Source of the DNA: Myxococcota bacterium
Lineage (GTDB): Bacteria > Myxococcota_A > UBA796 > CAJQPC01
Reading direction: 5' to 3'
Assembly: GCA_036012755.1 (NCBI GenBank)
Contig: DASCPX010000157.1
Coordinates: 1-64,000, forward strand
DNA: 64,000 nt
Shown: positions 1-64,000 of the stretch, one piece after another
Layout of the letters: each line of letters starts with the position of its first letter
Numbering within the stretch: the first letter of the stretch is position 1
Translations under genes and position numbers: made by a program
Notes under the pieces: model-generated
What the model saw: only the letters and a program-made list of their open reading frames with translations
What the model was told of the DNA's origin: nothing
Databases searched by the model: none

Positions 1-120
1 AGGGTATCAACAACTTGTGAGTCTCCCCCCAGACCCCCCTCGTATCCCTCCCCGGATCCTCTGGTGGAGGGGCGTAGCCTCACCGTGATGACGACGATGA
101 GCTAACCATCAACCTGTCCA

Positions 121-687
121 CTGAAGCGGGGCAACCTCACCCTGCCCGATCCCGAGGCCGAGTGCTTCACCACCTCGGGCTGGCAGACCGCAGAGCCGGT
201 CACGCCCCCCTTCACCATCGAGTACACCGTCGATGTGGCGGACTCGGACTTCGGCCATGGCGGCTACGCACACGCGAGCTTGATCTGGGACGGCGACAAC
301 TACTACGGCCTCTCCAGCGACGTGAGCCTGGTGAAGGAGACGGTCGGCTGGCACGGTCAGCAGGAGTGCCACGAGGATCTGATCACCGAAGACCAGTACG
401 TGCTGCTGGCCCAGGGGCTCGGCGAGCGGGTGGCGACGCTGCCATCGGACGGCGTCGAGACCGTCACCATCCGGCAGGTCATCACCGAGAGCGACCAGAA
501 GACGTGCTGGGCCGCCGACGACGAGCCCCTGTCCCTGGTGCACAGCTACGATAATTCCATCGGCTCGACCCTCGAGGACACCGCCATCCTCGTGGCATCC
601 GACTGCAGTGTGTGGAAGCACAACGACTTCGATCTGGCCATCGACCGCGTGAGCGTGTTCAGCGAGGACCCGGCACCCCGTGACTGA
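121..687 (+). CDS. Hypothetical acidic protein, 5' end unresolved (possible frameshift or poor sequence near window start)
   Basis: Frame with typical GC3 bias is open from about 106 to TGA at 685-687; first GTG at 235; no family recognised. Confidence 0.5.
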   Translation: MKRGNLTLPDPEAECFTTSGWQTAEPVTPPFTIEYTVDVADSDFGHGGYAHASLIWDGDNYYGLSSDVSLVKETVGWHGQQECHEDLITEDQYVLLAQGLGERVATLPSDGVETVTIRQVITESDQKTCWAADDEPLSLVHSYDNSIGSTLEDTAILVASDCSVWKHNDFDLAIDRVSVFSEDPAPRD

Positions 688-812
688 GGGCCGGCGCGCT
701 GAGACTGTCGAGGTGGTAGGCCTTGCTGGACTTCAGCTCCGCCACTCGGGACCGTTGGAGGCATGGTAAGTTAGCGGAGAGCCGCCCCCTCGTAGGGCTG
801 CGGAAGTCATCC

Positions 813-2081
813 ATGTTGTCTGCTGAATTCGCGTTGTGGCTCCTGCCGCTTGCCTGTGGAACCCCCGAAGGGGGCATGGCCCTGGACTCACCGTCTCCTG
901 ACGACACTGGGGGGACCGACAGCGATCCGGACACTGGCGACGACGACACGGGGGAGCCCGGCGACCCGTTTCCGCTGCTGCCGGCGACCCCGCTGCAGAC
1001 CGACGATCGGTGGATCCTGGATGCCAATGGGGACCGGTTCAAGCTGGCTTCGGTGAACTGGTATGGGTTTGAAGAGCTCGACTACGTGCCGGCGGGTCTC
1101 GAGATCGCCCATGTCTCCGAGATCGCCCAGTCCATCGCAGGCCTCGGCTTCAACTCGGTGCGTCTGCCCTTCTCCATGGAGATGGTCGAGCAGACCGGGG
1201 CGGTGGAGCCCCATGTGGTGGCCGCCAACCCGGAGCTGGAGGGGCGGACACCCATCGAGGTCATGGATGCGGTGATCGACGCCTTGGCTGAAGAGGGCCT
1301 CGTCGTCATCCTGGACAACCACTCCAGCGAGGCGGTCTGGTACAGCGCCACCAACGGCCTCTGGTACACCGACGAATACCCGGAGGCGATGTGGCTCTCC
1401 ATGTGGGGCGAGCTGACCGAACGCTACATGGACCATCCCGCCGTGGTGGGCTTCGACCTGCGCAATGAGCTGCGCAACGGCGCCACCTGGGGAGGCGATC
1501 CCGCGACTGACTGGAAGGCGGCGGCAGGTCGGGCAGCTGATGAGATCCTGTCCATCGACAGCACCAAGCTGATCGTGGTGGAGCCCATCAACTACGCCTC
1601 GGACTTCAGCGGGCACTACTGGGATCCGCTGGTGCTGTCCGTGGATGGCCGCCTGGTGCTCTCCCCGCACGACTACAGCTGGTTCCACACGGGCTTGGAC
1701 TCCTACGATGATCTCGCGGGGGATCTGGGCAGCTGGTGGGGCTTCCTGATCGTCCAGGACATGCCCTTCACGGCGCCGGTCTGGGTCGGCGAATTCGGCA
1801 CCTGCAACTGGGCCGACGACTGCATCGGCGGTGACACCTATGACGGGACCATCGAGGACCGGTTCAACGGCGTCTGGTTCGAACTCTTCATCCAGTACCT
1901 GGCCGCGGGGGACATCGACTGGGCCTATTGGTCCGTGAACGGCACCATGGCGCGGGGGGAGGGCCGGGAGTACGGCGCTGTGGACTGGTTCGGTGTGTTG
2001 GACGAGAGCTGGGCCGAGCCTTCGAACGAGCGGCTGTTGGACGCGCTTCAGGGGATTCAGGAGCCTTGGGCGTTTCCGTAG
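813..2081 (+). CDS. Glycoside hydrolase family 5 (endoglucanase-like) lipoprotein
   Basis: GH5 motifs VNWYGFE, FNSVRLP, ILDNH, GFDLRNE (acid/base), SPHDY, VWVGEFG (nucleophile), WAYW; LPLAC lipobox then Asp/Thr-rich linker. Confidence 0.9.
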   Translation: MLSAEFALWLLPLACGTPEGGMALDSPSPDDTGGTDSDPDTGDDDTGEPGDPFPLLPATPLQTDDRWILDANGDRFKLASVNWYGFEELDYVPAGLEIAHVSEIAQSIAGLGFNSVRLPFSMEMVEQTGAVEPHVVAANPELEGRTPIEVMDAVIDALAEEGLVVILDNHSSEAVWYSATNGLWYTDEYPEAMWLSMWGELTERYMDHPAVVGFDLRNELRNGATWGGDPATDWKAAAGRAADEILSIDSTKLIVVEPINYASDFSGHYWDPLVLSVDGRLVLSPHDYSWFHTGLDSYDDLAGDLGSWWGFLIVQDMPFTAPVWVGEFGTCNWADDCIGGDTYDGTIEDRFNGVWFELFIQYLAAGDIDWAYWSVNGTMARGEGREYGAVDWFGVLDESWAEPSNERLLDALQGIQEPWAFP

Positions 2082-2223
2082 GGTCCAGGCTCGGACGCCT
2101 TGGCGCCGAAGAGCCGCGCTGGCCCGACCTCCTCTGCACAGACGGCGGTGAACGCGTTGGAGGTTGCCCCTCCCGCCAGTGGCTGGCACCTCGTAGGTTT
2201 CTCCTGCTTGCGTCGACAAATAC

Positions 2224-2260
2224 GAAGGCCGCCGAGAACTGATGTTCAAGGCGGCCGTTC
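2224..2260 (-). terminator. Hairpin downstream of the duplicated tRNA 3' end
   Basis: GGCCGCC/GGCGGCC and GAAC/GTTC inverted repeats, followed by GTATTTG on the minus strand. Confidence 0.5.
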
Positions 2261-2265
2261 ATGTA

Positions 2266-2291
2266 GATGGTGGGCGATACTGGATTTGAAC
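2266..2291 (-). repeat. 26-bp direct repeat of the tRNA-Val 3' end (att-like)
   Basis: GATGGTGGGCGATACTGGATTTGAAC at 2266-2291 and 2354-2379. Confidence 0.9.
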
Positions 2292-2319
2292 GCGCAGGGC
2301 TTCCTGCAGTGGGCAGAGC

Positions 2320-2353
2320 AGAAAACCCCCTCGACCGAGGCCGAGAGGGTTCT
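2320..2353 (-). terminator. Intrinsic terminator after tRNA-Val
   Basis: Minus strand AGAACCCTCTCGGC-CTCG-GTCGAGGGGGTTTTCT. Confidence 0.7.
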
Positions 2354-2355
2354 GA

Positions 2356-2430
2356 TGGTGGGCGATACTGGATTTGAACCAGTGACTTCTACCGTGTGAA
2401 GGTAGCACTCTCCCACTGAGTTAATCGCCC
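2356..2430 (-). tRNA. tRNA-Val (anticodon CAC)
   Basis: Minus strand GGGCGATTAACTCAGTGGGAGAGTGCTACCTTCACACGGTAGAAGTCACTGGTTCAAATCCAGTATCGCCCACCA folds as a cloverleaf with encoded CCA. Confidence 0.97.
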
Positions 2431-2441
2431 TCAGCGGCCTC

Positions 2442-2470
2442 CGCTTAGCCACCCTGGGGCGGCGTGGCAA
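2442..2470 (-). promoter_or_regulatory. Candidate sigma70 promoter of tRNA-Val
   Basis: TTGCCA-17 bp-TAAGCG, 11 nt upstream of the tRNA; weak -10 match. Confidence 0.35.
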
Positions 2471-2577
2471 GTCAGCGTCGGATGGTCAGCCGGGCCAGCT
2501 TCGGCGGGTTCTCCAGACCCCTGTGGTCCTCCTCGAAGCGCTCCGCGACTACGGCGTCGCCGAGGCCCACTGGCACG

Positions 2578-3174
2578 CTACTCGCTGAACCCGACGCCTT
2601 CGAGCTGGTCCCGGAGCGGGTCCTCCGCGACCCCGGGGCTCGTGGTGCCTGTCAGGTGTTCGAGTCTCACCAGCGCTCGGATGAGCTGGCTCGCGCCCTC
2701 GGCCGGGTCCGTGCTCGAGATGTCGAAGCGGAACTCGGGCTCCAGGGGGGGCTCGTAGGGGTCGTCCACACCCGTGAAGTCCCGGATCTCTCCTGCCAGC
2801 GCTTTGCGCCAGACGCCCTTGTCGTCTCGATCGATGCAGGCAGCCTTCGGCGTCGAGACGTAGACCTCGACGAAGCGCTCGAGCTCCTCGCGGATGGCGT
2901 CGCGGGTGTCTCTATAGGGCGAGACCGCGGTCACGATCGCCACCACGCCGTTTCGGCTCAACAGCTTCGCCGCGAAGGCGTGCCGGCGGTTGTTCTGGAC
3001 CCGCTCGGCCCGGGAGAAGCCCAGGCTCGAGGCCAGAGGCGTGCCGCGAAGGGCCCCGGAGTCGATGACCTCGACCGAGCGTCCTCGCTCTACGAGGCGC
3101 CCTGCGAGAGCCTGCCCCAGCTCGCTCTTGCCGCTGCCGGGGAGGCCGGTGATCCAGACGGTGAAGCCCTTCAT
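2578..3174 (-). CDS. cysC: Adenylyl-sulfate (APS) kinase
   Basis: TVWITGLPGSGKS P-loop, LGFSRAER, SPYRDTR, FVEVYV, FTGVDDPYEPP. Confidence 0.92.
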   Translation of the reverse strand: MKGFTVWITGLPGSGKSELGQALAGRLVERGRSVEVIDSGALRGTPLASSLGFSRAERVQNNRRHAFAAKLLSRNGVVAIVTAVSPYRDTRDAIREELERFVEVYVSTPKAACIDRDDKGVWRKALAGEIRDFTGVDDPYEPPLEPEFRFDISSTDPAEGASQLIRALVRLEHLTGTTSPGVAEDPLRDQLEGVGFSE

Positions 3175-3209
3175 GGCGGTCTAATAAGCCCTTCGCGCGA
3201 TACCCGCAG

Positions 3210-3656
3210 ATGGTGTGGAGTGACCGCTACAGGTTGCCACTGGCGCTGATCTGCGTGCTGTGGCTCTCGTTCATGGGATGGCGCTACGCCGGCACGGTCA
3301 CGGACCGCGTCGGGTGGATCGAGCAGTGCGACCAGGACAAGGCCAGCTGCGATGGCCGCCAGGTCTTCCTCAGCCTCGTCGAGGTCATCGCCCTGCGCGA
3401 GGACGGCTACACCGTCCGCAAGGTGAACCGCGACTGGGAGGTCGACGGAGACCCTGCAGGGCGCGAACTCGGCGAGACCATCAGCGTCGTCGCTCGCTTC
3501 TCCGCCGCCGAGGACGAGCTCCGCGCCGTCGAGGTCCACGAGCATCCCTGGAGGCCCTGGAAGGTCTGGCTGGGGCTCGGAGGTCTCGCGCTGGCTGCTG
3601 GCTTCGCCTTCACCGGGCTCCGCGTCCAGGACCGAAGGCTGGCGTCCCGTGGCTGA
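3210..3656 (+). CDS. Hypothetical membrane protein
   Basis: N- and C-terminal TM helices around a small soluble domain; overlaps next gene. Confidence 0.7.
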   Translation: MVWSDRYRLPLALICVLWLSFMGWRYAGTVTDRVGWIEQCDQDKASCDGRQVFLSLVEVIALREDGYTVRKVNRDWEVDGDPAGRELGETISVVARFSAAEDELRAVEVHEHPWRPWKVWLGLGGLALAAGFAFTGLRVQDRRLASRG

Positions 3657-4143
3657 TCTCGTCACGCACATCGGCGCCGCCTTGTTCTTCAAGGGCGCCG
3701 TCCGCGGGAGGAACGCTCCCGTGTTCGTGCTCGGCACCGTGATGCCGGATGTCTGCGGGCGCGTCGTCGGCATCGCGCTCTCGAAGCTCCCCGGCTGCCC
3801 TGACCTGCTCGTCTACGGGCCCGGTGTCATCCACATGCCCCTAGGCATGATCGCCTTCTCCCTGCTCGTCGCGCTCCTGTTCCGGGCCGACCAGCGCGCC
3901 GCGGTCTTCGCCAACCTCCTCGCCGGGGCCCTGCTCCACCTCGCCATCGACCTCCTCCAACACCACGTCGGCACTGGCTACCCCCTGCTCTTCCCGTTCT
4001 CGAGCTGGCACTGGGAGCTGGGACTGATCGGCTCGGAGGCGACCATCCCCTGGTCGATCCCGGTGTTCTTGCTGGGCTTGGGACTGTGGCGTCTCAGAGG
4101 TAGCCGGCGGCCTCCAGCGCCTCCTCCAGCGCCGGGTCCATGA
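3649..4143 (+). CDS. Membrane metal-dependent hydrolase (YdjM-like)
   Basis: TH, PD, H, HLAID and YPLLFPF motif spacing; hydrophobic. Confidence 0.7.
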   Translation: MADLVTHIGAALFFKGAVRGRNAPVFVLGTVMPDVCGRVVGIALSKLPGCPDLLVYGPGVIHMPLGMIAFSLLVALLFRADQRAAVFANLLAGALLHLAIDLLQHHVGTGYPLLFPFSSWHWELGLIGSEATIPWSIPVFLLGLGLWRLRGSRRPPAPPPAPGP

Positions 4144-5416
4144 GCACCTCTCGGGCCGCGGAGGCCCTGGTCTGCTCTACCAGTGAGTCGAGATCGGCGC
4201 TGTCGTCGCCCTCGACGAGGTCACCGTCCATCCAGAGCTGCTTGCCATCGCTGGACCAGATCGCCGCAGACGTGGAGCCGCCCACCTTGCCCTCGCTGAA
4301 CTCCAGCCAGGCGCGGTCGGGGAAGGCGACGGCCTCCACCGGCCAGCCCTTCAGGACCCCGTCGAGCACCAGCCCATGGACGGACATCGCCGAGACCGGG
4401 GTGGGGAACTCGATCTCCTCCTCGGCGCCGACGACGAGCAAGGGCACGCGCTGGTTCTCCTCGTAGAGGTAGCGGCCGTGTCGGAGCAGCTGGTGCTCGC
4501 CGAGGAACTCCCCGTGGTCGCTCACCACCACCAGTCGAAAGTCCTCCATCCAGCCGTGCTCCGCGAGGACATCCAGGGCCTCGCCGAGGGTGCGGTCGGC
4601 CTTGAAGATGCCGTAGTCGTACTGGTCGCGGATCTCGACGAGGAGCTCCTGCTGCTCCCCGGCGTCCAGCTCGCCGAGCACGTAGCGGGCCCAGTCGCCG
4701 CGAATGACCTCGCCCTCGTCGTCGACCCGGAAGTAGACCCGGAGGTCTTCGTGGGTCTCGGCCCAGTCGACCTCCTCTGGAACGCCGAACCAGGGATCGT
4801 GGGCGTCAGCGATGTTCAGGAACAAGAACAGCGGCTGGTCCGTGGCAACCTCCTCGCGCAGGAGCTCCTTGAGCTGGGCGATGAAGGCGGCGCCGTACCA
4901 GGGACCGAACTGCTCGGGCGCCCGCCACACGCCGAAGCCCCGGTCGAGTCCCGACTCGGGCTGGAGCACTGGGTTCCCCGAGAGCCCGACTGTCTGGTAG
5001 CCGCGGTCGACGAAGCGCTCGGCGAGGGTGTCGTAGTCCTCGGACAGCGGCCGGATGCTGAGCTTGCGGATGACCGTGCCGTCGCCGACAAAGTGCGCTC
5101 CGTGCTGCCACACCGGTCGTCCGGTGAAGAAGCTGGCGTGGGAGGGAAAGGTCCATGACCCCGGGGCGTAGGCGTCGCAGGACATGGCGCCGTCTCTGGC
5201 CAGGCGCTCCAGGTTCGGGCTCGTCGGGCGACTGTAACCACAGGCCGAGGTGTGGTCGGCGCGGACCGTGTCGAGGACCACGAAGAGCACGGTCTGGCCG
5301 GAGGGCTCGGCCTGGGCCAGGTGTGTCCGCACGCGCTCGCCGAGGCCCAGCATCCAGGCGATGTAGACCAGGCCGACGATGATCAGGACCAGGTAGAGGG
5401 CGCCGCGGCGTGTCAT
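4094..5416 (-). CDS. Membrane-anchored sulfatase-like hydrolase/transferase (alkaline phosphatase superfamily)
   Basis: N-terminal TM; LDTVRADH, WTFPSHASFFTG, DAHDP, SDHGE, RHG, RVPL; ATG at 5416 overlaps upstream stop. Confidence 0.85.
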   Translation of the reverse strand: MTRRGALYLVLIIVGLVYIAWMLGLGERVRTHLAQAEPSGQTVLFVVLDTVRADHTSACGYSRPTSPNLERLARDGAMSCDAYAPGSWTFPSHASFFTGRPVWQHGAHFVGDGTVIRKLSIRPLSEDYDTLAERFVDRGYQTVGLSGNPVLQPESGLDRGFGVWRAPEQFGPWYGAAFIAQLKELLREEVATDQPLFLFLNIADAHDPWFGVPEEVDWAETHEDLRVYFRVDDEGEVIRGDWARYVLGELDAGEQQELLVEIRDQYDYGIFKADRTLGEALDVLAEHGWMEDFRLVVVSDHGEFLGEHQLLRHGRYLYEENQRVPLLVVGAEEEIEFPTPVSAMSVHGLVLDGVLKGWPVEAVAFPDRAWLEFSEGKVGGSTSAAIWSSDGKQLWMDGDLVEGDDSADLDSLVEQTRASAAREVLMDPALEEALEAAGYL

Positions 5417-6390
5417 CCGCGGAGGTGCGCGAACTGGGGGAGGAGCGAGAATGGGACCGGGGCCACCGAGTCGCCGATGAGCTCGATTCGGGAAGGGGCG
5501 ATGGTGCCGCCGAGCACGCTGGCGACGCCCAGGTAGCCGAGTCCGTCTGCCCGGATGCCCATGAGCCGCGCCGCGGTGGCGTCCACGGCGGGGAGCTGTG
5601 GGCCCATGACGATGGCGCCGACTGCCCGCGCACTCCCCATGATCGGTCCGTCGCCTTCCATGCCCACGACGCCGTCGACGATGCCGAAGCCGGGCGACAG
5701 CGCGCTCCAGATGTCGATGATGCTCTGCTCGATCCCGGCCCAGTGCAGGGGGTTCTTGGGCCAGCCGTAGACCGAGCCTGGCACGGTCCCGAAGAGGTTC
5801 TTGAGCGTCAGCGTCGCCCCGACCCAGTGGTGGGTCTTGAGCTTCGCCACGCTGACGAGCAGGTCGGCGCCGACCGCCGTGCCGCCCAGCTTCAGCCGAC
5901 CCAGACCCGTCAGGTCGTGGGGGAGGGTGAGCTCCACCGCCCGGTCGAGGTTCAGATCCACGAAGCGAGAGCCGACCTCTGCGAGCAGGCGGTCGAGCCC
6001 CGTGCGCTCCAGCAGGAGCTCCGTGTCCCGGTGGTGGCCCGGCCCCTCGGCGACGAGGACCTCGCTGGCGCCGAGCTTGCGGAAGGCCTCGACCGTGGCC
6101 GCGAGCAGTCGCGCGTCCGTGTTGATGGGGTGCTCCTCGTGGAACTCCACGAGGTTCGGCTTGAGCACGACGCGCTTGCCGAAGGCCCGGCGCACGACCT
6201 CGGGGAAGAGCGCTATGCCCTCGACGAGGACCTCGACCAGCCTCGCCTCGTCGTAGTCGGGGCATGCGAGCACGGCGGCGCGGGTCTCCGGCTGTCTCCG
6301 AACGTCGTAGACCTTGCGTGCCCCGGCGGCGGCGAGCGATGCGGCGGCGAGCGATGCGGCCCCGGCGAGCAGCTTGCGGCGGGTGGTCAC
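5413..6390 (-). CDS. DUF362 family protein with Tat-like signal
   Basis: TRRKLL N-terminus; VVLKPNLV, VAEGPG, KLKTH, LKNLFG, IVDGVVGMEGDGP. Confidence 0.88.
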   Translation of the reverse strand: MTTRRKLLAGAASLAAASLAAAGARKVYDVRRQPETRAAVLACPDYDEARLVEVLVEGIALFPEVVRRAFGKRVVLKPNLVEFHEEHPINTDARLLAATVEAFRKLGASEVLVAEGPGHHRDTELLLERTGLDRLLAEVGSRFVDLNLDRAVELTLPHDLTGLGRLKLGGTAVGADLLVSVAKLKTHHWVGATLTLKNLFGTVPGSVYGWPKNPLHWAGIEQSIIDIWSALSPGFGIVDGVVGMEGDGPIMGSARAVGAIVMGPQLPAVDATAARLMGIRADGLGYLGVASVLGGTIAPSRIELIGDSVAPVPFSLLPQFAHLRG

Positions 6391-7121
6391 CTCGACAGCG
6401 CCCAGGCTGCGAGCGCCGTGCGATCGACCTGGCCGCCGAACGACCCGTCGGCGTCCTGACGCTCGAGCAGCAGCTCAGCGAGGTGATCGCTGGGTCTGTC
6501 GTGGGCGCTGTGAGCGAGCATGGCGAGGGCGAGGTTCATCGTGGAGGGGTGGTCTTCGACGCCTCCTAGGAACGTGAAGCCGCGCTCCACGGCCTCTGAA
6601 GGCGGCAGGGCGAAGCAGGCCCAACCGGTCAGGTAGAGGTAGCCCCCGAGCTCGGTCCCGAGCACGTTCGGCGTGCCGGCGTTCCACCCTCCGTCCACCG
6701 ACTGGCGGTCTTGGAGGAGGCGGATGCCCTCCAGCGCTCGCGGGTGGTCCCCCAGGCCGAGCACGCGCAGGCTCGCCAGCGCCCAGGTCGTTGGCTGCAC
6801 CCAGGAGGCCGTGCCGTCGGTCCACGACCAACCCACCAGCGAGCCGTCGTAGTCGCCGGGGACCGGCCCTGGAACCCCCTCCGCAGCGAGGATCCGCTCT
6901 GTGGCGATGTCCCGGAGCGCGTCGTCGTCCACCGCCAGCGGCAGGATCAGCCAGGCCCAGCCCAGCTCCGTGCGCCGCAGCCACTCCAAGCTGGAGGCGG
7001 CTCCGGCCGCGAGCGCGTAGAGGGTCGGCTCGGGCATGGCGTCCCCCCCGGGCTGGTAGGGCCAGGCGCCTGCGGGGGTCCTCATGGACTCCAGCCAACT
7101 CAGCGCGTCTTGGCGAGGCAC
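6387..7121 (-). CDS. Prenyltransferase/squalene-oxidase repeat (alpha/alpha barrel) protein
   Basis: QW-type repeats LQDRQSVDGGW, LLERQDADGSFG; GWSW; coupled to DUF362 gene. Confidence 0.75.
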   Translation of the reverse strand: MPRQDALSWLESMRTPAGAWPYQPGGDAMPEPTLYALAAGAASSLEWLRRTELGWAWLILPLAVDDDALRDIATERILAAEGVPGPVPGDYDGSLVGWSWTDGTASWVQPTTWALASLRVLGLGDHPRALEGIRLLQDRQSVDGGWNAGTPNVLGTELGGYLYLTGWACFALPPSEAVERGFTFLGGVEDHPSTMNLALAMLAHSAHDRPSDHLAELLLERQDADGSFGGQVDRTALAAWALSR

Positions 7122-7266
7122 CGCGCCAGTCTAGACCACTGGGCCCCTTCGGATCCGCACGGGGTGGGAATCCGACCCCAGTGTGTCGCGTACGCCAAGG
7201 GGTCGAGTTCCAAGGCCCCCCTGTCGAATTCCCTCTGACATGACGAGATTCCAGGTACTTGCAGCG

Positions 7267-7280
7267 GGCACGAGGCTTGC
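7267..7280 (+). promoter_or_regulatory. Candidate sigma54 (-24/-12) promoter of ssb
   Basis: GGCACGAGGCTTGC matches GGCACG-N4-TTGC, 40 nt before the ATG. Confidence 0.6.
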
Positions 7281-7319
7281 CAGTACGTGCCGCGAACATC
7301 GACCGAAAAGGAGAACACC

Positions 7320-7709
7320 ATGTTCGATGTCAATCACGTCACCCTCGTTGGCCGCCTCGGAGCGGACCCCGAGCTTCGTCAGACCAAGAACGGAAAGAGC
7401 GTCACGAGCTTCCGGCTCGCGACGTCCCGGCCCGTGCGAACCCCGGAGGGCTGGGATCGCGTCACCGAGTGGCACCGCTGCGTCGCCTGGGAGCGGCAGG
7501 CAGAGTGGGTCGCATCAGAGCTGAAGAAGGGCGACCCAGCTGCGGTCTCGGGCAGCGTCCGCTACTCGACCTGGTTCGACGATGGTGGCCAGAAGCGCCA
7601 CTCGACGCAGATCCACGCCGAGACGGTCTCGTTCATGACGCGGAAGACCGAAACCGCCAAGCTGCCAGAGGTCAGCGTGGCGAGGGAGCCAGGAGAGCCT
7701 CCGTTCTAG
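7320..7709 (+). CDS. ssb: Single-stranded DNA-binding protein
   Basis: VNHVTLVGRLGADPELR, FRLAT, TEWHR, ends PPF; AAGGAG RBS. Confidence 0.93.
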   Translation: MFDVNHVTLVGRLGADPELRQTKNGKSVTSFRLATSRPVRTPEGWDRVTEWHRCVAWERQAEWVASELKKGDPAAVSGSVRYSTWFDDGGQKRHSTQIHAETVSFMTRKTETAKLPEVSVAREPGEPPF

Positions 7710-7749
7710 AAAGACGATATTGTCGGCCACCCTGGCACGGAGGGTGGTC

Positions 7750-8445
7750 TTGCGCCGGTTCCTGGTCATCGAAGGCCTGATCGGGGTGGGCAAGACCACG
7801 CTCTGCAAGATCATCCAGGAAGAATGGGACGCGCGGCTCGTGCTCGAACCCTGGGCGGAGAACCCGTTTCTGGCTTCGTTCTACGAGGATCCCGAGCGCT
7901 TCGCCTTCCCGGCGCAGATGTTCTACCTGGCCAGCCGCTTCAAGCAGCAGCAGAACATTCGCCAGACCGACCTCTTCCACGGAATGGTCGTGGCCGACTA
8001 CCTCTTCGAGAAGGATCGGCTCTTCGCCAAGCAGACCCTCAAGGGCGAGGAGCTGGAGCTCTACGACCAGTTCGCCGGCCTGCTGGGCGAGAGCCTCGCC
8101 AAGCCCGATCTCGTGCTCTTCCTCGATGCTCCGACCGAGACGATCCTCGATCGGATCGCCCGCAGGGCCATCGACAGCGAGCAGGTCATCTCTCCCGACT
8201 ACCTCGACGCACTCCGCGAGCGTTACTACGACTTGTGGAGGACGTACACCGCGGCGCCGGTGCGCGTTCTTCACACGGAGACCATCGACTACGTCGACAA
8301 CCCGGAGGACCAGCGGGCCATCCTCGATCAGATTCGAGGCTGGCTCGATCCCAAGAACGACCCCGGATCCCCTGCATCGGTGAACACCGAGTGGGAGGGT
8401 CAGGCCGAACTCTTCGCCGCGGGGTCCAACCAGGACGAGCAATGA
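7750..8445 (+). CDS. Deoxynucleoside kinase
   Basis: IEGLIGVGKTT, ENPFLASFY, DYLFEKD, PDLVLFLDA; start may be 7720. Confidence 0.92.
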   Translation: MRRFLVIEGLIGVGKTTLCKIIQEEWDARLVLEPWAENPFLASFYEDPERFAFPAQMFYLASRFKQQQNIRQTDLFHGMVVADYLFEKDRLFAKQTLKGEELELYDQFAGLLGESLAKPDLVLFLDAPTETILDRIARRAIDSEQVISPDYLDALRERYYDLWRTYTAAPVRVLHTETIDYVDNPEDQRAILDQIRGWLDPKNDPGSPASVNTEWEGQAELFAAGSNQDEQ

Positions 8446-9278
8446 AACGAAAGACGGCGTTGGACCTTCAGAGAATGAAGGCCGACAGGCAACGAATCGC
8501 AATGGTGACCGCCTACGACCACACCATGGCCCGAATCGTCGACGCGGCAGGCGTCGACATGGTCTTGGTGGGCGACAGCCTGGGCATGGTGATCCAGGGC
8601 CACCCCGACACCCTCAGCGTCAGCCTCGACGACATGGCCTACCACGGCCGCTGCGTCGCCCGGGGCCTGCAGCAGGCGCACCTGACCGTGGACATGCCCT
8701 TCATGTCCTACCAGGTGAGCGTCGAGCAGGCGCTCGAGAACGCGGGGCGGCTGGTGCGTGAGGGCAAGGCCCAGAGCGTCAAGCTCGAGGGCGGCGTGCG
8801 CACGGCCCCGGCCATCCAGCGCATCGTCGAGGCTGGAATCCCCGTGGTCGGCCACATCGGGCTCACCCCCCAGTCCATCAACCAGCTCGGCGGCTTTCGC
8901 GTCCAGGGGCGGGGAGATGCCGGCCGCGTGCAGCTGCTCGAGGACGCCCGCGCCGTCTGCGAGGCCGGCGCCTTCTGCGTCGTGCTCGAGATGGTCCCGG
9001 CGGCCCTCGCCGCCGAGGTGACCGAGCTGTTGCCCATCCCCACGATCGGCATCGGGGCTGGCGTGAAGTGCGACGGCCAGGTGCTCGTCTGCAACGATCT
9101 GTTGGGCTTCGACGGGGCCTTCAAGCCCCGGTTCGTGAAGCGCTTCGCCGAGCTCGAACAGCCGATGATCGACGCCGTCGCCACCTACGTCGGAGAGGTC
9201 CGAGAGGGCACCTTTCCGACCGATGAGCACAGCTTCCACCGCCGGCGCGGGCCGCAGAAGGTCGCAAAGATCTACTGA
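8442..9278 (+). CDS. panB: 3-methyl-2-oxobutanoate hydroxymethyltransferase
   Basis: MVTAYD, LVGDSLG, DMPFMSY, VKLEGG, GHIGLTPQ, CDGQVLV. Confidence 0.97.
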   Translation: MKRKTALDLQRMKADRQRIAMVTAYDHTMARIVDAAGVDMVLVGDSLGMVIQGHPDTLSVSLDDMAYHGRCVARGLQQAHLTVDMPFMSYQVSVEQALENAGRLVREGKAQSVKLEGGVRTAPAIQRIVEAGIPVVGHIGLTPQSINQLGGFRVQGRGDAGRVQLLEDARAVCEAGAFCVVLEMVPAALAAEVTELLPIPTIGIGAGVKCDGQVLVCNDLLGFDGAFKPRFVKRFAELEQPMIDAVATYVGEVREGTFPTDEHSFHRRRGPQKVAKIY

Positions 9279-10093
9279 TGCACACCCTCACGGAGGTCGC
9301 GGCGGTCCAGGCTCGCTGCCTCGCGTGGCGGGCCGAGGGCTTGGTCGTGGGCTTCGTGCCCACGATGGGTTTCCTCCATCGCGGGCATGCCTCGCTGATG
9401 GACCTGGCCGTCCAGCGCTGCGATCGCCTCGTGGTCAGCATCTTCGTCAACCCGATCCAGTTCGGCCCGGGCGAGGACCTCGACCGCTACCCGCGGGATC
9501 CGGAGGGTGACGCGCAGACCTGCGAGGAGCACGGTTGCGATCTGCTCTTTTCGCCAGTGAGCCTGTACCCCCCGGGCTTCTCGACGAGGGTGAGCCTCAG
9601 CGGGGTCACCGATGGGCTCTGCGGCGCCCGACGGCCGGGTCACTTCGAGGGCGTCACGACCGTGGTCGCCCGGCTCTTCGGCATCGTGCAGCCCCACGTC
9701 GCGGTCTTCGGCGAGAAGGACTACCAGCAGCTCCAGGTGCTGCGCGCGATGACCCGCGACCTCGCCATGCCGATCGAGATCCTCGGTGGTGCGCTGATCC
9801 GGGACGACGACGGGCTCGCGCTGTCCTCGCGCAACGCCTACCTCACGCCGAGGCAGCGACAGCAGGGCCTGAGCCTGCACCGCGCGCTTTTCGCGATGCG
9901 GTCCTCGGGCATCCGAGACGTCGAGGAGTTGAAAGCCCTCGGTGGAGCTCTCCTCGACGTCGACCGGATCGACTACCTGGATGTCGTGGATGCAGAGGAT
10001 CTGGGCCCGCTGGACACGGTCGATCGCCCTGCGCGTGCGCTCGTCGCCGCGTTCGTCGGCGAGACGCGCCTGATCGACAACGTCGGCCTGTAG
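9278..10093 (+). CDS. panC: Pantoate--beta-alanine ligase
   Basis: FVPTMGFLHRGH, SIFVNPIQF, RPGHFEGV, FGEKDYQQ, GLALSSRN, RLIDN. Confidence 0.97.
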   Translation: MHTLTEVAAVQARCLAWRAEGLVVGFVPTMGFLHRGHASLMDLAVQRCDRLVVSIFVNPIQFGPGEDLDRYPRDPEGDAQTCEEHGCDLLFSPVSLYPPGFSTRVSLSGVTDGLCGARRPGHFEGVTTVVARLFGIVQPHVAVFGEKDYQQLQVLRAMTRDLAMPIEILGGALIRDDDGLALSSRNAYLTPRQRQQGLSLHRALFAMRSSGIRDVEELKALGGALLDVDRIDYLDVVDAEDLGPLDTVDRPARALVAAFVGETRLIDNVGL

Positions 10094-10440
10094 TGGACGC
10101 CTCCACCTGGGTCATCGTGGGCGTCGCGGCGCTCCTCGGCATCAACCGGCTCATCTGGGTCGGCAAGCGCCATCGGCGCATCCGCTTCTTCGGGATCCAG
10201 CTCCTCAACATCCTCGGCGCCTGCTACATGATCCTGTGGGGTGTGCCCCAGTTCACGGGCCAGCTGCAAGTAGCCAACTGGGTGCTCGCGGCTGTGATCG
10301 TCTTCCACGCCGTCCAGAACAACCGCCGCGTCCAGCGCGAGGCCCAGGAGGCCAGCGACGACGACACGGACGAGGACGACGCCCGTCGGGCCGCCGTAAT
10401 GGCCCGGCTCAAGGGTGAGGCGGACGAGGACGATGAGTAG
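10093..10440 (+). CDS. Hypothetical membrane protein (3 TM, acidic tail)
   Basis: GTG overlapping panC stop; hydrophobic segments. Confidence 0.7.
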   Translation: MDASTWVIVGVAALLGINRLIWVGKRHRRIRFFGIQLLNILGACYMILWGVPQFTGQLQVANWVLAAVIVFHAVQNNRRVQREAQEASDDDTDEDDARRAAVMARLKGEADEDDE

Positions 10441-10475
10441 ACGGGTTAAGGTCCGAGACTTCGGAGGCTGAACAG

Positions 10476-10928
10476 GTGCTGCTGCTGTCGCTGCTCTTGA
10501 CCGAGCCCCAGGCGGGCTACTCCGAGGGGAGAAGCTGCGTGAACTCGCAGATCGCGGACTCCTACCTCGACGGTTGGCGGCTGCGGACCGCCGGCGCGTT
10601 CGAGATCGAGGAGAGCGACACGCGCTACTACCTGGTCACGCTCGCCTCGACGATCGAGTACAAGATCCTCGCCTGCAGTGACGACGCGGCCGAGCAGATC
10701 CAGCTCGTGGTCTACAACGACTCCGGCCGCGTGCTCGAGGTGACCGAGCCAGATGGCCGCGGCGCGGACATGACCTTCTCCCCGCCGAAGAGCGGGAGCT
10801 ACTTCGTGGGCGCCCGGGTGGTCCAGATGGCGGACATCGCGGAGCCCGAGACCCGCAAGGAGAAGCGCGAGGCCAAGAAGTCGGGCGCGCCAAAGGTCGG
10901 CGTCGGCCTGGGGATCATGTACCGGTAG
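10476..10928 (+). CDS. Hypothetical exported beta-sandwich protein
   Basis: Short signal peptide, GGAGG RBS, PPC-like beta pattern. Confidence 0.65.
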   Translation: MLLLSLLLTEPQAGYSEGRSCVNSQIADSYLDGWRLRTAGAFEIEESDTRYYLVTLASTIEYKILACSDDAAEQIQLVVYNDSGRVLEVTEPDGRGADMTFSPPKSGSYFVGARVVQMADIAEPETRKEKREAKKSGAPKVGVGLGIMYR

Positions 10929-12162
10929 AGGCGTCGATGACCGCGATGATCTCGTGGTCCTCCAGGACCCGGTTGGTCGCCTTGGCGTGCTCGAAGATCG
11001 TGCTGGCGAGCTCGTCGGTGGGCTCGTAGCCGTGGCTCAGGAGCCAGGCGTGCACGTTGGACATGCCGCTGTAGTGGCCGACCTCGATGGTCTGGCGCAG
11101 GCCGAACCAGCCCGCTGGCACCCCCGAGTAGATGCGGTCCGCGAGCCAGGCGTCGCCGCGGTTCTGGGCCTTGACGACCGCGGCGGCGTGCACGCCGGTG
11201 CCCGTGCGGAAGGCATCGCGTCCGAACACCGGGTAGCTGACCGGGATCTGGACCTCGCAGGTCCTTGCCGCGATCTCGACGAGCTGCGCCAGCGACGAGA
11301 GGTCGCCCTGGTGCACCCCGAGCAGCTTCAGGTTCACCAACAGCTGGTCGATCGAGGTGTTGCCGACGCGCTCGCCCATGCCGAGCACCGTGCCGTGGAC
11401 CCGGTCGACGCCCGCTTCGATGGCGACCAGGGCGTTGCTCAACGCGTGCCCCCGGTCGTTGTGGCCGTGCCAGTCCAGTCGAGCCGAGTGACCCTCGCTG
11501 CGCATGATGTTGCGAGCGAAGCGGACGAGGTTGTGGACGCCGTTGTGGGTCGCGTGACCGACCGTGTCGCAGAGGCAGAGGCCGTCGGCGCCCTCTTCCA
11601 GCGCCGCTCGGAACAGGCGGGCAAGCAACCTGGGGTTGGAGCGCACCGTGTCTTCTGTGACGAAGGTGCAGGGAAGACCGGCGTCCTTGGCCATCTTCAC
11701 TGCCGTGCGGGTGCGCTGCTCGAGCAGGGCGGCGTCCCAGCCCTCGGTATACAGCCGGATGGGCGAGGCGCCGAGGAAGGCCATGACCTCGATCGGCATG
11801 CCGACCTTCTGGCTGATCTCGATGATGGGCCGGATGTCGTTCGGGTGGGTCCGGGCCGCGCACTGGGCCTTGATCGACAGCCCCTCTTCCCGGATCATCG
11901 CCGCCATGATGGTGCAGTCGTCGACCGCGCGCTGCCCCGCACCGGGGAGGCCGATGTCGATGTTGTCCACCCCGAGCCCGGAGAGCAGCCGGATGATCTG
12001 CTTCTTGGCGTCGATCGGCGGATCTGTCACCGATGGGCACTGGATGCCATCCCGCAGGGTCTCGTCGCAGTACTCCGGTCGCGACAGGGGCGGAGTGTGG
12101 GTGTCGCCCTCGACGTTCCAGTCGTAGATCAGGTCGCTCTCGGAGAGCTGCGTGTCCGACAT
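10915..12162 (-). CDS. LeuA family (isopropylmalate/homocitrate synthase-like), no C-terminal regulatory domain
   Basis: DETLRDGIQ, FVTED, LCDTVG, HGHNDRG, GMGERVGN; GGAG RBS before ATG at 12162. Confidence 0.88.
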   Translation of the reverse strand: MSDTQLSESDLIYDWNVEGDTHTPPLSRPEYCDETLRDGIQCPSVTDPPIDAKKQIIRLLSGLGVDNIDIGLPGAGQRAVDDCTIMAAMIREEGLSIKAQCAARTHPNDIRPIIEISQKVGMPIEVMAFLGASPIRLYTEGWDAALLEQRTRTAVKMAKDAGLPCTFVTEDTVRSNPRLLARLFRAALEEGADGLCLCDTVGHATHNGVHNLVRFARNIMRSEGHSARLDWHGHNDRGHALSNALVAIEAGVDRVHGTVLGMGERVGNTSIDQLLVNLKLLGVHQGDLSSLAQLVEIAARTCEVQIPVSYPVFGRDAFRTGTGVHAAAVVKAQNRGDAWLADRIYSGVPAGWFGLRQTIEVGHYSGMSNVHAWLLSHGYEPTDELASTIFEHAKATNRVLEDHEIIAVIDASTGT

Positions 12163-12179
12163 GGTCTCTCCTGCCAGGT

Positions 12180-13226
12180 TCAGAGGGCTGCGATCACGGC
12201 GTCCCCGACCTCGGTGGTCGTGAGGGTGCCCCCCAGCTCGGGGGTGATGAGGTCGTGCGAGAGGCAGTGGCGCACCGCCAGCTCCAGCTCCTGCTCCAGC
12301 TCGGGGTGACCGAGCCATGACAGCAGCATGCCGGCGGAGAGCACGGCGGCGAGGGGGTTCGCCTTTCCCTGGCCCGCGATGTCCGGAGCCGAGCCGTGGA
12401 CCGGCTCGAACATTGCGATGCCAGCCTCGGGGTTGAGGTTGCCAGAGGCCGCGAGCCCGATGCCACCTTGGAGCTGGGCGCCGAGGTCGGTGACGATGTC
12501 GCCGAAGAGGTTGTTCGTGACTATGACCTCGAAGCGCTCGGGAGCGCGAACCATCTCCATCGCGAGGACGTCTATGAAGAGGTGGCTCGCTTCGATGTCC
12601 GGATGCTCTTCCGCCACGCTCTTGAACACCCGCTGCCAGAGATCGTGACCATGACGCATCGCGTTGGACTTGTCGGACATGCAGACCCTGGAGAGGCCCC
12701 GGGTCGTCGCGAAGTCGAAGGCCGCGCGCACGATCCGTTCCACGCCCTTGCGCGTGTTGAGCTCGGCTTCGATGGCGATCTCGTCGGGGGTGTCGCGCTT
12801 GAACTGGCCGCCCACGCCTGTGTAGAGCCCCTCGGTGTTCTCCCGGAAGACCGTGAAGCAGAGGTCGTCGGGGCCCTTGCCCTTGAGCGGGCAGTACCGC
12901 GCGTCCAAGAGCCGGCAGGGCCGGAGGTTGATGTAGAGATCGAGCTGGAAGCGCATTCCGAGCAGGATGTCCTTCGCGTGGACGCTGCTCTCCACGCGGG
13001 GGTCGCCGAGGGCGCCGAAGAGGATGGCGTCGTACCCCCTCAGCCCGTCCATCTCTGCTGGGGTGATGGTGACGCCCGTCCGCAGGTACCGCTCCGCGCC
13101 GTAGTCGAGCTCTTCGAAGTCCAGCCCGAGCCCGTCGCGGGCGTCGAGGTGCCGAAGGACCCGCACACCCTCTGCGCTGACCTCGTGCCCGATGCCGTCT
13201 CCGGGTATGACCGCGACGCGGGGCAT
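12180..13226 (-). CDS. leuB: 3-isopropylmalate dehydrogenase family
   Basis: IPGDGIG, NLRP, RENTEGLY, DKSN, NLFGDIVTD, FEPVHGSAPDIAG. Confidence 0.88.
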   Translation of the reverse strand: MPRVAVIPGDGIGHEVSAEGVRVLRHLDARDGLGLDFEELDYGAERYLRTGVTITPAEMDGLRGYDAILFGALGDPRVESSVHAKDILLGMRFQLDLYINLRPCRLLDARYCPLKGKGPDDLCFTVFRENTEGLYTGVGGQFKRDTPDEIAIEAELNTRKGVERIVRAAFDFATTRGLSRVCMSDKSNAMRHGHDLWQRVFKSVAEEHPDIEASHLFIDVLAMEMVRAPERFEVIVTNNLFGDIVTDLGAQLQGGIGLAASGNLNPEAGIAMFEPVHGSAPDIAGQGKANPLAAVLSAGMLLSWLGHPELEQELELAVRHCLSHDLITPELGGTLTTTEVGDAVIAAL

Positions 13227-13324
13227 ATGCACTCCGAGGTGGGCCGTTGTCTATCGCAGAGGAGTTTCCATGGCCATCCCGGCGCGTTGACGGCGCTCGA
13301 TCCTGGTGCGAGGATCCAAGCCTC

Positions 13325-14551
13325 ATGAGCGCGTGGCAGGTGAAGACCGAGGCGGGCAACCGCAAGGTCGAGGACATTGAAGCGCTTCGCGCCCTCGTGG
13401 TCACCGGCGATGTCCTCGCCGACACGAAGGTGCGAAAGGGAACCCGGGGCCGTTGGCGCCTCGCCGGGGACGTGCCCGAGCTCGTCGACTGCTTCCCGAC
13501 CGATGCTGATGACGAGGACGACCCCTGGGCAGCCTGGGACGACGAGCTCGACGAGGACGTTCGGGACGAGGTCACCAGCGGGGCGGACGAGACCGAGGAG
13601 GTCCCGGATTCCACCGTGGACGACGACTCGAGCATCGAGGTCTCGGTCGATGACCTGGTGGCCGAGCGCCCGAAGCTCACCGGTGACAAGAAGAAGAAGG
13701 CGGCGAAGCCTCCAGAGGTCGGAGACCGCAAGGAGCCGAGGGTCGTGGTCGACAGCAAGGCCGAAGCGCCTCAGGAGAAGGCCCCGCCTCCCCCCGAGCG
13801 GGGCATGGTGATCGACTTTCCGGAGGGCGGACGCCGCCGGACGCGGCCTGTGCGCACCTCCGCCCAGCCCGCCGCGCGTCACGACGCGGCTGCGGAGCCT
13901 CGCAGGCGCCCCCAGCCGAGCCCCCTCGACAGCATTCGCGGGCGCTACTTCGGCTACCTGTTCTTCGTCGCGGTCGCCTGCCTCGGCGTCGGCATCGGGG
14001 TCTGGTACATCTGGTCTGTCGCTACCTGGAGCAGCTCTGATCCGCTGGGTCACAGCCTCGGACGCGAGGCCCCCAAGACCGTCGCGGAGACCGTGGTCGA
14101 GCCCGTCGTGCCCTTCGAAGAGCCCGCCGAGGAGGGTGATGCGCTCCAGCCGGTGCTCGAGTCGCTGAAGGCGGAGATGGTCCACGAGATCGCCGAGCTG
14201 CCGCCCAACGACATCACTTCGCTCGAGGACGCCACGTTCTTCGAGCTGATGAAGCTGGTGAACGTGAAGGAACAGGACATCGAAGTCCTCACCTGGGGGC
14301 CGGATGGCATGCCGGAGCAGGTGGCCTTCGAGGTCAAGCTCCGGACGGCCGGAGACCCACAGCGCGAGCTCGGTGCGGTGGCGCTGGTCTATGGCAAGTA
14401 CGTCGACCACTACGAGTTCATCGTGCGGGGCTTCAACGTCACGCGGGTCGACGAGGCGGCAGGGACGGCCGGAACCTACACCATCGACCCAGACAAGGCC
14501 GTGAGCCTCTACCGGGACGAGATCGGCCTCATGGAAGCGCTCTCCGACTAG
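13325..14551 (+). CDS. Bitopic membrane protein with GYF_2-like N-terminal domain
   Basis: LRALVVTGDV...TKVR...RWRLAGDVPEL pattern, acidic/Pro linker, one TM, C-terminal domain; start may be 13247. Confidence 0.65.
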   Translation: MSAWQVKTEAGNRKVEDIEALRALVVTGDVLADTKVRKGTRGRWRLAGDVPELVDCFPTDADDEDDPWAAWDDELDEDVRDEVTSGADETEEVPDSTVDDDSSIEVSVDDLVAERPKLTGDKKKKAAKPPEVGDRKEPRVVVDSKAEAPQEKAPPPPERGMVIDFPEGGRRRTRPVRTSAQPAARHDAAAEPRRRPQPSPLDSIRGRYFGYLFFVAVACLGVGIGVWYIWSVATWSSSDPLGHSLGREAPKTVAETVVEPVVPFEEPAEEGDALQPVLESLKAEMVHEIAELPPNDITSLEDATFFELMKLVNVKEQDIEVLTWGPDGMPEQVAFEVKLRTAGDPQRELGAVALVYGKYVDHYEFIVRGFNVTRVDEAAGTAGTYTIDPDKAVSLYRDEIGLMEALSD

Positions 14552-14566
14552 CAGGAGCGCGCGGAG

Positions 14567-15097
14567 CTACATGCCCGCGCGGGTGGCCTGCTGGAGAGCC
14601 TCGATGCTGCGTACGATCGCCGCGGCTGGGGGAGCCCCGCGGTTCGCCAGGCGGATCTTGCGCTCCGGGTTCACCAGGTAGACCGTGCGCAGGACCAGCG
14701 TCGAGAAAGGCAGGTGGAGCGCTGCCTTGAACTGGCGGGCGACGACTCCACCCCGGTCGGTGAGGAGGGGAAACTCCAGATCGAGCTTGCGGGCGAAGGC
14801 CTCGTGGCTGTCCGCTTCTGCGGGGTTGACGCCGTAGACCCTGGCGCCCAGCTCGCCCAGGCGCCCGTGGAGTTCTCGGTAGTCACGAAGCTGGGCGGTG
14901 CAGCCTGGCGTGTCGTCCATCGGGTAGAAGACCATCACCGTCCACTTGCGGTTGTTGTGGCGGTGCCAGCTGCCGTCCCAGCTCTGGAGGTGCCACTCCG
15001 GCACCGTCTCGCCCTCGGCGAGCAGCGGCGGGTAGATCCTGCGCTTGAGCGCTTCCTTGACCGGGGTCGGCAGTGCGCCCCTGAGCTCTCTGATCAT
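14567..15097 (-). CDS. Peroxiredoxin, BCP/PrxQ family
   Basis: FYPMDDTPGCT, FPLLTD, RTVYLV. Confidence 0.9.
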   Translation of the reverse strand: MIRELRGALPTPVKEALKRRIYPPLLAEGETVPEWHLQSWDGSWHRHNNRKWTVMVFYPMDDTPGCTAQLRDYRELHGRLGELGARVYGVNPAEADSHEAFARKLDLEFPLLTDRGGVVARQFKAALHLPFSTLVLRTVYLVNPERKIRLANRGAPPAAAIVRSIEALQQATRAGM

Positions 15098-16128
15098 GCG
15101 AGATGTCTAACCAGCTCCAAGAGCCCGGCTTCGAAGCGCGCCTCTCGATCCACACCAGCGAGGTCGTCGCAAGCCACCAGCCGATCCCGCTCCAGGGTGG
15201 TCTGGCCACAGAAGACCCAGGCGTCAGCTGCACGCCCGAGCACCTCTCCGACGACCTTGCCCTCCAGCGAGGTCGGGTCGAAGCGACCTTCGCCGGTGAG
15301 GACGAGTTCGTGGTCGTGTATGTGCCGGTCGAGCTCGAGTGCCCGGGCAGCGGCAGCGGCGCCAGCGACGATCCGGGCGCCGAGGAGGGCCTCGAGGGCC
15401 CAGCCGACCCCTCCGGCGGCGCCTCCGTAGACGCGGTCCACCGCCAACTCCGGGAGCTCGTGGCGGCGTCTCCAGGCAGAGACGACCTCGTGCCAGTGGG
15501 CGAGGCCATGGCTCACGCGCTCGATGCTCAGCTCGTCAGCCCCCTTTTGAGGCCCGAAGACACGGGCGCTCTCGAGAAAAGGGGTCCGAACGTCGGCCCA
15601 GACCTGGACGACTCGGCCGGAAAGTGGCGGTGCTCCGCGGATCGCCTCGACGCGCTCCAGGTCGGCTGCTGAAGGAAGGGGCGTATCGACCCCCTCCAGC
15701 ACCAGCCCGAGACCCTTCGCCAGGCCCAGGCCGCCATCCATCGTCCCGCTCCCGCCGAGGCCGACCACGAAGGGCCCATCGGTGTTCGAGTTCAGGCGCC
15801 TGAGCGCTTGCCCGAGCCCGATCGAGGAGGCGGTGAGCGGGTCCTCGCACCAGCGCGAGCCGATGGCCCTGGCGCTCTCGAGGAAGGTGTGGCCGGCCAT
15901 CTTCAAGGCGAGCGGGCGCACGTCCTGGCCGCCGGGCCCCGTGACGGCGAGCGGGAGAGTTCCGGAAGACAGCGACTTGAGCGCCAACGCGGCCCCTTCG
16001 CCCCCGTCGGTCAGGGGGAGCTCGGTGACGAAGTGTCCGGCCTCGCGCAAGGCCTCTGCGGTGCGCCGGGCGATGGTCGGGGCAGACGCGAAGCCGCCCC
16101 AGCTGTCAGGCGCGACCAGGACCTTCAC
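15094..16128 (-). CDS. Glycerate kinase (class I), divergent
   Basis: VLVAPDS, DGGEG, GLGGSGTMDGG, FGPQKGA, GAAGG, LTGEGRFD, GKV. Confidence 0.88.
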   Translation of the reverse strand: MKVLVAPDSWGGFASAPTIARRTAEALREAGHFVTELPLTDGGEGAALALKSLSSGTLPLAVTGPGGQDVRPLALKMAGHTFLESARAIGSRWCEDPLTASSIGLGQALRRLNSNTDGPFVVGLGGSGTMDGGLGLAKGLGLVLEGVDTPLPSAADLERVEAIRGAPPLSGRVVQVWADVRTPFLESARVFGPQKGADELSIERVSHGLAHWHEVVSAWRRRHELPELAVDRVYGGAAGGVGWALEALLGARIVAGAAAAARALELDRHIHDHELVLTGEGRFDPTSLEGKVVGEVLGRAADAWVFCGQTTLERDRLVACDDLAGVDREARFEAGLLELVRHLA

Positions 16129-17207
16129 GGCAGGCGCTGAAACAGGGGGCTGTCGGAGGGGACCCAGCGATGCAGGCGGGCGCCCAGCACCAGGGGTCTC
16201 TCACGCAGCTCGTCGCTCGTTCGCGCACCGGAGAGCAGGTAGGCCAGCCGGAGCTCCGCGATGACCTGGCGCAGGCGGGCGTCCAGCGCATCGATCCCTC
16301 CCTGGGCCAGGGCCTGAAGGAGCGGTCGAGCCATGCCGGCACAAGTGGCTCCCAGTGCGATGGCGCGCGCCACCGAGAGGCCGCTGTCCACGCCTCCGGT
16401 CGCGCAGATCGACAACCCGAGGCCGCTCAGCTGCGCCACGCTCGCCGCGGTGGGGATGCCCCAGTCCCAGAAACAACGACCGAGGGCAGCCTGGTCGTCC
16501 TGCGCCCGCAGGGTCTCGACGCCGACCCAGCTGGTACCCCCGGCCCCGGAGGTGTCGACGTGCTCGACGCCGATGGCCGCCACACGCTCGCCGACGCTGC
16601 GGGACAGCCCACAGCCCGTCTCCTTCACCACCACGGGCACGTCGAGCTCGGCGACGAGTCGTGCCAGGGTCTCCAGTCCGCCCCGGAAGTCCCGATCGCC
16701 CTGGTGTTGGATGGCCTCCATCGCCGGGTTGAGGTGCACGACCAAGGCGTCAGCGCCGCAGCGATCGACCATGCGCGCGAGCTCCGCGCTTGGCGTACGG
16801 TGGGCCTGCACGGCGCCGATGTTGCCGAGCACGAGCGCCGTCGGCGCGACATCGCGGATGTGGTAGCCGGCCTCGATGCCTTCCGCGAGCAGGGGCCTCT
16901 GGCTGCCGAAGCCGAAGCCGATGCCGTGCTCCTCGGCCATGAGCGCGAGGTCCCTGTTGATCGCCTCGGCTTGTTGGGTGCCCCCCGTCATCGCCGCGAT
17001 GAACAGCGGCGCGCGGAGCTCCTTGCCGCAGAAGGTCGTGCCCAGGTCGACGTCGCCCGCGGCCATCTCCGGAAGGGCGTCGTGGATCAGTTCGACCTCT
17101 TCCAAGAGCGTCGTCTTGCCTCGGAAGGCGACCTCGTCTGTCTCGCAGAGCTCGAGGTGCTCGGACTTGCGGGCTGAGATCGCGCCGGTCTTGTCGTCGT
17201 CAGGCAT
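16125..17207 (-). CDS. fni: Type 2 isopentenyl-diphosphate isomerase
   Basis: RKSEHL, AMTGG, GSQR, HLNPAME, KETGCG, GAGGTSW. Confidence 0.96.
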   Translation of the reverse strand: MPDDDKTGAISARKSEHLELCETDEVAFRGKTTLLEEVELIHDALPEMAAGDVDLGTTFCGKELRAPLFIAAMTGGTQQAEAINRDLALMAEEHGIGFGFGSQRPLLAEGIEAGYHIRDVAPTALVLGNIGAVQAHRTPSAELARMVDRCGADALVVHLNPAMEAIQHQGDRDFRGGLETLARLVAELDVPVVVKETGCGLSRSVGERVAAIGVEHVDTSGAGGTSWVGVETLRAQDDQAALGRCFWDWGIPTAASVAQLSGLGLSICATGGVDSGLSVARAIALGATCAGMARPLLQALAQGGIDALDARLRQVIAELRLAYLLSGARTSDELRERPLVLGARLHRWVPSDSPLFQRLP

Positions 17208-18033
17208 CGTCGCTCACCCCGTCAACGATCCTCACCGGGACCGGGAGCAGTCCCTCTAACGCGCAGGCTGCGGCGAAGGCCTCGCGTGTCGCCGAGGGCA
17301 ACAGCGCGACCGCGACGTCGCCGCCGCCTGCCCCCGAGGGTTTGGCGGATCCGCCATGCAGCTCGGCGAGCTCGTGGATTCGCCGGTGACCCTCTGTGAG
17401 GTAGTCGATGCCTGCCATCTCGCCCATCTCGCAGAGGAGCCGGAAGGCCTCTCTCAGCGCTTCGATCGGGGCCTGGGCGAAGCCCTCGACGAGGGCGGCG
17501 CTGGCGTCGACGAAGGCCTCTCGGGTCGCCCACTGCTGGTAGCGCCGGACCCGCGGACCGGTGGATGCGCTCCTTCCGGACCACACGGCCAGCAGCTCCG
17601 GCTCCTCCAGCCGCTCGCCGATGAGTTCGCCCTGGTAGCGACGCAGTCCGCCGGTGGCCGACGCCCGCACGTCCACCCCCGAGCCGGAGCCCTGGACCGC
17701 TCGATGGATGCGCACCATCTGCTCGACATCGGTGCAGCCCCCGGCCACGGCCGCGGCGACCACCGCGGCGGAGCTGCCGCCGAAGCCGCCCTTGTCGGGG
17801 AGCTCCGGCGCGTTCCAGTCGGAGAAACGGTACGAGGCGCGGGGAGCGTCGATGGCTCCGAGGGCTGCCCGCACGAAGGTGTCGTCACCAGGGGTCTCGA
17901 TGCAGTCGCCCTCTGAGACGGCGCAGGCCACGCCCCGGTCGACAGCCGCCACGATGGCGGGAGCTCCGTCCAGCACTGCGTACTCGCCGAGGACGAAGAG
18001 CTTGCCCGGCGCTCGGACGACGCGCGCCCTCAC
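17200..18033 (-). CDS. Phosphomevalonate kinase (GHMP)
   Basis: APGKLFVLGEYAVL, KGGFGGSSA, QGSGSGVDV, KPSGAGGGD; GTGA overlap with mvaD. Confidence 0.88.
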   Translation of the reverse strand: MRARVVRAPGKLFVLGEYAVLDGAPAIVAAVDRGVACAVSEGDCIETPGDDTFVRAALGAIDAPRASYRFSDWNAPELPDKGGFGGSSAAVVAAAVAGGCTDVEQMVRIHRAVQGSGSGVDVRASATGGLRRYQGELIGERLEEPELLAVWSGRSASTGPRVRRYQQWATREAFVDASAALVEGFAQAPIEALREAFRLLCEMGEMAGIDYLTEGHRRIHELAELHGGSAKPSGAGGGDVAVALLPSATREAFAAACALEGLLPVPVRIVDGVSDDA

Positions 18034-18980
18034 ACGAGACGAGGTGGGCCCCCTGGCGCCAGGATCTCGACTTGCTGGACGAAGGTGCCGAGGGTGTGAG
18101 CTACCCGCCCCGCGTCGTGAGCCTCGCAGAGCACCTTCATGTTCGGCCCCGCGTCCATGGTCCACCAGGCACCCACGCCCTTCGACCGCAAGCCCTCGAT
18201 CGCGTCCATCAGCGCCACCGAGGCTCCCCGCCAGTACCGGATGGGCGGGTCGCTGGTCATCATGGTCGCGTGCATCTTCAGGGTGGAGCGCTCCATCGCG
18301 GCTCCGAGCGCCCCCAGGTCCTTGTCGAGGACGCCCTGGCGAGCCTGCGACAGGTCCCGCTCGTAGCTGGCGACCCACGCGGCGTACATCGGACTCGTCG
18401 CCATCGTTCGGAGCATGCCCTCTGTGGAGCCCACCTTCTTCCGGCCGCCGTGGACGACGGCGACGACCATGCGCACGTCCCAGTGCTCGGGCGGCGCCAG
18501 GTGGACCCCGTGGGAGTCGTTCCCGTCCGGCTCGCTGCCTCGGCGCCACTCGACCCAGCCACCCCAGATGCTGCGACAAGCGCTGCCGGAGCCGCGGCGC
18601 GCCAGCACGGAGAGCTCCTCTGGCGTGAGCTCGTGACCTCCCTCCGCCATCGCCGCGACCGTCAGCGCCGAGAACGCGGAGGAGCTGGAGGCGAGACCAG
18701 CGGCGGCTGGGAAGTTGCTCTCGCTGACGACCTGGGCCGGCCTTCGACCTGGCAGGATGAGGTCGAGGTGCTCGAAGACGCGGAACGCCTCGCCGCCGGT
18801 GACCGTTCGGCCATTGATGACCAGCAGGTCCATCTCGACGCCGAGATCCACCCGAGTCCGGGTCTGGAACTTGTCCAGCGTGAGCGAGATCGAGGACGTC
18901 GACGGGAGGTTGAGCTCCCGGTCCCTCTTGCCCCAGTACTTGACGAGGGCGATGTTCGGATGGGCGATCGCGGTAGCCAT
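18030..18980 (-). CDS. mvaD: Diphosphomevalonate decarboxylase
   Basis: NIALVKYWGK, AAGLASSSS, RRGSGSACRS, TMDAGPN. Confidence 0.97.
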   Translation of the reverse strand: MATAIAHPNIALVKYWGKRDRELNLPSTSSISLTLDKFQTRTRVDLGVEMDLLVINGRTVTGGEAFRVFEHLDLILPGRRPAQVVSESNFPAAAGLASSSSAFSALTVAAMAEGGHELTPEELSVLARRGSGSACRSIWGGWVEWRRGSEPDGNDSHGVHLAPPEHWDVRMVVAVVHGGRKKVGSTEGMLRTMATSPMYAAWVASYERDLSQARQGVLDKDLGALGAAMERSTLKMHATMMTSDPPIRYWRGASVALMDAIEGLRSKGVGAWWTMDAGPNMKVLCEAHDAGRVAHTLGTFVQQVEILAPGGPPRLV

Positions 18981-19855
18981 CAGGGTTCCGTCGCGTGGGC
19001 GTCCTGCCCCCCGCAGGGGATCGTGCAGCGAAATGCGTGGATACCACGCGCTCGGGCGGCGCGGAGTGTGTCTTGTCCTCCGCCGGGGCAGAGGGCCAGG
19101 ACCACCCCTCCTCCTCCGGCCCCGGAGAGCTTGGCTCCCAGTGCCCCGTTGCGGCGCGCGAGACCCACGAGCTCGTCCAGCTTCGGGGTGCTCACGCCGA
19201 TCGCGGCGAGGTGCGCGTGGGCCTCGTCCATGGCCTCCCCGAGGGCGCGAGCGTCGTCGAGGTGGGGGAGGGAGCGCTCGACGAGCTCGCCGAGTCGATC
19301 GAGCACCGGGTCTATGGCCGGACGGCGCGCGGCGACACCCGCGACGAGCTCTGCTGTGTTTCCCGCGGTCCCGGAGTCGAGGACGACCACCGTGCTCGGC
19401 GGCATCGAAACGGACCTGGGCTTCTTCCCGCGCCGGTAGACCAGCGCACCTTCAGAGGCCGAGACCGCGTGGTCGATGCCGCTGGGCTGTCCGTGGAAGA
19501 TCTGCTCCAGCGCAAAGCCCTCGGCGTGCAGCCAGGTGAAGTCGGGCTCGATGCCCTCCAGCGCCGCGCGCAGTCGCAAGAGGGCGATCGAGAGCGAGGC
19601 GGACGAGCCCATGCCCCGCCCGATCGGGAGGTCGGTGGCGATGTCGACCCGGTAGCCCCGGCTCGGGAGCGCCAGCGCAAGGGCGGCGTCGAGGCGGTCG
19701 TCACGGATCGCGCTCTCCCCGAGCACGGTGAGCCCCTCGTGGGGCCGGAGCGTCACGGTGGTGCGCAGCGACACGGCGGCGGCAAGCGCGCGGTGACCGT
19801 AGACCACCGAGTGTTCGCCAAGGACGATGAGCTTGCCGGGGGCCGAGGCCCTCAC
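18980..19855 (-). CDS. mvk: Mevalonate kinase
   Basis: PGKLIVLGEHSVVYG, PIGRGMGSSA, HGQPSGID, GAKLSGAGGGG. Confidence 0.95.
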   Translation of the reverse strand: MRASAPGKLIVLGEHSVVYGHRALAAAVSLRTTVTLRPHEGLTVLGESAIRDDRLDAALALALPSRGYRVDIATDLPIGRGMGSSASLSIALLRLRAALEGIEPDFTWLHAEGFALEQIFHGQPSGIDHAVSASEGALVYRRGKKPRSVSMPPSTVVVLDSGTAGNTAELVAGVAARRPAIDPVLDRLGELVERSLPHLDDARALGEAMDEAHAHLAAIGVSTPKLDELVGLARRNGALGAKLSGAGGGGVVLALCPGGGQDTLRAARARGIHAFRCTIPCGGQDAHATEP

Positions 19856-21123
19856 TGCAGCTCTGCCAGGATGCGCCGGGCCCGCTCGACGGAGAAGTCC
19901 TGCGCCTCGAAGAGCCCCGCGGCGACTCGGGGGACCTGGTCGGGGCGGGCTCCGGCGCTGGCCGCCACGGCTCGAGCGTGCATGCGCATGTGGCCTTGCT
20001 GGATGCCCTCTGTCGCCAGGGCGCGCAGCGCACCGAGGTTCTGCGCGAGTCCAACCGCGGCCATCAGCGCCGCGAGGTCACGGGCCTTGGTCACGCCCAT
20101 GAGCTCGAGGTTCGACTTCGCCGTGGGATGAACGCGAATCGGACCGCCGACGGTGCCCACCTGGAGCGGGAGCTCGAGCTCCCCAGTGAGCATGCCGTCC
20201 TCGACCGTCCAGCGGGAGAGGCTGCGGTACTGCCCGTCCCGAGAGGCCCAGGCGTGGGCGCCGGCTTCGATGGCTCGCCAGTCGTTGCCGGTGGCGATGG
20301 CGACGGCGTCGATGCCGTTCATGATGCCCTTGTTGTGGGTGGCGGCCCGGTGGGGGTCGGCGTAGGCGAAGCGGTAGGCCGCGGCGATGCCCTCTGCGAC
20401 CTCCTCGCCGCCGAGGTCACCGTGGTCGAGGTGCTCCGGGCGCAGCCGGACCCTGGCCCTGGCCAGGCGCCTGTCCGCCAGGTTCGAGAGGATGCGCACG
20501 CCGACGCGCTCGCCTGTGATGCGCTCGACGGCGGGGGCGAGACGTTCGGCGATGGTGTTCACCATGTTGGCGCCCATCGCATCCACGCAGTCGAGGTGGA
20601 AGTGGAGGACGACGAAGGTCTCCGGCGCTTGACCGGGCTCGTCGTAGCGCACGAGATGGACGTCCATGCCGCGCAGCCCGCCGCCGCGCTCTTCGAGCCG
20701 GGGATGAACGCCCCTGGCAAGGGGCTCGAGCTCGCAGATGCCCTCCCGCAGCCGTTCCGCGGCAACTCGGACGTCTCCCTTGCAGATGACCTGCACCTGC
20801 CCGGTCATGACGCTGTCGTCGGCCTCTGCGTGGATGCCTCCGGCCGTCCGCGTCAAGCGGGCCATGTTCGACACCGCGGCCACGACGCTGGGCTCCTCGA
20901 CGACCATCGGCACGACCACGTCCCGACCATTCACGAGGAGGTTGATGCCCACAGCGTTGGGCAACCCGAAGGTGCAGATGACGTTCTCCACCATCAGGTC
21001 GGCGGTCTTCAGGTCGAGCGAGGCGCTCCGGTAGCTCTCCAAGTCGATCCCGAGCGCCTCCTCGAGAGCGCCGAGACGGGCCTCGGGGGGGAGCCGGTAA
21101 AAGCCGGGGATGCGACTGCCCAT
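19852..21123 (-). CDS. mvaA: HMG-CoA reductase, class II
   Basis: ENVI, EEPSVVAA, DAMGAN, ILSNL, ATHNKGIMNG, GNDWRA, GIQQGHM. Confidence 0.95.
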   Translation of the reverse strand: MGSRIPGFYRLPPEARLGALEEALGIDLESYRSASLDLKTADLMVENVICTFGLPNAVGINLLVNGRDVVVPMVVEEPSVVAAVSNMARLTRTAGGIHAEADDSVMTGQVQVICKGDVRVAAERLREGICELEPLARGVHPRLEERGGGLRGMDVHLVRYDEPGQAPETFVVLHFHLDCVDAMGANMVNTIAERLAPAVERITGERVGVRILSNLADRRLARARVRLRPEHLDHGDLGGEEVAEGIAAAYRFAYADPHRAATHNKGIMNGIDAVAIATGNDWRAIEAGAHAWASRDGQYRSLSRWTVEDGMLTGELELPLQVGTVGGPIRVHPTAKSNLELMGVTKARDLAALMAAVGLAQNLGALRALATEGIQQGHMRMHARAVAASAGARPDQVPRVAAGLFEAQDFSVERARRILAELQ

Positions 21124-21189
21124 TGGGCGCGAGATAGCAACCGTGGCCGCCCAAAGCAAGGGTGGAGACGCCCGTGATAGCGTGGCGGA

Positions 21190-22428
21190 GTGGCTCTGAT
21201 CGCACTGCTGGCGGCCTGTGGGCATCGCGCTGACGACTCCGTCGACACCGCGTCCGTCGACTCCAACGACACCGGGGACCTGCCCCCGCTGGAGCGCCAG
21301 ACGGGTGAGGAGGTGCTCGGCGGCGACTACTGGACCGGCGACGCGGGGGACGGTCTGGGCGCCGTGATGTTCGTCGGTGAGACCGCATGGTTGTCGGCGG
21401 CTCAGCGCGACGGCGGGGTCGGGGCGGTCTGCCACGCGGGGGAGACAGGCCCCGTCGAGCCATGCTGGACCGGCCGGACATCGAGGGGATTCCTCGGCAA
21501 CAGCGTCGCGGCCCATGGTGACCACCTGGCCGCTGGCGCTTTCTGGGACGACACGGGGGGGAGCTGGGCCGGCTCGGTGTTCCTCCTGGATGACGCCGGA
21601 GGCTCGGCGGAGGACGCCTCGGCCACCTGGAGTGGCACCGGCGGCGACTACGCTGGCTCCTCTCTCTCCGTTGGCGACCTGACCGGAGACGGCGGCGAGG
21701 ACCTCGCGGTGGGCGGTTTCGCGGCGGGCGCCAACTCCGTCGGAAGGATCTGGCTCGTGGACGGCTCTGGTGGATCTCTGGAGGACGCCTCCGACCTGGT
21801 GGAGGGCAGCGTCGCTGACGGTTGGCTCGGAATGGACTCCTCCGTGGGCGACGTGGACGGCGACGGGCAGGACGACCTCTTCGCCGGCGCGGTCGGAGAG
21901 AACGCCGAGGCTGGAGCTGCGTACCTCTTCCTCGGCCCCATCGCCGGCACCGTGGTCTCTGGCGACAGCGACGTGCGCGTCTACGGGGAGGCGACCTTCG
22001 GCTACGCGGGCAAGTCAGTCGCCCTCGGGGACGTCGACGGGGATGGTCTCGACGACCTCGCGGTGGCCGAGTCGGACATCGACCGTGTCCACCTGATCCT
22101 CGGACCTGGCGACAGCGGGCCTCTGTCGGGGTCCGACGCCAGCATCTCGGGCGCGGGACGCTTCGGTTTCTCGCTGGAGTCCGAGGACCTGGACCGCGAC
22201 GGCTTCGCCGACCTCGCTGTCGGCTCGACGCGCTTCGAGGAGACAGGCGCCGCCTTCGTCTTCTACGGCCCGTTCTCGGGAGAGCTCACCCACGAGGACG
22301 CCGACTGGACGCTCCTGGGCGAGGCCGCCAGCGACAAGGCTGGCATCGAGGTGCAGATCTTCTCGAACCAGCTGTTCGTGGGGGCGTCTGGCCCGGAGGA
22401 TGGCGCAGGCAGGGTCTACCGCCCGTAG
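21190..22428 (+). CDS. FG-GAP/integrin-alpha beta-propeller lipoprotein
   Basis: Repeated GDxDGDGxDDL...G.AY.F.G units; LAAC lipobox. Confidence 0.9.
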   Translation: MALIALLAACGHRADDSVDTASVDSNDTGDLPPLERQTGEEVLGGDYWTGDAGDGLGAVMFVGETAWLSAAQRDGGVGAVCHAGETGPVEPCWTGRTSRGFLGNSVAAHGDHLAAGAFWDDTGGSWAGSVFLLDDAGGSAEDASATWSGTGGDYAGSSLSVGDLTGDGGEDLAVGGFAAGANSVGRIWLVDGSGGSLEDASDLVEGSVADGWLGMDSSVGDVDGDGQDDLFAGAVGENAEAGAAYLFLGPIAGTVVSGDSDVRVYGEATFGYAGKSVALGDVDGDGLDDLAVAESDIDRVHLILGPGDSGPLSGSDASISGAGRFGFSLESEDLDRDGFADLAVGSTRFEETGAAFVFYGPFSGELTHEDADWTLLGEAASDKAGIEVQIFSNQLFVGASGPEDGAGRVYRP

Positions 22429-22441
22429 ATTCGCGGGACCT

Positions 22442-24148
22442 TCATCCGGCCTCTTCGGTGATCGCCTGGGAGGCATAGAGCTGGTCGATCAGTCCGCTGT
22501 ACCGTGTCGCCACCACCTGGCGCTTGACCTTGCGGGTGGGTGTCAGGGTGCCCTGTTCGACCCCCAACCGCTCCGGGAGGAGCGCCCAGGCCCGGACCTG
22601 CTCGAAGGGTGCGAGCTCGCGGTTGGCGGCCTCGACCAGCGGCTCTATGTCTGCCTCCTCAGCGGCCTGGATCAGCGCGACACAGAAGGGCCGGTCGTGC
22701 CCGAAGAGCACAGCTCGGACGATGCCCGGGTGCGCCTCCAGGAGGTCCTCGACCCGCCGGGGCGCGACACGCTTCCCGGACAGCAGACGCAGCATGTCCG
22801 CCCGGCGCCCGCTGATCGTGAGGAAACCCTCGCTGTCGAGGTGCCCCAGGTCGCCGGTGTGGAGCCAGCCGTCCTCGAGGGCCCGTGCCGTGGCCTCGGG
22901 CAGTCCGTGGTAGCCGCGCATCACCCCGCTTCCGCGCAGCAGGATCTCGCCATCCTCGGCGATCCGGACGTCGACGCCGACCAGTGGCAGGCCCACGGTG
23001 CCGAGCTTGAACCGCTCGAGCCGGTTCACGAAGGTCGCCGCGGAGGACTCGGTGAGGCCGTAGCCCTCCATGATCGGCATGCCGGCGGCCAGGAAGCGCT
23101 CGGCGACGGTCTCGGACAGCGGCGCAGCGCCCGAGATGAAGACGCGGACGCGACCCCCGAAGCGCTCGCGCATGCGGCTGAACACCAGGCGCTCGGCGAG
23201 CTTGTAGCGCGTACTCAGGAGGGCGCCGGGGCGCTCGCCGCGCTCCCGGAGTCGAGCGACCTCCACTCCGAGAGCGACGGAGTCGTCGAAGGCGCGTCTC
23301 ATCAGGGCGCCGCCGGATCTGCCTTCGTTCTCCAGCATCTCCCACGACTTCTCGAAGAAACGGGGTACGGCCGCCATGATGGTCGGGCGGATCGCGCGCA
23401 GGTTGTGGGCGAGGTCCTCCAGCGAACCGTCCACCGCGGTGGGCGCGCCAGCGCGGATGCTGGCGATGGCGAGCACCTTCGCGAAGGCGTTGGCCAGCGG
23501 CAGGTAGAGGAAGTGCACGTCGTGCGGGCCCATGAAGCCGAGCTTCTCGATGGCCTCGCCCTCGAAGACCCAGCCGCCGTGGGTGAGCTCGACGCCCTTC
23601 GGTCGACCGGTCGTGCCAGAGGTGTACAGGATGGTGGCGACCTCGTCGCTGCCGATGTCCTCCGCCTTGCAGCTGTGCCCCTGTCCGAGGCGCGTGAGCT
23701 TCTCTGTGCCGATGACGCGGGACTGGCGTCCCTGTCCCTCGAAGAGCACGAAGGTGTCCAGCTCGCAGAGGGCCGCGAGGCGCTCTGCTTGCTCCCTGTG
23801 CTCGACGAAGCAGAGCCTGGCCCCGCTGTCGGAGAGGATGTGTGTCCAGTCCTCCTCTGGCGCGCTCGGGTAGATGGTCGTCGCGATCGCCCCGCAGCGG
23901 AGGATCGCCATGTCGGCGATGAGGAACTCGGGGCGGGTCGAACTGAGGATGGCGACCACGTCGCCGGGCCCCACACCCAGGGCGCGCAAGCCCGCCGACC
24001 ACTCCTCTGCCATCCGGCCGCACTGGCCCCAGGTGAGTGAATACCAGCTGCCGGCGCGGCGGCCATAGAGACCCTCGGCGTCCGGGGTCGAGGTCACGCG
24101 ATGCTCCCAGATCCCGACGACGCTGTCGAAGCTGGCCGAGCGCTTCAT
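22442..24148 (-). CDS. Long-chain fatty acid--CoA ligase
   Basis: YTSGTTGRPKG, EGYGLTE, GWLHTGDLG, TPTRKVKR. Confidence 0.93.
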   Translation of the reverse strand: MKRSASFDSVVGIWEHRVTSTPDAEGLYGRRAGSWYSLTWGQCGRMAEEWSAGLRALGVGPGDVVAILSSTRPEFLIADMAILRCGAIATTIYPSAPEEDWTHILSDSGARLCFVEHREQAERLAALCELDTFVLFEGQGRQSRVIGTEKLTRLGQGHSCKAEDIGSDEVATILYTSGTTGRPKGVELTHGGWVFEGEAIEKLGFMGPHDVHFLYLPLANAFAKVLAIASIRAGAPTAVDGSLEDLAHNLRAIRPTIMAAVPRFFEKSWEMLENEGRSGGALMRRAFDDSVALGVEVARLRERGERPGALLSTRYKLAERLVFSRMRERFGGRVRVFISGAAPLSETVAERFLAAGMPIMEGYGLTESSAATFVNRLERFKLGTVGLPLVGVDVRIAEDGEILLRGSGVMRGYHGLPEATARALEDGWLHTGDLGHLDSEGFLTISGRRADMLRLLSGKRVAPRRVEDLLEAHPGIVRAVLFGHDRPFCVALIQAAEEADIEPLVEAANRELAPFEQVRAWALLPERLGVEQGTLTPTRKVKRQVVATRYSGLIDQLYASQAITEEAG

Positions 24149-24837
24149 GGCTTGCCGTAGGTCCGGCGCAGGTAGTCGACGATCTCGGCGCTCTCGAACA
24201 TCTCGGCGCCGGTGTTGGGATCCAGCAGGTAGGGCACCATCATGCGCCCGCTCCGCTGGACGAAGGCCGGGCGCGAGGGGCTCCTCTTGCCGACGTTGTG
24301 GAGGATGTGCGGCAGCTCCAGCGCGCTGAGCTCCTCGCGCACAAGGCGGCAGAAGGGAGAGATGTCGAATGACCAGAGCTCGAGGGGCAGCGCGGGCTCC
24401 CTCGAGGGCCGCGCGCTGTACCCGAAGCCCGGCCGGAACAGACCCGCGAGGCTGCAGAGCAGGTTCGTCAGCGGCCCCAAGCGCAACATCAGCGGGGGCG
24501 CCGTGACGCCGTAGTTCCGGTAGAGGTGGGCGACGATGTCGTTGGACTCCCACATCGCCTCGCCGGTGTTGTCGTCGACGAGGAAGGGGAACATGCTCTT
24601 GCCCCTGGCCACCACAGCAGGCCGGAAGCGCTCACCGCCCTTGGGACAAGGACGGATCTCCACCTCGAGGTCCAACATCGTCAGGGCCTCGCGCACCTTT
24701 CGGCAGTAGGGGCAGGCCTCGAACTCGTAGAGCACGAAGCGCTGCTCTGGTCGCGGCCCAAGCTGGCCGACGTACATGCCCATCGGCCAGCGCGGCACGC
24801 AAGCGAGGCTCGAGCTCGCGACCTGGAGTGCCCGCAT
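24145..24837 (-). CDS. Tandem GST-N/glutaredoxin-domain protein
   Basis: Two homologous halves: CPYCRKVRE..PFLVDDNTG..ES and SPFCRLVRE..PYLLDPNTG..ES. Confidence 0.88.
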   Translation of the reverse strand: MRALQVASSSLACVPRWPMGMYVGQLGPRPEQRFVLYEFEACPYCRKVREALTMLDLEVEIRPCPKGGERFRPAVVARGKSMFPFLVDDNTGEAMWESNDIVAHLYRNYGVTAPPLMLRLGPLTNLLCSLAGLFRPGFGYSARPSREPALPLELWSFDISPFCRLVREELSALELPHILHNVGKRSPSRPAFVQRSGRMMVPYLLDPNTGAEMFESAEIVDYLRRTYGKP

Positions 24838-25379
24838 CAGCCGCCGCTGTAGGTGGCGGTGAAGTTCAGCGTGAAGCCACAGGGGATCGTCAGGCCGGCG
24901 GTCGTCGCCACCTCCTCGCAGTCCTCTCCGGCGCAGGTGGTCTCGACGACCTGCTGCCCGCTCATGGTGTTCTCGTCCGAGAAGCTCCCCATCGGGGTGG
25001 CGGTGCCGGTGATGATCGCGTCCCATTCCGGATCGAGGTCGCTGGCGTCGATCGTGAGCACCGTCTGGGTGTCACAGCTGAAGTCCATCTCGGAGAGCGC
25101 GCAGGTGAAGGTCTGGACACCCTCGTCGCCCTGCACGGTGACCGTGAAGGCCCCTTCGCCAGCATCGGCCAGCGTGATCGTGCTCCCGCCGGGGGCGCCG
25201 GTGTCGTCGTCCTCGAAGTTGCAGGTGTCGTCGGTCGTCTCGCCGTCGACGGTCAGCCAGTCGCCCCAGGTGGGCGCGAAGGGCTCCGGCTCCGAGTCAT
25301 GGGTGACCTCGCTGTCGTCGGTCGATGCGCTGTCGTTGTCCTTGTCGCCACAAGAGAGCGCGAAGAGCAGGCGGATCAT
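24837..25379 (-). CDS. Hypothetical acidic Cys-containing lipoprotein
   Basis: [10 protein letters not shown] after AAGGAGG RBS. Confidence 0.75.
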   Translation of the reverse strand: MIRLLFALSCGDKDNDSASTDDSEVTHDSEPEPFAPTWGDWLTVDGETTDDTCNFEDDDTGAPGGSTITLADAGEGAFTVTVQGDEGVQTFTCALSEMDFSCDTQTVLTIDASDLDPEWDAIITGTATPMGSFSDENTMSGQQVVETTCAGEDCEEVATTAGLTIPCGFTLNFTATYSGG

Positions 25380-26761
25380 GGTGTCTCCTCCTTGATGATC
25401 GGGGATCTGCTATCGCAGTCGAACAGAGCGGGAGCGCTACAAGCTCCGGCCTCTGGGCTGACCGCCTCTGCTGCGTAGAGCCGACCGGTGGGCATCGCAT
25501 CCGTGCAGGCGGTCGGGCCGAGCCACCAGACCTGCATGCCCTCGCGTTCGTAGGCGAGCTGAAGCGGCGCCGGGAGCTCCGGACCGATCCACATCGTGCG
25601 CCACGCAGCGGCGTCGAAGCGCTCCGCGCAGTAGTCGAGGTCCACGCTGTGACGAGGCCAGCGCAGGTAGAGGTTCGGCCCGTTGTCCCGGCCTCCCAGG
25701 GCCCACGATCCGCTCTGTTCCTTCATCCACATGGTGAGGTCCTGGAGGCGCACCTGGGTCTGGGCTTCAGCGCGCACGGCGTCGATGTGCCGGGGAGCCT
25801 CGCGTATTGTGAAGCACGCCACCAGGGCACCGAGCAGCCAGATGAGCCTCGATCTGGAAGCGACGATGCCGAGGGCGGCGACCGGCAGGAGGACAGCCGT
25901 GTGTCGGTCCTGGGCGAAGAAGAACAAGAGCAGCGGTAGCGGGGCCAGCGCGATGAGGGCTGTGGGCCGGCCAGCTCGGTAGAAGCCGATCGCGCCCAGC
26001 ACGATGAGCAGGTGGTGGTCGCCGTGTTCTCGGAGCAGGTGGAAGAGGAGGTCGGCCCACACGCGCAGCGCGCCGCGGCTCCAGTCCGTGCCTACGGTCT
26101 GTGCCCACGGCGGCGGCTCGGCGCCGAAGGGCGTCGTGCGCAGGGGCATGGCGAGACGCTCGGGCAACAGCTCACCCAGTCCGGCGACCAGGGCGGCGCC
26201 GAGAACGAGGACGAGCAGGGCGGCGCCGATGGTCCACCTGCGATCGCGCCGCGCCAGGAGCGCCAGGCAGGCGGCTGGGAGCACGACCAGCCCGTGCTCG
26301 CGAGTGGCCGCGAGCAGCGCCGCGAGGAGCACCAGCGGCCAGGCGCGGCCTGTGTCTTCGAGGTGGAGCGCGGCTGCCAGGACCATGAGCAGGAGGAGCT
26401 GTGTGAGCGCGTCCGGTTGCAGTTGGACTGCCTGGACCAGCACGTCGGGGACGAGCAACACCGCCACCGCGACCGGGGCGACCTCGAGTCTCTGCGAGAG
26501 CCGGACCAGCAACACGCCGACCCCGGTGAAGGCGGCGATGGAGACGATGCCTCCGGTCCACCAGGGCAGAGCGAAGACCGAGAGCAGGGCCAGGATCGCC
26601 GGGTAGAGGGGCTGCACCCCGCCGAGTTCGCTGGCCGCGAGACCCCACATCGCGGCGTCGGGGCCCAGCGGGACGGCCAGCCCGAGCAGCTCGCGCAGTC
26701 CGACCGACAGGGCGGTCAGGATCGCCCACGCCGCGAGGCTAGTAGGGAGGTTCCTTGCCAT
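25376..26761 (-). CDS. Polytopic membrane protein, possible GT-C glycosyltransferase
   Basis: Many TMs with GPD, PLYP, QPDA, TREHG motifs. Confidence 0.55.
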
Positions 26762-27722
26762 CGGCGACGAGGTGGCAGGCGGCCGAGTGGCCCTCTTCCA
26801 CCACCACGGTCGGCGGCGGCTCGTGCCTGCACTTGTCGGTGACGTAGGGACACCGAGGATGGAAGTGGCACCCGCTCGGCGGGTTGATCGGGTTCGGCAC
26901 GTCCCCTTGGAGGAGGATGCGCTGCTTCTTCCGGCGCGGCTTCGGCACCGGGATCGCCGACAGCAGGGCCTGGGTGTAGGGATGGCGCGGGTCCTCGAAC
27001 AGCGCGTCTCGGTCCGAGAGCTCCACGATTCGTCCGAGGTACATCACCGCGATGCGGTCGGAGATGTGCTTCACGACGGCCAGGTCGTGGGCGATGAACA
27101 GGTAGGCCAGCCCGAGCTCGTCCTGCAGCTCTTCGAGCAGGTTGATGACCTGGGCCTGGATGCTCACGTCCAGCGCCGAGACCGCCTCATCGCAGACGAT
27201 GAACCTGGGGTTCAGGGCCAACGCGCGGGCGATTCCGATGCGCTGCCGCTGGCCGCCGCTGAACTCGTGGGGGAATCGCCCCAGGTGGGAGGGCAGCATC
27301 CCGACCTTCTCCACCAGCTCGACCACGCGGTCCGTCAACGCCTCGCCGGAGGCGATCCCGTGGACCTCGAGGGACTCGCCGATGATGCGCTCGACGTTCA
27401 GCCGCGGGTTCAGAGAGCTGTAGGGATCCTGGAAGATGATCTGCATGTCCCGCCGGAGCTGGCGAAGCTCCGAGTGACGCATCTCGAAGATGTTCTTGCC
27501 GTCGAAGACGGCCTCGCCCGCCGTGGGCTCGAGCAGACGCAGGAGGGTCCGCCCGGCGGTCGTCTTTCCGCAGCCGGACTCGCCGACGAGGCCCAGGGTC
27601 TCCCCGGCGTCCAGCGTCAGATCGACACCGTCGACGGCCTTGACGTGCCCGGTGACCCTGCCGAGCAGTCCCTTTCGGATCTCGAAGTGCTTCTTGAGCC
27701 CTCTGACCTCGAGCAGCGGCAT
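26739..27722 (-). CDS. Peptide ABC transporter ATPase (OppF/DppF-like)
   Basis: [30 protein letters not shown]-terminal Cys motif. Confidence 0.95.
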
Positions 27723-28702
27723 CAGGCTCGACCCTCTTCGACCGCGTGGCAGGCGACGGTGTGCCCGGTGCCGACGGCTCTCAGCGGAGGCTCCTCGGCC
27801 GCGCAGCGTTCATTGGCGAGGGGACACCGGTTCCGGAATCGGCAGCCGCTGGGGAACTCCAGCGGCGATGGCACGACTCCAGGGATGACCTCGAGCTTGG
27901 TCGCCCGGCTGTCGATGTCCGGCAGGCTCCTGAACAGACCCACCGTGTAGGGGTGCTGGGGTGCCTCGTAGAGCGTGACGACGTCGGCGTGCTCGACGAC
28001 CTTGCCCGCGTACATGACGGCGACGTGGTCGCTGACCTCTGCGACCACACCGAGGTCGTGGGTGATGAACAGGATCGAGGTGCCGAAGTCCTCTTGCAGG
28101 CTGTTCATGAGCTCGAGGATCTGAGCCTGGATCGTCACGTCCAGCGCTGTCGTCGGCTCGTCTGCGATGAGCAGCCGCGGGTCGCAGGACAGGGCCATCG
28201 CGATCATGACGCGCTGGCGCATGCCACCGGAGAGCTGATGCGGGTACTCGTCGACGCGCTGGTCGGGCTTGGGGATTCCGACCCGGTCGAGCATCTCGAC
28301 CGAGTAGTCGTGAGCCTCTATGCGGGTCATGCCCTTGTGGAGGCGCAGGGCCTCTCCGATCTGTTCACCCACCCGGTAGACCGGGTTCAGCGAGGTCATC
28401 GGCTCCTGGAAGATCATCGCGATCTGGTCGCCGCGTACAGCCCTTCGCTCGGCTTCGTTGGCCTTGCGGAGGTCCTTGCCCTCGAAGATGATCTCTCCGC
28501 CGGCCTCGATGCCGGGAGGGCAGGGGATGAGCCCCATCACGGACAGGGCCGTGACCGACTTTCCGCACCCGGACTCGCCGACCACCGACAGGGTCTGCCC
28601 CGAGGGGATCTCGTAGTTCACCCCATCGACGGCCTTTGCGATGCCGTCTTCCATGCGGAACCAGGTCTTGAGGTCTCGCAGCTCGAGGATGGGCTGGCTC
28701 AA
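27722..28702 (-). CDS. Peptide ABC transporter ATPase (OppD/DppD-like)
   Basis: [28 protein letters not shown] start. Confidence 0.95.
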
Positions 28703-29835
28703 TGGCGCCCCCTCAGCTTGGGATCGAGGGCATCCCGCAGGCCGTCGCCGAGCAGGTTGAAGCTCATCACGGCCGCCACGATCATCAGCCCCGGGAAGAC
28801 GGTGATCCAGGCGCCGGAGCGCATGTACTCGCGGCCGTCGTTGACGATGGCGCCCCAGGTCGAGGTGGGGGGCGGGACGCCGAGGCCGAGGAAGGACAGG
28901 GCCGCCTCGACGAGGATGGTCGCGCCGATGGCAAGCGATGCGTGGACGATGACCGGAGCGAGGGCGTTCGGGACGAGGTGAACCAGGATGATGCGCCAGT
29001 TCGGGAGGCCCAGGGCCCTGCACGCCTGGACGAAGTCCTGCTCCTTGAGGCTGAGGATCTGGCTGCGCACGATGCGCGAGACGCCCATCCAGCCCGTGAG
29101 CCCGAGGATGACGACGATGAGGAAGATGCTCTGGGCGCCGGCGCTCCGGAAGAAGCCCACGATGGCGAGCAGCAGCACCAGGCGGGGCAGGCTGAGCAAC
29201 AGGTCGACGACCCACATCAGCCCGCCGTCGACCTTGCCACCGAAGTAGCCGGCGATGGAGCCGATCAAGGTGCCGAGGGTGGCCGAGATGGCCACGGCGA
29301 TGAAGCCGATGGAGAGGCTGATGCGCGCCCCGTACATGACCCGCGAGAAGAGGTCCCGGCCGAACTCGTCCGTGCCCATGAGGTGAGCCCAATGTGGGGC
29401 TGCCAGGGACGGGCCGACGTCGATGGCGTCCGGATCGAAGGGGGCGATGAAGGGGGTCAACAGCGCCAGGAAGACCAGCACGTTGACGAAGTGCAGGCCG
29501 AAGACGCCAGTGCGATTGCGGCGGAACTGCTTCTTGATCTCCCGCCACTGGCTGTTTTTATCGACCTCCGGGTCGAAGGGAGCTGGCTGGTGGAGGCGGA
29601 ACGCCGTGTGCCAGCAGCCAACAGCGATGAGGATCCAGCTGGCCAGGGCCACCCAGGGGTGAAGCTGGAAGCCGCCGGCCTCCGGCGGAGGGAAGAGGAG
29701 CTCGGGGAGGCGCGGAAAGCCCGCGATGGCCGACCAGGCGAGCAGCCCGACGTAGAGCATCAGGCCGACGCCGTTGATGGCGTCGCCGCTGAGGAGGTGC
29801 CCCAGGCCGGGCAGGACCAGTCCAGCCTTCTTCAT
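28699..29835 (-). CDS. Peptide ABC transporter permease (OppC/DppC-like) with extra N-terminal TMs
   Basis: [40 protein letters not shown]. Confidence 0.93.
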
Positions 29836-30929
29836 CAGCTGTACCGGATGCGTGGGTCGACCACGCTGTAGAGCAAATCGGCGATGAGGTTGCCGGCGAC
29901 GACCAGGAGCGTGAACACGAAGAAGCAGCCGATGATCACCGGCGTGTCCTGCGTGAAGATGGCCGAGACGATGAGCCGCCCCATGCCGGGCCAGGCGAAG
30001 ATGGTCTCGACGAGGACCGAGCCGGAGAAGAGGAAGGGCAGCTGCAGGCCGAGGATCGTGATGATCGGCAACAGGGCGTTGCGCATGCCGTGCTTCACGA
30101 TGACCTTCCACTCCGGCAGGCCCTTGGCTCGCGCGGTGCGGATGTAGTCCTGCCGGATGACCTCGAGCAGGCTGGAGCGCATGTAGCGGGCGATGCCTGC
30201 GGCTCGCGCGATCGACAAGGCGACGCCTGGCAGGATGAGGTGTTTCATCCTGTCCAGGATCTGTTCGCCCGGCGACATGTAGTCGTACATGACGGCGTCC
30301 ACCATGCCGCTGGTCGGCAGGATGGGGAACTTCAGCGTCAAGATCAGCTGCAGCATGAGCGCCAGCCAGAAGCTGGGCATCGAGTAGAAGAACAGCGAGG
30401 CGATGCTGATTCCGCTGTCGGACCAGCCGTACTGGCGCACAGCCTGGATCGAGCCGAGGGTGACCCCGACCAGCTGCATGATGATGATGCTCATCAAGGC
30501 CAGCTGGATCGTGTTCGGCAGCGCCTCCATGACGATGTCGAAGACAGGACGCTCCTGGAAGATCGAGCGCCCGAAGTCCAGCCCCGCCGTCGGTCGCCCG
30601 ATGCGGTCGTAGCCGCTGGCGTCCTCCTCCAGGGGCCCGGCCGGGCAGGCGTACCAGGGCAGCTCGTCCTCGGCTGACCAGGGGTTCTCGCCGCAGAACA
30701 CCGTGGGGATGGTGAGGTTCCGCATCAAGATGACGTAGCGCTCGTGAGCGGGGCGATCTAGGCCCCACTTCTTCTCGATGAGCTGCCTGACCTCGGGCGG
30801 GGTCTCAGGGGTGAAGAAGCGGTCGGTGGCGTCACCCGGCGAGAGCTCCACGAGCACGAAGATCAGCGTGATCACACCCAGCACGAGCGGGATGGAAAGC
30901 AGGACCTTCCGTAGGGCGTACCCGAACAT
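29835..30929 (-). CDS. Peptide ABC transporter permease (OppB/DppB-like)
   Basis: DYIRTARAKGL, ETIFAWPGMG, DLLYSVVDPRI. Confidence 0.95.
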   Translation of the reverse strand: MFGYALRKVLLSIPLVLGVITLIFVLVELSPGDATDRFFTPETPPEVRQLIEKKWGLDRPAHERYVILMRNLTIPTVFCGENPWSAEDELPWYACPAGPLEEDASGYDRIGRPTAGLDFGRSIFQERPVFDIVMEALPNTIQLALMSIIIMQLVGVTLGSIQAVRQYGWSDSGISIASLFFYSMPSFWLALMLQLILTLKFPILPTSGMVDAVMYDYMSPGEQILDRMKHLILPGVALSIARAAGIARYMRSSLLEVIRQDYIRTARAKGLPEWKVIVKHGMRNALLPIITILGLQLPFLFSGSVLVETIFAWPGMGRLIVSAIFTQDTPVIIGCFFVFTLLVVAGNLIADLLYSVVDPRIRYS

Positions 30930-30935
30930 CAGGAC

Positions 30936-32726
30936 TCAGTGCTTGTACTTGACTTCTTCGGTCGGGACCCACCAGCTCCGCAAGTTGCGGAAGGCCGAGA
31001 GCACGTCGACCTTTGCGTCCTTGAAGCGGCTGTGGACCCCCACGATCTCGTCCATCCAGTAGAGAAAGGTGTAGGGCTGGTCCTCGTAGATCCTGGCCTG
31101 TGCCTGCTTCCACAGCGCGGCGTTCTTCACCGGGTCGGGCTCCGCGATGGCGCGGTCGATGAGGTCGTCGACCTCTGGATCCGCGTAGCTCGTGAAGTTG
31201 AACTCGTACTTGTCGCCCGAGTGCCAGATGTCGGTCATGTCGACGAAGAGACCTGCGGACCAGCCGGACAGGGCGGCCTCGTAGTCCTTCTTGCGCAGGC
31301 GCTCGAAGAAGGTGTTGGCCTCGATGGTCTCGATCTGCATGTCGACGCCGACGTCCTTGAGCTGCGCCTGCATGATGATGGCGCCCTTGGCGCGGCGGGG
31401 GTTCCCGCTGTTCGTCATCAGGGTGAAGCGGAAGGGCTTGCCGTCCTTGTCGAGGACACCGTCGCCGTCGGTGTCGGTCCAGCCGACGGCTGCGAGGTCC
31501 GCCTTGGCGGCTTCGGGGTCGAAGGCGATGGGCTGGATGTCGTTGTTGTGGACGCTGCACAGGGCCGGGGTGATGGTCGAGACCGACCGCTTCGCGTAGG
31601 ACTCGCCCGTGACCTTGGACGTGAGGAGGTCGTTCATCATCTTGTCGACGTCGACCGCCTTCGACAGGGCGATGCGGGTCTCCTTGTCACCGAAGATGTG
31701 GTGGCGCTTCACGTCCTCCCACTTCCACTCGGGATCGGTTCCGCGCGCTTCCTTCTTGGCTTTGTAGTCCTCGAAGTCGAGCTGGTTCCAGGCGACGTAG
31801 TCCTGGGACCGCCAGCCGCGGCGGTAGAGCTTGATCTCGGGGTGCTCAACGGCGAGACGGTCCGCGTCCTGGACGAGGATCGCCTGCATGAGGTCGACCT
31901 GGCCATTCTCCAGCTCGACGAGGCGAGTGGCGTACTCGGGCAGGATCTTGAAGATGACGCGCTCGATGCGCGCAGCGTCCTTGGGGTCGCCGGTGAACTC
32001 CTCGTTGGGCTCGAGCACGATGCGCTCGTCCGGCTTCCAGTCCGCGACCTTCCACGGGCCGGTGATGATGGGGTTCCGGCTGAACTCGTGGCCGCGAAGC
32101 GTCGCGCGGTCAGCGTCCTTGAGGACGTGATGGGGGACCGGGGTGAAGCCCGCGTGGGCCTCCATCGTGATGCGGTCGTAGGCGTGGTCGAAGCGGAACA
32201 CGACCGTGTGGTCGTCCACGACCTCTGGTGCGCCCTCTTCCATGTGCTCGATGTAGGCCATGCGGGGGCTGGCGACGACGGGGTCAGCGATGAGCTCGTA
32301 GGTGAAGTCGATGTCCGCCGCCGTCACGGGCGTTCCGTCGGACCACATCACCCCGGGCCGCAGCTTGACGGTCATCTCCGTCTGGGCCTCGTTCCACTCC
32401 CAGGACCCGTAGACCCCTGGACCGTAGGTGAGCTCGCATTCGAACTCCGGGTTGGTCGGGGTGTAGTTGATGTTGTTGATGATCATGCCGTCCGCGGCGG
32501 TCTGGTGGACGACGGAGTTCAGCACGTCGGCGTCCGACTGGTAGGCGATGACCAGCGTGTCTCGGGTCCCGCCGAGCTCCTCGACGGTGGGCTCGTTGCC
32601 GAAGCCACGATCCTTCGGCGCCTCCGGGACGGCATCCGGCGTGTTGTCCGGGCTGGGGTCGACCGTCTCTCCGGAGCAGGCGGCGAGGGCGACGAGAGCA
32701 CTGGCGAGAAGGACGTGGCGCAGCAT
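30936..32726 (-). CDS. Peptide ABC transporter substrate-binding lipoprotein (family 5)
   Basis: LAAC lipobox; LRPGVMWSDGTPVTAADI, GPWKV, DTDGDGVLDKDG loop. Confidence 0.93.
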   Translation of the reverse strand: MLRHVLLASALVALAACSGETVDPSPDNTPDAVPEAPKDRGFGNEPTVEELGGTRDTLVIAYQSDADVLNSVVHQTAADGMIINNINYTPTNPEFECELTYGPGVYGSWEWNEAQTEMTVKLRPGVMWSDGTPVTAADIDFTYELIADPVVASPRMAYIEHMEEGAPEVVDDHTVVFRFDHAYDRITMEAHAGFTPVPHHVLKDADRATLRGHEFSRNPIITGPWKVADWKPDERIVLEPNEEFTGDPKDAARIERVIFKILPEYATRLVELENGQVDLMQAILVQDADRLAVEHPEIKLYRRGWRSQDYVAWNQLDFEDYKAKKEARGTDPEWKWEDVKRHHIFGDKETRIALSKAVDVDKMMNDLLTSKVTGESYAKRSVSTITPALCSVHNNDIQPIAFDPEAAKADLAAVGWTDTDGDGVLDKDGKPFRFTLMTNSGNPRRAKGAIIMQAQLKDVGVDMQIETIEANTFFERLRKKDYEAALSGWSAGLFVDMTDIWHSGDKYEFNFTSYADPEVDDLIDRAIAEPDPVKNAALWKQAQARIYEDQPYTFLYWMDEIVGVHSRFKDAKVDVLSAFRNLRSWWVPTEEVKYKH

Positions 32727-32871
32727 CCGCAGGGCCTCCACAAGGGGGGCGTGCCCATAACGGACCACGCTCGTGCGCGCGCAACATCGAGGCCCTCGTC
32801 GACCAGTGGTGATGGTGCCTCGATTCGGGCGCTGCTACGCTCGGCGCCGACCGGCTCTCAGAAGGACCTCT

Positions 32872-34353
32872 GTGGCGGACAAGAAGAAGACGCGCATCCT
32901 CTACGTGAAGTACCACGAGGCGGCGGATCAGCAGCCCCTGTCGAAGAAGGCCGCGGAGAAGCTCGGGGTCTTTCCCAGCATCCCGCTGTTGTCGCTCGCT
33001 TCGTGGACGCGCCAGCATGGCTTCACGGTCGACTACCTCGACCTGCACGCCCGCAACTCCCTGGTCGCGGACGCGGCGCCAGAGGTCACCGCCTTCGAGC
33101 CCGACATCGTCGGACTCACCGCAAAGACCCTCGGTTGGCCCGCGGTCATCGAGATCGCGCAGATGGTCCGCGAGGCTGCTCCGAACGCGGTCATCGTGGT
33201 CGGGGGACCCCACCTGACGCTCTACGCCTCCGAGTCCCTGACATGGGAGTGCTTCGACATTGCCGTCGTCGGCGACGGCGAAGAGACGATGCTCGAGATC
33301 GCAGAGCGCTTCGAGGCCGGGAAGTCCCTGGAGGAGATCCCCGGGACCGTCTACCGGAACAAGGCGGGCCGGATCGTCAAGTCTCCGCCGCGCCCGCTGG
33401 CCAAGAGCATCAACGCCTACCCGATGCCGGCCTGGGACCTCATCGATCTCGACGCCTACCACTGCCTCACGCTCTTGAAGCCCTTCGCGACCATGGTCAC
33501 GACCCGTGGCTGTCCGTGGCACTGCGGCTACTGCTCGCAGGTCTACAGCGAGAAGCTCCGCTTCCGAAAGCCCGAGCTCGTCGTCGACGAGATGGAGTAC
33601 CTGGAGGGTGAGCACGGTGTGAAGGAGATCGTCTTCTTCGACGAGACCTTCACCATCGGCAAGAAGCGGATGCGCAAGTTCTCCAAGCTCGTCCAGGAGC
33701 GTGGGCTGAACGTCAAGTTCAACATCCGCGCTCGGGTCGACACGGTCGACCAGGAGGTCTTGACCTGCCTCAAGGCGGCGGGGCTCCGCAGCATCCACAT
33801 GGGCGTCGAGGCCGGCACGGACCGGCTGCTCAAGATCATGAACAAGCAGATCACCCGCGACCAGACCACGCGCGCCTTCCGCCTCGCGCGCGAGGTCGGC
33901 ATCGAGACCCGCGGCTACTTCATGATCGGCTACTACGACGCCACGCCAGACGACATCGAGGAGACCATCGATTTCGCTGCGTCCCTCGGCCTGGACTGGG
34001 CCAGCTTCTCGGTCGCCACCGCGCTTCCGGGGACCGACCTGTACACGGTCGCCCAGGAGCGGGGCTACGTCGACGGCGACTTCTGGCGCGAGTACACCGT
34101 CAACGGCGGCGGCCGGCTCCCCCAGCTGGAGACCGAGACCTTCACCGCCGAGCAGCTGCGCGCCTACCGGACGAAGGCCTACCTGAAGTTCTACATGCGC
34201 CCGGACCTCATCCGTCGCAAGCTCTCGAAGGCCGAGGGGCGCGAGGAGCTGATGGAGATGCTCGGCGGCGCCACGGTGCTCAGCGAGATCGTGAAGAGCA
34301 CCGTGCTGAAGAAGATCCCCGAGGTCCGCCTGGGCAAGATCGCGACCGTCTAG
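32872..34353 (+). CDS. B12-binding domain radical SAM enzyme
   Basis: VVGGPH and GDGE cobalamin-domain motifs; TRGCPWHCGYC; FFDETF; YFMIG; PGT. Confidence 0.92.
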   Translation: MADKKKTRILYVKYHEAADQQPLSKKAAEKLGVFPSIPLLSLASWTRQHGFTVDYLDLHARNSLVADAAPEVTAFEPDIVGLTAKTLGWPAVIEIAQMVREAAPNAVIVVGGPHLTLYASESLTWECFDIAVVGDGEETMLEIAERFEAGKSLEEIPGTVYRNKAGRIVKSPPRPLAKSINAYPMPAWDLIDLDAYHCLTLLKPFATMVTTRGCPWHCGYCSQVYSEKLRFRKPELVVDEMEYLEGEHGVKEIVFFDETFTIGKKRMRKFSKLVQERGLNVKFNIRARVDTVDQEVLTCLKAAGLRSIHMGVEAGTDRLLKIMNKQITRDQTTRAFRLAREVGIETRGYFMIGYYDATPDDIEETIDFAASLGLDWASFSVATALPGTDLYTVAQERGYVDGDFWREYTVNGGGRLPQLETETFTAEQLRAYRTKAYLKFYMRPDLIRRKLSKAEGREELMEMLGGATVLSEIVKSTVLKKIPEVRLGKIATV

Positions 34354-34355
34354 CG

Positions 34356-35191
34356 CTAGGTCGCGGCAGACCCGACGACCACCCGGTCGTTGTTGGACAG
34401 GTCCTTCAGGACCGATGGCTCCAGCCCCGCCTCACGGAACAGGCCCGAGACGGCGTCGCCCTGGTCGTGTCCGATCTCTACGAGCACCGCTCGACGTGCC
34501 CGAGCGGCAGCGGCGGGGATCAACCGGCGGTACACGTCCAAGCCATCGGCTCCCCCATCGAGGGCCTCCCGCGGCTCCCACTTCGAGACCTCCAGAGAGG
34601 ACAGCTCCGCGGTGGCGATGTAGGGCGGATTCGAGACCACGACGTCGATCGGCCGCGAACGCGGGATCGGGGCCAGGAGGTCGCCGCGCAGCACCCCGAC
34701 GCGCGCCGCGAGACCATGGCCCTCGACGTTCCTCTTCAAGAAGCCAGTCGCCGCCTCGCTCCTCTCCACCGCGTAGAGCTTCACACCCGGTCTCTCCAGG
34801 GCCAGCGTCAGCCCGACGCACCCGGTGCCGGCGCCGATGTCCGCGACGAAGACCTCGTCGCCCTCGCAGTGCTCCAAGGCCGCCTCGACGAGGATCTCGG
34901 TGTCGGGTCGAGGGATGAGCACCCCAGCTCCGACGGCGAAGTCCCGCGAGTAGAACTCACGAGAGCCGACGATGTAGGCGTAGGGCTCGCCCCTGGCTCG
35001 TCGGGACAGCGGCTCGCGGATCGCAGCCAGCTCGGCCTCTGCCAGCGGGCGGTCGAACTTCATGAACAGCTGGAGCCGCTCCATCTTCAGCGCGTGGCTC
35101 ATCAGGAGCTGGGCCTCGAACTTCGGCGAGGGGATCCCGGCCTTGTCCAGGTACGCCGTGCTCCGGTTCAGGACCTCGAGCAGCGTGAGCA

Positions 35192-35192
<1 letters not shown>
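34356..35192 (-). CDS. prmC: Release factor glutamine methyltransferase
   Basis: LIPRPDTE, DIGAGTG, SNPPY, ALDGGADGL; follows prfA. Confidence 0.96.
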
Positions 35193-36280
<1,088 letters not shown>

Positions 36281-36304
36281 GTGGGTTCCAGGTAGCAGAT
36301 ACAC

Positions 36305-36340
36305 GAAACCCCCGCGGGCCGGGGGCCTCGCAGGGGTCTC
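36305..36340 (-). terminator. Stem-loop between rpmE and prfA
   Basis: GAGACCCCTGCG pairs with CGCGGGGGTTTC; short U tail. Confidence 0.55.
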
Positions 36341-36349
36341 TCGGCGGGG

Positions 36350-36610
36350 CTACGCCTCGTGCTTGAGGCCGTACTTCCGGAGGAAGCGCTCGACGCGGCC
36401 CTCCGTGTCCATGAGCTTCTGCTTGCCGGTGAAGAAGGGGTGGCTCGCGGAGGAGATGTCGATCTTGATGAGTGGGTACTCCTCTCCGTCGACTTCGATG
36501 GTGCCGTCGTACTTCTTGGGATCCATCGTCGAACCAGCGATGAACTGGTAGTCGCAGGTGATGTCCTTGAAGCAGACGAGGTTGTAGTCGGGGTGGATAC
36601 CGGCCTTCAT
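36350..36610 (-). CDS. rpmE: 50S ribosomal protein L31, type B-like (no four-Cys Zn motif)
   Basis: MKAGIHPDY, DISSASHPFFTGKQK, GRVERF. Confidence 0.95.
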   Translation of the reverse strand: MKAGIHPDYNLVCFKDITCDYQFIAGSTMDPKKYDGTIEVDGEEYPLIKIDISSASHPFFTGKQKLMDTEGRVERFLRKYGLKHEA

Positions 36611-36622
36611 TGGAGACTCCTT

Positions 36623-36665
36623 TCACCCGGCTACCTGGGACCAGCTGTCCCAGAGAGGGGGGTGA
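36623..36665 (-). promoter_or_regulatory. Structured 5' leader of rpmE
   Basis: Nested stems TCACCC/GGGTGA and CTGGGAC/GTCCCAG ending at the AAGGAG RBS. Confidence 0.5.
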
Positions 36666-36673
36666 GCCGTCCC

Positions 36674-37798
36674 CTAATTGCCCGCGGCGGCGCGCTTGTC
36701 AAGCGCTCCTAGGAGTGCTGCGTTGTTCCGCGTCACCCCCAGCTGGCGGCGAAGTGCGGGTGTGTCGTCGACGGCCAGGCGGAGGGCCTGTAGCCGGACA
36801 GCGTGGTCCTCGCCGACTACCTGGTCCAGGCGGTAGTTCGCGCTGCTTCCCAGGTCGATGGCCGGGTAATCACCTCGGGCGGCGAGGCCGGCGTCGAGCA
36901 GGACTTCCCAGGTGGCCGTTTCGCAGAACTCCTCCGCGACGACCTCGTCCAGGCGAGAGCCCGTTCCGACCAGCAGGCTGGCCACCACCGTCAGCGAGCC
37001 GCCCTCCTCCACGTTGCGGGCCGACGCCAGGATGCGCTTCGCGGCGCTGAGCGCCGATGGCTCCAGTCCGCCCGGGAGGGTCTTCGAGGTGCCCTGGCCC
37101 AGGTGATTCTGGGCTCGACACAGGGCGTTGAGCGAGTCGACGACCAAGACGACGTCGCGACCATGCTCGACGAGTCGCTGGACCCTCGCCAGGGCCATCT
37201 CGGCGACCGAGAGGTGACGCTGCGCGGACTCGTCGAAGGAGCTCCCGAGCACCTGCGCGCTGGCGGTCGCGAAGAGCTCTTCGAGGTCCTCCGGGCGGGC
37301 GCCGACCAGGAGCAGCACGCGCTCTGCCGCCGGGTGGTTGGCTGCGATGCCCTCCACCAGTGCGCACAGCACGCGAGTCCGTCCGCTCCGAGGCGGGGCC
37401 AACAGCAGCCCTCGCTGGCCTCGCCCGAGGGGGGCCACCAGGTCCAGGATGCGGGTCGTCGCGTCGCTCGTCTCGAGGGTGTAGGGCTCGCTCGCTTGCA
37501 GCGGTGTGAGCTCTTCGAAGGGCACCTTCTCCCGCGCCTGGTCCGCGTCGGCACCGTTGATGCTCTCGACCTTGACCAGGGCGAGGTAGCGCTCGTTGTC
37601 CTTTGGCTCGCGCACCACGCCGCGCACACAGTCGCCGTTGCGCAGGTTGAAGCGGCGGATCTGGCTCGGCGACACGTAGACGTCGTCCGGCCCTGGCAGG
37701 AAGCTGTGCTCTGGGTCTCGCAGGAACCCAAAGCCATCCGGGAGGACTTCGATGACGCCTTCGCCACGGCGGCCGCTGGGCGTTTCGGTCTGGGTCAT
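36674..37798 (-). CDS. rho: Transcription termination factor Rho homolog with degenerate ATPase motifs
   Basis: DGFGFLR, DVYVSPSQIRRFNLRNGD, GRGQRGL, ARNVEEGGSLT, YPAID; canonical synteny; catalytic motifs altered. Confidence 0.9.
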   Translation of the reverse strand: MTQTETPSGRRGEGVIEVLPDGFGFLRDPEHSFLPGPDDVYVSPSQIRRFNLRNGDCVRGVVREPKDNERYLALVKVESINGADADQAREKVPFEELTPLQASEPYTLETSDATTRILDLVAPLGRGQRGLLLAPPRSGRTRVLCALVEGIAANHPAAERVLLLVGARPEDLEELFATASAQVLGSSFDESAQRHLSVAEMALARVQRLVEHGRDVVLVVDSLNALCRAQNHLGQGTSKTLPGGLEPSALSAAKRILASARNVEEGGSLTVVASLLVGTGSRLDEVVAEEFCETATWEVLLDAGLAARGDYPAIDLGSSANYRLDQVVGEDHAVRLQALRLAVDDTPALRRQLGVTRNNAALLGALDKRAAAGN

Positions 37799-37861
37799 GT
37801 TCGTGGGCAGGGAGGAGGCCCGGTGGGTGGACCTCGATCTTGGCCTGCGGAGGACTCCCTG

Positions 37862-38476
37862 TCAAACCACCACAGCGCCGAGCCCGCGAAGCAGCTCACC
37901 GTACCAGTCTGCGGCGGCGCGCGCCCTTCCTGGCACCGCGTTGGTGCCCCAGATGACCGACAGCGTCGTCGTCGTGTCGTCGTGTGTCTTGGTGCGCTGG
38001 CTGTCCTTTACCGCGTTCCCGCAGGGACCCTCCGCGTCGTGCAGACAGAGCAGTCCGTCGAGCTTGAGCTCCTGCCCCGAGGCGTTGAACACGTAGGAGC
38101 CAGCCTCGACGATGCCAACGCGCAGCCCTCCTCGGGTGCGGTCGAGGTCCACGACGGTGATCGGGAGCCCCGAGTGGAGGCTGACCGCGTTGCAGGCGTC
38201 CACGGCGGCGTTGATGGAGCCCAGGAAGCCTGCCTCCGCGGCCTTGACGAGGTACTCGCTGGCTGGCTTGTTCCGCCCGCTCGGCTTGAACCCACCGTGG
38301 CGGAGGAGCTTGCGGACGTGGGTTCGAAGCTCCTCGTCTCGAGTGAGGGGTGCCGGCGCGTCGAGCGCGAGCAGATCGACGAGGGCCTGCGGAGAGGGCA
38401 TCGAGGACAGCGGCCGCGGCAACGTGCAGACGAGGGTCGCGGCGTCGAGGAGGGGGTGCGGGTCGAAGGCGAGCAT
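37862..38476 (-). CDS. Stand-alone B3/4 (PheRS-beta editing-like) domain protein
   Basis: GFKPSGRNKPASEYL, INAAVDACNAVS, DAEGPCGN. Confidence 0.85.
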   Translation of the reverse strand: MLAFDPHPLLDAATLVCTLPRPLSSMPSPQALVDLLALDAPAPLTRDEELRTHVRKLLRHGGFKPSGRNKPASEYLVKAAEAGFLGSINAAVDACNAVSLHSGLPITVVDLDRTRGGLRVGIVEAGSYVFNASGQELKLDGLLCLHDAEGPCGNAVKDSQRTKTHDDTTTTLSVIWGTNAVPGRARAAADWYGELLRGLGAVVV

Positions 38477-38489
38477 GCGCCGACCTAAC

Positions 38490-40040
38490 TCACCCCGACC
38501 AGCTCACGCGGTTCCGGCCTCCCTCCTTGCTCTCGTAGAGGGCGGCGTCCGCTGCGCTGAGGAGGTCGTCGCCGCTCGGCACGGTGCTCTTCGGCCCGAT
38601 GGTGACGCCTCCCACCGAGATCGTGACGCTGATGTCCACGTCGTCTCCACAGTCGACGGTCATCTGCTCGATCGTGCGGCGGATGCGCTCTCCGACGAAG
38701 CGGGCGCCCTGCTCGGGGGTGCCGGGCAGGAGCACGGAGAACTCCTCACCGCCGAGACGGCCGACGCTGTCCTCGCCGCGCACGCACTTCTCGATGAGCG
38801 CCGAGACTGCCTTGATCACGGCGTCTCCAGCGCTGTGGCCCCAGGTGTCGTTGACGCTCTTGAAGTGGTCGATGTCCAGCATCAGGACCGACAGCGGCTG
38901 TCGGTTGGCGCCGCAGCACGAGTCGATGGCGCCGCCCATGGCTTCGGTGAACGCTCGCCGGTTGAACAACCCGGTGAGGGGATCGGTGGTCGCGAGGCGA
39001 CGAAGCTCGACGTTGCTCTGACGCAGCTTTTCCGTCAGGTGCTCCTTCTCGTCGAGGAGCTCCTCGAGCTTCTTGGTGAACTCCTCGTAGGAAGCGTTCA
39101 CGCTCAGCAGCGACTGGTTCGCCTTCGACACCAGCTCCTCGAGGGTGGGCTGGCGCTTGATGTCGATTCGCATGTCCAGGGAAGCGCCGGTCATGTCGTC
39201 ACGGACCTGCTCGCAGACGGCCTCGAGGTCGAGGTGGGCGCGCGAGGGGAGGTGCTCCAGGAGCCGCCGGGCGTGGGCTACCGTGTTTCCGGCAGCCTCG
39301 GTCTGGACGATGTCCGCCACCGCGTCTGCGCAGTGTGCGACTTCAGCGAGGCGCCTCGTCTGGCGGTCGACTCCGACCGGGGCCGCGCCGTGGTGGTGGG
39401 CGATGGCAAGGGTGATGGTGTCCGGGAGGCCCCAGGTGTCGGCCTGTTCCATCACGATCTCGGGATGGGTCATTCCGCAGAGCTTGCGCTCCTCCTCGAG
39501 TCGGCGGGCTCCGGGCCAGGAGGTGGCGCGCTGCAGGGCGCCCCCGTGGTGGGGATGGGCGATGGCGAGCAGCAGCACTCCGATGTCCTGCAGCAGGCCG
39601 ACGGTCATGGCCTCGCAGGGGTCTTCGTAGCCGGCGACCGTGGCCAGGACCTGGCAGGCGATCGCGCGACGGAGCGAGTTCTCCCAGAACAGGACGCGGT
39701 CGAACTCTCCGGTGTCCACGTTGGCCGTCGTGGCGCGGACGGCGTGGGCAAGCGCTATGTTCCGGATGGTCCGCGTGCCCATGAAGAGCGTGGCCTGCTG
39801 GACCGAGTTGACCTGCCGGCCTGGGCTGTAGAAGGGGCTGTTCGCCAGCCGCAGCATCTCAGCGGTGAAGGCAGGTTCCCTGCTGATGAGGTTCGACAGC
39901 GCCCTCGAACTCACGCTCGGGTCCCCCGTCGCCTGGATGATCATCGCGAGACCAGCCGGTGGCGACGGCAGGGTGCGATGTGAGTTCTGTGCGGCCGCCG
40001 TCATCCCTTCCCGCTCCTTTGTTGGGTCCTGTCCCAACAT
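38490..40040 (-). CDS. HDOD-GGDEF diguanylate cyclase
   Basis: LRLANSPFY, GLLQDIG, IAHHH; DPLTGLFNRR, DIDHFKSVND, RGED I-site, GGEEF; start may be 40004. Confidence 0.93.
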   Translation of the reverse strand: MLGQDPTKEREGMTAAAQNSHRTLPSPPAGLAMIIQATGDPSVSSRALSNLISREPAFTAEMLRLANSPFYSPGRQVNSVQQATLFMGTRTIRNIALAHAVRATTANVDTGEFDRVLFWENSLRRAIACQVLATVAGYEDPCEAMTVGLLQDIGVLLLAIAHPHHGGALQRATSWPGARRLEEERKLCGMTHPEIVMEQADTWGLPDTITLAIAHHHGAAPVGVDRQTRRLAEVAHCADAVADIVQTEAAGNTVAHARRLLEHLPSRAHLDLEAVCEQVRDDMTGASLDMRIDIKRQPTLEELVSKANQSLLSVNASYEEFTKKLEELLDEKEHLTEKLRQSNVELRRLATTDPLTGLFNRRAFTEAMGGAIDSCCGANRQPLSVLMLDIDHFKSVNDTWGHSAGDAVIKAVSALIEKCVRGEDSVGRLGGEEFSVLLPGTPEQGARFVGERIRRTIEQMTVDCGDDVDISVTISVGGVTIGPKSTVPSGDDLLSAADAALYESKEGGRNRVSWSG

Positions 40041-40089
40041 CCGGAACGGACCGAGAAGGTCCGATCGTTAGGTTATTTCGCCCGACGAT

Positions 40090-40583
40090 CTATCCCCTCA
40101 GGCCCTTCTCCAGGCGCTTGAGTTCGTCGGCTTGCGGGTGGCGGGAGAGTCCGACCTCCAACAGCGCGATCGCGAGGCCGCGATCACCGGAGCTCAGAGC
40201 GCCTCGATCTCAGTGGCGAGCGCATCCGGAGCCGCGCTGACGGACTCGGCGAGGTCTGCCGGGGAGGGCCTCGCGCAGCGTCGGGCGAGAACGATCGCTC
40301 TGCGGGCAGCGCGCGCCGTAGCGGCCGTGTGCTCGAGCCGGTCGACTACTCGGCTGTCGGCTGGTTGGGGCAGGTCGGTGAGCAGGGCCTCCGCGACATC
40401 GGCGGTGCTCGGGTCTCCTTCGCGAAGGGCCACTTTGACGGCCAGCTCCGCCGTGCGAGCGCGTAGCTCTCCGTCGTCGGGAGTGTCGTTCAGTCGCTGG
40501 AGCAGCCGAGCCAGTTCGGCGCGGGTCGTCACGGGTGCGTTCAGGGGGACCTCTCCGTGCCGAGGGGCGATCGAGGATATCAT
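40090..40583 (-). pseudogene. Helical (TPR-like) protein gene with apparent frameshift near 40197
   Basis: ORF ends ...IEAL* at 40194; a second frame continues SSGDRGLAIALLEVGLSRHPQADELKRLEKGLRG* to 40090; start uncertain. Confidence 0.4.
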
Positions 40584-40591
40584 GAGAACCC

Positions 40592-41338
40592 ATGACCGGT
40601 ACCCCACTTCTGCTTGCCCTGGCCTGCGTTCCCGAGCAACGGACCGTTCAGGCGCTGGTGGACGCGCGAGCGGAACAGCTGGCTCTGGACGCCCGCATGC
40701 CGGTGCGGCTGGCCCTGGCGAGTGGAGGGATTGGCGCTCAGCTCGCTCCGCTGAGCTTCGACGGCTGGTCCGAGATGACGGAGGTGGAGCTTCGGGAGGA
40801 GCTGGCGGATGTCCTCGGAATCGGGGAGCCGGGCTACGTCCAGGCCAACGAGGGCACGGGCGCCATCCGCGTGACCTGGCCAGAGGTCGAGTTCACCCCG
40901 GAGATCATCGGAAGGGTCGACATCGACGTGCTCCGGCCCCAGACCCACTTCGTCATCGGCTTCGCCCAGAATCCAGGCGAGCCGCCGGGGATCTACGGTG
41001 ACGGCAGCGTCACCGTCGAGGGCGAGGCCTCGGGCGACCCCGAGCTGCGCGTGGACTTCGACTTGCGCGTGGGCCGGACTTCTCAGCACGTCGACATGCC
41101 GGCGCGCCCTGACCAGGAGTTCAGCGACTCGGGGCGCATCATCGACCCGCCGATCTGGCAGGCCGGGGGTGCGTTCATGCCGCTGGCGGGGGACTTCCGC
41201 TGGTCCCGCACTGTCCAAGGACAGCCCCAGGAGATGACCTCTCTCGACGCGGGGGAAGCGGTGAGCACATCATGGCCCGTCATCGCCGCGTCAGAGGACT
41301 GGGAACACCTCGTCGAGGTCGACCTCGCGCGTGAGTGA
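40592..41338 (+). CDS. Hypothetical lipoprotein
   Basis: MTGTPLLLALAC. Confidence 0.7.
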   Translation: MTGTPLLLALACVPEQRTVQALVDARAEQLALDARMPVRLALASGGIGAQLAPLSFDGWSEMTEVELREELADVLGIGEPGYVQANEGTGAIRVTWPEVEFTPEIIGRVDIDVLRPQTHFVIGFAQNPGEPPGIYGDGSVTVEGEASGDPELRVDFDLRVGRTSQHVDMPARPDQEFSDSGRIIDPPIWQAGGAFMPLAGDFRWSRTVQGQPQEMTSLDAGEAVSTSWPVIAASEDWEHLVEVDLARE

Positions 41339-41346
41339 CCTCCTGA

Positions 41347-42045
41347 TCAGTAGGAGACGCCGATCCATGCGCTGGCGCCCCAGGCGTGCACTGCCTGGAC
41401 CTCGACGCCAGCCATCATCCTGCCGCTGCGTCGCCATGGCTGACCGAGGGGGGCGCTGACCAGCTCGCCGCCGGCCACCACGCCGAACGGCACGCCGCGG
41501 GTCAGCTCGATCGTGACATCTTCCGTGTTCACATCGAGGGCGCGATGTTCGGCCACGACCATGGTGGGGCCGATCCAGCCGACCGCTCCACCCTCCGGCT
41601 CGCCGAAGGCCGCGACAGAAGCGACGGAGACGGTCCATGACCGGCTCTCGGATCTCGGGTCCTGCTCCGGCCCTGCGCTCACGACTGTGCGCCCGATCTC
41701 ACCCTTCGCGCACAGCGCAGGGGAGACCCCCTCGCGCGGCCACTGGAGCGAGAGCCCCGCGGACCCGTGCGGACCCCAGCCGATGTGTCCCGTGCCGCCG
41801 AGGTCCTCCTTGGTCCATGACCCGCTCCCCCAGGCGCCGATGGCGGAGTGGGGTCGGAGGTCCAGGCGCAGCTCACCGCCGCTGGCGACTGCCCAGCTGG
41901 AGCAGCGCTCGCCTTCGCAGCCGGTGTCGAGGCTGCTGCCCTGCCACGCACCCCCGAGCTGCGCTGCCACGAGCGCCGTGTCGGCGGTCCGCGCCGGATT
42001 CCCGAAGGGAGCGGCGACAGCTGCGCTGAGGAGGAAGGGGAGCAT
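41347..42045 (-). CDS. Hypothetical exported protein, possible outer-membrane beta-barrel
   Basis: Short signal peptide, alternating beta pattern, C-terminal ...AWIGVSY; immediately downstream of pilin. Confidence 0.6.
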   Translation of the reverse strand: MLPFLLSAAVAAPFGNPARTADTALVAAQLGGAWQGSSLDTGCEGERCSSWAVASGGELRLDLRPHSAIGAWGSGSWTKEDLGGTGHIGWGPHGSAGLSLQWPREGVSPALCAKGEIGRTVVSAGPEQDPRSESRSWTVSVASVAAFGEPEGGAVGWIGPTMVVAEHRALDVNTEDVTIELTRGVPFGVVAGGELVSAPLGQPWRRSGRMMAGVEVQAVHAWGASAWIGVSY

Positions 42046-42056
42046 GCCCCTCCTCT

Positions 42057-42305
42057 CTAGCGGTTCGTACCGGTCTTGCCGATCTTCCCGCTGTCGAGGA
42101 TCGAGCTCACGTCACTCGCGAGCTCCTGCACGCCCTTCTGGAACTGCGGCATGAACATGTAGGCGGCGGCGACCACCGCGATGATGATGACGGAGATGAG
42201 CAGCAGGTACTCGACGGTGCTCTGACCCTCCTCCTCGTCGATGAAACGAGTGACCGTGCTGGGGAGGCCGGAGCTGTTGATGAAGGCGCGAAGAGTCGTG
42301 ATCAC
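42057..42305 (-). CDS. Flp/Tad family type IV pilin
   Basis: EEEG|QSTVEYLLLISVIIIAVVAA prepilin motif; GTG after GGGAG. Confidence 0.88.
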   Translation of the reverse strand: MITTLRAFINSSGLPSTVTRFIDEEEGQSTVEYLLLISVIIIAVVAAAYMFMPQFQKGVQELASDVSSILDSGKIGKTGTNR

Positions 42306-42339
42306 GAGAACTCCCAGGGGGGCAGGTGCTCTTCCTTTG

Positions 42340-42355
42340 AGCAAGGGTCGTGCCA
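42340..42355 (-). promoter_or_regulatory. Sigma54 promoter of the Flp pilin
   Basis: TGGCACGACCCTTGCT, consensus -24/-12, 35 nt upstream of the start. Confidence 0.8.
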
Positions 42356-42462
42356 GCTCACGAGTTCATGATTCCAGGTAGTTGACGCCGCGCGTCAGGG
42401 CCAGTGCGACTCTTTCGACGCAGCCTCCATGCCCCTGCGACCCAAACGCCTCACCTGCGGCC

Positions 42463-43974
42463 TCAGAGGTCGAAGGTCACGCCCTGGGCCAGGGGCAGCT
42501 CCTTCGACCAGTTCAGGGTGCAGGTCTGGCGTCGCATGTAGCTCTTCCAGGCATCCGAGCCGGACTCGCGGCCTCCGCCGGTGTCCTTCTCTCCACCGAA
42601 GGCACCGCCGATCTCGGCGCCGCTGGTGCCGATGTTCACGTTGGCGATACCGCAGTCGCTGCCCGCCGCCGACAGGAAGGTCTCCGCGGCGCGGAAGCCG
42701 CCGGTGAAGACCGCCGAGGACAGGCCCTGGTCGACGTCGTTCTGCCTGGCGATCGCGTCCTCGATGTCGGTGTACGTGAACAGGTAGAGGATCGGAGCGA
42801 AGGTCTCGTGACGCCAGATGTCCATGCCCTCTGTGGCCTGGACGATGGTCGGCTGCACGTACGAGCCGGAGCCGTCGATGCGGTGTCCGCCGCAGAGGAC
42901 CTCGCCCCCTTGGTCCCGAATCGTCGCGATCGCGGACTCGTAGGTGGCCACCGCGTCATCGTCGATGAGTGGGCCCATCAGCGTGCCGCTCTCGAGCGGG
43001 TTGCCGATGCGGACCTGGCCATAGGCGCTGACCAGCCGCCTGGTGAGGTCGCTCGCGACGTCCTCGTGCAGGTAGACGCGCCGAGTCGAGGTGCAGCGCT
43101 GGCCGGCGGTGCCGACGGCGCCGAAGAGGATGCCGATCAGGGCGAGGTCGAGGTCCGCGTCGGGCTCGACGATGATGGCGTTGTTGCCGCCGAGCTCCAG
43201 CAGGCTGCGCCCGAGGCGCTTCGCCACGGCCTGGCCGACGTGGCGGCCCATGCGGGTGGAGCCCGTGGCGCTGATCAGGGGCAGGCGACGGTCGTTGATC
43301 ATGGTCTCGCCGACATCGCCGTCATCACCGATGATGAGGGTGAAGACCCCGCCCCACCCGTGCTTTTCGAGGACGGCGTTGCAGACGCGGTGGGTCGCGA
43401 TGGCTGTCAGCGGAGCCTTCAGCGAGGGCTTCCAGATCACCGTGTCGCCGCAGATCGCTGCGAGCATGGCGTTCCAGGCCCAGACGGCGTTCGGGAAGTT
43501 GAAGGCGGTGATGCAGCCCACGGGACCGATCGGGTGCCACTGCTCGTACATGCGGTGGCCTGGGCGCTCGCTGTGCATCGACAGGCCGTAGAGCTGCCGC
43601 GACAGGCCCACGGCGAAGTCAGCGATGTCGATGCTCTCCTGGACCTCGCCCTTGCCCTCCTCGAGGATCTTGCCGACCTCCAGGGTGACGAGGCTGCCGA
43701 GCTCCTCCTTGTGGTCGCGCATCGCGTTGGCCATCTCGCGCACGATCTCGCCCCGCTTGGGGGCGGGCAGCTGCCGCCACTGGACGAACGCGCGCCGGGA
43801 CTCGGAGACGACGGCCTCGTAGTCCTCGAGCGTGGCGAGCGCGACGGCGGCGATGGGCTTGCCGGTGGCCGGATCGATCGACTCGACCCTTCGCCCGCTG
43901 GTGCTGCGCGGTCCGGGTGCCCACGCGCCGCAGTTGAGCTCTTCGATGCCGAGACGGGACAAGAAGTCGTGCAC
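42463..43974 (-). CDS. Aldehyde dehydrogenase family 7 (aminoadipate-semialdehyde/P6C dehydrogenase-like)
   Basis: AFNFPNAVWAWN, LELGGNNA, GTAGQRCT, NIGTSGAEIGGAFGGEK, GRESGSDAWK. Confidence 0.93.
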   Translation of the reverse strand: MHDFLSRLGIEELNCGAWAPGPRSTSGRRVESIDPATGKPIAAVALATLEDYEAVVSESRRAFVQWRQLPAPKRGEIVREMANAMRDHKEELGSLVTLEVGKILEEGKGEVQESIDIADFAVGLSRQLYGLSMHSERPGHRMYEQWHPIGPVGCITAFNFPNAVWAWNAMLAAICGDTVIWKPSLKAPLTAIATHRVCNAVLEKHGWGGVFTLIIGDDGDVGETMINDRRLPLISATGSTRMGRHVGQAVAKRLGRSLLELGGNNAIIVEPDADLDLALIGILFGAVGTAGQRCTSTRRVYLHEDVASDLTRRLVSAYGQVRIGNPLESGTLMGPLIDDDAVATYESAIATIRDQGGEVLCGGHRIDGSGSYVQPTIVQATEGMDIWRHETFAPILYLFTYTDIEDAIARQNDVDQGLSSAVFTGGFRAAETFLSAAGSDCGIANVNIGTSGAEIGGAFGGEKDTGGGRESGSDAWKSYMRRQTCTLNWSKELPLAQGVTFDL

Positions 43975-44022
43975 GGGGTGTCTCCTGCGATAGGACGGCC
44001 GTCTAGCACGCCCGGAGGCCGC

Positions 44023-45009
44023 ATGCTGCTCTCGAGTCTTGCGCTCGCCGCGGACCCCATCGCGCTCGAGGTCGTTCCGACCGCGCAAGAGGGTCTCGGC
44101 AAGCCCGGCATCGTGCTCATCGTGAACCAGGACGCAGAGCGCCTCGAGGCTCGGGTCGACTGTGGAGGCGCCTGGGCTGCCCACGACGGCGGCGCCAAGA
44201 AGGGGGACCGCATCGCGCTGGAGCTCTCCGTGCCGGCCGGCCATCACAGCTGCAGCGGCAAGCTCGCAGCCACCTTCATGGACGGCAGCTCCGGCGAGAT
44301 GCCCCTGTCCTTCGAGGTCGACATGTTCGCGCCGCTTTCCGTGGAGGTGCCGCGGGACTCGCTGAAGCTCGAGACGACCACCCTGTCAGTCGTCATGGAC
44401 CGCACCCCGGAGAGGGTCGACGTGGACGTCTTCGGCCCAAGAGACGCGCCGATCGGGAGCGGCACGGCGCCTGGGATCGGGACCGCCGCAGGGGAGCCCC
44501 TTGAGGTGCAGTGGACGGGCTCCGGCGAGGTCGTGCGCATCCACGTCAAGGGCACCGACGAGCACGGCTACTGGTCCGCCATCGATCTGTTCCCCTGGGC
44601 CTACCAGATCCCTCACGAGGACGTGGTCTTCGACACGAACCAGTCCGTCGTTCGACCGGGCGAGGCCCCCAAGCTCGAGGCCGCCATGGTCGAGGTCGGC
44701 GAGGTCCGCAAGAAGTACGGACCGGCCGTGCCGATGAACCTCTACGTCGCTGGCTACACCGACACCGTGGGCGACCCCTACGCCAACCAGCAGCTGTCCA
44801 ACCTGCGCGCCGCCTCCATCGCAGCGTGGTTCCGGGACAACGGCTTCGAGGGCGAGATCTACTTCCAGGGTTTCGGTGAGAGCGTGCTCGCGGTCGATAC
44901 CCCCGACTCCACCGACGAACCCGGGAATCGTCGGGCCCTCTACCTCCTCTCTGCCGAGACGCCGCCGATGAGCACGGACCTCCCGCGCAGGGACTGGCAG
45001 CGGCTTTAG
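44023..45009 (+). CDS. OmpA-like peptidoglycan-binding domain protein
   Basis: VFDTNQS, AGYTDTVG, NQQLSNLRA, GFGE, NRRA. Confidence 0.88.
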   Translation: MLLSSLALAADPIALEVVPTAQEGLGKPGIVLIVNQDAERLEARVDCGGAWAAHDGGAKKGDRIALELSVPAGHHSCSGKLAATFMDGSSGEMPLSFEVDMFAPLSVEVPRDSLKLETTTLSVVMDRTPERVDVDVFGPRDAPIGSGTAPGIGTAAGEPLEVQWTGSGEVVRIHVKGTDEHGYWSAIDLFPWAYQIPHEDVVFDTNQSVVRPGEAPKLEAAMVEVGEVRKKYGPAVPMNLYVAGYTDTVGDPYANQQLSNLRAASIAAWFRDNGFEGEIYFQGFGESVLAVDTPDSTDEPGNRRALYLLSAETPPMSTDLPRRDWQRL

Positions 45010-45527
45010 CCGAGAAGTTCGAAGGCGACCTTCTCCCCGTCGACCTTGACCGTGAAGCGCTTCTTTCCCGTCACGGTGACGGGCTCTCCCTGGTGCCGCA
45101 TGGGCACGACCAGGACCCGGCTCGCGTGCTCCACCCGGCCCCGGGGACCCACGAAGCCGACGAGCTCGCCCTTGCGCCACGAGCCGTAGTGGGCCTTGCA
45201 GAAGCCCTTGGACTTCGGGTCGCCCTCGCAGCCCGGGACCTTGCAGCGCCTCGATGTCGGCTCGGCGGGCTCCGGGCTCGGGGCAGCGGCGAGCAGGGCG
45301 TCGCGCTCGTCTCGAAGGGCCTCGATGGTCCCACCGAGAGCGTCGACCCGCTGCGCGAGCTGGTGGAGTTCCTGGTTGGCCCGCGCCAGCTCCCGCTTGA
45401 GCTCTGAGAACTCCGACGTGCTCGGCAGATCCTGGCTTCTCAGCGTCTCGTGGACCAGGTCTCTGACGGGGACCTCGACGACGGCGCTGGCCGGGCGGCG
45501 GAGGAGACGGGCCAGGAGTTCACGCAT
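45006..45527 (-). CDS. Coiled-coil protein with C3H zinc finger
   Basis: Heptad region then CKVPGC-x8-CKAHY. Confidence 0.75.
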   Translation of the reverse strand: MRELLARLLRRPASAVVEVPVRDLVHETLRSQDLPSTSEFSELKRELARANQELHQLAQRVDALGGTIEALRDERDALLAAAPSPEPAEPTSRRCKVPGCEGDPKSKGFCKAHYGSWRKGELVGFVGPRGRVEHASRVLVVPMRHQGEPVTVTGKKRFTVKVDGEKVAFELLG

Positions 45528-46698
45528 CGGGCACCACGGGGGAGAAGCAAGCGAACAGACCCGGGGCGAGGTCGACGGGATCCGGCGAGCCGTCCAGATC
45601 GATGACGTGCACCTGCGGTTCGGTCCCGCGGGCTGCATCTTCGACCGTGTGGCCGGCGAAGGTCAACCAGCGCCCGCTGGGGTCGACGAGATCGTGTGAC
45701 TGCACGAACTGGTCGAAGAAGCGCAGGTAGAAGAGCTGCTCGCGGCTCGGCCAGAAGCGTGTCAGCTCTCGAGGGGGCGACCCGGGCTCCACGACCTTCC
45801 ACACGAGGCAGTTCGAGTCGAGATCGACCTGGGCGTAGACCAGCGCCCCCCGCGCCTCGCTCCAGGAAAACGCCAGGCACTCGTCGCCGGAGAGCTCGAT
45901 GGTGCCGTCGTCTCCTACCAGGAGGAGACCGCGGTAGGGGGTGCCTTCCCCCTGGGGGGCCGCGGAGAAGACGACCCGACCGGCCCCAGCCGGAACGATG
46001 GCCCCGAGGCCCTCGTACTCGAGCAGCTTCACCTGTTCGCTGCCATCGAGGCGGGTGCGGACCAGGGAGCTGTGTGACCGCCTGCGCTCGACATGCACGA
46101 CGTGGTCTCCCAGCAACACCGGCGCGCAGTAGTTGCCCGGATCCTGGGGAAGGACCTCGTCGGGCAGGCGGCCCTCCGTGTCCCGCACGACCAGCCGGCC
46201 GGTGCGGGGGTCGCCACCGCTGGCGGTGTGGACCATGATGCGGCGCCCGTCCGGTTGCCACGCGAAGAACAGCGGCACGCCGCGTTCCACGGCGCTGGCC
46301 TGACCGATCCGATCGAGGCGCACGTGCTGCAGCTCCAGCTCGTCCTCGTCCTGGACGAGCAACAAGAGCCCGCCTCCATCCGGTTGCCACTGGCAGTAGA
46401 GCGGGACACCACGCTCGACGGTCAACAGCTCCACCTGGCGAACGCCGGTGACGTCGACGACGTGCAGCTTCGCCTCGCCGGTCACCTCGTCGTCTCCACT
46501 GGGGAGCTCGAAGCAGGCGAGGCGATCCCCGGTGGGGCTCCAGGTCGGCCAGGCCCAGCTCTTCGGTTCGAGGTCGGGCCGTCCCCACAAGAGCAGGGGG
46601 TTGTCTCCCAGCGACAGCGTCAGCTGGGCCGGATTGCACCCGTCGGCGTCGATGAGGTGCAGCTGCCTGTCGGTCCCGACATAGGCGAGTCGTGCCAC
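45520..46698 (-). CDS. TolB/PD40-like beta-propeller protein
   Basis: PTWSPTG, WQPDG x2, FSWS, DPSGRW, FSP repeats; no signal peptide. Confidence 0.8.
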   Translation of the reverse strand: MARLAYVGTDRQLHLIDADGCNPAQLTLSLGDNPLLLWGRPDLEPKSWAWPTWSPTGDRLACFELPSGDDEVTGEAKLHVVDVTGVRQVELLTVERGVPLYCQWQPDGGGLLLLVQDEDELELQHVRLDRIGQASAVERGVPLFFAWQPDGRRIMVHTASGGDPRTGRLVVRDTEGRLPDEVLPQDPGNYCAPVLLGDHVVHVERRRSHSSLVRTRLDGSEQVKLLEYEGLGAIVPAGAGRVVFSAAPQGEGTPYRGLLLVGDDGTIELSGDECLAFSWSEARGALVYAQVDLDSNCLVWKVVEPGSPPRELTRFWPSREQLFYLRFFDQFVQSHDLVDPSGRWLTFAGHTVEDAARGTEPQVHVIDLDGSPDPVDLAPGLFACFSPVVPDA

Positions 46699-46700
46699 GC

Positions 46701-47093
46701 TCAGAGGACCGAGACCAGGCGCCAGGCTCCGACGGAGTGCAGCGCGAGGGCCGCGAGGGTGACGACCCAGGCTGCGATCGGCGTGACGGCCAGGGCGAGC
46801 ACGCCCCGCTTGTCCGCGGCCAGCTCCGCTTCGAGCTCGGCCTTCAGCGAGGGGGAGAGCTCCTCACGACGGGCGCGGAAGGCCATAGCCAGTCCCGTGT
46901 CGTTGTGGGTTCCGAAGGTGCCCAGTGACAGGCCCGTGGCACCCACGTAGAGCAGGATGGTGGTCCAACGAAGATCGGTGGTGGCGACCAGCGCGACAGC
47001 TCCGACGAAGCCGACGATCCCGAGGAAGAACAGGGGTGCTCCAACCCAGCGGAGGGCTGTGTGACGCGACGCGGAGGCGGCTTCTGAGCTCAT
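46701..47093 (-). CDS. Hypothetical membrane protein
   Basis: Three hydrophobic segments; tight spacing with neighbours. Confidence 0.65.
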   Translation of the reverse strand: MSSEAASASRHTALRWVGAPLFFLGIVGFVGAVALVATTDLRWTTILLYVGATGLSLGTFGTHNDTGLAMAFRARREELSPSLKAELEAELAADKRGVLALAVTPIAAWVVTLAALALHSVGAWRLVSVL

Positions 47094-47109
47094 TCGGCTC
47101 CCGCGGGGC

Positions 47110-47724
47110 TCAGCCCGCCTGAGGTACCGGGAGCATACCGTGGAGGAAGATCTGCACGACGCTCCTGGCCAGCGCCTCCTGGTCGCCCTCTGGCTCGGCA
47201 CCGACTGCCCTCTCGTAGGCGAGTCCGTCGCTGCAGGACTTCAGCAGCTGCGCGACGACGCGGGGATCGACAGGAGCGAGCACGCCCGCATCGATGCCCT
47301 TCGCGACGACCTCTTCGATGCGGTCGAGGAGCTCCTTGTGCACCTCGAGGAACTTGGCTGCGATCTCGGAGTCGCGAGCGGCCATCTCGGCCATGATCAG
47401 GAAGAAGCGTGGGCTGCGCATGGTGAGCAGGTGGCCGAGGATGCCCTCGAGCATGTTGATGAAGCCCTCGCCAGGGGCGTCCTCCGGGATGGTCGCCAGC
47501 ACCTTCTCGAGGATCGCGGTGGCCCTGATGTGCTCTTGCTCGACCAAGGCCTCGAAGAGCGCTCGCTTGCTCTCGAAGTAGAAGTAGACCGCGCCCTTCG
47601 ACAAGCCAGCCTCGGCCGCGACGTCGGTCATCCGGGCGTCCTGGAAGCCCTTCTCGATGAAGACACGACGCGCTGCGCGGAGGATCTCTGCGACGCGCTG
47701 CTCTTGGGGGGCATGTCGGGTCAT
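47110..47724 (-). CDS. TetR/AcrR family regulator
   Basis: ILRAARRVFIEKGF..DVAAEAGLSKGAVYFYFESK. Confidence 0.95.
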   Translation of the reverse strand: MTRHAPQEQRVAEILRAARRVFIEKGFQDARMTDVAAEAGLSKGAVYFYFESKRALFEALVEQEHIRATAILEKVLATIPEDAPGEGFINMLEGILGHLLTMRSPRFFLIMAEMAARDSEIAAKFLEVHKELLDRIEEVVAKGIDAGVLAPVDPRVVAQLLKSCSDGLAYERAVGAEPEGDQEALARSVVQIFLHGMLPVPQAG

Positions 47725-47797
47725 GCGCCACTTTAACCACTCGGTGCGTGGCCGAAGGGACTCGCCTGCGCGGAAACGACGTTAGCAAGCGCGCGAA

Positions 47798-49345
47798 ATG
47801 AACACCCTCACCCTGCGCGTCCTGGTCTTTATCTCCGGGGCGACCGTCATGGCCGTCGAGATGACGGCGCTCCGGCTCCTCGCTCCATTCTTCGGGACGA
47901 GCCTGATGGTCACGACCATCCTCATCGGCTCGATGATGGCGTTCTTGTCCCTCGGCTACTGGCTGGGTGGCAGGTACGGGGATCGGCATCCGCGCCTCGG
48001 CGCTCTCTGCAAGGTCACCGGGGTCGCTTCGGTGCTGGTCTTCGTCATCCCCCTGATCGGACAGCCCATCCTGCGTGCTGCCTCGGCGACCATGCGCCCG
48101 CTGCTGCAGGGCGAGGCGCTGTCCGAGCCTGCCGTGGCCGGGGTGATGATCCTGGGCGGCATCCTCGGCATCCTGGCGCTGTTGGCGGCTCCGATCACAC
48201 TGCTGGGCATGGTGAGCCCGTGGGCGGTGAGGCTTGCGGTCGACGACATCGAGGCCGCGGGCAAGGCCGCAGGCAGGCTCTACGCCCTGTCGACCTTCGG
48301 CAGCATCATCGGGTCCTTCCTGCCGGCGCTGATGCTCATCCCGCTCCTGGGGGTGCGCAACACCTTCTTCCTCTGCGGCCTGACCTTGATGGCCATCAGC
48401 GCCTTCGGCGTCGTGCGGGGCCCGAAGGCCCTGGGCGTCGCGCTGGCCCTGCCGCTGTTCTTCCTCCCAGAAGGCATCGTGCGGCCGATGGACGGCCTCG
48501 TCATCGAGGAGGAGAGCCTCTACCACTTCATCCAGGTCGTCGTGGAGCCCTACGGAAACTGCGAGGAGGCCAATCACCTCTACCTCAACGAGGGGGTCGG
48601 CGTGCACTCGGTGAAGTGCCTGGACCCCACCGTCGAGACGCGCGGGACCTGGGCTTATATGGCCGCCGCGCCGCTCTACCGCGACGAGCCGACCAGCACC
48701 GGGGACGTCCTCATCATCGGGCTGGCCGGAGGCACCATCGCGCGTCAGCTCCTCGAGTCCTTTCCCGGCGCTCATGTCGACGGAGTGGAGATCGACGGCT
48801 CGGTGGTAGAGGTCGGCGAGCAGTACTTCGACAACGACGACCCGCGCATCACCCCCATCGTGATGGACGGACGCATCTTCCTCCAGAACACCGACCGGAT
48901 CTACGATGTCGTGCTCATGGACGCCTACCGGCAGCCCTACATCCCCTTTCACCTGACCACGGTCGAGTTCTGGCAGGTCGTACACGACCACCTCTCAGAG
49001 GACGGCGTGGTGGGGATCAACGTGGCCTCCGTCCGTGGAGTGAGTCAGGGCCTCGCCCAGATGATCTACAGGACCATGCGCGAGGTCTTCCCGGCGGTCC
49101 ACTACGTCGACGCGACCCAGTCCAACGACATCCTCTACGCCACGAAGCAGGCCAAGGACATGCACCTTCTCAGCGACAACCTCGCGGCGATGCCGTCCGC
49201 ACGTGGGCTCGACCAGCTCCGAGGTGTACTGCGGGACAAGACCAGGGGACCGGTCGAAGGATGGGAGGACGCGCGGGTCTTGACGGACGACCAGGCTCCT
49301 GTAGAGATGGTGTGGGATCTCATGGCCTTGGAGTACGCGAAGTGA
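47798..49345 (+). CDS. Fused membrane domain/spermidine synthase-like methyltransferase
   Basis: RLLAPFFGTS, GRLYALSTFGS, LIIGLAGG, VEID, DGRIF, MDAY, LTDDQAPVE. Confidence 0.9.
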   Translation: MNTLTLRVLVFISGATVMAVEMTALRLLAPFFGTSLMVTTILIGSMMAFLSLGYWLGGRYGDRHPRLGALCKVTGVASVLVFVIPLIGQPILRAASATMRPLLQGEALSEPAVAGVMILGGILGILALLAAPITLLGMVSPWAVRLAVDDIEAAGKAAGRLYALSTFGSIIGSFLPALMLIPLLGVRNTFFLCGLTLMAISAFGVVRGPKALGVALALPLFFLPEGIVRPMDGLVIEEESLYHFIQVVVEPYGNCEEANHLYLNEGVGVHSVKCLDPTVETRGTWAYMAAAPLYRDEPTSTGDVLIIGLAGGTIARQLLESFPGAHVDGVEIDGSVVEVGEQYFDNDDPRITPIVMDGRIFLQNTDRIYDVVLMDAYRQPYIPFHLTTVEFWQVVHDHLSEDGVVGINVASVRGVSQGLAQMIYRTMREVFPAVHYVDATQSNDILYATKQAKDMHLLSDNLAAMPSARGLDQLRGVLRDKTRGPVEGWEDARVLTDDQAPVEMVWDLMALEYAK

Positions 49346-49671
49346 TCCTCGATGCCGACCACATCGGCATGCTGCGTGCCCTCGGTGAAGAGGTGCTCGC
49401 CGAGGTCATCGCGGTGTACCTGGCCACCACCCCCGACAACCTCCGGGCCATCTCGGCGGCGATCCTGGCGAGCGACCTGGTGCTCTTGCGCCGCGAGGCC
49501 CACAGCCTCAAGGGCGCGAGCGGAAACGTAGGCGCCGTGGCCCTGTCCCAGGCATGCAAGGGGCTCGAGCACGCCGCGGCAGATGGCCATCTCGAGGAGA
49601 TTCCCGGGGCGTGGGCGACGCTGCAGGCCCGCTACGTGGAGGCTCGCGAGGCGCTCCAGGAGCTGGCCTAG
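49342..49671 (+). CDS. Stand-alone Hpt phosphotransfer protein
   Basis: AHSLKGASGNVGA..L...C..LE; GTGA overlap. Confidence 0.88.
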   Translation: MILDADHIGMLRALGEEVLAEVIAVYLATTPDNLRAISAAILASDLVLLRREAHSLKGASGNVGAVALSQACKGLEHAAADGHLEEIPGAWATLQARYVEAREALQELA

Positions 49672-49815
49672 ACCCTGGTGCACGAGGCCGAGCGTGAGGG
49701 GTACCGCCGACTTCCTCTTCCTTGTCGATCGCCACGAAGTGTGGCGGATGGGACGGACAAGACAGGCTTCTCGGGCCAAAACGCCACAGTTTGTGGTGCT
49801 TCGCGTTCAAAAGGC

Positions 49816-50088
49816 TCAGCGGGCGAGCCCGCTGAGCATGGCGCCGATGCGCTGGAGGTCGCCCTGCAGCTCTGTGTCCAGCCGCAGCATCTGAAAGACC
49901 GCGAACACCTCGCCGGCGCTTCCCAGGGCGATTCGAAAGTGGTTCTTGCCAGCGGCCGTCTTCCGGCCCCGGCCGCAGCCCTCGGCGATGTTCAGGACGA
50001 CGCTATCGGACGCCCGGATGGCCTGGTCCTTGAGGTGGCCTCGCCCCGACGGCCAGCGGGTCGTCGCGACCCTCTCGTTGACCGACAG
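49816..50088 (-). pseudogene. 5'-truncated four-helix-bundle protein (23S rRNA IVP/TIGR02436-like)
   Basis: Manual translation LKDQAIRASDSVVLNIAEGCGR...HFRIALGSAGE...IGAMLSGLAR*; no ATG/GTG/TTG upstream before in-frame TGA at 50134-50136. Confidence 0.8.
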
Positions 50089-50108
50089 GTCGAGGCCCGC
50101 ACCTGAGG

Positions 50109-50180
50109 CTCGATCATCGAGAACGAGACTCGATCATCGGGCGTCGATCATCGAGATCGAGACTCGATCATCGGGCGTCG
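50109..50180. repeat. Short repeat cluster
   Basis: TCGATCATCG x4; CGAGACTCGATCATCGGGCGTCG at 50124-50146 and 50158-50180. Confidence 0.85.
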
Positions 50181-50248
50181 TTGTCGGCCTCGAGGTCGAG
50201 CCTCGATGGGCCGGGGTCAACGCGCACGAGGCTCCCAGGGGCCCCTCG

Positions 50249-51829
50249 CTACTTCATCTGGTTGGCGACCCGCTTGAGCTCGCGCATCGAGGTGATCTCG
50301 AGCAGCTTGCCCTTCACGGCGAAGTCGGCGAAGCGCTGGCCCTTTCGCAGGACCTCTCCGTACTCGTAGAGCTTGCCCCAGACGTTGTCGTACTTGCGCT
50401 GGTTGAAGCGCCGCACGAAGCGGTCACTGGAGAGCCACTGCACGATCTCCTTCGGGAGGTTGTTGAAGATGCAGAGGAAGAAGAGGAAGTTCAGGTAGCT
50501 GCCCTTCGGGACGTGGAAGCTGGCCCGGTAGACCTGGTCGTACTCGTCGGTCACGAAGCCGTCTTCCATCGCCTTGTGGAAGAACTCCGTGCCCGGGTAC
50601 GCGATGAGGCTCGAGGGCAGCAGGTTGTAGGGAGGGGGTAGCGTGCAGACCAGCCGCAGGCCCTTCATCACGTCCTCTGTCGACTCCCAGGGGTTGTCGA
50701 GGATGACGTGGTAGTCGGGGACCTGGATGTAGTCCTTGTACTTGGTGATGATGTTGACGGCCTTGAGCAGCTGCTCGTTGGTCATCCCCCGCTTGTACAT
50801 CCTCATCGTCTCGCTCGAGCCCGTCTGGATGCCCAGCTCGGTGAAGCACAGACCGGCGTCGATGAGCGCCGCGTACTTGGCCTCGTTGATGGTCGTCGGG
50901 CTGCACTGAGCCCGAAACGGCATGCCGATCTCGACCTTCCACATCTCCGCGAACTTCTGGATCTCCTCTGTCGAGGTCGAGAAGAAGACGTCGTCCTGGA
51001 AGTGGATGATGCCGATCTCCGGAAAGCGCCGCATCACCTGCTTGATCTCGCCGATGAGGTGCTCGACCGAGCGCCGCCGCAGGTAGCGCTGGCCCTTGTA
51101 GAGATCGTGCTGGAAGGCCACGCCGCAGTAGCTGCACTTGTGAGGGCAGCCCCTGGTGATCATCGCCTTGTACGCGATGCGCAGGTCGCCGTTTCTGTCC
51201 GGGTAGGTGGGCACGATGTGCTTGAAGGTGTCCCACTCGACCTTGATCATCGACTCGAAGGTCGCCGGATCCCAGGTCCAGTCGTCCTCCAGCTCGAAGT
51301 CCTGGTAGGGCAGGGTGTCGAGGTCCTGGATGAGCGGCCGGTGGGGGTTCCCGACCACCTTGCCGTCTGGCTTGCGGAACCAGAAGTTGCGGACGTCGTA
51401 GTAGTCCTCGCCGGCGTCCAGGCGCTCGGCCAGCTCCAGCAGGGCCAGCTCACCCTCGCCGATGCAGACGACGTCGACGAACTCCAGGGCCTGCTGCGGC
51501 ATCGTCGTCGGGTGGAAGCCACCCCAGACGAGGTGCTTGTCGGGGAAGCGCTTCTGGATCGCACGGGTGGCCTGGAGCGCGACATCGAACATCGCGGTGA
51601 GGAAGGAGACGCCTACCAGGTCGCAGTCCTCGACGAGGTCGACGACGTCATCGACGAGGCTCTGGCACATCTGCTTGATGTGGCCGGGCTCGAAGCGGTC
51701 GCTGTAGTTGTCGGCCGGGAGGAAGATGAGCCGGACCTCGTGCCCGTGCTGCTTCAGGTAGGCCGCCAGCGTGCGCGTGCAGGGGCTGTAGTGGTCGATC
51801 GGCGTGGGGTTGATCAGCGCTATTCGCAC
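50249..51829 (-). CDS. B12-binding domain radical SAM enzyme
   Basis: WGGFHPT, CIGEGE, TRGCPHKCSYC, FQDDVF, YPGT; GTG start. Confidence 0.92.
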   Translation of the reverse strand: MRIALINPTPIDHYSPCTRTLAAYLKQHGHEVRLIFLPADNYSDRFEPGHIKQMCQSLVDDVVDLVEDCDLVGVSFLTAMFDVALQATRAIQKRFPDKHLVWGGFHPTTMPQQALEFVDVVCIGEGELALLELAERLDAGEDYYDVRNFWFRKPDGKVVGNPHRPLIQDLDTLPYQDFELEDDWTWDPATFESMIKVEWDTFKHIVPTYPDRNGDLRIAYKAMITRGCPHKCSYCGVAFQHDLYKGQRYLRRRSVEHLIGEIKQVMRRFPEIGIIHFQDDVFFSTSTEEIQKFAEMWKVEIGMPFRAQCSPTTINEAKYAALIDAGLCFTELGIQTGSSETMRMYKRGMTNEQLLKAVNIITKYKDYIQVPDYHVILDNPWESTEDVMKGLRLVCTLPPPYNLLPSSLIAYPGTEFFHKAMEDGFVTDEYDQVYRASFHVPKGSYLNFLFFLCIFNNLPKEIVQWLSSDRFVRRFNQRKYDNVWGKLYEYGEVLRKGQRFADFAVKGKLLEITSMRELKRVANQMK

Positions 51830-51873
51830 CGTGTCTCTCCGGTCTCGGCCCAATCTACTTTGCGCCGCGGGGG

Positions 51874-53754
51874 TCAGCCAGGGGCGCCCGTGACCGGGTC
51901 GAGCAGGACCCCGGTGGCCTGGCCCGGAGCCACTGCGTCGCCCTCGACTCGCCAGTGGGAGTCGTCCACGGACAGGCCGACGAGGCGCGGCGGCCCCCCG
52001 CCCACGCGCAGGGTGACCCGAACCCGCCGCTGTGCGAGGTCTGCGGCCGGGCGAGGCTCTCCGGAGGAAGCGACCAGGGTCTCGCCGAGCACGCCGAAGG
52101 CCCAGCTGCCCCCTGCGTGATCGACGTAGAGGACCCCCTCCTCGAGGCGAGGGCTGGCAGTGGGTCGGGTGGCGATCTCGAACAGGGCGTTTTGGGTCCC
52201 CTCGTCGATCGTGGGAGGCAGTCCACGCTGCCTGCGCAGACGCCCGACCAGGGCCCGGCCCTCTCTGAGCCCGACCAGGTCCGCCGCCAGGAAGTAGACC
52301 AGGGCACCGCCCAGGGCGATCGGGGCGACGGTCAGGCGCGTCGCGTAGGGAGTCAGCAGCCACACCACCACCCCCATCACCAGGGTCGCGGCGGCGACCC
52401 GCGCGTGGCGGCCGACCATGCGTTTCAGCGTGCCCGGGACTCGCCGCTCCAAGAGGACCAGGAGCACGATGACCTCGACGGTCGCGAGGATGGCGTGGGA
52501 CAGGGGCAGGCCCCGGAGCTCGATGTGTCCCATCAGCCACAGGGCCAGGGGCAGCTTCAAGAGCACCAACCCGATGCCCACGAACATCGGCGTCCAGGGG
52601 TCCTTGAGCGTGTAGAAGACCGGGACGAGGATGCGGTGGCCGCCGATGCCGATCAGACCGATGGCATACATCTGGAGGAGCGCCGCCGTGATGGTCGTGT
52701 CCTCCGGCCCGAAGGCGTGGCGCTCATAGAAGAGGCTCGTCAGGGGCTCGGCGAGCAGGAAGAGCCCGACCGCGCTCGGCAGTATGAGGAAGACGTTGTC
52801 GTTCATCGCCTTGGCGAGCGTGTCCCGGAAGGCGCTCCAGTCCTCCTTGGCCGCGTGGACGGACAGCCCCGCCAGCCCGGCCACCGCTACCGCGCCGCTG
52901 ACGATGGAGAAGGGCAAATGCGCGATGCGGAAGGCATAGAGCAGCCAGCTCACCGGGCCGTCGCCTTCGCGAGAGGCGAGCTGCATCTCGATCAACAGGT
53001 GGAGCTGGGTCACGGCGATGGCGAGGACCGCCGGGACGATGAACTTCAAGAGCTGCCCCAGCGCGGGGTGGCGAGCGAAACTCAGCGCGATCCGGAAGCC
53101 CGTGCCGCGAAGCATGGGCAGCTGGCAGAGGGCCTGGGCGGCCCCGCCTGCCAGGGCGCCGAGCGCCACCAGCACGATCGGCTCGTGCCCGGTCGCCTCT
53201 GCGAAGGGGGTCGACAACAGGCAGGTGGCGATGATCGCGATGTTGAAGAACAGCGGCGTGATCGCCGGGAGGAAGAAGCGCCCGCGGACGTTGAGCATGC
53301 CCATGAAGACCGATGCCACGGACACGGTCAGCACGAAGGGGCTGAGGATCCTGGTCAGCTTCGCGGTGAGCTCCACCTTCCCGGGGACATCGGCGAAGCC
53401 GCCCGCCATGAGATGGACGAGGGGTTCGGCCAGGAAGAAGGTCAGCAGGCAGGCGATCCCCACCACCACCAGCAACACCCCGAGGAAGGCGTTCGCCAGG
53501 GCCCTTGCGCTGGCGGGCCCTTCGCGCTCGTCGACCTCTGCGAAGAGCGGCACGAAGGCGTTCGAGAGCGCGCCCTCCGCGAAGAGCTCGCGGAAGATGT
53601 TGCCTATGCGGAAGGCGGCCGTGTAGGCGTCGGCCGCAGGCGAGGCCCCGAAGACAGCGGCGAAGACCATCTCGCGCAAGAGCCCGGTGATCCGCGCCAG
53701 CACGTTGGCGGCGCCGACGACGAGGCTGTTCTTGCGCAGGTCCCTGGCGCCCAT
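51874..53754 (-). CDS. murJ: Lipid II flippase with C-terminal extension
   Basis: RITGLLRE, ADAYTAAFRIGNIFRELFAEGALSNAFVP, LLYAFR, LFYERHAF. Confidence 0.93.
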   Translation of the reverse strand: MGARDLRKNSLVVGAANVLARITGLLREMVFAAVFGASPAADAYTAAFRIGNIFRELFAEGALSNAFVPLFAEVDEREGPASARALANAFLGVLLVVVGIACLLTFFLAEPLVHLMAGGFADVPGKVELTAKLTRILSPFVLTVSVASVFMGMLNVRGRFFLPAITPLFFNIAIIATCLLSTPFAEATGHEPIVLVALGALAGGAAQALCQLPMLRGTGFRIALSFARHPALGQLLKFIVPAVLAIAVTQLHLLIEMQLASREGDGPVSWLLYAFRIAHLPFSIVSGAVAVAGLAGLSVHAAKEDWSAFRDTLAKAMNDNVFLILPSAVGLFLLAEPLTSLFYERHAFGPEDTTITAALLQMYAIGLIGIGGHRILVPVFYTLKDPWTPMFVGIGLVLLKLPLALWLMGHIELRGLPLSHAILATVEVIVLLVLLERRVPGTLKRMVGRHARVAAATLVMGVVVWLLTPYATRLTVAPIALGGALVYFLAADLVGLREGRALVGRLRRQRGLPPTIDEGTQNALFEIATRPTASPRLEEGVLYVDHAGGSWAFGVLGETLVASSGEPRPAADLAQRRVRVTLRVGGGPPRLVGLSVDDSHWRVEGDAVAPGQATGVLLDPVTGAPG

Positions 53755-53763
53755 CGCCCGCTG

Positions 53764-54102
53764 TTAGCCCGTCCGGAAGGTCGCGGTGGCGAGCAGCTCT
53801 CCGGCGGCGCTCCAGGCCTGGCCGCGGGCACCGCCGGGTTCGCCGGTGCGAGCGTCGAGGTACTCGGGAAAGCCCCGCTCGTTCGCGCGCCGGACGGCCT
53901 CCAGGAGGGTCTCGGCGATGTCGTCCTCGCCGAGCCTTCGCGCGGCCATCGCCCAGAAGCCGTTGACCATCGGCCACAGGCCTCCGTTGTGATAGCGGCC
54001 CGGCTCGTTGCGGAGCTCGTGCACGGCGAGGCCACGGAGGCGGTCGTCCGGCTCGAGCACCGGGGCGAAGGCTGGGACGAGCCCGAAGCGTCGAAGGGAC
54101 AG
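53764..54102 (-). pseudogene. 3' fragment of an (alpha/alpha)6 glycosidase (GH100/debranching-like)
   Basis: YHNGGLWP, FPEYLDARTG, QAWSAAG; no N-terminal region or start. Confidence 0.8.
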
Positions 54103-54539
54103 TACGTGATCATGCCGAGGGAGAGCACGATGTAGCTGACGGCGGACAGGAGGTGGGCGAGGCGACCCTGCCTGTCGGTCCCGAAGCGCAGCTTCATCCA
54201 CTCGGCCGAGGTCATCACGCGGGACCGTCGGAGCCACTTCGCCAGGAAGATCATGAGGAAGCCGAGGCTCAGCCCCACACCCCCTCGGGTCTCGACCAGG
54301 AAGCCCTGGTAGCCGAGGGCGAAGACCATCGCGACGATGATCATCGTCCCGGCCATGTCGAAGTTCGACGTCGAGGTCGAGATGCCGAGGATTCACCAGG
54401 GGATCTTGTTCCCGCCGAGGAAGTAGTCCTCGACTCCCTGGCTGGCCCGGCGGGACATCAGGAAGCCGACGATGGTGACGATGACGAGGAAGCCGCCGAC
54501 TATGGCGGTGTCGACGACACCCAGGTTCACACCTTCCAT
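54103..54539 (-). pseudogene. 5' fragment of a sodium:solute symporter with internal stop
   Basis: EDYFLGGNKIPW*ILGISTSTSNFD...TSAEWMKLRFG; TGA at 54393-54395; ends after about 145 codons. Confidence 0.85.
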
Positions 54540-54587
54540 CTCGCCCACTGCGTCTCGGGAGCGTGGACCCTAACTGGAGAGGTTCAC

Positions 54588-55172
54588 TCAGCGGGGGCGC
54601 TGGTGGCCCGTCGAGCTGGCGACCCGAGGCTGCTCCGCGGAGACGGTGACCATCTGGTAGCGGTCGATGCGCACGCTGTTGGAGGCGATGCGACCGCCAT
54701 GCCCACGTGCGTCCACGAGGTCGACGCGCACGTCGCCGGGAGCGAGGTAGACCACGCGGGTGCCGTAGGCGGACAGGGTCGTGTTCTGTCGCCCGTCGAT
54801 GTAGACGATGACCTCGTAGGGCAGGGAGTTCTGCACCATCAGCATCCCGGTCGTCGGCGCCTTCACCGTCACTCTGTTGTCGGACCATGCCCCGATGTGG
54901 ACCTCCTTGCGCTGGAGGACCTTGCCGCCCTTGCGGCGGAAGACGAGCACGCAGTGTCCGAGGTCCACCCCGACGACTCGAGTCGAGCCATGGGCCTCGA
55001 CGTGTCGGCTGCGCCCATCGGGCAGCTCGACGACCACGTCGATGGGGAGGGGGTTGTCGATGACGAGCGTCCCGCTGGAGCGCTTGCTCGCGGGACGAAC
55101 GTGGTGGCTGGAGGAGTGCTCGTGGCCGGCGAGGGCGGGGTTCGCGGTGAGCATGGCGGCGAGAAAGAACAT
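54588..55172 (-). CDS. Hypothetical exported protein with two similar beta-sandwich modules
   Basis: Signal peptide; GTLVIDNPLP and GMLMVQNSLP repeats. Confidence 0.7.
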   Translation of the reverse strand: MFFLAAMLTANPALAGHEHSSSHHVRPASKRSSGTLVIDNPLPIDVVVELPDGRSRHVEAHGSTRVVGVDLGHCVLVFRRKGGKVLQRKEVHIGAWSDNRVTVKAPTTGMLMVQNSLPYEVIVYIDGRQNTTLSAYGTRVVYLAPGDVRVDLVDARGHGGRIASNSVRIDRYQMVTVSAEQPRVASSTGHQRPR

Positions 55173-55266
55173 CGAGGCCTCCTTGTCTGCCTGGCTCGGA
55201 CGCACGGCAGGCCGGGGCATTCGCGAGGCTGACAGAATGTGACAACGTTCGGCTTCGGCGTCCTGG

Positions 55267-57072
55267 GTGCGGCGTATGCTCCGGCCGGTGCGCTGGACCC
55301 GACGAGACGTGCTCGAGCTTGCGGCGAGTGCCTGTTGTCTGGCGGTCGTGGCGGTCGCGCTGCGATACCCGACCTCGCTGTCGCCGTACCTGCTGCCGGC
55401 CGACACCAACAGCGAGCTGCACGTCCTGCTCGGCGCGGCCCTGGCCGACGGGGAGTTCGGGCACGTGGCGGGACTGGCCTACCCCGCCGGACTCGATGTC
55501 CGTGTCGTCGCCCTGCCGATGCTCCTGCTGGCGCTTCCTCTCCAGCCGCTGCTGGGCCAGGTGGCGGCCTTCAACGTCGCGGTCGTGCTCTGGCTGGTCC
55601 TCAACGGCGCCGTCGTTCAGTGGGTGGGCGTGCGGCTGGGGCTGTCACGGTGGGGCGCGCTCGCCCTGGCGGTCGTGAGCCTCCTCTCGAGCCAGTGCGT
55701 CGGTTTTCTGGGAAACGGGCAGTTCGAGAACGTCGTGCCCGCGGCGCTCGCGCTCGGGGTCCTCGCCGGGCACACCGAGCAGGCCCGCAGAGCGGCCGCT
55801 CTGGTCGTCGTGGCCCTGCTCCTCGCCGGGTTCAGCAGTCCCTATCAGGCTGTGGTGGTGGTTCTGCTCTGCCTCGGTACGTCGATCGTGGAGCGAGGCC
55901 CCCTTCGCGCCGCCCTGTTGTTGGGGGTGTCCCTGGGAGCCCTCCTCCCCGTCGGTTGGTACTACGCGACGGCGACCGTCGGGCTGGAGACCCCGGCACC
56001 AGTCGTGACCGAGTCCCTGAACTTCCTGGCGCCGTCGCTGCGCCAGCCGGGTGGGGGGGAGCTGTCAGAGGGCTTCCCATACATGGGGACCGGTACCCAG
56101 ACCCCGCCGGCCCTTCGTAGCATCGGCTGGGTTCTTCCGATCGGGGGACTGCTGGCGCTCGGAGCTCTGCGTAGAAGAGGCCTTGCGCTCGGGGTGGCTG
56201 GGCTTCTCGTCTTCCTGGTCGCGATCGGACCCGAGCTGCGCCTTGGTCCCGTCGCCGTCCCCGGGCCCTACGCTCTCGCCGGGCTCCTTCCCGGTCTGCG
56301 CGACATGGGTGTCACCTTCCGCTTCGGGACCGGGCTCGTCTTCGTCGCCGGTCTGCTGATCTTGCGAGCGCGCCCCACGCTCTCGGTCACCATCGCCTTG
56401 CCAGCGCTGGTCGGCCTGGAGACCCTCCTGTTCTCGTCGGCCACGTGGCCGTCATCCGCCGGCGTCGCCAACTCGGTCGCGATCGATGGGCCGGTGGGCT
56501 TCTGGCCGGCCCCCCCCATCGCCCCCTCCTTTCCCTCCGCGTGGGTGGCCATGGCCTATGACGTCCCGGTCGCGTGGGGGCCCGAGGAAGGTGTGAGCGC
56601 CTGGATCTACTCGCTGCGGCAGCTGGGGGTCGAAAAGGTCGTGGTGCATCACGGGGACATCGGCACGCCGGAACCTCTCACCGACTGCCTGGTCCTGGTC
56701 GAGGAGCTCGGAGCGGCGGCTTCGGTCTACGCCCTGTCGTGCTCGGGCGCTCCATCCACCACACCGTCAGGGGATGCGCCTCCAACGGTGGACCGACCCA
56801 CCGCCGACGCGGTCGTGCCCGGCATTCCGAGTGACTGGGGCCCAGACGTCGCCGCGGGCGTGGACACGTGGATCTACTCCCTACGCCAGAGGGGCATCGA
56901 CCAGGTCGTCGCGGGTGACGACGTCCCCCTGCCGAAGGAGCTGGTCGACTGTGTCGTCCCGCTCGGAGAGTTCGGCGAATCGGGCCAGCGCTACTCTCTG
57001 TCCTGCGCCGGCGCTCCACCTGGGAGCTCGACTCCGGAGGCTGCGGAGAGCCTGTCGGCCGCCGAGGACTGA
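55267..57072 (+). CDS. Polytopic membrane protein (GT-C/YfhO-like) with duplicated C-terminal domain
   Basis: LAYPAG, GQFE, SPYQ, YMG, AIGP, PGPY, RF motifs among many TMs. Confidence 0.65.
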   Translation: MRRMLRPVRWTRRDVLELAASACCLAVVAVALRYPTSLSPYLLPADTNSELHVLLGAALADGEFGHVAGLAYPAGLDVRVVALPMLLLALPLQPLLGQVAAFNVAVVLWLVLNGAVVQWVGVRLGLSRWGALALAVVSLLSSQCVGFLGNGQFENVVPAALALGVLAGHTEQARRAAALVVVALLLAGFSSPYQAVVVVLLCLGTSIVERGPLRAALLLGVSLGALLPVGWYYATATVGLETPAPVVTESLNFLAPSLRQPGGGELSEGFPYMGTGTQTPPALRSIGWVLPIGGLLALGALRRRGLALGVAGLLVFLVAIGPELRLGPVAVPGPYALAGLLPGLRDMGVTFRFGTGLVFVAGLLILRARPTLSVTIALPALVGLETLLFSSATWPSSAGVANSVAIDGPVGFWPAPPIAPSFPSAWVAMAYDVPVAWGPEEGVSAWIYSLRQLGVEKVVVHHGDIGTPEPLTDCLVLVEELGAAASVYALSCSGAPSTTPSGDAPPTVDRPTADAVVPGIPSDWGPDVAAGVDTWIYSLRQRGIDQVVAGDDVPLPKELVDCVVPLGEFGESGQRYSLSCAGAPPGSSTPEAAESLSAAED

Positions 57073-57077
57073 GCGAC

Positions 57078-58379
57078 CTAGCAGCTACCCTCGACGGGGT
57101 ACTGCGCGATGATGGTGCTGCCTGGGCCAGGGATGGCGTCGCCGCTGAAGGTGATGCAGTTGTCGGTGACGTCGTAGATCCAGCCGTCCGTGTAGTCGTA
57201 TGTGATCTCCACGCCGTCGACGGTCACCGTCATCTGGCCGATGTTGCTGGGCACCTGGTCGAGGCAGAACTCGTACTCCATGCCCGCGGCCGTCAGCGAG
57301 AGGTGCTGGAGCGCTTTGTCCCACTCATCAGCGCAGATGGACTCGTGGATACCACCAGTGCGCTCGGTGGCGTCGACGTAGAGCGGCGCCGGGGCCGCAT
57401 CCACGCCGTTGGTCCAGTCGAAGCAGGGGCCGTCCGCCGGACCCGAGATGGCCGAGAAGGTCGCCATCTCCTGGGCGGGCTTCAGCGCGTTGAACCACGT
57501 GGAGAATGCGCTGCTGTTGAGTCCGTCCGTGTCGTCGTCCTCGTCCGTGACGATGATGGCGGCTAGCGAGGCGTCCTCGCGGATGAAGTCGGTGTTCGTC
57601 GTGGTCAACAGCGGGTCGGTGAGGGCTGCCTCGCAGGCGCCGAAGCCCTGCTCCTTGCCGGAGCCGCTGGAGCCCTGGTCCACCTGCTGGGCGAACTCTG
57701 CCTCGGCGTCGCTGGTGTCCTCTGTGATGACGGAGCCCATGAACTTGCCGGACTGGGCCGGGTTGTCCATGTCGGTCGTCACGACGGCGATGTGGTAGTC
57801 GAGCCCGAGGTCGACGAACTCGCCCATGAAGGTGCCGAAGTTCGCGTTCACCGCTGCCAGGGCGCCGGACATCGAGCAGCTGTTGTCGACGATCCAGAGG
57901 ACGTCGACCTCCTGGAAGAACTCCTGCTCCCACTGCTGCTCGTACATGGCGTCCTCGGCGCCTCGTCCGTCGACATCGACACCCACCTCGGCTTCGTCCG
58001 GATCGTTGCTGGTGACGACCACGTCGGCGCTGTACTCGACCCAGGCGGCGGGTGTGAAGTCCACCTCGAAGGTCGCCTCTTCGCCCGGGGCGAGGACGAA
58101 GCTGGTGGTGTCGGCGTAGAGCGTGAAGGCGCTGTAGCCGTCGCCTGCGAGCTGGATGTCGTGGACGTCGAGGTCCGAGCCACCGACGTTGGTGATCGTC
58201 ACCGTCTCCTTCGGAGTCGGGCAGTCCTTCAGCGCGCCGCCGAAGTCCAGCGACAGCGGCTCGACCTCGATGTCGGGGTCGTTCGGATCGGACCAGGTCC
58301 CAGTGTCGGTCGGATCGTCGACGTCGTTGGGCCGGTTGAGGTCGTAGTCGCTACAGGCAAACGTCAGCGCAAGAAGCAC
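57078..58379 (-). CDS. Lipoprotein with Ig-like (choice-of-anchor D) and vWA domains
   Basis: MLLALTFAC; LDFG..VTITNVG..VTSNDPD; MIDAS-like DVLWIVDNSCSM; VTDEDD. Confidence 0.82.
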   Translation of the reverse strand: MLLALTFACSDYDLNRPNDVDDPTDTGTWSDPNDPDIEVEPLSLDFGGALKDCPTPKETVTITNVGGSDLDVHDIQLAGDGYSAFTLYADTTSFVLAPGEEATFEVDFTPAAWVEYSADVVVTSNDPDEAEVGVDVDGRGAEDAMYEQQWEQEFFQEVDVLWIVDNSCSMSGALAAVNANFGTFMGEFVDLGLDYHIAVVTTDMDNPAQSGKFMGSVITEDTSDAEAEFAQQVDQGSSGSGKEQGFGACEAALTDPLLTTTNTDFIREDASLAAIIVTDEDDDTDGLNSSAFSTWFNALKPAQEMATFSAISGPADGPCFDWTNGVDAAPAPLYVDATERTGGIHESICADEWDKALQHLSLTAAGMEYEFCLDQVPSNIGQMTVTVDGVEITYDYTDGWIYDVTDNCITFSGDAIPGPGSTIIAQYPVEGSC

Positions 58380-58443
58380 GGGGACCTCCTAGCTCTCGGT
58401 GCGCGAGCGGATGGACTTATAGCAGAGGAAGGCCCGGGTCCAG

Positions 58444-60828
58444 CTACCACCCCGAGCGGCGCAGGAGCGCCTTCACCCGCAACAGCAGCTCCTCGGGGTC
58501 GAAGGGCTTCGGCAGGTAGTCGTCTGCGCCTGCGTAGAAGCCCTTCTTGACGTGGGCGGTCTCACCTCGGGCCGAGAGCATCAGGACGGGGATGTTCTCC
58601 GTCTCGGGCTTGGACTTCAGCCAGGTGCAGACCTCGTAGCCGGTCTTCCGAGGCATCATCACGTCCAGCACGATGATGTCCGGGGCCTGCGCGCTGATGG
58701 CCTCGATGGCCTCGACGCCGTCTCCCGCCGTGCGGATGTCGCAGTCGTCCTCCAGCGTCAGCCCGACCAGCTGCAGGATCTCCTTGGCGTCGTCGACGAT
58801 GAGGGCCGCCGGTCTCCCCGTCTTCTTCACCGGCTCGGGGATCTCGATGTCTGCCAGGGGCGGGAGCTCGGGGGCGTCCGTGGGGTCGGTGCCGGGCACC
58901 TCGGTGGGCGCCTCCTCCTCCACTGCCTCCGGTGCCGCCACAGGGGTGCTCCCCGGGGCCTTCTTGACGGCGACGATCTCGACGTCGTCGAAGACACCTT
59001 CGGGATCCTCGGCGAAGATCCCCTCGTCCATGCTGGCCTCCTCGAAGACGCCGCTGGCTTCCCAGGCGCCGTGGAGGTTGCGGACGACGTGCTGGAGGAC
59101 GGTCTTGGGGTAGTCGGTGGTCGGCACGACTCGAGCGACCTCCTCCAGCGTCGTCCAGCCCTCTCGGACCTTGAGGATGGCGTCCTCGAGCAGGGTCTTC
59201 AGGCCGTCTTCGATGGCCTGGTCCCACAGCTCGCGCTCGGTGGCCCCTTCCTGGACCTTGTTGCCGAGCTCGCGGGTGAAGGGCATCAGCTCGAAGCAGC
59301 CGAAGCGTCCGGCGTAGCCCATGTACTGACAGGTCGGGCAGCCCGGTCCGGCGAAGCGCGCCCCTTTACCGAGCTCGATCTCAGGCAGCCCGAGGCGCTC
59401 CCACTCCTCTGGGATCGGCGTCTGGTGCACGGAGCAGTCCGGGCACACCCGGCGCAGCAGGCGCTGGCTCACGACGCCGGTCATCGCGTCAGCGAGGAGG
59501 TAGGGAGCGACGCGAAGGTCGAGCAGGCGGGTGATCGCAGCCACCGAGTTCGAGGTGTGGAGGGTCGAGAGCACGAGGTGTCCGGTCCCCGCTGCGTCGA
59601 TGGCGGCGGCGGCGGTCTCCGGGTCCCGGATCTCGCCGATGACCACGACGTTGGGGTCCTGCCGGAGCATGGCCTTGACCGATGACGCGAAGGTGATGCC
59701 AGCCCTCTCGTTCACCTGGACCTGTGTGAGCCCGGCCAGCGTGTACTCGATCGGGTCTTCGATGGTGACGATCGAGGTGTTCTCGCTGTTGAGCCGGTGG
59801 ATCGAGGCGTAGAGCGTCGTCGACTTCCCCGAGCCGGTGGGTCCGACGACGAGCAGCATTCCACGCGGAGTCGCGAGCTGGCGGTACCACTTGGTCAGGG
59901 CGTGGGCCGGCCAGCCGAGCTCGGCCAGGTTCGCCTTGATCATCATGGGATCGAGGATTCGGATGACGACGTTCTCGCCGTACTGACTGGGCAGCGTCCC
60001 GACCCGGAGGTCGATGGGGCGTCCTCCGAGGCGAGCGCTGACCTTGCCGTCCTGGGGACGGCGCTTCTCGGCCACGTCCATCGAGGCGAGGACCTTGATG
60101 CGACCGGTGAGGGAGGACTGGGCCCAGGAGGGCAACAGGACGGTCTCCCTGAGGAGGCCGTCGATGCGGTAGCGAACTCGGATGCCCTTGGCCTGCGGCT
60201 CGAGATGGATGTCGGAGGCGCCCCGCTCGATGGCGTTGATGAGGAGGAAGTCGACCAGGTCCACGTAGACCTGCGAGTCCCCCCTCTTCAGGTGGTTCTG
60301 GATCTTGCCCGCGTCCAGCTGGAGGTAGGTCGGCGCCACCGTCAGCTGGCGCATCTCGGGCTTGACGTCCTTGAGCAGCCGGGAGGCGACCGCCTCGACG
60401 CTGTAGTGCCGCAGGATGGCCTGGTGGATCCGCTGAGGGCTGGCGACGACTTGCACGACGCGACCCTTGAGCGCGAACTCCAGGTCGCGGATGGCGTCAT
60501 GGTCCTGCGGGTCCGCCATCGCGACCAGCGTTCCCCCGGCCTGCTTGCGGATCGGGAAGACCATGCGGCGCTCGGCGATCGTCCGGTTGACCTGCCAGAC
60601 GCAGGCGGGGTCGACCTTCGTGTTCGTGGGGTCGATGTAGTCGAGGGACAGTTGCTCGGCGAGCGCCTCGGCGACGTCCTCTTCGGTCACGGCGCCGATG
60701 CGTACGAGCGCGACGCCCAGCTTGGTTTCGGGCTCCACGTTCTGGAGCTCGAGGGCCTGGTTGAGGAGGTCATCGAGCAAGCCCCGGCGGGCCTGCAGGA
60801 TCTCTCCGATCTTCTTCCTTCCAAGCAC
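58444..60828 (-). CDS. PilB/GspE-family ATPase fused to a C-terminal receiver domain
   Basis: MshEN-like N-terminus; ASDIHLEP, GPTGSGKST, TIEDPIE, GEIRD, GHLVLSTLH, CPDC/CPTC; REC IVDD, LDVMMP, LSA, KPF. Confidence 0.95.
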   Translation of the reverse strand: MLGRKKIGEILQARRGLLDDLLNQALELQNVEPETKLGVALVRIGAVTEEDVAEALAEQLSLDYIDPTNTKVDPACVWQVNRTIAERRMVFPIRKQAGGTLVAMADPQDHDAIRDLEFALKGRVVQVVASPQRIHQAILRHYSVEAVASRLLKDVKPEMRQLTVAPTYLQLDAGKIQNHLKRGDSQVYVDLVDFLLINAIERGASDIHLEPQAKGIRVRYRIDGLLRETVLLPSWAQSSLTGRIKVLASMDVAEKRRPQDGKVSARLGGRPIDLRVGTLPSQYGENVVIRILDPMMIKANLAELGWPAHALTKWYRQLATPRGMLLVVGPTGSGKSTTLYASIHRLNSENTSIVTIEDPIEYTLAGLTQVQVNERAGITFASSVKAMLRQDPNVVVIGEIRDPETAAAAIDAAGTGHLVLSTLHTSNSVAAITRLLDLRVAPYLLADAMTGVVSQRLLRRVCPDCSVHQTPIPEEWERLGLPEIELGKGARFAGPGCPTCQYMGYAGRFGCFELMPFTRELGNKVQEGATERELWDQAIEDGLKTLLEDAILKVREGWTTLEEVARVVPTTDYPKTVLQHVVRNLHGAWEASGVFEEASMDEGIFAEDPEGVFDDVEIVAVKKAPGSTPVAAPEAVEEEAPTEVPGTDPTDAPELPPLADIEIPEPVKKTGRPAALIVDDAKEILQLVGLTLEDDCDIRTAGDGVEAIEAISAQAPDIIVLDVMMPRKTGYEVCTWLKSKPETENIPVLMLSARGETAHVKKGFYAGADDYLPKPFDPEELLLRVKALLRRSGW

Positions 60829-60837
60829 TGGCTCTCC

Positions 60838-62238
60838 TCAGGCCGAAGCCGTCACGCCGAGTGGGAAGCGCAGGGTGAACGTGCTCCCTGTGCCCACCTC
60901 TGAACGTACCTCTATCGTGCCGTTCATGGCCGTGGTCAGTTGGTCCACGATGTAGAGGCCGAGTCCCGCACCGCCGGAGCGGCGCGTGTCACCGCGTTCG
61001 ACCTGGTAGAACTTCTGGAACAGCCGGTCCACGCTGTCTTCCGGGATGCCTCTACCGGTGTCCTCGATCGCGACCAGGGCGTGTCCGTCCTTCTCCGAGG
61101 CGCGGATGGTCACGGTCCCGCCGGGCTCGGTGAACTTCAACGCGTTTCGCACGAGGTTGCCGAGGATCTGCTGAAGCCGCATCGGGTCGGCCTGCAGCTG
61201 GCTCCCGCTTCGGAGTGTGCAGTCCAGTTCGAGCTTGACGCGCCGCCTGAGCGCCTCGCCGGAGAAGGCAGAGTGGGCGTCCTCGAGCTGTCCCGGGAGG
61301 TCCGTGGGCACCACGTCGAGGGCCAGGTTCCCGCCCTCCAACCTGGTGGCGTCGAGCAGATCCTGCACCATGCGGTAGAGCACGTCGGACTGATCCCGGC
61401 TGCGCTGGAGCAGGTCTGCCTGCTTGGGCGTCAGGTCGCCCCCCTTGCCCATCATCAACAGGCGGATGTAGCCCTGGATCACCGTCAGCGGTGTCTTCAG
61501 CTCGTGCGTGACGACCGACAGGAACTCCTGCTTGATGTTGTTGATCTCGACAGCCTCCGTGACGTCGCGGATCACGACCACCCATCCACGCGCCAGCGGC
61601 TGGGTGCGCAAGACCAGGTGGAGCGGCTCTCCATCGAGGTCGAAGTCGAGGTTTGCCCGCTTGGACTCCCCCGCGAACAGCGCGCTGTCGACACCGAGGA
61701 CCTGATCGAGCAACGCGCCCTTGCGCAGCTGACCGAGCCCCGCCACACCTAGGAGATGCTCCGCTGCGGGATTCCAGCTGTCCACCTGGCGCTCCCCGTC
61801 AGCCATCAGGACACCGTCGCTCAGCGCGTCGAGCATCGCCGTGACGGTCTCGTTGTGGGTGTCGAGCTCCCCAATGAGGTCCACGAGGCTCCAGCGCATC
61901 GTCTCGAGCGACTTGCCCAGGTCAACGAACTCCGCGGCGGCGTCTGGAATGGGGATTGGTCGATCCAGCTCGCCAGCCGCGACGCGGCGGGCCGCGTTCC
62001 CCACCTCCTCGAGAGGTGCGCTGAGGGCCTTCTGGAGTCGAAACGCGCTGGCGACGGTCACGACGGTGGAGGCGATCACCCAGCTGACGAGCCCGGCGAG
62101 CAGCAGCGTCTTGCTTCCGGCCTCGAGCTCGCCGGTAGCCAGGATCAGCACCAGGCCCAGGAGCACGATCCCGTTGAGCGCGGACAACAGCAAGAGCAGG
62201 CTGATCTGGAAGCGGATCCCGCGCGTCTTCCGTGCCAT
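60838..62238 (-). CDS. Membrane sensor histidine kinase (2TM-HAMP-PAS-like-HisKA-HATPase)
   Basis: THELKTPL, NLVRNALKF, DTGRGI, GAGLGL, GSTF. Confidence 0.95.
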   Translation of the reverse strand: MARKTRGIRFQISLLLLLSALNGIVLLGLVLILATGELEAGSKTLLLAGLVSWVIASTVVTVASAFRLQKALSAPLEEVGNAARRVAAGELDRPIPIPDAAAEFVDLGKSLETMRWSLVDLIGELDTHNETVTAMLDALSDGVLMADGERQVDSWNPAAEHLLGVAGLGQLRKGALLDQVLGVDSALFAGESKRANLDFDLDGEPLHLVLRTQPLARGWVVVIRDVTEAVEINNIKQEFLSVVTHELKTPLTVIQGYIRLLMMGKGGDLTPKQADLLQRSRDQSDVLYRMVQDLLDATRLEGGNLALDVVPTDLPGQLEDAHSAFSGEALRRRVKLELDCTLRSGSQLQADPMRLQQILGNLVRNALKFTEPGGTVTIRASEKDGHALVAIEDTGRGIPEDSVDRLFQKFYQVERGDTRRSGGAGLGLYIVDQLTTAMNGTIEVRSEVGTGSTFTLRFPLGVTASA

Positions 62239-62334
62239 GCGCGGATGCTTGCACAACAGCTGCTCGGCAAGGCGGCGGCGGTGTCACCTCGCCGCCCGGC
62301 CGGCCTGGAATCGTGAGCGCACCAGGAGGTCCAG

Positions 62335-63537
62335 ATGCGTCGATTCCACCCGAGCCTGGCGCTCGCATGTGGCGCCGCCCTCGCGCTCGCCGTCGCCCCC
62401 ACTCTCGCGCCGGCCGGTCTCGGGCTGAACGATGAGCGCCCCCCACCGCCCAGGCGCGTGACCGTCGGTGACCTGCGGATCCGAGCCACCCTGGACCACG
62501 GGGTGCTGGCCGGCCCAGAGGAGCGCTACCTGGTGGTCGAGGTCCTCGGCCTCGAGCCAGATGTGCGCGACGCGCTGGACATCGTGTTGGCGATCGATCG
62601 CAGCGGCAGCATGTCCGGTGAGCGGCTCAGCGGCGCCAAGACCGCCGGCGCGATGCTCGCGAGCTCCCTCGCCGGTGATGACCGCATCGGGGTGGTCAGC
62701 TTCGGATCCGGGGCCCGTCGGGAGGTCGAGATGACCAATGGCTACTCCGTCGTCAGGTCCGAGATCTGGGACATCGAGGCCGGAGGCAACACCGCGCTCT
62801 TCTCGGGTCTGCAGATGGCTGGCGGCCTGCTCCCCGATGGACGAGGTCCGCGTCGGGTCATCCTGCTCTCCGATGGGGCGGCGAACGTCGGCCCGGCCAC
62901 GCCGGAGGCCCTCGCCGACGAAGCCGCTCGCCTCGCGGAGCTGGGGATCAGCACCTCGGCCATCGGCCTGGGCACCGGCATCGATCACACCGCGCTCATG
63001 GCCATCGCTGACGCGGGCGGAGGCCGCTACCACTACCTCTCTGACGACGAGGGACTCGACGCCGCCTTCCTCGACGAGCTGGAGAGGCTCCACACGATCA
63101 GCGCGTCGGGGGTCGAGGTCGACCTGGACCTTGGCGAAGGTGTCGAGATCGTTCAGGTCTACGGCTACGAGGAGTTCGATGGCAGGGCCACGCGCGCCGG
63201 GTGGAGTGCGCGCATCGGCGACGTCAGCTCCGGCGAGACCCGCAAGATCGTCGCTCGCGTCCGAGTCTCTGCGGAGGCCACGGAGAGCATCGCGAAGGTG
63301 CGGGTGCGCTGGCACGACGGCGAGTCCCAGGCGGTCTGGCTCCCGGTCAGAGCCCAGCGTGGAGACGAGGAGGAGGCTGCTGGTTCGGTCGTCGGATGGG
63401 CGGTCAGTCACCGTGACCGGGCCCTCGCAGGCCTGGAGATGATGGCCAGGAGCGAGGTGCTCCGCTTTGGAGCCGATCAGCAGGAGCTCGACCTCGCGAA
63501 TCGCCAGACCCTGGAGGCCCTCGGCTACCTCGAGTGA
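62335..63537 (+). CDS. Exported vWA domain protein
   Basis: IDRSGSMSG, GGNTAL, LLSDGAANVG, IADAGGGRY. Confidence 0.9.
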   Translation: MRRFHPSLALACGAALALAVAPTLAPAGLGLNDERPPPPRRVTVGDLRIRATLDHGVLAGPEERYLVVEVLGLEPDVRDALDIVLAIDRSGSMSGERLSGAKTAGAMLASSLAGDDRIGVVSFGSGARREVEMTNGYSVVRSEIWDIEAGGNTALFSGLQMAGGLLPDGRGPRRVILLSDGAANVGPATPEALADEAARLAELGISTSAIGLGTGIDHTALMAIADAGGGRYHYLSDDEGLDAAFLDELERLHTISASGVEVDLDLGEGVEIVQVYGYEEFDGRATRAGWSARIGDVSSGETRKIVARVRVSAEATESIAKVRVRWHDGESQAVWLPVRAQRGDEEEAAGSVVGWAVSHRDRALAGLEMMARSEVLRFGADQQELDLANRQTLEALGYLE

Positions 63538-63628
63538 CGACCAGGACAGCCTTCGGGTCTCGTCCTACGGCAACGCGATAGGATGTGCGGCCCCCAATCG
63601 AGGCAGCCCTGTGCCGGATCCGAAGGAG

Positions 63629-64000
63629 ATGGACGCCCTCGTCGAGGCCATCGCGGCCCGCGTCAGAGAGCGCATGCAGCAACAGACAGTGCCCCCGCTG
63701 CCGGTCCTTCGCGGGACCTGGCAGGACGAGTCGGCCCTGAAGCAGTGGACCAGGAGGGTCGTCGATCGGCTCGGCAGCAACGGCACGGTCGAGGGGGAGC
63801 CCAAGCCCGAGCTCGCGCGGATGATCGACCACACGATGCTCAAGCCCGACGCTACGCGGGCGGACATCGAGCGCGTCTGCCGCGAGGCCGCCGAGTACGG
63901 CTTCGCCTCCGTCTGCATCAACACGACCTGGCTCCCGCTCGCCGTACAGATGCTGCGTGGGACCCGGGTCATGCCGATCTGTGTCGTTGGCTTCCCGCTC
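63629..64000 (+). CDS. deoC: Deoxyribose-phosphate aldolase (runs off window) with N-terminal extension
   Basis: AAGGAG RBS; MIDHTMLKPDAT, FASVCIN, CVVGFPL. Confidence 0.92.
   Translation, partial: MDALVEAIAARVRERMQQQTVPPLPVLRGTWQDESALKQWTRRVVDRLGSNGTVEGEPKPELARMIDHTMLKPDATRADIERVCREAAEYGFASVCINTTWLPLAVQMLRGTRVMPICVVGFPL

What the first reader, a model, noticed from the sequence alone, without database searches (positions are those of the whole stretch)
36674..37798. Apparently ATPase-dead Rho in the canonical rho-rpmE-prfA-prmC position
Seen: full open frame and well-kept primary RNA-binding domain, no N-terminal helical subdomain, and the motifs APPRSGRT, VGARPED, DSLNALCR, EEFCETATWE, SSANYR. 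Known (E. coli Rho, from memory): APPKAGKT, IDERPEE, DSITRLAR, EEFKGTGNME, SGTRK, so Walker A Lys, catalytic Glu211, Arg269, Lys336 and the Arg366 finger are all replaced while structural motifs (ARNVEEGGSLT, PAID) persist. Inference: selective loss of catalysis points to a pseudo-enzyme, such as an RNA-binding anti-terminator, a regulatory subunit of a hetero-hexamer with an active paralog, or an RNA chaperone. This is the best candidate here for an undescribed system.
Basis: partly seen in the sequence, partly recalled or inferred. Interest (0 to 1): 0.78.

Follow-up and report, generated by a model that had tools for sequence, protein, structure and literature searches.

The report
Only Rho lost ATPase, kept RNA-binding
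This bacterium's only copy of the transcription terminator Rho has lost the residues that burn ATP but keeps its RNA-binding half under selection, as in most of its order, which suggests Rho has a second, ATP-free RNA-binding job that has not been characterised.

Summary
Observation confirmed: the 374-aa Rho (37798-36674, minus strand) keeps the RNA-binding domain but has K184R, E211A, R269A, K336C and R366Y (E. coli numbers). It is the only rho in a 96%-complete genome, so a hetero-hexamer with an active paralog is not supported.

The state is order-wide. 146 of 154 genomes have a single rho, usually at the rho-rpmE-prfA site. Of 131 full-length proteins, 8 are intact and 123 altered; 17 of 17 sister-order Rhos are intact. 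Losses look repeated (AU p=0.0013), and a second order shows intact, decayed and deleted states.

Selection persists: median dN/dS is 0.05 for the RNA-binding domain, 0.18 for the ATPase domain and 0.14 for prfA. New clue: 101 of 113 altered rho genes have a C-rich, rut-like tract just before the start codon, against 7% of SD-less control genes.

Best reading: an ATP-independent RNA-binding Rho oligomer, possibly autoregulatory; its function is inferred, not shown. It is dispensable in some descendants. A supplement to Moreira 2024 notes similar proteins in Thermoleophilia, and this scan found the same kind in other lineages (unchecked notes).

The parts
36674..37798 (-). rho orthologue (P0001, 374 aa), ATPase-dead, no N-terminal helix bundle; the only rho in the genome
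37544..37762 (-). OB-fold primary RNA-binding domain (Pfam Rho_RNA_bind, aa 13-85); keeps 30 of 34 sites invariant in intact Rho
36842..37453 (-). RecA-like pseudo-ATPase domain (aa 116-319); fold kept in the Atlas model (pTM 0.90, TM 0.94-0.96 to canonical Rho models)
37379..37381 (-). R140 in place of Walker A Lys184
37298..37300 (-). A167 in place of catalytic Glu211
   Evidence: E211A abolishes hydrolysis per PMC4499133
37124..37126 (-). A225 in place of Arg269
36923..36925 (-). C292 in place of Lys336
36833..36835 (-). Y322 in place of the Arg366 finger
37799..37833 (-). C-rich, G-poor (rut-like) tract directly before the rho start codon, without an SD; skew 0.46, 98th percentile of SD-less genes in this genome
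36350..36610 (-). rpmE (type B L31), synteny marker
35192..36304 (-). prfA (RF1), synteny marker; used as species-tree and dN/dS control
34356..35192 (-). prmC, synteny marker
37862..38476 (-). B3/4-domain gene upstream; also upstream of rho in G001, G002 (dead) and G003 (intact)

Best explanation
This is the native rho gene, turned in place into a pseudo-ATPase. It no longer threads RNA, hydrolyses ATP or terminates transcription. It is kept as an ATP-independent oligomer, probably an open ring, that shows its OB-fold primary sites and binds C-rich single-stranded RNA. It would act by occupancy, covering or handing off untranslated C-rich RNA. One likely target is its own leader, where a C-rich tract abuts the start codon, so binding alone could limit its own translation. 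Shown: loss of catalytic residues, single copy, synteny, purifying selection strongest on the RNA-binding domain, the leader tract. Inferred: loss of activity (from E. coli and M. tuberculosis mutants), oligomer state, RNA targets, autoregulation.
For: Sole copy. rpmE or prfA follows rho in 125 of 135 order loci, dead or intact. Of sites invariant in 25 intact Rhos, the 120 dead ones keep on average 88% in the RNA-binding domain, but 28% in the R-loop, 31% around K336, 5% at K184 and 2% at K336 (genus-weighted). Primary-site residues named in PMC11018607 (Y80, S82, S84, Q85, R88, F89) are present in P0001; L114 is V. Median dN/dS over 16 closest same-genus pairs: RNA-binding domain 0.054, ATPase domain 0.176, prfA 0.14. 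In-frame indels lie in the ATPase core in 108 of 123 and in the RNA-binding domain in 4 of 123, with frames open for 284-388 aa past position 51. The fold is kept in the Atlas model. E211A and Mtb E386A remove hydrolysis but keep oligomer and RNA binding, and E386A removes termination (PMC4499133 passages). Leader C-G skew above 0.3 at -35..-1 in 101 of 113 altered genes (47 of 55 genera), against 6.8% of 993 SD-less and 3.7% of 675 SD genes of G000. In a 60-nt window, 5-6% of rpmE and prfA leaders pass. The skew does not fall as the ATPase decays further.
Against: No biochemical or expression data. The gene can be lost: G072 (97% complete) has rho deleted at the locus, and genus g157 of another order has no match in 0 of 73 genomes searched. 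In the window's own genus the ATPase domain is more relaxed (dN/dS 0.41-0.55; RNA-binding domain 0.28, about equal to prfA 0.30). The window's own tract is modest and partly paired in the fold. Leaders in this order lean C-rich more widely: ftsZ leaders pass 0.3 in 9 of 24 rows from dead-Rho genomes against 0 of 13 in sister orders. So part of the signal may be tolerance of C-rich RNA, or an initiation feature. The genome-wide leader control comes from G000 only and uses crude start calls.
Confidence: 0.55

Rival explanations
1. It works on RNA polymerase. The dead ring binds the elongation complex or NusA through its N-terminal face, as in the open, inactive 'stand-by' complex, and tunes pausing or keeps nascent RNA off the DNA without translocating. 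RNA binding is secondary.
For: The stand-by complex uses an open, catalytically inactive ring bound through the N-terminal face (PMC12360218 passages; PMC9908020 passages). That face is the conserved part here. NusA, NusG and Mfd are present.
Against: RNA release needs ATP hydrolysis in T. thermophilus and M. tuberculosis, and the inverted complex was dispensable for release in T. thermophilus. The conserved residues are also the RNA-contact residues. The NusG C-terminal loop looked the same in the 7 family genomes printed, 4 intact and 3 dead.
Confidence: 0.17
2. It is a vestige. Termination became dispensable and the gene is decaying slowly towards loss, kept only by weak constraint such as folding or operon context.
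For: A graded decay series, down to C-terminally shortened forms in family f6. Clean deletions in G072 and in g157. Higher ATPase dN/dS in the window's genus (0.41-0.55) and in g177 of the second order (0.15-0.89 over 6 pairs).
Against: The RNA-binding domain is more constrained than prfA. Identity of that domain to an intact reference is the same in dead (0.72) and intact (0.73) order members, while ATPase identity drops from 0.78 to 0.42. The gene is retained in 146 of 154 genomes across seven families, with one clear frameshift among 123 altered rows, in otherwise intact G004.
Confidence: 0.15
3. The active site is rewired or has slow residual activity: Arg replaces Lys in the P-loop and the protein still binds or slowly hydrolyses nucleotide, possibly as a nucleotide sensor.
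For: Position 184 is Arg in 76 of 123 altered proteins. E211 is kept in 88, R212 in 114, D265 in 112 and R269 in 100.
Against: The window protein lacks E211, R269, K336 and R366 together. Substitutions differ between lineages and include Val, Pro and Ala at 184. The secondary RNA-site loops have decayed. Lys-to-Arg is also the usual drift in GC-rich genomes (general knowledge).
Confidence: 0.08
4. It is an inactive subunit or inhibitor of a hetero-hexamer with an active Rho paralog.
For: Group B second copies exist elsewhere and were proposed to form hetero-hexamers (PMC11347177 supplement). G000 is 95.95% complete, so a missed gene cannot be excluded from this genome alone.
Against: No second rho in G000 or in any of 146 order genomes with a match, including G063 (1 contig) and G047 (2 contigs). 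The gene sits at the same locus as the intact orthologue in its family.
Confidence: 0.02

Closest known systems
Canonical transcription termination factor Rho (NCBIfam NF006886, TIGR00767; E. coli PDB 1pv4, 3ice)
   Same: OB-fold primary RNA site, RecA-like fold, genomic position. Passes NF006886 (383.5 bits, cut-off 315). Public records label dead-type homologs simply as Rho (P0131, P0133).
   Different: Catalytic Lys, Glu and Arg residues replaced; no N-terminal helix bundle; below the TIGR00767 cut-off (379 against 509).
Rho-like proteins of Thermoleophilia and Rubrobacteria (Conexibacter woesei, Baekduia soli), Moreira et al. 2024, PMC11347177 supplement part 26
   Same: In species classed as lacking functional Rho, the RNA-binding domain is conserved, the catalytic Glu is replaced and the Q and R loops are lost.
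   Different: Another phylum. There it is one paragraph, treated as non-functional, with no selection test, no intermediates and no leader signal. Those proteins keep the N-terminal domain with an insertion. I did not examine their sequences.
Type 4 / Group B short Rho (NF041509 paralog_Rho2)
   Same: Lacks the N-terminal helix bundle; similar length.
   Different: Type 4 keeps the essential ATPase residues and Group B is a second copy. P0001 scores 294 against a cut-off of 628 and is single-copy.
Engineered E. coli E211A and M. tuberculosis E386A Rho
   Same: Lose hydrolysis but keep oligomer, ATP binding and RNA binding; E386A also loses termination (PMC4499133).
   Different: Laboratory mutants with no known role; here the state is natural, fixed and selected.

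Membership tests
Canonical Rho terminator | OB-fold primary RNA-binding site with pocket residues | tested here: met
   Pfam PF07497 E 1.4e-31; 30 of 34 invariant sites kept
Canonical Rho terminator | Walker A Lys184 | tested here: not met
   Arg140
Canonical Rho terminator | Catalytic Glu211 | tested here: not met
   Ala167
Canonical Rho terminator | Arg366 finger, Arg269, Lys336 | tested here: not met
   Tyr322, Ala225, Cys292
Canonical Rho terminator | Q- and R-loops of the secondary RNA site | tested here: inconclusive
   Window keeps 4 of 9 Q-loop and 8 of 10 R-loop invariant sites; mean retention in dead relatives 0.44 and 0.28
Canonical Rho terminator | N-terminal helix bundle | tested here: not met
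   No PF07498 in P0001; also missing in 5 intact family members, so not decisive
Canonical Rho terminator | RecA-like Rho fold | tested here: met
   Atlas model pTM 0.90, TM 0.94-0.96 to Rho models; both sides are predicted models
Canonical Rho terminator | Hexamer formation | not tested
   No complex prediction was run
Canonical Rho terminator | RNA-dependent ATPase and termination activity | not testable with these tools
   Needs biochemistry
Rho orthologue (by descent) | Single copy at rho-rpmE-prfA, native to the lineage | tested here: met
Group B / short-form Rho paralog (NF041509) | Second copy beside a full Rho | tested here: not met
Group B / short-form Rho paralog (NF041509) | Model score over cut-off and essential ATPase residues kept | tested here: not met
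   294 against 628 bits; residues replaced
Thermoleophilia Rho-like proteins (Moreira 2024) | Shared ancestry of the dead state | not tested
   Their sequences were not fetched; intact Rho in sister orders implies a separate origin

The most novel reading that the evidence does not exclude
Rho has a second, ATP-independent role as a multivalent binder of C-rich RNA. It shows up whenever termination is lost, has been reached convergently several times in this order and in another order of the phylum, and acts as a post-transcriptional regulator. It would repress its own mRNA at a C-rich tract over the ribosome-binding site, and perhaps a small set of division and wall genes with the same kind of leader, in bacteria where no Hfq was found.
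Probability: 0.3. Interest if true: 0.85.

Novelty: new variant of a known kind. Interest (0 to 1): 0.66.

Why it matters
The most recent survey calls the Rho ATPase domain highly conserved and treats proteins lacking it as non-functional (PMC11347177). Here nearly a whole order of large-genome bacteria appears to live without Rho-dependent termination while keeping Rho's RNA-binding half under tighter constraint than release factor 1. One family holds intact, half-decayed and dead orthologues at the same locus. That natural series makes two open questions testable: what Rho does apart from translocation, and how bacteria with 4-12 Mb genomes manage without it. It also shows that 'has rho' calls from HMM scores overcount functional Rho, since 113 of 154 order genomes pass the NF006886 cut-off while 8 of 131 aligned proteins are intact.

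Tried and rejected
Second intact rho: none found.

Single origin of the dead state: rejected on the prfA tree (AU p=0.0013, 38 against 21 rows, one gene, quick tree). Regain by transfer into family f1: no foreign donor appeared among 63 rows, and at 23 of 29 sites where intact f1 differs from sister orders the dead families favour the f1 residue, 5 favour the outgroup (GC drift may explain some). ATPase-domain trees join dead lineages through long branches and were not trusted.

Correlates in other factors: NusG loop unchanged (7 of 18 loci printed). In 5 genomes, Hfq passed the cut-off in 0, intact or dead; RNase J matched in 1, below cut-off; RNase E/G in 4; Mfd in 5. None tracks Rho state.

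C-G skew at four-fold sites of prfA: no difference (0.26 intact, 0.23 dead in f1). ftsZ as an order-wide target: not supported (9 of 24 rows, SD-like motifs visible). No Rfam match, no sigma-70 promoter, and no terminator on the coding strand near the gene; the leader fold is not better than shuffles (z -0.28). Phage collection: 15 records, all under 60% identity, nothing of this type seen in the listing. RNA runs: none was listed.

No structure prediction of my own was obtained, and no complex prediction was run, because a Rho homodimer would likely pass by likeness to solved rings.

Literature: 10 searches found no paper on this lineage or on the function of a natural ATPase-dead Rho beyond the Moreira supplement. 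Said et al. 2021 was not held, D'Heygere et al. 2013 was not read, and bioRxiv supplements are closed, so a mention there cannot be excluded.

Full report
Observation. The frame 37798-36674 gives a 374-aa protein that aligns with E. coli Rho over residues 11-341. By that alignment and by alignments with intact relatives, K184 is R140, E211 is A167, R269 is A225, K336 is C292 and R366 is Y322. T185, R212 and D265 remain. The RNA-binding domain is intact and Rho_N is absent, with only 63 bp to the upstream gene. The downstream genes are rpmE, prfA and prmC. Three independent proteins at 71-74% identity share the dead state, with 91-94% identity in the RNA-binding domain against 70-74% in the ATPase domain. 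The Atlas's stored model has pTM 0.90 and TM 0.94-0.96 to canonical Rho models. Roles of K184, R269, K336 and R366 are recalled knowledge; the E211 result is from a paper (below).

It is the only Rho. tblastn of the 6.7-Mb assembly found only the gene itself and a 26%-identity ATPase. The RNA-binding-domain model matched once in a genome 95.95% complete. The lineage is inferred to be an uncultured order of Myxococcota (former Deltaproteobacteria), from source names of dead-type homologs P0131 and P0133.

Distribution. In the order, 146 of 154 genomes match the Rho model. Seven have two matches, which are complementary pieces at contig ends. I aligned 135 of the 146; 11 were left out (6 split, 3 truncated, 2 not fetched), and 4 more were cut by contig ends. 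Of the remaining 131, 8 keep all eight scored residues (K184, T185, E211, R212, D265, R269, K336, R366), all in the window's family, and 123 do not. One of the 123 (G004) is an otherwise intact protein with a late frameshift. 122 have lost K184 or K336, 112 both, 35 E211 and 79 R366. In sister orders 17 of 17 scored Rhos are intact; 18 of 26 genomes were fetched and 1 was cut. rpmE or prfA follows rho in 125 of 135 order loci, and the same upstream genes flank intact and dead copies in the family. Of the 8 genomes without a match, G012 has a rho fragment at a contig edge and G072 (97% complete) has a true deletion. The other 6 are 70-83% complete and were not examined.

History. On a prfA tree of 59 rows the intact genera are nested inside the order and at least 4 state changes are needed. 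One clade of dead genomes is rejected (AU p=0.0013). Intact family Rhos look native rather than imported, so several independent losses are more likely than one loss and a regain; this rests on one marker gene. A second order of the phylum shows the same series: 24 of 31 aligned Rhos altered and 7 intact, and no match in 73 of 73 searched genomes of one genus, with rho cleanly missing from its locus in G467.

Selection. In the closest pair from each of 16 genera with altered Rho, median dN/dS (Nei-Gojobori, pooled dS) is 0.054 for the RNA-binding domain, 0.176 for the ATPase domain and 0.14 for prfA. Two intact pairs give 0.02 and 0.14 for the ATPase domain (3 Rho and 3 prfA rows were dropped for failed codon mapping; high GC3 inflates the ratios). 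Identity to an intact reference in the RNA-binding domain is 0.72 in dead and 0.73 in intact members, against 0.42 and 0.78 in the ATPase domain. In-frame indels occur in the ATPase core in 108 of 123 and in the RNA-binding domain in 4 of 123; many are shared by descent. [quoted passage not shown] Against a fully stable role: the window's genus has ATPase dN/dS of 0.41-0.55, and g177 in the second order 0.15-0.89.

Leader clue. The 35 nt before the rho start are C-rich and G-poor in 101 of 113 altered genes (47 of 55 genera) and in 8 of 8 intact order genes, and 107 of 111 lack an SD-like word. Controls: 6.8% of 993 SD-less and 3.7% of 675 SD genes in G000; in a 60-nt window, 5-6% of rpmE and prfA leaders and 2 of 7 sister-order rho leaders. 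The skew does not weaken with further ATPase decay. In the second order it is 0.35 or more in 6 of 11 altered and 2 of 6 intact genes with a callable start. Rut sites are C>G-biased, weakly structured RNA (PMC12360218 section 4), and negative autoregulation of rho is stated for B. subtilis (PMC9931155 passage). A tract kept after the motor died fits binding-only autoregulation, but this is inference. ftsZ leaders also lean C-rich in 9 of 24 dead rows against 0 of 13 sister-order rows, so relaxed avoidance of C-rich RNA or an initiation feature may contribute.

Mechanism. E211A in E. coli and E386A in M. tuberculosis abolish hydrolysis but leave oligomer, ATP binding and RNA binding, and E386A fails to terminate (PMC4499133 passages). 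T. thermophilus release needs ATP (PMC9908020 passages). The window protein carries the E211A change plus four more, so termination is very unlikely. The primary-site residues listed in PMC11018607 (passages) are kept. I therefore favour an ATP-independent, probably open-ring binder of C-rich RNA (0.55). The rivals are a polymerase-bound stand-by role (0.17), a vestige on the way out (0.15), rewired or residual activity (0.08) and a hetero-hexamer (0.02).

Known and new. Moreira et al. 2024 (PMC11347177: abstract, passages, section 19 part 1, supplement part 26 and a supplement search) call the ATPase domain highly conserved, but note Thermoleophilia proteins lacking the catalytic Glu and the loops, judged non-functional. 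Also seen: PMC12360218 (outline, part 1 of sections 4 and 8, section 11, passages), PMC13753749 (passages, section 11), PMC7819879 and PMC12407708 (passages), and bioRxiv 069559 (term search, no hits). Ten searches found no functional study of a natural dead Rho and nothing on this lineage. Unchecked notes of this scan report the same kind of protein in Clostridia, Acidimicrobiia and other groups; they are not independent evidence. By descent this is Rho; by tested features it is not a functional terminator. What this window adds is the order-wide sole-copy state, the graded and repeated losses beside intact orthologues, the domain-wise selection test and the leader tract. Verdict: new variant of a known kind, interest 0.66.

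Noticed in passing
L233:1486-3030 (-) = G000:C189; L382:649-2292 (-) = G002:C248: Trigger factor carries a C-terminal Rho_N-like helical domain after an acidic linker in G000 (Pfam), and a look-alike in G002. Not found in G018, G006, G063 or G155. It does not track loss of Rho's own helix bundle, which G002 keeps.
   Followed up: partly
G000: C91 26657-27478, C211 20400-21518, C174 35208-36257, C211 10138-11553, C183 55368-56804, C9 64059-66386 (L372, L321, L374, L375, L380, L376): Six of the 12 genes with the most C-rich 35-nt leaders in this genome are minC, ftsZ, mreB, two Mur ligases and gyrA/parC. Only ftsZ was checked across relatives, and it was C-rich in 9 of 24 dead-Rho rows.
   Followed up: partly
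L236-L268, L275-L280 (order of G373): A second order of the phylum shows intact, decayed and deleted rho at one locus. There E211 and K336 usually go while Walker A Lys stays, the reverse of the window's order.
   Followed up: yes
L274 (G072:C1:31000-39500): A 97%-complete member of the order has deleted rho: a DNA-ligase-like gene (label recalled from its sequence) runs straight into rpmE-prfA-prmC.
   Followed up: yes
phylum sample: rho was not found in large parts of the phylum sample: family f23 0 of 33, f13 5 of 46, f30 6 of 14.
   Followed up: no
window 36350-36610 (-): rpmE is the zinc-free type B form, while several relatives at the same locus match it at only 40-46%, suggesting in-place swaps or remodelling of L31.
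   Followed up: no
window 36305-36349: A GC-rich inverted repeat lies between rpmE and prfA (seen); the terminator scan did not list it.
   Followed up: no
window 38490-40040 (-): An HDOD-GGDEF gene lies upstream of rho in most of the family, intact or dead.
   Followed up: no
L240 (G283:C9) and G561:C22: rho appears in pieces in G283 and as two overlapping matches in G561, either real pseudogenes or assembly errors.
   Followed up: no
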